A stretch of DNA of 30,057 bases, filler included, from an uncultured bacterium (GCA_964637655.1; 17 parts of 17 records of this genome joined end to end with filler, not necessarily neighbours in it); one strand, 5' to 3'; numbered from the whole stretch's first letter, positions 1 to 30,057 are shown. Program-made: numbers and translations. Notes: generated by a model from the sequence alone, not told the origin.

Positions 1-300
1 TTCGACCTGCCCGAACTCTGGACGGTGCTCGGACTGACTGCCGCGGTGGTGACCACTGACAGCGCGGCGCAGCATATCGCCGCGGCGCAGGACCGCCCGC
101 TCACCGTGCTCTTCGGGACGACCGACCCGCAGCGCACGGGTCCCGGCCCGTACGCGACCCGTACGCAGGTGCTGCGCGCCCCGGGCTGCCCGGAGCAGCC
201 CTGTTTCCGCCGCACCTGCACGCGGCGCAACTGTCTGGACGATATCCCGGTGGAACCGGTGGCGGCCTCCGTGCGCGCCGCTTTGACGAAGGTGAACTGA
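1..300 (+). CDS. Glycosyltransferase family 9 (ADP-heptose:LPS heptosyltransferase-like), C-terminal fragment
   Basis: TTDSAAQHIAAA...TVLFGTTDPQRTGP and Cys-rich tail CxxxPCxxxxC...CLDDI typical of GT9; upstream of gmhB. Confidence 0.85.
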   Translation, partial: FDLPELWTVLGLTAAVVTTDSAAQHIAAAQDRPLTVLFGTTDPQRTGPGPYATRTQVLRAPGCPEQPCFRRTCTRRNCLDDIPVEPVAASVRAALTKVN

Positions 301-908
301 TGACCGACGACACTATACCCGCGCGGCGGCCCACGCCGGTGCGCGACTTCCTGCTCAAGTACCGCCGCTACCTGGCGTGGCTCTACGCGCTGCTCCTGCT
401 CGCGCTGATGGCCCCGTCGGTCAGGAGCATCCTGCTCTGGCTGCCGCTCATCGCGCTCGGCGCCGGCCTGCGCATCTGGGCCTCGGGCTGCATCGAGAAG
501 AATGTCAATATCGCCTGGAGCGGTCCCTACCGCCACGTGCGCAACCCGCTCTACATCGGCTCGTTCCTCATCGGGCTCGGGGTGACCCTCACCGCTGACA
601 GCTGGATACTCCTCGCGCTCTACCTCCTCCTCTTCCTCGTCGTCTACCGCCACGGGGTCATCGCCGAGGAGCGCCTGCTCGAACAGAAGTTCGGGCGCGA
701 CTTCAAGCGCTACTGCGCCCACGTCCCGCGCTTCCTGCCGCGCCCCGTCGCCACGCGCGAGGGGAGCGTCGGCTTCCGCATGTACCTCGTCATGCGCCAC
801 CGCGAGTACAATACCTGGCTCGCCATCATTGCCATCTACATCATCTTCTGCCTCGCGCTCGACCACTGGAAAGGGTTCTATGAAGCCGGCCGTATTCTTG
901 GATCGTGA
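300..908 (+). CDS. Isoprenylcysteine carboxylmethyltransferase / PEMT-family membrane methyltransferase
   Basis: Hydrophobic helices; GPYRHVRNPLY motif; EERLLEQKFGRDF..Y...VPRFLP C-terminal motif. Confidence 0.8.
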   Translation: MTDDTIPARRPTPVRDFLLKYRRYLAWLYALLLLALMAPSVRSILLWLPLIALGAGLRIWASGCIEKNVNIAWSGPYRHVRNPLYIGSFLIGLGVTLTADSWILLALYLLLFLVVYRHGVIAEERLLEQKFGRDFKRYCAHVPRFLPRPVATREGSVGFRMYLVMRHREYNTWLAIIAIYIIFCLALDHWKGFYEAGRILGS

Positions 909-1464
909 CGGCACGCTCAACCGCGATCCCGGCTACCTGAGCGATCCGGAGCAGCTCGAGCTCTTCCCGGGCGCCGGGCAGGCGGTCGCGCGCTTCAACC
1001 GCGCGGGCTACCTCGTCATCATCATCAGCAACCAGTCGGGGATCGGGCGCGGGCTGTTCAGCGAGGCGGACCTGCACAATGTCACGCAGCGCCTGTACGA
1101 GCTGCTCGCGCGCGACGGGGCGCATGTCGACGCGCAGTACTACGCTCCCTACCACGACGAGGCGGAGGACCCGCGCTACCGCGAGCGCCCCGAATGGCGC
1201 AAGCCACAGCCCGGGATGATTTTCCACGCCGCGCAGGAGCACCGCATCGACATGCGCAAGTCGCTGCTCATCGGCGACCGCGAGAGCGACATCCTCGCGG
1301 GAAAGCGCGCCCGGCTGCGCACCTGCATGGTGCTCACCGGCGAGGGCGCCTTCGCCTTCGAGCGTCTCAAGGATACCCCGCAGGCCCCGGACTTCGTCTT
1401 CCCCGACCTGCTCGCTGCCGCACACTACTTCTGTCCCGCCGCACAGAGCGGGACGCTGTTCTAG
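880..1464 (+). CDS. gmhB: D-glycero-D-manno-heptose 1,7-bisphosphate phosphatase (HAD IIIA)
   Basis: [37 protein letters not shown] motifs; ATG at 880. Confidence 0.85.
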
Positions 1465-1474
1465 GAGCATCACC

Positions 1475-1786
1475 ATGGACTATTCGCAAACCGTCAACCT
1501 GCCGCAAACCGCCTTCCCCATGCGCGGCGACCTCGCCAAACGCGAACCGGCGATGCTCGCCCGCTGGCAGCAGGAACACCTCTACGCCGCCATCCGCGCC
1601 GCGCGCGCGGGCAGGCCGCAGTTCGTGCTGCATGACGGGCCGCCCTACGCCAACGGCAACATCCACATCGGGCATGCGCTCAACAAGGTGCTCAAGGACA
1701 TCATCGTCAAGGAAAAGACGCTGCGCGGTTTCGATGCCCCCTACGTCCCGGGCTGGGACTGCCACGGGCTCCCCATCGAGCACAAG
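1475..1786 (+). CDS. ileS: Isoleucine--tRNA ligase, N-terminal fragment
   Basis: [36 protein letters not shown] (HIGH), [19 protein letters not shown]. Confidence 0.97.
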
Positions 1787-1886
1787 NNNNNNNNNNNNNN
1801 NNNNNNNNNNNNNNNNNNNNNNNNNNNNNNTTAATTAATTAANNNNNNNNNNNNNNNNNNNNNNNNNNNNNNNNNNNNNNNNNNNN

Positions 1887-2018
1887 GATGGTCGGGATGG
1901 TGGCGCGGATGCGCTTGTCGCTGGTCACCACCCCGTCCTTGAGCGGCACATTGTAGTCAACGCGGACAAAGACGCGCTTGCCGCGCGCGTCGAGGTCCCG
2001 TACGGTTTTCGTCTGCAT
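1887..2018 (-). CDS. pgk: Phosphoglycerate kinase, N-terminal fragment (not in ORF track)
   Basis: Manual translation [53 protein letters not shown]; directly after gap. Confidence 0.95.
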
Positions 2019-2028
2019 ACGTTCCTCC

Positions 2029-3661
<1,633 letters not shown>

Positions 3662-3761
3662 NNNNNNNNNNNNNNNNNNNNNNNNNNNNNNNNNNNNNNN
3701 NNNNNTTAATTAATTAANNNNNNNNNNNNNNNNNNNNNNNNNNNNNNNNNNNNNNNNNNNN

Positions 3762-5512
<1,751 letters not shown>

Positions 5513-5689
5513 NNNNNNNNNNNNNNNNNNNNNNNNNNNNNNNNNNNNNNNNNNNNTTAATTAATTAANNNNNNNNNNNNNNNNNNNNNNNNNNNNNNNN
5601 NNNNNNNNNNNNGGGTTGCAAGGCGCACACATTTTTCACCCTCACCCCTGCCCTCTCCCACTGCAGGGTGAATAGCTGCCTGTCGTCAA

Positions 5690-5792
5690 TGATATGCGGG
5701 AGCGCGTGAAACTTCCGGCGGGTGTACTGACGCAGTGCACGACCGCGGTTGCACTGCGTGCCATCGTTAGTGATATGCGGGAGCGCGTGAAA
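5690..5792. repeat. Two exact 22-bp direct repeats (TGATATGCGGGAGCGCGTGAAA at 5690-5711 and 5771-5792) flanking a 10-bp perfect inverted repeat (5730-5739 / 5750-5759)
   Basis: Read directly from sequence. Confidence 0.85.
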
Positions 5793-5820
5793 AGAACGCC
5801 GGCCTCGAGCGGGCCGGCGT
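5790..5820 (-). terminator. Rho-independent terminator for the 5872-7146 gene
   Basis: 9-bp stem ACGCCGGCC/GGCCGGCGT with 7-nt loop followed on the minus strand by TCTTTT, about 50 nt after the stop codon. Confidence 0.7.
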
Positions 5821-5871
5821 CCACTGCGGTGCGGGGCAGCGCGGCGGGTCCGGCCGCCTGCCCGGATTTGA

Positions 5872-7146
5872 CTATGCCAGGTACGAAATATGCACATCCG
5901 CCGCCGCGTGGTTCCGCCCGTCGGCGAATTCGACCGCGGCTGCTTCCGTCAGCGCGTTCTTCTCCCCCTTGAGATTGTAGGTCTGGTAGTCGAGGTTGAT
6001 AGCGGTGATGCCCGCCTCGGGGAGCGTGCGCAGTTCCGCGGCCTCGCTGCTGCCATTGGTGTTGCGGTCGGTCCAGAGGCGCAAGCCGCTGAAGACCGCG
6101 TCCTGCGCGTCGATGCGATTATCCGCGTTGTCGTCGAATTTCGCCAGCTCCGCGAACCCGTTGGCCGCGCCATGCTGGTCGCCGAAGAGTTCCTTGCCGC
6201 TGTCGATCTGCCCGTTGCCGTTGCGGTCGTAGGCAAGGAACGCGTCGTCGCCGCTCACCGTTCCCGTCTGCTCGGTGGTGCCGTCGCCGGTCAGGTCGAA
6301 ACGGGCGCCGCTGTCCGCGTCGGTCAGTTCGATGCCATCACCGTCGAGGTCGATAACCAGCGGGTCCTGCACCTCGCGCACCGCGATGGCGCCGCTTTCG
6401 TACACCTGCACCTCGATATTGATCATCTCCGCGCTGATGCTGGTGGCTGATGCTGATGCCGGCGTTGCGGTGGCAGGGGTGGCAGCGTCCGGCGGAAGCG
6501 CCGGGGTCCCGCCCCGGCCGTTGGCGTCGCGGAACGCACCGGCGATATCTTTTACCGTCTGGCGGATTTCCTTGTCGCTCTTGTCGGTGAAGGTACGCAG
6601 CAGCAGTTCCAGTTCGCGCAGCTGCTTGAGCTGCCCGTCGCTCAACCCTTCCTGTTCCTCTTCCCACGCCGCTTTTCCTGCCTGTCCGGCTTTTCCGGCC
6701 TTGCCGGTCAGGTCTGCCAGCGAGGCATCGAATTCCCGGAGGAATTCCATCACCTTTTCTTTCTGCAGTTTCTTCCCGATACTGACGTCAAGCCGTTCAT
6801 ATTCCGCGCGGGTGAGCGAGAAATTCAGCGTCTTTGCCACAGCATCCTGTTGCCCGGCACCGGTGGTCGCAGACGCATTGACCTGCAGTTTCTCATAGGT
6901 GATTTTCACCGCCTCAACGCTCAGTTGCGAACTGAAGGCGCGGGCATTCTCGCTGCGAATCCCCTGCTCAATCAGTTTGACCTTGAGGTAATCGAGTTCA
7001 TAGCGCTCGTAGGTGACCCCGGCCGCCAGGTCAGTGCGGCCCGCTGGTGCAGGCGCCGTGGTGGTTGCCGGTGCGGATCCGGTAAATCGTTTGATGAGTT
7101 GCGTAAGGTCAGTGCTGCCGGGTACTGACAGGTGTGCGAGTTCCAT
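5872..7146 (-). CDS. Hypothetical protein (about 424 aa) with C-terminal Asp/Gly-rich putative Ca-binding domain (DPLVIDLDGDGIEL...DRNGNGQIDSGKELFG family)
   Basis: Long ORF; repeated DxDxDG motifs like those in RTX/hemolysin-type proteins; start placed at 7146 from the GGAGG RBS and the upstream sigma-28 promoter. Confidence 0.75.
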   Translation of the reverse strand: MELAHLSVPGSTDLTQLIKRFTGSAPATTTAPAPAGRTDLAAGVTYERYELDYLKVKLIEQGIRSENARAFSSQLSVEAVKITYEKLQVNASATTGAGQQDAVAKTLNFSLTRAEYERLDVSIGKKLQKEKVMEFLREFDASLADLTGKAGKAGQAGKAAWEEEQEGLSDGQLKQLRELELLLRTFTDKSDKEIRQTVKDIAGAFRDANGRGGTPALPPDAATPATATPASASATSISAEMINIEVQVYESGAIAVREVQDPLVIDLDGDGIELTDADSGARFDLTGDGTTEQTGTVSGDDAFLAYDRNGNGQIDSGKELFGDQHGAANGFAELAKFDDNADNRIDAQDAVFSGLRLWTDRNTNGSSEAAELRTLPEAGITAINLDYQTYNLKGEKNALTEAAAVEFADGRNHAAADVHISYLA

Positions 7147-7155
7147 TGCGGGTTC

Positions 7156-7201
7156 CCTCCGTGGTGCCGCCTCTGCTGCCGGGGTCCCATCCCTGAACCC
7201 C
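7156..7201 (-). promoter_or_regulatory. Putative CsrA/RsmA sites in the 5' UTR: CAGGGATG in a hairpin loop (7188-7195) and CACGGAGG overlapping the RBS (7156-7163)
   Basis: Both match CAnGGAnG; the first sits on top of a GGGGTTC/GGACCCC stem. Confidence 0.55.
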
Positions 7202-7210
7202 GTGCTCTCC

Positions 7211-7237
7211 TTATCGGCAGGTGTTTCCCGAACTTGA
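7211..7237 (-). promoter_or_regulatory. Sigma-28 (FliA/SigD) promoter TCAA-N15-GCCGATAA
   Basis: Exact -10 GCCGATAA, -35 TCAAGTT, canonical 15-nt spacing; weaker second copy TCGA-N15-GCCGCTAT at 7271-7297. Confidence 0.8.
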
Positions 7238-7454
7238 GGGGAAACCTGAACTTTTTTGTATCTGTTATTCATAGCGGCAGATACAAAACAGCCTCGAACG
7301 CCTTTCCAGCAACCGCTACGACCATCCACCTGGCAAAGCAGGATACAGTTGCCCNNNNNNNNNNNNNNNNNNNNNNNNNNNNNNNNNNNNNNNNNNNNTT
7401 AATTAATTAANNNNNNNNNNNNNNNNNNNNNNNNNNNNNNNNNNNNNNNNNNNN

Positions 7455-8766
7455 GGCGATGCCGGCGGCGGACACCGGCGCGGCCGCGCGCGCGGGCGCG
7501 GAGGCGCTGGCGGGCGCGGTGCGCACCTACAGCGGGGTGTTCAACCGGCACCTGACGCTGCAACAGCGTGTCGGGTTCAGCGAGAACGACGGGCTGCAGG
7601 GGGAGATGCGCGCGGCCATTCACGCGGTGGACGCGGAACTGCAGGCACTCGACAGCATACACGCGGCCGCCACCACCGCGGCCGCTGCCGCGGGAAGCGG
7701 CCTGCTGCGCGCCGGGGTGCTGCTCATGCTCTTCGGGCTGCTGCTCGGCACGCTCATTTTCTGGCTGGCCGCGCGCGTGCTGCTGCGCCCGGTGCAGGCT
7801 CTGCAGGACGCCACGGCGGAACTGGCGGCGGGCAAACTCGGCGCCCGGGCGGCAGTGGCCGCGCGCGACGAATTCGGACTGCTGGCGCAGGCGTTCAACG
7901 CGATGGCGGAAGCGCTCGCCGGGGTCGTGCGCGGGGTGCAGCGCGCCGGGGTGCATGTGCTCACCTCCGCCAACGAGATCAGCGCCTCGTCGCGCCAGCT
8001 GGCGGCGGCGGTGAGCGAGCAGACCGCCGCCACCACGCAGGTCGGGGCGAGTGCGCGGGAGATCGCGACGACGGCGCAGGATCTCGTCGGCACGGTGACG
8101 CACGTGGCGGAACGCGCGCAGCAGGGGGCGCAGCTCGCGGAGCGCAACCGCGACGATGTGACCGCCATGGCCGCGGCGATCAACGAGCTGGTGGCAGCCA
8201 CCGGGACCCTGGCCGGGCAGTTTGCGCTGCTGCGCGAGAAGGCGGGGAGCATCGGCGCGGTGGTCACGACTATCGGCAAGGTGGCGGACCAGACCAACCT
8301 CCTGTCGCTCAATGCCGCCATCGAGGCGGAAAAGGCGGGTGCCGCCGGGCAGGGGTTTGCCGTGGTCGCGCGCGAGATCCGCCGGCTGGCTGACCAGAGC
8401 GCGCAGGCGACCGGCGACATCGAGGAGATCATTCGCGAGGTGCAGGGCGCGGTGGCGGCCGGCGCGACGGGGATGGAGCGGTTTACCGGCGAAGTGAAGC
8501 GGCATGCGGGCGAGGTGGCGCGCATCGGGACCAATCTCGGCACGGTTATCAGCACGGTGCAGGAGTTCGCCCCGCTCTGCGGCACGGTCAACGAAGGGGT
8601 GCGCGCGCAGGCGGCGGCGGCGGGACAGATCGACGCGGCGATGACGCAACTCGCGGAGAGCGCGCGGCAGTCGCAGGAGGCGGCCGCGTCGCTTACCGCG
8701 GTGGCCGGGCAATTGACCGATGCGGCGCGCGAACTGCAGGGCGAAGTGTCGCGGTTCAGCACGTGA
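7455..8766 (+). CDS. Methyl-accepting chemotaxis protein (WspA-like), 5'-truncated
   Basis: TM helix, HAMP (RDEFGLLAQAFNAM), signalling tip IGKVADQTNLLSLNAAIEAEKAG..GFAVVAREIRRLA. Confidence 0.92.
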
Positions 8767-9188
8767 TGCCGGCCGCGCTCTTTGTCCGCTTCACTCTCGG
8801 CGAGGCGGCGTACGCGCTGCCGGCGGCGCAGGTGGTCGAAATCGTGCCGCGCGTCGCGCTCCGCGAGCTCCCCAATGCCCCCGCGGCCATCGCCGGCATT
8901 CTCGCCTATCGCGGCGACTGCGTGCCGGTGATTGACCTGCGCCAGCTCCTGCACAACGAAGCGTGCGCGCCCGCGTACAGTACCCGCCTGCTGCTGACGC
9001 GGCTGGCGGACGGGGCGCTGGTCGGGTTGCTGGCGGAACACCTGCTCGACACCTTCGTCAGCGCCGGCGACGAATTCCGCCCCACCGGGGTGGCGCTCCC
9101 CGGCGCGCCCTACCTCGATGGTGTCCGTCTTGCCGACGGCACCATGGTGCAGCAACTGCTTCTCGAACATATCCTGCCGCCGGAAGTG
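8766..9188 (+). CDS. cheW: CheW-family coupling protein (WspB-like), 3'-truncated
   Basis: FTLGEAAYAL..VVEIVP...AGILAYRGDCVPVIDL; YSTRLLL and GAPYL features typical of WspB. Confidence 0.85.
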
Positions 9189-9387
9189 NNNNNNNNNNNN
9201 NNNNNNNNNNNNNNNNNNNNNNNNNNNNNNNNTTAATTAATTAANNNNNNNNNNNNNNNNNNNNNNNNNNNNNNNNNNNNNNNNNNNNTTGACTCGGTCG
9301 GGATAGATACGGGCGTTCGGGGCCAACGTCATCAGGTACGACCGGAACGACAACGCCGCAGCGGCGGGAAATTAGGCGGGCGCGACC

Positions 9388-10644
9388 ATGTCCAAGACCA
9401 CCAGAGTCGTCATCGCGCTCGCCGACCTCGAAAAACGGGTCGCTCTCAAGAAGCTGCTTTTCGCCGACGAGATGATCGAGATGGTCGGCGAGGTAACCAA
9501 AGGTGACGACTGCCGCGCGCTGGTGAAGGAACAGAAACCGGACGTGCTGATTGTCGGGCAGAAGCTCGAAGACATCCCGGGGATGGACCTGATCACCGCA
9601 CTCGGCATCGAGACCCCCGACCTCTCCTGCATCTACTACCTCGAGGGGGAAGCCGGCGACGAGCGGGCGAAGTCGGAGATGATGCGCGAGGCGATGGTGG
9701 CCGGCGCCCGCGACTGCCTGTTTCTCCCCATCGAACCCGACGTCACGCTGCGCATGATCAAGCGGGTGGGTGAGATCACCCGCAAGAAGCGCGAGGTGAT
9801 GGCGGCGCTGGCGGGGGGCGACGCGGGCGGGGTGCACACCTGCCGGATCATCACCGTCTTCTCGACCAAGGGCGGGGTCGGCCGGTCGCTGATCGCGGTC
9901 AACCTGGCGGTGGCGCTGGCGCACAAGTCGGGGCACAAGGTCTGCCTGGTCGATTTGAACCTGCAGTTCGGCGACTGCGCCATCATGCTCGACCTCAAGC
10001 CGACGCGCACCATCACCACGCTGGTGCAGGAGCTCGACGCGGGCGGGACGGAGCTCGACGACAAGACCCTGGCCAAGTACCTGCTGCCGCACGAGGAGGG
10101 GCGCATCGACGTGCTGGCCGCCCCGCTCAAGCCCGAGGATTCCGAACTGATCACCGCCGACCACATCAACAAGGTGCTCAAGGCGCTGAGCGACCGCTAC
10201 CACTACATCGTCATCGACACGCCGAGCAACCTCAACGACGTGCTGCTCACCGCGCTTGACCAGTCGGAACTGATCCTGCTGCTGCTGACCATGGAACTGC
10301 CGACGATCAAGAGCGGCAAGCTGATGATCGAGGTCATGGAGTCGCTGAAGTTCCCCAAGGAGAAGATCCGCCTGGTGATGAACCGCGAAACGGCCAAGGC
10401 GGAACTGAACGCCAAGGAGATCGAGGAGGCGCTGAAGTTCCCCATCGTCGCGGTGCTGCCGAGCGACGGCAAGGCGGCGCTGCCGTCGATCAATACCGGC
10501 CGCCCCTTCTTCCTCGCCCAGCCCGACTCGCCGCTGGCCAAGGCCGTCGACACGCTGGCACAGACCGTGATGGGGAACGACGAGCCGGCCACCGTGGTTT
10601 CCGCCGGGCCGAAGAAAAAGGCCTGGCAGTTCTGGAAGAAATAG
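9388..10644 (+). CDS. cpaE: Tad/Flp pilus assembly protein CpaE/TadZ (atypical receiver + MinD/ParA-like ATPase)
   Basis: N-terminal receiver-like domain; STKGGVGRS deviant Walker A; VDLNLQFGD; upstream of CpaF. Confidence 0.85.
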   Translation: MSKTTRVVIALADLEKRVALKKLLFADEMIEMVGEVTKGDDCRALVKEQKPDVLIVGQKLEDIPGMDLITALGIETPDLSCIYYLEGEAGDERAKSEMMREAMVAGARDCLFLPIEPDVTLRMIKRVGEITRKKREVMAALAGGDAGGVHTCRIITVFSTKGGVGRSLIAVNLAVALAHKSGHKVCLVDLNLQFGDCAIMLDLKPTRTITTLVQELDAGGTELDDKTLAKYLLPHEEGRIDVLAAPLKPEDSELITADHINKVLKALSDRYHYIVIDTPSNLNDVLLTALDQSELILLLLTMELPTIKSGKLMIEVMESLKFPKEKIRLVMNRETAKAELNAKEIEEALKFPIVAVLPSDGKAALPSINTGRPFFLAQPDSPLAKAVDTLAQTVMGNDEPATVVSAGPKKKAWQFWKK

Positions 10645-10663
10645 ACGGGGATAGCGGACAGGC

Positions 10664-11020
10664 ATGGGCTTACTCGACCGGCTGAAACAGGTCAAAGACG
10701 AGAGCGGCAGCAAGAGCGGCGGCGGCAGCTCGTCCGGCGGGGAGAAAGACGAGCTCACCCCCTACCAGATGCTCAAGGTCAAGGTGCACGAAAAAATCGT
10801 CGCCGAGATCGATTCCGACCTGCTCAACAAGGAGGACGAGGAGCTCAAGCGCTCCCTGCTTACCGGGCAGGTCGAGGAATTCCTCATCGTCATCGGCTCG
10901 TCGGAGAACATCGTCCTGCCCGCGGTCGAGCACCGCAAACTGGTCAAGGAGATCGTCGACGAGATCCTCGGGCTGGGCCCGATTGAACCGCTGCTGCAGG
11001 ACCCGTCGGTCTCGGAGGTC
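10664..11020 (+). CDS. cpaF: Tad pilus ATPase CpaF/TadA, N-terminal fragment
   Basis: EIVDEILGLGPIEPLLQDPSVSEV signature. Confidence 0.88.
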
Positions 11021-11120
11021 NNNNNNNNNNNNNNNNNNNNNNNNNNNNNNNNNNNNNNNNNNNNTTAATTAATTAANNNNNNNNNNNNNNNNNNNNNNNN
11101 NNNNNNNNNNNNNNNNNNNN

Positions 11121-11445
11121 CATTCGCCGCCTGCAGGTCGGGATTGACCCCGTAGAAGAATTCCGGCGGCGTAATATTGTGATACAGGAGGATGCCGCGG
11201 CGGGCGGCACGGAACGCAGGGAGCGCCGCACTGCTGTCCGCGGAATGGTGCAGGATGAGCGCGTCCCAGTCATCCGCGCGGAATGCCGCCAGCGGGCGCC
11301 AGGCATCCGCGTGCGGGTGCGCGCGCGCCGCAAAGAGCGCGGTGGTATGCCAGGCCGCCGCGAGGACGCGGGCGACAGCGCGCGCCTCGCGCGCGATGGC
11401 ATCGTGCTGCCCGAGGTTGGGTACCGCCTGGGCGACGCGCGCCAT
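11121..11445 (-). CDS. Glycosyltransferase (GT4-like), N-terminal fragment
   Basis: DAI..EA motif and LLYHNITPPEFF motif. Confidence 0.7.
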
Positions 11446-11448
11446 GCC

Positions 11449-12012
11449 CTACCGGGCGTCGCGCAGCTGCCGCATTTTCGTGACGATCTTTTCGCGCGCC
11501 TGCATGATGGCGGCGCTCTCCGCCTGGCGGTAGAAGGGAAGTTCCTCGCGCAGCGTCGCACGCGCGCGTTCCGACATGTTGTTGAGCACGACATTGACCA
11601 GCGGCTGCTCCACCCCCTGCAGGGCGACCGCCCATTCCTGCCCGGTAAACTGCGCGATCAGCTTCTGCAGCACGCGATCGTCGAGCCGCGCCAGGTCCTC
11701 GAACATGACCATCTCCCGGCGCAACTGCGCCGCCAGGTCGGGAAGCGTGCGCTGCAGTTCGACAAGGGCGCGGTGCTGGTCGAGCGCGTCGAGCTTGGCG
11801 AAGGCGCGGCTGAGCACCGACTGCAGCGCGCCGCGCTTCTCGGAGACCGCCTCGGCGGCCACGGTGTCGAATTCGTTGTCGGTCAAATCGGCGTAGAGGG
11901 TGAAGCGGTCGGCCACCCAGGTGCGGCGGCAGCCGCGCACCAGCACCAGTTCCAGGGCACCGCTGCGTACCACCAGCGTGTCGTCATCGCGGAACACCTC
12001 GCGCTGCGCCAC
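11449..12012 (-). CDS. Protein with C-terminal FliG_C-like domain (not full-length FliG)
   Basis: MVMFEDLARLDDRVLQKLI...ALQG...LNNMSERARATLREE...AREKIV resembles the FliG C-terminus. Confidence 0.75.
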   Translation of the reverse strand: MAQREVFRDDDTLVVRSGALELVLVRGCRRTWVADRFTLYADLTDNEFDTVAAEAVSEKRGALQSVLSRAFAKLDALDQHRALVELQRTLPDLAAQLRREMVMFEDLARLDDRVLQKLIAQFTGQEWAVALQGVEQPLVNVVLNNMSERARATLREELPFYRQAESAAIMQAREKIVTKMRQLRDAR

Positions 12013-12016
12013 GTGC

Positions 12017-12847
12017 TCAGCCCTTGGTGCTCATCTCCACGAACGCCGCGGCGTTCTCGTATTCCTGGTCGATGTTCTCGAGGATATCGCGCAGGTCCGG
12101 CTCCTGCAGCCCGGTGACTTCCCACAGCGCCTGGTGCGGCTCGGGCACCAGCGCGTCACCGCCGTAACCGAACTGCTTCACCCGGCAGACGATGTCGGCC
12201 ATGTGCACCAGCCCGACCACCTTGCCGCCGTCGGTGAGCGCCCCGAGGTCGGCCGGCGGCTCGTGGTGCCAGCGCACCACCTCGCGCAGCAGCGGGGGGA
12301 GATTCCAGCGCTCGGCGAGCTTGCCGCCGACACGGGCATGATCCATGCCGAGGGTTTCCAGTTCCGCCTCGCGCATCGAGCAGCCCTTCTCCGCCACCAT
12401 CTGCAGCACGAACACGAAATCATCGTGCAGGTACTTGTCCTCGACCACCTTGCCGATGTCATGCAGCAGCCCGGCGATAAAGATCTCCTCCGGTTCCTTG
12501 TAGCGCACCTTGCGCGCCAGCGCGCGCGCAACCACGCCCGTACCGATGGAGTGCTTCCAGAACGCCCCGCGGTCGAACCCGTAGCTCTCGCCGCGGAACA
12601 TGTCGAAGACGGTGACGGACAGCGCCAGCGAGCGGATGACATTGAAGCCGAGGATGGCGGTGGCATGACTGACAGTGGCGATCTTCTGCGGAAAGCCGTA
12701 GAAGGCGGAATTGACAAGACGGAGAATCTTCGAAGTGAAGGCCTGGTCGTAGCCGATGATCTTGGCCACGTCGCGCGCCGAGCTGGCATCGCTCGTCACC
12801 ACCTGTACCAGCTTGCTCACCAGGTGCGGCAGGGTCGGCACCGCTTC
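12017..12847 (-). CDS. HDOD domain protein, 5'-truncated
   Basis: LPTLP...DQAFTSKILRLVNSAFYG, FWKHS, AGLLHDIGK, HARVG..LAERWNLP, WHHEP. Confidence 0.92.
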   Translation of the reverse strand, partial: EAVPTLPHLVSKLVQVVTSDASSARDVAKIIGYDQAFTSKILRLVNSAFYGFPQKIATVSHATAILGFNVIRSLALSVTVFDMFRGESYGFDRGAFWKHSIGTGVVARALARKVRYKEPEEIFIAGLLHDIGKVVEDKYLHDDFVFVLQMVAEKGCSMREAELETLGMDHARVGGKLAERWNLPPLLREVVRWHHEPPADLGALTDGGKVVGLVHMADIVCRVKQFGYGGDALVPEPHQALWEVTGLQEPDLRDILENIDQEYENAAAFVEMSTKG

Positions 12848-12947
12848 NNNNNNNNNNNNNNNNNNNNNNNNNNNNNNNNNNNNNNNNNNNNTTAATTAAT
12901 TAANNNNNNNNNNNNNNNNNNNNNNNNNNNNNNNNNNNNNNNNNNNN

Positions 12948-13459
12948 TCGCGGGTCTGCGCGCCGTCAATGAGCGTGATGCTGTCCCCGGCCAGCCAGCG
13001 CCCGATAACCGACTCGGTATCGTTGGGCCCGAAGACATTGGACAGGCGCACAATATACGTCGGCACCCATTGGCGGTAGAACCGCACGTAATATTCCGCG
13101 CATTTCTTGCTGATGGCGTAATGACTGGCCTCGGTCTCGACCGAAACCGACGACACGTGGAAATACGGCCTGGCCTGCGCGCGACAATGGGTCAGCAGGT
13201 TGAGCGTGCCGACGATATTGACCTCGGCGTCGGGGAGCGGTTCGCGCATGGAGGTGCGGATGTCACGGCAGGCGAAATTGAGCACCGCGTCACAGTCGCG
13301 CACCAGTTCACCCAGGTGCGGCGAGCAGATATCCGCGACGACGGTATCCGGCAGCACGACCTTGTTGAACGAACGGTTGTCGAGCGGTATGCAGCCGGGC
13401 GTGGCCGCAACGAAATTCGACCCGACAAAGCCCTCGCCCCCCGGGATCAGCAGTCGCAT
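12948..13459 (-). CDS. NAD-dependent epimerase/dehydratase (extended SDR), 3'-truncated
   Basis: GGEGFVG Rossmann motif, YAISK (YxxxK), RLSNVFGP. Confidence 0.85.
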
Positions 13460-13473
13460 GGCTCTCCTCCTCT

Positions 13474-14654
13474 TCAGCCCACGCCGGCGACAGCCAGCAG
13501 CCCCTGCACTTCGCGCCGGATATCACCCGGCGTGCGAATCGCGCGCAGGCGGCGCAGCAGGTAGCGCGGCCGGCCGTAAAAACGGCGATAGGCGGTGCGG
13601 TAGAAACGCGCCACCGCTTCGTTCGACACCGTCGGCAGATTCATCAGCGGCCGGGCCAGGTCGTACGCGTCCCAGTTTTCTGTCAGCAGATAACCTTGTT
13701 CCTTCGCCCAACGATGCAGCGCCGTGCCCGGCAGCGGGGTGGCGATATTGAACAGCACCAGGTCGGGTTCCTCGTCGAGACAGAATTGCAGGTTCTGTTC
13801 CATGGTGGCGGCTGTTTCACCCGGATTGCCAAGCATGAACATGACGCGCGCGGTCAGGCCGGCGGCCTTGGTCTGGCGGATGGCCGCGCGCATGGTCGCG
13901 ACCGGCATGGGCTTGTTGATGGCCGCGAGGATGCCGGGGTCGACGGATTCGAGCCCGTAGCCCACCTGATGGCAGCCGGCGCGGCGCATGAGTGCGAGCA
14001 GCTCGGCGTCGACACAATCGGCGCGCGACATGCAGCTCCAGCTCACGCGCACGTTGCGCTTGAGCAGCAGTTCGCACAGTTCGCGCACCGTGGCGGGCGG
14101 CACGGTAAAGGTATCGTCGTAGAAGCTTATCTCGCGGATGCCATAGTCGCGCCTGAGTCGCCCGATATCGTCGGCGATGCGCCCGGCGGAAAAACGCCGC
14201 ACCCTGCTGCCGAACACGCCGGTATAGCAGAACGTGCAGCGGCCGGGGCAGCCGCGCGTGGTTACCATGCTCAGCGCGGGCAGTTGTTTCCAGTTGCCCG
14301 TGGACGGGCGGTACAGCCCGGGCCGCAGCAGGTCGTAGGCCGGGGCAGGCAGGTCATCGAGCTCCGGGATAAGCGCCCGCGACGGCGTGCGCACCGTCAC
14401 GCTCCCGTCGCGGAAGGCCAGCCCGGCAACCGCGGCGGGCGGGCGCCCGTCGGCCAGTTCGTTCAGCGTCTCTTCCCCTTCGCCCAGCACGGCTACATCG
14501 TAGCCGGCGATAAGCAGGTCGTCCGGCAGTACCGAGGGATGCGCACCACCGGCCACCAGCCGCGCGTGCGGCGCCGCCGCGCGCAGCCGCGGCAGCAGCG
14601 CCACTGCCGCCGCATGCTGTACCGTGGTGACCGTGACCCCGACGAGGTCCGGAG
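13474..14654 (-). CDS. B12-binding domain radical SAM protein, 5'-truncated
   Basis: GGAHPS, GEGE, TRGCPGRCTFC (CxxxCxxC), FYDDTF, GLES. Confidence 0.92.
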
Positions 14655-14754
14655 NNNNNNNNNNNNNNNNNNNNNNNNNNNNNNNNNNNNNNNNNNNNTT
14701 AATTAATTAANNNNNNNNNNNNNNNNNNNNNNNNNNNNNNNNNNNNNNNNNNNN

Positions 14755-15532
14755 TGCGCAGGCGCGGTTTTTCCCGCGCGGCGGCGAGCGCGGCCTGCTC
14801 GTCGGCGGAGACGATGTTGAGCGGGATGAGAAAAGCGAATTCAGTTCCTTTTCCCGGGCTGCTGTCGACGCTGATCTCGCCGCCGTGCGCGTCGATGATG
14901 CGCTTGACGATGGCCAGTCCGAGCCCCGTTCCCTCGCGCTCCTCCTGCCGCGCGTTGGGGGCGCGGAAAAACTCGGTGAAGAGCTGCGGGATGTGTTCGG
15001 GGGGGATGCCGATGCCGGTATCACGGATGTGCCCTTCGAGGACACGGCGGTGCGGATGGTAGGTGAGGAAGGCGTGGACACTGCCGCCGCTGGGCGTGTA
15101 CTTCACCGCGTTTTCGAGCAGGTTGAACAGCACGTGGCGCAGGGTGCCGGCCCGCGCCCAGACGACGGGGAGGCGGCCGGGAATCTCGAGGGTGAACTGC
15201 ACCCCGCGGCCCCGGGCCTTCATCTCCACCGCTTCGCGCACGGCTGATTCCAGCGCTTCGAGGTCGGTCGGTTCGTATTCCGGTTCCTGCTCGGCGTCGG
15301 AGAGGCGCGCCAGTTCCAGCATCTCGCTGACCGTGTTGAGCAGGTCGCGGGTCTTGCGCTCCGCCCCCGTGAGCATCTGCCGCACCTGCGCAGGCACCCC
15401 CTCGGTGTAGCCGCCGAGGATGGCGGACAGCTGCGTCTGGATGGTCGCCAGCGGCGAGCGGAGCTGATGCGCGCCGACGCGCAGAAACTGCCACTTTTCG
15501 CGGAGGAAATCGGCGTCGCGGCGGTCGGTCAT
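14755..15532 (-). CDS. Histidine kinase (HisKA + HATPase) with no N-terminal sensor; runs off the contig
   Basis: AHQLRSPL H-box at about residue 22, NLLENAVKYT, DTGIGI, GTGLGL, GKGTEF. Confidence 0.88.
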
Positions 15533-15675
15533 GGTCAGCGGCCTCCGGTGCCGGCGCGGCGGCGCTGCAGAAGTAAAATCATGCGCCGGCCCCCGTGCGT
15601 GGGGACGCCGACGCGCAGAAACTGCCACTTTTCGCGGAGGAAATCGGCGTCGCGGCGGTCGGCCATGGTCAGCGG
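15472..15675. repeat. 70-bp direct repeat (15472-15541 and 15606-15675, one mismatch), period 134 bp
   Basis: CGCCGACGCGCAGAAACTGCCACTTTTCGCGGAGGAAATCGGCGTCGCGGCGGTCGG[T/C]CATGGTCAGCGG occurs twice. Confidence 0.95.
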
Positions 15676-16388
15676 GCCCCGGCCGCAGCGAGGCGGTCAT
15701 GCAGCTGCCGCCACTCCTCGTCCTCGGGGTCGAGGGCGAGGGCGCGGTCGAGGGCGGCGCGCGCCCCGGCCCGGTCGCCGGCGGCCAGTTTCGTCTTTGC
15801 CAGCGTCCCCCAGTACTCGTCGTCGGTCGCGCGCAGCGCGGCGATGGTGTCGGGCACGGCGGTGACAGCGGTGGTACCGGTGGCGGGTGCGGCGACAACC
15901 TGCGCCAGTGCGGTCGTGTCGCCGTCGCCTTCGAGGTAGAGATCAAGCCACGAGGCGCTGGCGGGATTGAGCTGCAGCGCACGCAGCAGCACGGGGCGCG
16001 CCTCGTCCGCACGGCCGAGGGCGAGCAGCACCCGCCCGTAGGCGCCCTGCGCGGCATCATCCTGCGGCGCGGCCTGCGCGGCGGCCTGCAGCTGCGCCAG
16101 CACCGGGGCGAAGTCACCGTCCAGTTCGCGCAGGCGCAGCAGCCATTCGTGATCGCTGGGATCGAGGAGGAGCGCCTCGCCGTAGAGGCGCCGGGCATCG
16201 TCGAGCCGCCCGGCGGTGCGGCAGGCGGCGGCATAGGCGCCGACGATTTCGTCGTCCTGCGGCGCGGCGCGGTAGGCAGCCGCGCGGGCCGCCAGTTCCG
16301 GTGTTTCCGCCACGGGGGGCGGGTCCCCCCCGCAGGAACAGCCGCCCAGCAGGGCGAGTGCAGCAGCCAGCAGCATCAGGATGCGCAT
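15669..16388 (-). CDS. TPR-repeat lipoprotein
   Basis: Signal peptide with lipobox LGGC; TPR-like helices (ALLLDPSD, ALQLNP, ALALDPED); GGAGG RBS. Confidence 0.75.
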   Translation of the reverse strand: MRILMLLAAALALLGGCSCGGDPPPVAETPELAARAAAYRAAPQDDEIVGAYAAACRTAGRLDDARRLYGEALLLDPSDHEWLLRLRELDGDFAPVLAQLQAAAQAAPQDDAAQGAYGRVLLALGRADEARPVLLRALQLNPASASWLDLYLEGDGDTTALAQVVAAPATGTTAVTAVPDTIAALRATDDEYWGTLAKTKLAAGDRAGARAALDRALALDPEDEEWRQLHDRLAAAGAR

Positions 16389-16553
16389 GCGTGTCCTCCC
16401 CTGCGGGTGTACCATAGGGCGGGGGGCGGGGNNNNNNNNNNNNNNNNNNNNNNNNNNNNNNNNNNNNNNNNNNNNTTAATTAATTAANNNNNNNNNNNNN
16501 NNNNNNNNNNNNNNNNNNNNNNNNNNNNNNNTGTTCAGCATGCACGAACCATT

Positions 16554-16584
16554 CGGCATAATCCGGAGTTCGGCATTATGCCGC
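16554..16584 (-). mobile_element. Terminal inverted repeat of an inserted RIT-like element (end A)
   Basis: GCGGCATAATGCCGAACTCCGGATTATGCCG interrupts the integrase; 16556-16584 is the exact reverse complement of 21671-21699. Confidence 0.7.
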
Positions 16585-17432
16585 AGGTCATGCCAATGCA
16601 GGTCTTTGATACCTGCCTTTCGCTTTGCGACCTGCAAGGCTTTCCACATCCCCCGTTGCTTGATAATAGTTCCCGCTCGGTTGCGAAACAGATAACCACC
16701 TCCGGCAAGATTGTCCTTGTGCCGGGCGATAATGTCGGCCACCACTGGCACAATCGGGATAGCCAGCGGCTTATTGGTTTTTTGCTGCTGGATGACCAGC
16801 GTTCCCTGCTCGTAGTTGATGTGCTGTTCGGTAACGCGGGCCGCGTCTCCGAAGCGTAATCCTGTTAGCAGGCAGAAGTCGAAAAAATCGCGCAGGAAGT
16901 CTGGCAGAGCTTCGCGCAGCCGGACGATTTCCTCGTCCGATAGCACGCGTTCTCGGTGGTTAGTCGTCAGGTGCAGCCGGTGGAAGTCTATGGTCGTCGG
17001 CTCGACGTAGTTCTGTTGCGCCGCCACCCTCAAAATGTGGCGTAGGGCATCTATCTCAATGTTAACCGTTTTGTTCGCGCGCTGTTCCTTAAGCCGCCGC
17101 GCGATATAGCGCTTAATCAAATGCGTACCACTGATAAATGCTGACAGGCTTTCGCCGCCGAGGTACTTGGTCAGTGGCTTGACATTAATCTTGTCTCGCG
17201 AGTTTGTCGAGTATTCCCGCAAGTACGTCTGAATGAACCGTTCGAGGGTCATGTCGCGTCGCTGCTTCAGCTCCGCTTGTTGCTCGGTTCCGGCTACCAT
17301 TTCGTTGTACTTCCGCGTTGCCCAGGCGCGCGCAGCCTGGGACGAGATGAACCGCCGCTTGCGCCGAAGATAATTGAAACACACTATGGCCTCGAATGTC
17401 TCACGACCTACTTGCGTGATAACTATCCCCAT
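16584..17432 (-). pseudogene. Tyrosine integrase, N-terminal 283 codons, interrupted at the HDL|RH motif
   Basis: RERVLS, TGLRFGDA (catalytic R), QKT, DLHWHDLRH, then non-integrase sequence; AGGAGG RBS before ATG 17432; lower GC than host genes. Confidence 0.88.
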
Positions 17433-17576
17433 GCCCGTCCTCCTAATATCAACAGGCATATCTGACTGTTTTGGAAGGAATATTTTGCTTGCAGCAATGC
17501 GGCGTAAAACGCCTATTATTGAATAACATTTCCTAAAGAGGCATTCATGCTCCCTATTTATAGGAGGTGCCGGGTT

Positions 17577-17912
17577 ATGCAGAACCAGCTCATGAACGCC
17601 GCGGTCGCGGCGTCCCTGCCGCCCCTCTACTCGCAGGAGGCGAAGGGCGATGCGGCGCTCGCGATGGTGAAATACTTCTGCCTGTCATCCAACTGGACCT
17701 GGTACGCGACCGAATACGACCCGGTAGAGAAGACCTTTTTCGGGCTCGTCCACGGTTTCGAGGTCGAGCTGGGCTATTTCACGCTTGCGGAATTCGAGGA
17801 ACTGAACGCTTCGTCAGTATTTCCGGTCATCGAGCGGGACCTGTATTGGGTGCCGAAGAGCCTTGCAGACATAAGGCGGGAGATTGAGGCACAGGGTGGC
17901 GGCCGTCGGTGA
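17577..17912 (+). CDS. DUF2958-like protein (mobile-element associated)
   Basis: KYF...WTWYATE.D....FFGLVHGFEVELGYFTLAE...IERDLYW pattern; AGGAGGT RBS. Confidence 0.8.
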   Translation: MQNQLMNAAVAASLPPLYSQEAKGDAALAMVKYFCLSSNWTWYATEYDPVEKTFFGLVHGFEVELGYFTLAEFEELNASSVFPVIERDLYWVPKSLADIRREIEAQGGGRR

Positions 17913-18207
17913 AACGGATATTCGCCATCGGCGATACCCATCGCCTGATGATTATCCCGCCCGAGGGCTACGACCTGACCATCCATTTGGGCGATTATGT
18001 GGACTACTTCGACGTCGGATTGAATGACGAGAAGCTCGAACTATATAGGCGTCGCTTCGCCGAGATTCGACAGGCATACACGCATTACGTCATTGGGAAT
18101 CACGAGAAAATGTTCCTGAATCGGTACGGGCCGAATATTCTGGACGAGGAACTGCCGGAGTCGTTGACCATCCCTGTTGAGGGTATCAAGCTGCGGGCGA
18201 GCCATTA
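17909..18207 (+). CDS. Calcineurin-like metallophosphoesterase, N-terminal fragment
   Basis: IGDTH, HLGDYVD, GNHE motifs. Confidence 0.85.
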
Positions 18208-18307
18208 NNNNNNNNNNNNNNNNNNNNNNNNNNNNNNNNNNNNNNNNNNNNTTAATTAATTAANNNNNNNNNNNNNNNNNNNNNNNNNNNNNNNNNNNNN
18301 NNNNNNN

Positions 18308-18867
18308 CCGCCATCGTCGGCGCCTTTACCACCGATGCGCCTGACTTTATTTTTCCCGAACCGGCGCTGGGGGTGGCGCATACCGTCTTCTATGTCCGCG
18401 CGGACAACCCGTGGCGTTTTCGCGGGCTCGACTCGCTGGCCCGCATGAAACTCGGGGCAACGCAGGACTACAGCTACGGGGAACTCCTCGACGGGTACAT
18501 CCGCGCGCATGCCGGTGATACGGAGCGGCTCGAACTGCTCCGCGGCGATGACGTCACGGAGCGCAACCTGCGCAAACTGGCGCTTGGGCGTGTCGATGCG
18601 GTGGTCGATGTGCGCGAGGTGCTCGCATACAATGCCGTGTGCGCCGGACTGGCGGGTCGTTTTGCCGAGGCGGGCACCGTCTCCACTGACCGGGTCTACA
18701 TCGCGTTTTCACCCGCGCGCGCGGCGTCGGTCACGTCGAACTCGAACGGACGGTTGCNNNNNNNNNNGGCGCAGGCCCGGCTGCTGGCGCCGGGTGTGGC
18801 GCGCCTGCGCCGCAGCGGCGAACTGCAGCGCCTGCTCGATCGCTACGGGTTGCGTGACTGGCAATGA
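18308..18867 (+). CDS. Periplasmic substrate-binding protein (family 3-like), 5'-truncated, with internal gap
   Basis: LGATQDYSYG, KLALGRVDAVV, YIAFS, LRRSGELQRLLDRYG. Confidence 0.8.
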
Positions 18868-19946
18868 GGCCAGCGCCCGTTTTGCTGGTGCAGCGCCTGC
18901 TGCGTGGCCGGCGGCGCGCCCTGCTGGTGCTGGTTTTTCTCGCGATGGCTTTTGCCCTGTTCGCTGTGTCCTATGAGCGGGAGCGGGCGGGGCAGCGGCA
19001 GGCGGCGGCGGCGCGGCATGCGCGTGAACTGGGCGCGGCGTTGTGGAACTTCGATCAGGGTACGGCCGGCGATTATCTCGGGGTCGCCGCCGAACTGGAA
19101 AACTACGAACGGGTTGATGTCCGTGACAGCAGCGGGGAAGCATTCATTACCGTGGCCGGCCCGGCGGAGGGGCCACTCGACCGCGCGCTGCATCTGCTCG
19201 GCCTTATCCCCGTGCGCGAGGTGGCGCATCCGGTCACCTACCGCGGTCAGGTCATCGGCGAATTCCGCGCGCGGGCGCGCGACCGGGCGGTCTATACCTA
19301 TGCCTACCTGCTCGCGCTGCTGCTCTTCATGCAGCTGGCGCTGACGTCATACCTGCGCACGCTCGGCATCAAGCGCGACCTCGAGGAATATGTGCTGGCG
19401 CAAACTGCCGACCTGCTGCGACTCAACGAGGAGTTGCGGCAGAAAAACGAGGAACTGAAGGTGCTTGACGAACTCAAGACCAACCTGCTGGCCAATGTCT
19501 CGCACGAACTGCGCACGCCGCTGGTCGCGGTGCGCGGCTACACCGAACTGATTGTCGACGGACAGTCGGGGCCGGTTACGGACCGGCAGCGGCAGCAGTT
19601 GCAGACGTCGCTGCGCAGTATCGACCGTCTCACCCGTCTCATCGACGACCTGCTGCAGTATTCGCTGATGGAACGCGGGAGCATGACCTTCCGCATGCAG
19701 GCGTGTGAATTCGGGCGGGTGGCGCGTGAGACGGCGGAGCAGGCACGGCACCTCATGGAGCACCGGCACCTGCAACTGGTGACGGCTATCCCGCCGGCGC
19801 CGCTGCCGGTCACCGGCGACCCGGCACGGCTGGCGCAGGTGATCGCCAATCTGCTCGACAACGCGGCGAAGTTCACCCCGGCCGGCGGGACGGTGACGCT
19901 GACGCTGACGGCGGAACCCGCGCAGGTGCGGCTGACGGTCAGTGAT
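18864..19946 (+). CDS. Membrane sensor histidine kinase, 3'-truncated
   Basis: Two TM segments, SHELRTPL H-box, QVIANLLDNAAKFT N-box; similarity ends at TVSD. Confidence 0.9.
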
Positions 19947-20079
19947 AAAATGCATCCCAGGCATTTTCGGTCTTCCATTNNNNNNNNNNNNNNNNNNNNN
20001 NNNNNNNNNNNNNNNNNNNNNNNTTAATTAATTAANNNNNNNNNNNNNNNNNNNNNNNNNNNNNNNNNNNNNNNNNNNN

Positions 20080-20459
20080 CCGATGATGACCAGCGCCAGC
20101 ACGCGCATGATGAAACGCCCGCGCCGCAGCCCGCCCCGCAGCAGGAACGGGGGCGGGAAGGGGTAGAGGTAGAAGGTCAGGCCGATGTCGAGCGCCACCA
20201 GCGCGGTGATCTGCGGGCGGAACGACGGGAGCAGGAAGAGCGCGATGAGGTAGATGGCCAGCCCGCAGTAGAGCATCAGTTGCGCGAAGAAATAGTGACG
20301 CCGCGAAAAAACCGCGAAGCGCAGCAGTTCGGTGCGGTGTTCGTCGCAGCAGTAGGGAATTCCCTTGCGCGGCCAGACCCCGCTGCCGTCCCACGGCAGT
20401 GCGCCGCCATCGCCGACCGGCCCGTTGCACCAGGCGCAGCGCAGCGTCCCGTCGCTCAC
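20080..20459 (-). CDS. Hypothetical membrane protein with N-terminal Cys cluster (CxxC...YCC), 3'-truncated
   Basis: CAWC and YCCDEH followed by hydrophobic helices; overlaps the upstream stop codon. Confidence 0.55.
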
Positions 20460-20917
20460 GGCTGCGCCGCCAGCGACGCGGCCGGGCGCGCTTCGTTCCG
20501 GCCCGGGTGCATGATGCGATCATCGCCGGTGTCGAAGGCGCCGTCCGGGCCCGCGCTCTGCACGGTGAACCAGAGCGGGGCGAAGCTGACCGCGTAGGGT
20601 GTGCCCCACGGGTCGATCCGCACATCATCAGCGGTGCCGTGCTGCTGCTGCGCGGCCGCCGCGAACTCCTCCGCCGAAACGGGAAACCGCTGCTGCAGGT
20701 CGAAGTGCCGGTTGAACCACTTCGAGTAGAGGAACATCTGCTCCCGGTACCGCGATTCCGCCTTCAGGTTGGCCGGCAGGTAGAACGACAGCGTACGCCC
20801 CTCCTGCGCCGCGAGGCCGAGCGCGACGATGGTCAGGGTCCCGAGAATAAGGACAAGGCGGTAGCGCGTCCGCCATGACGGTTGGGCGTTTTCGCTCATC
20901 TTCTTCACCAGCGGCAT
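20456..20917 (-). CDS. Pseudopilin GspG-like (T2SSG C-terminal motif) protein
   Basis: N-terminal TM helix; DPWGTPY and SAGPDGAFDTGDD motifs. Confidence 0.65.
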   Translation of the reverse strand: MPLVKKMSENAQPSWRTRYRLVLILGTLTIVALGLAAQEGRTLSFYLPANLKAESRYREQMFLYSKWFNRHFDLQQRFPVSAEEFAAAAQQQHGTADDVRIDPWGTPYAVSFAPLWFTVQSAGPDGAFDTGDDRIMHPGRNEARPAASLAAQP

Positions 20918-20983
20918 CTTATATCAGCAATTCCGGCCTGTCAACATTTTTCTGCATATTGTGAAACAAAACTGACGCCGATA

Positions 20984-20992
20984 TGGTATAAT
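20984..20992 (+). promoter_or_regulatory. Extended -10 promoter element (TGGTATAAT) for ssrA
   Basis: TGnTATAAT in an AT-rich intergenic region about 45 nt before the mature tmRNA 5' end. Confidence 0.6.
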
Positions 20993-21035
20993 ATAACAGC
21001 AGGCGGCAGTCGTGCCGCCACGTTCTTAGACAAGT

Positions 21036-21385
21036 GGGGGCGTTACTGGGATTCGACGGGTGTCAGGAGGTTGCGGGTCGCGTGTCGAGTTCGCCGCGGG
21101 TCTCGTAAAAAAGCGGCAACCTAGTTACTCGCCAACGACGAATTGGCTCTGGCGGCTTAACGCCGCCACCGTGCCCGGAGGTCTGGTCATGACCAATGGG
21201 GAACACGGCCGCAACATGACCCGGTCGCAAGGGTTCGCCTGATACCTGAGCGGCTGTACTAAATCGGGCTCGGTCGGGCGGTGTCGCCACGGACGCCGAA
21301 CGATCTAAACTAAACGTGGATACACACGTAGTGACCGCCGCTGAATGCATTCCGGACAGGGGTTCGACTCCCCTCGCCTCCACCA
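21036..21385 (+). ncRNA. ssrA: tmRNA, one-piece, 350 nt; tag peptide (A)ANDELALAA at 21131-21160
   Basis: 5' GGGGGCG...GATTCGAC; 3' T-arm GGTTCGACTCC and CGCCTCCACCA; acceptor stem with G3-U wobble; tag frame ending ALAA-TAA. Confidence 0.97.
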
Positions 21386-21649
21386 CTTCTTTTCTCTCTC
21401 ACTCCGTCGGTAATTGCCTGTTTTTGCTATCGTTTCTGTTGGTCCGTTTGAGGCCCGAAATGGCTCATTGCCGCTGGAGAATGCCCCACCGGTGCCCCAT
21501 TTTCCACCGCATTTTTCGAGCAACTGCCGCTTATGTTCCAGGGAAACATTGACGTAAAGAGCCGCAACCTTGGGCGTGTCCCCGAGCAGTGACGCAAGCA
21601 CATCCCGGGGGGCGCCGGCCTGAACCAGACGCGTCGCAAAGGTGTGACG
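21305..21649 (-). pseudogene. Tyrosine integrase C-terminal fragment (RHTFATRL...LLGDT...Y), reading into the tmRNA 3' end
   Basis: RHTFATRLVQAGA...LLG...ALYV box II with candidate catalytic Tyr; adjacent to and convergent on ssrA. Confidence 0.85.
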
Positions 21650-21650
21650 A

Positions 21651-21699
21651 TTATGCCGCATTCGGCATAAGCGGCATAATGCCGAACTCCGGATTATGC
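21651..21699 (+). mobile_element. Terminal inverted repeat plus interrupted palindrome of an inserted RIT-like element (end B)
   Basis: TTATGCCG-CATT-CGGCATAA (21651-21670) followed by a 29-bp IR (21671-21699) matching 16556-16584. Confidence 0.7.
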
Positions 21700-21831
21700 N
21701 NNNNNNNNNNNNNNNNNNNNNNNNNNNNNNNNNNNNNNNNNNNTTAATTAATTAANNNNNNNNNNNNNNNNNNNNNNNNNNNNNNNNNNNNNNNNNNNNG
21801 CCATGCCGGCGATCATCGGTCCGCCTACCTG

Positions 21832-21906
21832 GCCGATGACGAGGATCATCAGGCTGATGACGGTGGCCAGAACCGGGCGGCGGATGAAGATGTCGGTAAA
21901 ATGCAT
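21832..21906 (-). CDS. RND efflux permease (AcrB/MexW-like), first 25 codons only
   Basis: Manual translation MHFTDIFIRRPVLATVISLMILVIG; follows an RND adaptor. Confidence 0.8.
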
Positions 21907-21920
21907 GGCGGGTCTTTGGG

Positions 21921-22350
21921 TTATTTATCTTCCGGTTTCGGATTTGGGTCGTCTTTGGGCAGGATTTCGTTAGTCACGATGATCGGCGTGCCGTTGCGCA
22001 GTTTAAGCTGTCCCGATGTCACGACCTCGTCGCCTTCCTTGATGCCTTTAATGACCGCGATTTGGTCGCCGCGCATCTTGCCGGTTTCAACGAACGATTG
22101 AACCGCGATCAGCTTTCCGTCCTTGTCCTTCGCGACGACATAGACCGTATTGCCATAGGGGTTGAACGTAATGGCCGTCTGCGGCAACGTCAGCTGCTTT
22201 TGCGGCGCGCCCACGACGCTGACGATATGCGCGAACATGCCCGGCAGAAGTTTGTGTTCCGGATTTTTAAATATGGCGCGAACCTGAATATTGCGGGTCG
22301 ATTCCTCGACCTTTGAATTGATGGACTGAATTTCGCCTTCAAAAGTCGCG
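21921..22350 (-). CDS. RND periplasmic adaptor (MFP) C-terminal fragment, joined in frame to a GT9 fragment
   Basis: STRNIQVRA..NPEHKLLPGMFA, LPQTAITFNPYG, GDEVVTSGQLKL. Confidence 0.85.
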
Positions 22351-23009
22351 CCCGGAACCGCGTCGGCAATGGCCTGTGTCGCGGCGTGTTCGTCGGCCGA
22401 CCCGATAAGCAGCCGCCGCGCCTGCGGGAACTGCCGCAGCAGCGCGGCCCACGCCGCGGCCGGCCAGCGCTTGCTCGCCCAGCGCGCGTTCGGGTTGGCC
22501 ACCAGCAGCGGACCGTTACCCGGGCAGAGCGCGGCGAGTTTCGCCGTGACGCCCTCGCGCGGTGCGCCCGTCACCCCGTACTGCGGCGGCGTGCTGCGGT
22601 CGGTGCCGAACGCGGTACCGAGGCGGCGGTAGCGCAGCAGCGCATGCTCGTCCCACCCCGCCGCGGGGAGTCGCTCGTCGTACAACCAGGCCACCGGCTC
22701 GCGTGGCAGGTCTAGCCCGACGAGGCGACCGCCCGCGCACTTCGCGGGGAGCGCCGACTTCCAGAGCCCCTGCGCGTCGATGACCGCGGCGAACTGTTCG
22801 CGGCGCAGCGCGGCAACCGTTGCTGTCGCGCCGCTGAGCCCCTGCCACGCATGCACGCGGCTGACCGCAGTGCAGGCGGTGACCAGCGGCGCATACGCGG
22901 CATTGACCAGCCAGTGCACCTCGTGTCCCGCGCGGGCCAGGTCAGCGGCCAGCGGCAGCGTCATCACCACATCACCCAGCGCGGAGAGCCGCACGATGAG
23001 GACTTTCAC
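22351..23009 (-). CDS. LPS heptosyltransferase (GT9, WaaC/WaaF-like), N-terminal two thirds
   Basis: MKVLIVRLSALGDVV, IDAQGLWKSA, PNARWASKRWP. Confidence 0.88.
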
Positions 23010-23092
23010 CGTTGCCGCGCTCCGCGGCGCGTCAGCCGCGCCGCATGGTGAACCGGGAGACGCACGATGAGCAGTTTCATCGCCGTGCGCCT

Positions 23093-23415
23093 TTATGCCG
23101 CCACGGCGCGGTAGACGTCTTCGAGTTGATCGAGCGTCGCCTGCCAGGTGTAGCGGTGCAGTGCCTCGTCATGACCCGCCGCGCCGAGGCGCGCGCGCAG
23201 CGGTGCGTCCGCGAGCAGCCGCGCAATGGCGTCAGCCAGTGCCGTGCTGTCATTGGGCTCGACCAGCAGCCCGGTCTGCCCGTCGCTGACCAGTTCCGCG
23301 ACGTTGGGGATGCGCGTGGCGACCACGGGCACGCGTTGCGCCCACGCCTGCAGCAGCGCCTGCGGCACCCCTTCCCCCCCGGTGGAGGGGTGGGCGAGCA
23401 CATCGAGCGCGGCGA
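23093..23415 (-). CDS. GT4 glycosyltransferase C-terminal fragment
   Basis: PS..EGVPQALLQA...PVVAT.....ELVSDGQTGLLV. Confidence 0.85.
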
Positions 23416-23515
23416 NNNNNNNNNNNNNNNNNNNNNNNNNNNNNNNNNNNNNNNNNNNNTTAATTAATTAANNNNNNNNNNNNNNNNNNNNNNNNNNNNN
23501 NNNNNNNNNNNNNNN

Positions 23516-24253
23516 GTGATTGTCCAGTCCGAAACGCTGCCAGCAGACCGCCTCCTGCCGCGTCAGTCCCGCCTGCGCGAAGACCTGCCGCAGCGCGGAA
23601 ATGCTGTAGACGTACGGGTGCATCGGCTGGAAGTAGAAATCCTTGTAGGCAGTGCAGCCGTAAAGCGACAGCAGCGGGTCGGCGGCGTGCGGCACCTCGA
23701 TAATAATACTCCCGCCAGGCGCGAGCAGTTCGCGGCAGCGCTGCAGGAACGGCAGCGGCGCACTGATATGCTCGAAGACATGAAAGGCGCAGATACGGTC
23801 GAACGTTTCCCCGGCCGGGACGTCGGCGAGGTCGGCATAGACCGCCTGCGCAAAGCGCGCGCTGTAGTCGCGATTGGGAGCGCACGGCTCGATAGCCGCC
23901 TTGTACGGCACGTCCGTCAATAATTCGAGAAACGCGCCGGTCAGCGCCCCGATCTCGAGACAGCGGGCGGACCCGGCAAACCGCTCCCCGATGAACGCAT
24001 GGCGCAGCGCCACTCCCGGGCGGTTCTTCGCATGCACTTCCTCCGGGGTCGTCGTCACCGCCACCCCGCGTGCCTGCACATGCGTGTTGAAGTCAGCGTA
24101 AAAAGCCGCCTCTTCCGCCGCCGTCATCGGCGGATCGATAAAGAACATCGCACACGCCGGGCAGCGGTAGACCTGCGCCTGCGGGCGTGACCAGACCGTG
24201 CCGTGGTACAGTTCGCCGGCGACATCCGGACAGACGGGGCAGGTCGGGGTCAT
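23516..24253 (-). CDS. Class I SAM-dependent methyltransferase with N-terminal Zn-ribbon, 3'-truncated
   Basis: CPVC...CPAC; LEIGALTG motif I; FHVFEHI; LAPGG..IIEVP. Confidence 0.85.
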
Positions 24254-24254
24254 G

Positions 24255-24690
24255 TCAGGTGTGGCGGAAACCGCGCCAGTCGCGGTTATGCCCGCTGTAG
24301 AGTTCGCGCAGTTCAGCCATCGCGGCACCCGTCTTGAGGCGATAGTTTATCCATGCGGTAGCAGAAATCACACTGAAACGGGCAGCCGCGCCCGGAGAGC
24401 ACCGGCAGCGCGAAGGTCTCGGGCGGCACATGCGGGAAGCGGATGAGACGGTAGTAGGACATGGGGAACAGGTCGTAGGCCGGCAGCGGGACAGCATCGA
24501 TGTCGCGGATGTTTTCGCGCGGCGTCTCGACGACGGTCTGCTCCCCGTCACGCCAGGCCACGCCGGCAATGCCTGCCGGCGTTTTCCCCGCCGCCACCGC
24601 GGCGCAGAGTTCCATCATCGTCACTTCCCCCTCGCCGATGACGACCGCGTCCGCCGCGCAGACGCGCAGGAAGTAGTCCGGGTCGGGCGA
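24255..24690 (-). pseudogene. B12-binding radical SAM protein remnants (middle segment plus out-of-frame C-terminus)
   Basis: SPDPDYFL...IGEGE...GRGCPFQCDFCYRMD, then an abrupt jump to a ...WRGFRHT* tail in another frame. Confidence 0.7.
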
Positions 24691-25125
24691 CCCGCCACTT
24701 CGCGCACTGCCGCGGCACCACGTTGTGCCGCCCCGTCACGCAGATCGATATTATAGCGCAAAAACGCGCGCGCCGCCTCCTGCCGTTGCGGGGACGGGAC
24801 CAGCGCCTGCGCCAGCGCCTGCGGCAGTTCGTCCGGATGATACGCACCCGTCGCCGCGCCCGACGCCACGTAGGGCATCGGGTCGGGCCGCCCGCTGAAA
24901 TTGACCGTCAGCACGGGAACGTCAAGTGCCATCGCCTCGAAGGCCGAGGTGGAGAAACAGGTGACGAGCAGGTCAGCCGCGGCCAGCAGGTCGAGCAGCG
25001 ATGCGGCGCAGTCAGCCACCGTGCCGGCGGCCCCGGCCGTAGCCAGCACCTCGCGGTACGGATGCCCCAGGTCCTCATGATGGGGCTTGAGGAGCAGGAA
25101 TACCGGCGGTGACAGTGCCGCCGCT
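24691..25125 (-). CDS. GT-B fold polysaccharide biosynthesis protein fragment (CDP-glycerol transferase / UDP-GlcNAc 2-epimerase-like C-terminus)
   Basis: LKPHH, ADLLVTCFSTSAFEAMALDVPV, DGAAQR motifs. Confidence 0.65.
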
Positions 25126-25407
25126 NNNNNNNNNNNNNNNNNNNNNNNNNNNNNNNNNNNNNNNNNNNNTTAATTAATTAANNNNNNNNNNNNNNNNNNN
25201 NNNNNNNNNNNNNNNNNNNNNNNNNGAAGTGCCGGCCCGACCCTCCCGGCTGGCCAGCGCACCATTTTCTGAGGAACTGCGCCGTATGCCGCAACCTTGA
25301 TCCCGGTTTGTTAATGCTGTAATCTTACGGGCGATAGGTGAATTTCCCAATGGGGATAGGTTGCCGACACTTCGTTCATGTGGCGCTCATTCTAAGGTGT
25401 TTTTATT

Positions 25408-25921
25408 ATGCGCAGTTTGAACAGGGGGTTCTGCGGGGTTCTGGCGGCTGGTGCCTTCTTTTGGATGTTGTCGTCTGCCGCCTTGCCGCTGTCCGCCCAG
25501 CAGTATTCTGAACAAGACATCGCCGACCGCCAAACTGTCGCGTATCCGCTCCAGCGGCTGCAGCGCGATTGGATTTATCAGGATCTCGAATCTCTCAAAG
25601 GCAATAGCGTTTTCAACTCCAAAACAACCAACGCGGCGGAAAAGAAACTGATGGCCTCCGTGTTGGGCGGGCTCAAAGCCGTTGGCGCAGGAAAAGCTGC
25701 CGGAGAGATTGAAAAAGCTTTCAAAAAGCTTTCCGACTCGGGCAAGCCCGGGGCCGACCCCGCGTGGCAGGATCTCTATTTTCGGGCGTGCGGCCTCCGC
25801 CGCAAGGAGCGCCTGGAACTTGCCTTCAAAGGCCAGCCCAGGACGTTCATCTACGCGAAGCACTTCGTTTTCGGCGACGCCCAGGCCATGTTCGCGATGA
25901 CCGACCATCTGACCGACGCCG
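25408..25921 (+). CDS. Secreted hypothetical protein, N-terminal part
   Basis: Signal peptide (…AALPLSAQ); frame loses coding character near 25920. Confidence 0.6.
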
Positions 25922-26647
25922 TGGCACGTCTACCGCGACAAGATGCGGCAGATATACCTTTACTTCGAAGCCAAGCGTCTCCGCGCGGCTGAACTGGAAA
26001 CGGACGCCATCGCCAAGCTCATCCAGCGCACGGACACGAGCAAGGCGTTCTCGCCGTCCGACTTTTCCGCCTTCGACTTCGGCGGCAAGGCGGCGCAGTC
26101 GCAGTTTGTGGCGGACTACGACAACCTTTCTGCCGCCGTTCCGATTTTCGGACTGGCCGGGGGCCGCGCCGCGCGCGGCGGCAGCAACGTGTCCGGCAAT
26201 CCGGTTCGTAATCTCGCGCTCACCCCGGACGCTTACGCATACTGGCTGAGGAGTTACCCGCGCGTCACCGCCAACTCGCACTTCAAATATCTTCCGCAGT
26301 GCTCGCCCGTGTGCGCGATCGACGGCAAGCGCGACGCCTCGTGCTGGCGGCCCGACCGCCGCACGGATCTGTGGCTCAACGTCGAGTTCGGTCGCGAAAT
26401 CACGGCAGAGAAGGTTGTCCTGACGCTGGCGCTGAAACCGCGGCAGACCAACGCCTGGACCTCCGCCACGCTGGAATTCTCAAACGGCGACAAGCTGGGC
26501 GTTGCGCTCTGCTGCACGGCCGAGCCGCAGGGATTCGCATTCCCGGCCAAAAACTGCGCTTGGGTGAAGCTGACAGGCCTGAAACAAAACTTTCCGCTCG
26601 CCGACAATGGCATCTCCGAATTCGAGGTCTGGGGCGCCGACAAGTAG
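25913..26647 (+). CDS. Hypothetical protein C-terminal part with discoidin / F5-8 type C-like domain
   Basis: NLAL...AIDG...W...WLNVEFG...ISEFEVWG pattern. Confidence 0.65.
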   Translation, partial: PTPWHVYRDKMRQIYLYFEAKRLRAAELETDAIAKLIQRTDTSKAFSPSDFSAFDFGGKAAQSQFVADYDNLSAAVPIFGLAGGRAARGGSNVSGNPVRNLALTPDAYAYWLRSYPRVTANSHFKYLPQCSPVCAIDGKRDASCWRPDRRTDLWLNVEFGREITAEKVVLTLALKPRQTNAWTSATLEFSNGDKLGVALCCTAEPQGFAFPAKNCAWVKLTGLKQNFPLADNGISEFEVWGADK

Positions 26648-26870
26648 ACTAAGACGCCGAGCGGCAACGAATACGCTTGTCCGTAAACCGCAGCAGTCAT
26701 ACAATCTTTTTCACTAGGGATAAAACGCTATCAGTTCGGACAATAGGAGAGCAGATGAATAACGTTGTTANNNNNNNNNNNNNNNNNNNNNNNNNNNNNN
26801 NNNNNNNNNNNNNNTTAATTAATTAANNNNNNNNNNNNNNNNNNNNNNNNNNNNNNNNNNNNNNNNNNNN

Positions 26871-27381
26871 GCCGCTCCCCGTCGGCTGCGGGCAGACCAT
26901 TTCGCAGCCGTACATCGTCGCGCTGATGGCGGAACTGCTGCAGGTGCCGCCCGGGGCGCGGGTGCTGGAAGTCGGGCTCGGCAGCGGGTATGCCGCGGCG
27001 GTGCTCGCGGCCATGGGCTGCCGCGTGCATGCGGTGGAGATCATTCCCGCCCTGGCGGCGCGCGCGGCGGCCGTCCTGCGCGCGCTCGGCGCTGACGTGC
27101 GGGTGCAGGTGGCGGACGGCTATGACGGCTGGGCACGCGCGGCCCCGTTTGCCGGTATCCTCGTCTCCGCCGCGCCGCGCCGGGTGCCGCCGCCGCTGCT
27201 GGCGCAGCTCGCGGACGGGGGGCGGCTGGTGCTTCCCGTCGGCGACGAGGAACAGCTATTGCAGGTCTATACGCGCCGGGGCGAGACGTTCCGCGCGACA
27301 GCGGTATGCGGCGTGCGGTTCGTGCCGCTGACCGGCCAGGGAGTGTGCCATGAGCAGCGCCTTTATCGTTCTGACGACTGA
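26871..27381 (+). CDS. pcm: Protein-L-isoaspartate O-methyltransferase, 5'-truncated
   Basis: GQTISQPYIVALM, VLEVGLGSGY, DGYDGW..APF, QLADGGRLVLPVG, VRFVPL. Confidence 0.93.
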
Positions 27382-28243
27382 CTGCCCCCGGCAGTGCGCG
27401 TGGTGCTGCAACACGTTCACGCCGCCGCGCGCGGGCGACCGGCTGCGCGGCAGCGCGCCGCGCGCGCTCGACCGCCTGCAGGCGCTGGGCATACGCCACC
27501 TGATTATCACCGGCGGGGAACCGGCGGCTGTGCCGGAAGTGACGGAGTGGCTGCGCGGCGCTGGCGCGCACGGGATGAGCACACTGCTGCTCACGGCGAC
27601 GCCGCTGACGGCACCGCGGGTACAGGACTGGCGTGACGCGGGACTGTCGGCGCTCACCTGCTCGCTCCCGGAAGCGGTGATGCCGGGCGCCACGCCGGAC
27701 AGGGTGGTGGAACAGGCGCGCCGGCAGGTGACCACCGCCCGCGCCGGCGGTATCGACGCGGTCACGCTCCTCGCCTGCGTCACGCGTGACAACCTCGCGG
27801 TGATCAGCGCGCTCGACACCGTGGCGGATGAACTGGAATGCCCGCTGCTGCTGCAGCCGCTGGTGGTCCCGGCCGACCATGTGGACTATCCGCGTACGCT
27901 CGCCGGGCTGCAAGGCGAGGGGTGGGAACAACTCGACGACGTGCTGCGTCCCTGGGCCGAGAAACAGAAATGCAACGGATATCTGCAGTTGTGGCTTGAC
28001 CTCTACCTCGAATTGGGCAACAACCCCGTCTCCTGCTTCATGGGGAGCGATGCGCTGGTAGTCGATCCCGACGGCAGCGTTTTCGCCTGTTTCCACCGGC
28101 GTGACAAACCCTGCGGCAACCTGCTTGATGACGACCCGCAGGGCATCCTGCTGCACCTCTTTGCGGTCAACGACGAGGTGATAGACGCCCCCTGCTTCGG
28201 CCGGCACTGCCTGTCGCTGTTTGCTGGCAGCAGCGGCGCTTGA
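27350..28243 (+). CDS. Radical SAM protein with C-terminal SPASM/Twitch-like domain
   Basis: CPRQCAWC, TGGEP, CFMG..LVVDPDGSVFAC...CGN, distal CxxxxC. Confidence 0.85.
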   Translation: MSSAFIVLTTDCPRQCAWCCNTFTPPRAGDRLRGSAPRALDRLQALGIRHLIITGGEPAAVPEVTEWLRGAGAHGMSTLLLTATPLTAPRVQDWRDAGLSALTCSLPEAVMPGATPDRVVEQARRQVTTARAGGIDAVTLLACVTRDNLAVISALDTVADELECPLLLQPLVVPADHVDYPRTLAGLQGEGWEQLDDVLRPWAEKQKCNGYLQLWLDLYLELGNNPVSCFMGSDALVVDPDGSVFACFHRRDKPCGNLLDDDPQGILLHLFAVNDEVIDAPCFGRHCLSLFAGSSGA

Positions 28244-28515
28244 CGGCGACGGGGAACGATGGTAGATTTGCCCCTGTTGCCGGCACGGTCGCGGCAGCGG
28301 AGCGGTGATGACGGATCCGGGTGCAGGTGAACTGCAGCAGCGGCTGACAGAACGGTTCGGGGACCGCGTGCGCGCGTGCGTGGTCGCCATGAACGCCGCG
28401 GGCATCGACACCAGCNNNNNNNNNNNNNNNNNNNNNNNNNNNNNNNNNNNNNNNNNNNNTTAATTAATTAANNNNNNNNNNNNNNNNNNNNNNNNNNNNN
28501 NNNNNNNNNNNNNNN

Positions 28516-28844
28516 GCATCCCGTCGACCACGCGGCAGTGGGTATACGAAATCGACGAAAAGACCGGAGTTGAGACAAAGCGCGAGGTTGAAACCCCAAC
28601 GTCAACCGAAGTCATTATCAATTTCCCGATCCTCATCCACCGAAACATCAAGGAAGAGACGGAAGCGCTTGTGATGGCGCGCAATAACGGATGGATCAGC
28701 GACAGCACTGCCAGTCAGCGGTTGGGATTCGACTACCAAGAAGAACAGCGCAAGCTGCTGCGCGAGTCGGTCAACGGCGATAACCGGCACGACAAGAATC
28801 CCGAACCGTTGCCGCGCCCGGCAGGCGAGGAAGGTCAGGAATGA
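28516..28844 (+). CDS. Probable phage portal protein, C-terminal fragment (not in ORF track)
   Basis: Manual translation ...VIINFP...GWISDSTASQRLGFDYQEEQRKL...; stop overlaps the ATG of the head morphogenesis gene. Confidence 0.6.
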
Positions 28845-29878
28845 CCACCGCGACCATGCTGTTAGAGGCGCGCGGTGGATCGCGGGCGCGCGCAGTGCGC
28901 GCTGCAGCAGTTCGCGGGCGTAATTCCTGGGTGACGTACATGCGCACTACCGACGCTGATCTGCGGGCACTGTTCGCAGAAGTCAGCGACAGTATTGCCG
29001 ATGCAATCGATGAAGCGACCGTTGACGGAGTGCTGGCTATCGGCAACCAGCGCTGGCTGCTTGAGCGCATCAAGGGAGAGTTTGCCGCGCTGCGCCCGCG
29101 CCTCACGGGCAAGATCAAGGCCCAGATGGGGCAGTCGCTCGATCTCGGGCTCAAAGCCGCGATTCTGCAGGCAGTTGAAGCCGCCAGCGGTACGTCGCGC
29201 AAGGCGACCATCGGGACGTCCTATGTTGGAAAGTCAGGACGCGTGCACCGCCATGACGCGCAGCGCGAAGCCCTTGCCGACAGCGAATGGAAGCGTATCC
29301 ATGCCGCGGCGATGGCCGACCTCATGCGGGTTATCCCCAATAAAACCGACCTGCACGAATGCCGCGAAGGATGCAGCTGCCGTGATCTGCATGAGGCGAC
29401 GGCGCCGGCAGACGGTCTGTCTCTTTCCGCGCGTGTGTGGAACCTGACCGCTGAGGCAGAAAAGTCGATTACCGCCGCAGTGAATACAGGGGTGGTTACC
29501 GGGATGAGCGCCTACCGTATCGGACGGCAGGTGCGTCGTTTCCTGCGTGACCCGCAGCAGAGCGCATCTGGCGCGCCGGTGCGCGGGGATTGGACCGTGG
29601 CACCAGGCCGCGGCGTCTATCGCAGCGCGTACAAGAACGCGCAGCGGCTGTCGCGCACGGAAAACACGCGCGCTTTCGGCGAAGGTGTTCAGCGGTTTGC
29701 GGCCGAGCGCGACTGGATCGTGGGCAATACGTGGGTGGCGGAAGATGAAGCGTGTGACGCCTGCCAGGAGATGGACGGGAAATTCTTCCCCAAGGGGGCG
29801 AACATCCCGTATCCGCTGCACCCGCACTGTTTTTGCTACCTCGAACTGACGACCGACGAAATGCGGGCGGCGGCATAG
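28841..29878 (+). CDS. Phage head morphogenesis / minor capsid protein (SPP1 gp7 / Mu F-like)
   Basis: LSARVW, AQRLSRTENTRA, CDAC..MDG, YPLHPHCFC motifs. Confidence 0.85.
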   Translation: MTTATMLLEARGGSRARAVRAAAVRGRNSWVTYMRTTDADLRALFAEVSDSIADAIDEATVDGVLAIGNQRWLLERIKGEFAALRPRLTGKIKAQMGQSLDLGLKAAILQAVEAASGTSRKATIGTSYVGKSGRVHRHDAQREALADSEWKRIHAAAMADLMRVIPNKTDLHECREGCSCRDLHEATAPADGLSLSARVWNLTAEAEKSITAAVNTGVVTGMSAYRIGRQVRRFLRDPQQSASGAPVRGDWTVAPGRGVYRSAYKNAQRLSRTENTRAFGEGVQRFAAERDWIVGNTWVAEDEACDACQEMDGKFFPKGANIPYPLHPHCFCYLELTTDEMRAAA

Positions 29879-29889
29879 GAGAGTCAACG

Positions 29890-30057
29890 GTGAAGAAAAA
29901 GGACACGAAGGCGGCCGATCTGACGATGATCGCCGACCTGAAGGAGTCGAAGGTAGACAAGCAGAATCGCACAATCACAGGTGTGGTGCTGCTGCGTCGC
30001 TACTCATACGACAAGGATGGCAAACTCCGCCGGGAATACACCGACGAAGCGCTGTCA
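29890..30057 (+). CDS. Probable phage prohead protease/scaffold, N-terminal fragment
   Basis: GTG start after AGGAGA; MKKKDTKAADLTMIADLKESKVDKQNRTITGVVLL...REYTDEAL; position after portal and gp7-like genes. Confidence 0.5.
   Translation, partial: MKKKDTKAADLTMIADLKESKVDKQNRTITGVVLLRRYSYDKDGKLRREYTDEALS

Follow-up and report, generated by a model that had tools for sequence, protein, structure and literature searches.

The window, by which we mean the whole stretch of DNA that was analysed (30,057 nucleotides, filler included, from an uncultured bacterium, GCA_964637655.1), was made up of 17 short contigs of 1542–1786 bp each, which were ordered by length and joined by N/TTAATTAATTAA linkers. 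Two of these, which we have designated contig A (16532–18207) and contig C (20080–21699), encoded incomplete integrases that bordered a repeat at the contig end. As the contigs were sorted by length, the closeness of A and C in the window carried no positional meaning. The following features were found on the two contigs.

16532–16553, minus strand: putative interior of a recombinase-in-trio (RIT) element, the first 22 nt past the terminal repeat; contig A stops here (unitig cover)
16554–16581, minus strand: HP1, 28-bp terminal repeat GCATAATGCCG-AACT-CCGGATTATGCCG, N-side junction copy (pattern match in GTDB genomes)
16582–16583, minus strand: CG dinucleotide common to both junctions, presumed crossover/overlap region
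16584–17432, minus strand: N-terminal part of integrase A, 283 codons up to ...HWHDL (PF00589)
17547–17912, plus strand: DUF2958 gene, divergent from integrase A (PF11171, E 3.6e-9)
17909–18207, plus strand: calcineurin-like phosphoesterase gene, 5′ part, running off contig A (PF00149, E 1.3e-6)
21036–21385, plus strand: tmRNA (ssrA), tag ANDELALAA (ARAGORN; Rfam RF00023, 146 bits, full length)
21305–21505, minus strand: remainder of the integrase C ORF, lacking homology and antisense to the tmRNA 3′ end over 21305–21385
21506–21649, minus strand: homologous C-terminal part of integrase C, 48 residues, RHTFATRL...LGD...Y... (PF00589, protein relatives)
21647–21650, minus strand: TCGT, the 4 nt from HP2 to the His codon CAC (21644–21646)
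21651–21670, plus strand: HP2, palindrome TTATGCCG-CATT-CGGCATAA, C-side junction
21671–21673, plus strand: spacer GCG, 3 nt, separating HP2 from HP1 (Logan unitig X3 record 14)
21674–21699, plus strand: HP1, first 26 of 28 nt; contig C stops here (exact match to the other end)

The minus-strand ORF of contig A read ...HWHDL and then passed straight into the repeat, as the first-pass annotation had described, and the Pfam match ended there too, covering positions 2–131 of the 172 of PF00589 (46.3 bits, cutoff 27.1; E 5.3e-12). An alternative upstream ATG was present at 17459. The fragment had a catalytic domain with the box I Arg and the box II HxxR, without the downstream His and Tyr. Its best relatives, P0001–P0005 (34–40% identity), came solely from a HMMER scan of representatives; none were found by word-index protein search, in metagenome contigs or in viral contigs. 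The neighbouring DUF2958 gene is island or plasmid-type cargo.

ARAGORN and Rfam confirmed that the RHTFATRL integrase tail reported on contig C lies beside a tmRNA, the 3′ end of which is abutted and overlapped by the fragment. Integrase C matched PF00589 positions 133–155 with 16.2 bits, which is below the cutoff. Homology was limited to the first 48 residues, and the remaining ORF entered the tmRNA gene antisense by 81 nt; the relatives, which are 328–371 aa long, stopped 5–37 residues past the aligned part. The length of 397 aa proposed for a joined integrase reflected ORF length. Within the window, which holds only part of the island, there was no second copy of the 25-nt tmRNA 3′ end. 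PF00589 was absent among the 36 ORFs scanned on the window's other contigs and the recombinase trio was not in the window.

Terminal repeats and RIT elements

RIT elements were described in 2009–2013. The first-pass annotation had pointed to an exact 29-bp reverse complement and a palindrome with a CATT centre at the contig ends, and both were recovered: a 29-mer was present exactly twice in the window (16556–16584, minus strand, and 21671–21699, plus strand; 0 expected in 100 shuffles), giving an inverted identity of 29/29 between the two ends, and the palindrome was HP2. The 8-mer TTATGCCG had six copies against 0.71 expected, five of which were at the two contig ends.

The end of contig A matched 68 plasmid records. 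The best annotated match was to the Acidiphilium multivorum plasmid pACMV1 (L001, NC_015178.1; 85.7% over 42 nt) and there, as in L002 and L004, the match bordered a tandem of three annotated tyrosine recombinases, HP1 and HP2 being arranged as in the window; L003 had two annotated recombinases and a group II intron. The N-side HP1, an exact inverted copy of 21674–21699, had 81–91% identity to plasmid RIT ends. The shared end architecture was a 28-bp hairpin-like HP1 at both ends and a TTATGCCG-N4-CGGCATAA palindrome, HP2, at one, and the richness of RIT ends in these two motifs, as stated in the first-pass annotation, held true on annotated RITs. The HP1 pattern was found in at least 119 genome stretches from many phyla among GTDB genomes; exact 28-mers of this element's HP1 variant numbered 0 in GTDB genomes and 0 in JGI metagenome contigs. 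Inverted HP1 pairs were spaced 3331–3424 bp apart in 18 of 21 cases, and the 8-4-8 HP2 palindrome lay between HP1 and the flank at 68 of the 143 RIT ends scored. The ORFs between the repeats encoded 420, 385 and 332 aa in L013, all with PF00589 (Pfam/NCBIfam), and 413, 318 and 332 aa in L071.

Both end features of RITs were present, namely terminal inverted repeats of ~28–34 bp (29/29 at the two ends here, HP1 at both ends of 21 pairs) and a palindrome beside one of them (HP2, 21651–21670). The repeat length agreed with the RIT repeats in the available parts of PMC3414803 and PMC10214605, and the 28-bp HP1, HP2, the 3.33–3.42 kb spacing and the multicopy depth fitted the description in the former (Van Houdt et al. 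2012, as far as available); compared with the RITs described, the copies found here had a common ...G-CA core, positioned on conserved His codons. Judged by sequence and layout, the repeat at both contig ends forms the terminus of an element of RIT type. The AATGG motif that follows HP1 on contig A tentatively places this end with the ritC-side ends of L001, L004 and L071, to which it is similar. A DDE insertion sequence was rejected, as the target duplication was no more than the 2-nt shared core and the ends matched RITs.

Logan unitigs from source-like metagenome runs (X1, X2, X3 and X5) were mapped to contig A alone; uncovered stretches of contig A (e.g. 16588–16768 in X2) were taken as holes of contig data and given no weight. 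Word depth over 16532–16587 was 31.9, 21.1 and 20.7 in X1–X3 compared to at most 7.6 over the rest of contig A, and unitigs in three runs spanned 16532–16584 at a depth of 19–34 and reached 31 nt further inward. The element end thus had 4–6 times the depth of the remaining contig A in three runs, a metagenome depth and not the copy number of one genome, and at least three different neighbours. This agrees with the multicopy element proposed earlier (end depth 20–34, elsewhere on contig A ~3–7). In X2 (record 9) the same end was fused to a third integrase, ...YATVHTLR|H, and in X3 (record 14) and X1 (record 1) to HP2, with HP2-GCG-HP1 of X3 record 14 continuous with the contig A-side interior.

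The interior is not visible in the window, and the stop of the Logan unitigs 31 nt past the end of contig A suggested copy variation. Together with the inverted HP1 copies only ~335–370 bp apart in L037 and L121, this would suit a non-autonomous miniature derivative, in which two HP1/HP2 ends enclose no recombinase genes, or else a solo end, either of them moved in trans by RITs located elsewhere. We consider such an element quite unlikely: 21 of the 23 inverted HP1 pairs in the loci examined were full length or longer, and the sequence-closest ends (L001, L004 and L071) enclosed complete trios.

Recurrence of the break point

Unique HP1-direct (N-side) flanks translated to Hx[LF]R|H in 7 of 72 cases, and 8 of 65 unique HP2 (C-side) flanks started with integrase C-parts. 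The N-flanks of L006, L077 and L013 ended at PF00589 position 131–132 and the C-flanks tested began at position 134 (7/7). As on contig C, HP2 was followed by 4 nt and CA at 63 of the 65 unique HP2 ends, and by CAY in this position at 54. The first-pass annotation had stated that RITs insert into specific genes, including integrases, and this was substantiated by the occupation of the same integrase codon elsewhere.

One such insertion, L013, was found in a Rokubacteria MAG (CAVWWD010000009.1), where a P4-type integrase was cut at HDLR|H with all parts on one 438-kb contig. Its N-part (Arm-DNA-bind_3, Phage_int_M and PF00589 positions 2–132) ended ...LHDLR and its C-part began RHSYAS, a break comparable to that in the window, and the N-side junction likewise had HP1 and the C-side junction HP1-HP2; unlike the window, the integrase was of another family and the HP1 centre was GGTC instead of AACT, and the features noted in its 8-kb locus included no tmRNA. 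The pACMV1 RIT also resembled the window in having HP1 at both ends and HP2 at one, with an annotated trio of 330, 313 and 403 codons, but the gene that it interrupted, at HELG|H, encoded an ArdC-type zincin and not an integrase, and the orientation of its trio relative to the HP2 side was opposite to that of L013.

RIT copies across many phyla occupied a ...NNN-G-CA core, which in practice coincided with a conserved His codon in genes of mobile elements (ArdC HExx|H, integrase HxLR|H, IS256-type transposase QRCxx|H). A similar shared core of 2–3 nt was present in L086, where the insertion is contiguous and lies within a single gene of the IS256 type. At the window's junctions the CG dinucleotide together with the element's G recreates the Arg codon. 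A RIT target rule was not found in the main-text literature searched; Ricker et al. 2013 (Plasmid) and supplements could already contain target-site data. Table 1 of PMC10214605 enters RIT target specificity as not tested, and in that table and the available part of PMC3414803 RIT movement is given as not reproduced. An SSV-type split of an integrase by its own attP was rejected, as the break is flanked by RIT repeats and not by tmRNA sequence.

One integrase gene or two

The first-pass annotation had proposed that a single RIT insertion split one ssrA-adjacent integrase, with contigs A and C as its halves. This agrees with a complementary break (PF00589 positions 2–131 and 133–155), with HP1 being identical at both ends including its variable 4-nt centre, with the correct polarity (N-side by HP1, C-side by HP2, as in L013) and with a compatible topology (tmRNA, int, cargo). 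The two parts also abutted on the same top relatives with exactly one residue between them (e.g. 25–280 and 282–329 of P0002). The five best relatives were shared, and GC3 was alike in both pieces (0.62–0.67, compared to 0.88 in host genes), which is also what a single gene predicts; the GC/GC3 values of 0.55/0.67 and 0.59/0.62 do not separate the hypotheses. The core differences (G versus T after HP2, CGG versus CGT) were considered as an argument against joining and dropped, as L086 contains a similar mismatch; they are no obstacle to a single gene.

However, the uninterrupted allele of integrase A, seen in two studies, continues otherwise than contig C. An element-free allele was present in X3 (record 15; 0 mismatches over 16579–16649) and in X5 (record 19; ~90% identical), and both continue HTLATTLSES whereas contig C has RHTFATRLVQ, with 30 letters of the continuation visible. 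The anticipated empty site therefore exists for integrase A, but it reads CTG CGG CAC ACG..., encoding HDLRHTLATTLSES, and not the predicted CAT GAC CT[G/T] CGT CAC. Comparing both halves with homologues, as had been suggested, gave a divided result: the five best relatives and abutting coordinates favoured a common origin, but the identities to the same proteins were discordant (36–40% versus 77–85%). With P0151 and P0152 the N-part had 36% identity each and with P0002 40%, whereas the C-part reached 85% with the first two and 77% with the third (47–48 aa, at the C-termini of full-length PF00589 proteins); among themselves (three pairs) these proteins were 79–83% identical in the C-part and 57–58% in the N-part. 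Moreover, at least three integrase genes in the community were struck by the element, and the adjacency of the contigs is due to length sorting. The matching break points of A and C follow from the site specificity of the element, which by itself predicts them.

Because the uninterrupted allele of integrase A continues unlike contig C, and because the degree of identity to the same proteins is discordant between N-part and C-part (n = 3 close pairs), we regard it as likely that the two contig ends are multicopy RIT-family junctions in two paralogous integrases, the products of two separate insertions. The joining of contigs A and C into one gene is probably wrong, and a single insertion as their common origin is unlikely. 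Contig A is most likely an N-side junction (flank|HP1) in an integrase neighbouring the DUF2958 and phosphoesterase cargo, and contig C most likely a C-side junction (HP1-HP2|flank) in an integrase adjoining ssrA. Points against this reading are the absence of the trio from the window, the lack of hits to the exact HP1 variant in GTDB genomes and JGI metagenome contigs, and an occupied contig A junction that is seen in the window's assembly and in none of the metagenome contigs.

It is very improbable that chimeric joins at the repeat simulated these junctions and that no integrase is truly interrupted. The uninterrupted gene and the element have ~6 nt in common at the junction, too short for a k-mer join, the independent unitig X2 record 9 has an equivalent junction with another integrase, and identical junction architecture is found in long-read MAGs and finished plasmids. 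Against this, the bin holds at least one apparently chimeric contig (21800–23415), in which GC is 0.55 up to about 22350 and then jumps to 0.75, and a single ORF bears both Glyco_transf_9 and HlyD_D23, and no metagenome contig spans the occupied contig A junction, the support for which is the window's assembly.

Proposed insertion and its consequences

In the two-insertion reading, the element would normally be ~3.35 kb and encode ritA-ritB-ritC, three tandem tyrosine recombinases, a trio that is predicted to lie between these particular ends. Its position is precise, with the Arg codon of the catalytic box II, HxLR|H, on one side and the His codon on the other. The excised circular element would carry a long palindromic attP, HP1′-NNN-HP2-N′N′N′-HP1, that recombines conservatively with a target sharing a short core, and any target duplication would be at most the 2–6 shared bases. 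We infer a crossover on one side of HP2, and HP2 would therefore always be on the His-codon side while the trio may face either way. With the element in place, both integrases would stop short of the downstream His and of the catalytic Tyr, and the ssrA island would therefore be deprived of this integrase.

A possible, though rather doubtful, extension is that this widespread RIT lineage is a site-specific parasite of other mobile elements, with a palindromic attP and a conservative, possibly reversible insertion that switches islands off and on. The attP would then be a perfect palindrome of ~90 bp in which the TTATGCCG box occurs six times, twice per HP1 and twice in HP2, possibly with one box per RitA/B/C on each half. 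Recombination would occur on either side of HP2 with targets sharing only the NNN-G-CA core, which would be the conserved catalytic His-motif codons of integrases, ArdC antirestriction proteins, IS256-type transposases and HNH proteins. Integron-type integrase tails, whose motif we take to be of this kind, were counted among these targets. As the recombination would be conservative, the insertion could be reversible; a reversible switch on the ssrA island is speculation. Genes cut by excisable elements that act as switches are known from the sigK skin element and from 'active lysogeny'. As in those systems, a conservative recombinase could restore the frame, and an empty allele is present in related samples; unlike in them, there was no sign of regulated or developmental excision here, and the empty allele may just be one that the element never entered.

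The window itself contributes one or two further RIT insertions, which alone are ordinary. The outcome is a testable picture: the HP1/HP2 ends are defined, a palindromic junction is predicted, an empty site has been observed, and the integrase break at model position 132|134 recurs across phyla. If RITs prefer to knock out integrases, antirestriction genes and transposases of other mobile elements, this would be a route to the fixing of islands and prophages, and RITs would be a handle on the need for three recombinases. In annotation, integrase fragments truncated at HxLR beside repeats rich in TTATGCCG should be taken as RIT junctions, and equal break points alone are no ground for pairing integrase fragments across contigs.

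In the available part of PMC10214605, Tn554, GInts and SEs resemble RITs in that several tyrosine recombinases cooperate and that integration is site-specific without DDE-type target duplications. They carry an extra non-recombinase gene (TnpC, GinD, Srap) and are described there without the 34-bp terminal inverted repeats of RITs.

Terminal repeats and the identity of the inserted element

The ends of contig A (16,532 bp–18,207 bp) and contig C (20,080 bp–21,699 bp) were found to carry the inverted match described in the first-pass annotation: the 29 bp at 16,556 bp–16,584 bp on the minus strand were identical to 21,671 bp–21,699 bp on the plus strand, with no other copy in the window and 0 expected by chance. 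The sequence TTATGCCG occurred six times in the window against 0.71 expected, and five of these six copies were at the ends of contigs A and C. On its minus strand contig A encoded an integrase ORF ending in ...HWHDL that ran directly into the repeat, and the minus strand of contig C encoded an ORF beginning RHTFATRL..., preceded by the palindrome TTATGCCG-CATT-CGGCATAA (21,651 bp–21,670 bp) and then by the repeat. The N-part on contig A covered positions 2–131 of the Pfam Phage_integrase model (172 positions) and the C-part on contig C covered positions 133–155.

Two units were defined from these ends. HP1 is a 28-bp unit, GCAT(A/T)ATGCCG-N4-CCGGATTATGCCG, which is present in inverted orientation at both ends of the element; HP2 is an 8-4-8 palindrome, TTATGCCG-N4-CGGCATAA, which separates HP1 from the flank at one of the two ends. 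A blastn search of PLSDB with the end of contig A matched 68 plasmid records, mostly alphaproteobacterial, of which four were opened. In Acidiphilium multivorum pACMV1, Rhizobium lusitanum p_3 and Agrobacterium tumefaciens pAtCFBP6625a the match abutted a tandem array of three annotated tyrosine recombinase genes that overlap one another; the Bradyrhizobium barranii plasmid had two annotated recombinases with a group II intron beside them. The architecture of the ends of the opened plasmid recombinase-in-trio (RIT) elements was that of the window contig ends, so that the statement on RIT ends in the first-pass annotation held when compared with annotated copies. The repeat also agrees with the '34 bp terminal inverted repeats' of RITs described in the Table 1 footnote of PMC10214605. 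The feature is a RIT insertion at the active-site codons of an integrase, correctly identified in outline and of an already known kind.

No RIT trio is seen between the ends of contigs A and C themselves, and the inserted element could possibly be a miniature RIT derivative without genes. Inverted HP1 pairs merely ~335–370 bp apart were present at two loci, L037 (50 bp–384 bp) and L121 (75 bp–442 bp), and these may be gene-less miniature RITs.

Proposed pairing of the two integrase fragments

It had been proposed that contigs A and C carry the halves of one integrase. Both junctions, CTG-CG|GCAT... on the N-side (contig A) and HP2-TCGT-CAC on the C-side (contig C), had the same layout as the RIT copy L013 from a Rokubacteria MAG. 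The five best relatives of the N-part (P0001–P0005) were also among the best matches of the C-part, the coordinates in these common relatives abutted, the missing Leu being the one residue in between, and GC3 was alike in the two parts. As the homology of the C-part ended after 48 residues, the joined length of 397 aa is an ORF length; the relatives were 328–371 aa long. The identities of the two parts to the same proteins were discordant, as shown in the table below.

Amino acid identity of the C-part and N-part in comparisons with integrase relatives
Window pieces versus P0151, P0152 and P0002: C-part 85%, 85% and 77%; N-part 36%, 36% and 40%
Three real pairs among P0151, P0152 and P0002: C-part 79–83%; N-part 57–58%
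Real pairs with low N-part identity: C-part 25–58%; N-part 36–40%

Judged by this pattern, the hybrid of A and C is unlike a natural member of the family. Part of contig A was found in eight sequencing runs, and the Logan contigs of X1–X3, which belong to a single study of wastewater, and of X5, from a study of groundwater, were compared with it. Element-free passage through the site was found in X3 (record 15, 0 mismatches over 16,579 bp–16,649 bp) and in X5 (record 19, 838 nt, ~90% identical). These records represent an empty site of the contig A integrase. Both continued as ...HDL RHTLATTLSES and not as the RHTFATRLVQAG of contig C, differing from contig C in both protein and DNA. The occupied contig A junction was spanned by none of the compared records and rests on the assembly of the window. 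At this junction ~6 nt are common to the element and the uninterrupted gene, too few for a k-mer chimera.

The word depth of the element end (16,532 bp–16,587 bp) was 31.9, 21.1 and 20.7 in X1–X3 compared to ≤7.6 elsewhere on contig A, which shows this end to be multicopy in the community. High-depth unitigs (X1 record 1 and X3 record 14) contained HP1 followed by HP2, as would be expected of a circle or tandem junction, or of copies with HP2 on that side. Additionally, X2 record 9 (851 nt, aligned to 16,555 bp–16,586 bp), which had a depth similar to contig A, joined the same RIT end to a different flank encoding ...GIAKYATVHTLR|H (...YATVHTLR|H). This flank belongs to a third integrase gene, interrupted at that same codon, and several integrases in the community have therefore been struck. 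Because more than one integrase of this community has the element at this codon, contigs A and C would be expected to break at matching points even if they were unlinked. Nor is their proximity informative: the window is not one locus but 17 contigs of 1542–1786 bp that are ordered by length and separated by N/TTAATTAATTAA linkers, so nearness says nothing about linkage. A single split integrase is accordingly unlikely, and contigs A and C have probably been paired wrongly in the reconstruction.

The contig at 21,800 bp–23,415 bp changed in GC from ~0.55 to ~0.75 around 22,350 bp, and its ORF at 21,921 bp–23,009 bp (minus strand) encoded Glyco_transf_9 (residues 66–217) and HlyD_D23 (residues 211–260) in one frame. 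This contig is probably chimeric, which indicates that the assembly holds misjoins. A run of 10 Ns (18,759 bp–18,768 bp) represents a scaffold gap inside the contig at 18,308 bp–19,979 bp; the ORF that contains this gap is periplasmic-binding-like and has a histidine-kinase gene downstream.

The tmRNA side of contig C

One RNA gene adjoined the C-part:
21,036 bp–21,385 bp, plus strand: tmRNA, full length (contig C)

The C-part ORF overlapped the tmRNA in antisense by 81 nt (21,305 bp–21,385 bp), extending 66 residues beyond its homologous part across the tmRNA 3′-end. The tails of its relatives P0151 (413 aa) and P0152 (337 aa) were unrelated and unequal in length; unrelated tails would be expected if the 3′-end of the integrase gene crosses the attachment site. 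As the ssrA-adjacent integrase consisted, on contig C, of the last 48 homologous residues only, the ssrA island has probably lost it. With the element in place, the contig A integrase was without its downstream His and Tyr. The proposal that excision restores the integrase as a 'switch' is speculative, and the element-free allele in X3 may equally represent a lineage that was never invaded.

Distribution, targets and proposed movement of HP1-bounded elements

A degenerate HP1 pattern matched at least 119 stretches in GTDB species genomes, the matches listed including Proteobacteria, Actinomycetota, Acidobacteriota, Myxococcota, Verrucomicrobiota, Planctomycetota, Bacillota and others; the exact HP1 variant of the window was not found in GTDB genomes or JGI metagenome contigs. 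Among the matches listed, 18 of 21 inverted HP1 pairs were 3331–3424 bp apart. The DNA between the repeats encoded ORFs of 420, 385 and 332 aa, each with PF00589, in L013, and of 413, 318 and 332 aa in the locus L071.

Among the matches listed, 146 HP1 ends were oriented and 3 were left out as their flanks were too short; the flank lay directly on HP1 in 75 ends and HP2 intervened in 68. Targets were classed by regular expressions on in-frame translations after removal of duplicates. The class names are our own labels, and class errors exist (for example, two HNH-type flanks were filed under DUF3489-like).

Target classes of unique flanks among the matches listed
Flank directly on HP1 (72 unique): 17 ArdC-like HExx|H; 7 tyrosine-recombinase Hx[LF]R|H; 7 IS256-like (Q/R)(R/T)Cxx|H; a few others; 33 unclassified
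HP2 between HP1 and flank (65 unique): 16 DUF3489-like; 14 ArdC-like; 8 integrase C-parts; 7 IS256-like; 20 unclassified

Counting from HP2, position +5 was C in 64, position +6 was A in 64 and both together were CA in 63 of the 65 unique flanks of this type among the matches listed; CAY, an in-frame His codon, stood at these positions in 54. Among the matches listed, HP2 lay without exception on that side of the target which holds the His codon. No published description of such a target rule was found in a search of article texts. Integrase N-flanks ended at PF00589 position 131 (L006) or 132 (L077 and L013), that of L095 aligned to position 119 only and that of L043 had no Pfam match; C-flanks started at position 134 in all seven tested. 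The cleanest parallel to the window was L013, in which a P4-type integrase is split on one 438-kb contig. Its N-part (Arm-DNA-bind_3, Phage_int_M and PF00589 2–132, ending ...LHDLR) was followed by HP1, the trio, HP1′, HP2 and then RHSYAS...RYAH.

Read away from HP2, the three bases outside HP2 were the same as the three between HP2 and HP1 at roughly one in two of the HP2 ends among the matches listed. The same six bases were present at both junctions in L001 (pACMV1) and L013 (GGGGCA and GCGGCA); only 2–3 bases were shared in L086 and the window. HP2 adjoined ritA in L001 and the ritC end in L013 and L071. Joined ends would form a long palindrome, HP1′-NNN-HP2-N′N′N′-HP1. These junctions would fit a tyrosine recombinase that acts conservatively to one or the other side of HP2, on targets sharing a short ...G-CA core, and would involve no true target duplication. 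RIT movement has not been reproduced so far, as stated in PMC10214605.

Some HP1 ends (L121, ~60 bp–102 bp, and the flanks of L042, L052 and L062) abutted ...GGTTCAAATCCTCT|GCAT or ...AAAAA(T/C)(C/G)CTCT|GCAT; the former resembles a tRNA T-arm/3′-end and may be another target class. The C-side flanks of L047 (6956 bp–7105 bp), L076 (132 bp–284 bp) and L071 (1644 bp–1793 bp) encoded HSFATHL(L/I)(E/D)SG.DIRT(V/I)QELLGH...YTHV..., running on as ...LNRGGRGVRSP in L047 and L076. We take these to resemble integron integrase tails, and RITs may also disrupt intI-type genes. Integrase N-parts (HTLR|H) faced the element from both sides in L015 (a 3817-bp contig), and the same ArdC N-part was on both sides in L092, which suggests either that copies have recombined or that the assembly collapsed over a multicopy element. 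In the Vicinamibacterales MAGs (L010, L048, L060 and L110) RIT copies, several within the same genome, were located at ...RRLRQWL(G/C)RK|H HKARSGLY..., a sequence resembling the C-terminal part of reverse transcriptases of group II introns.
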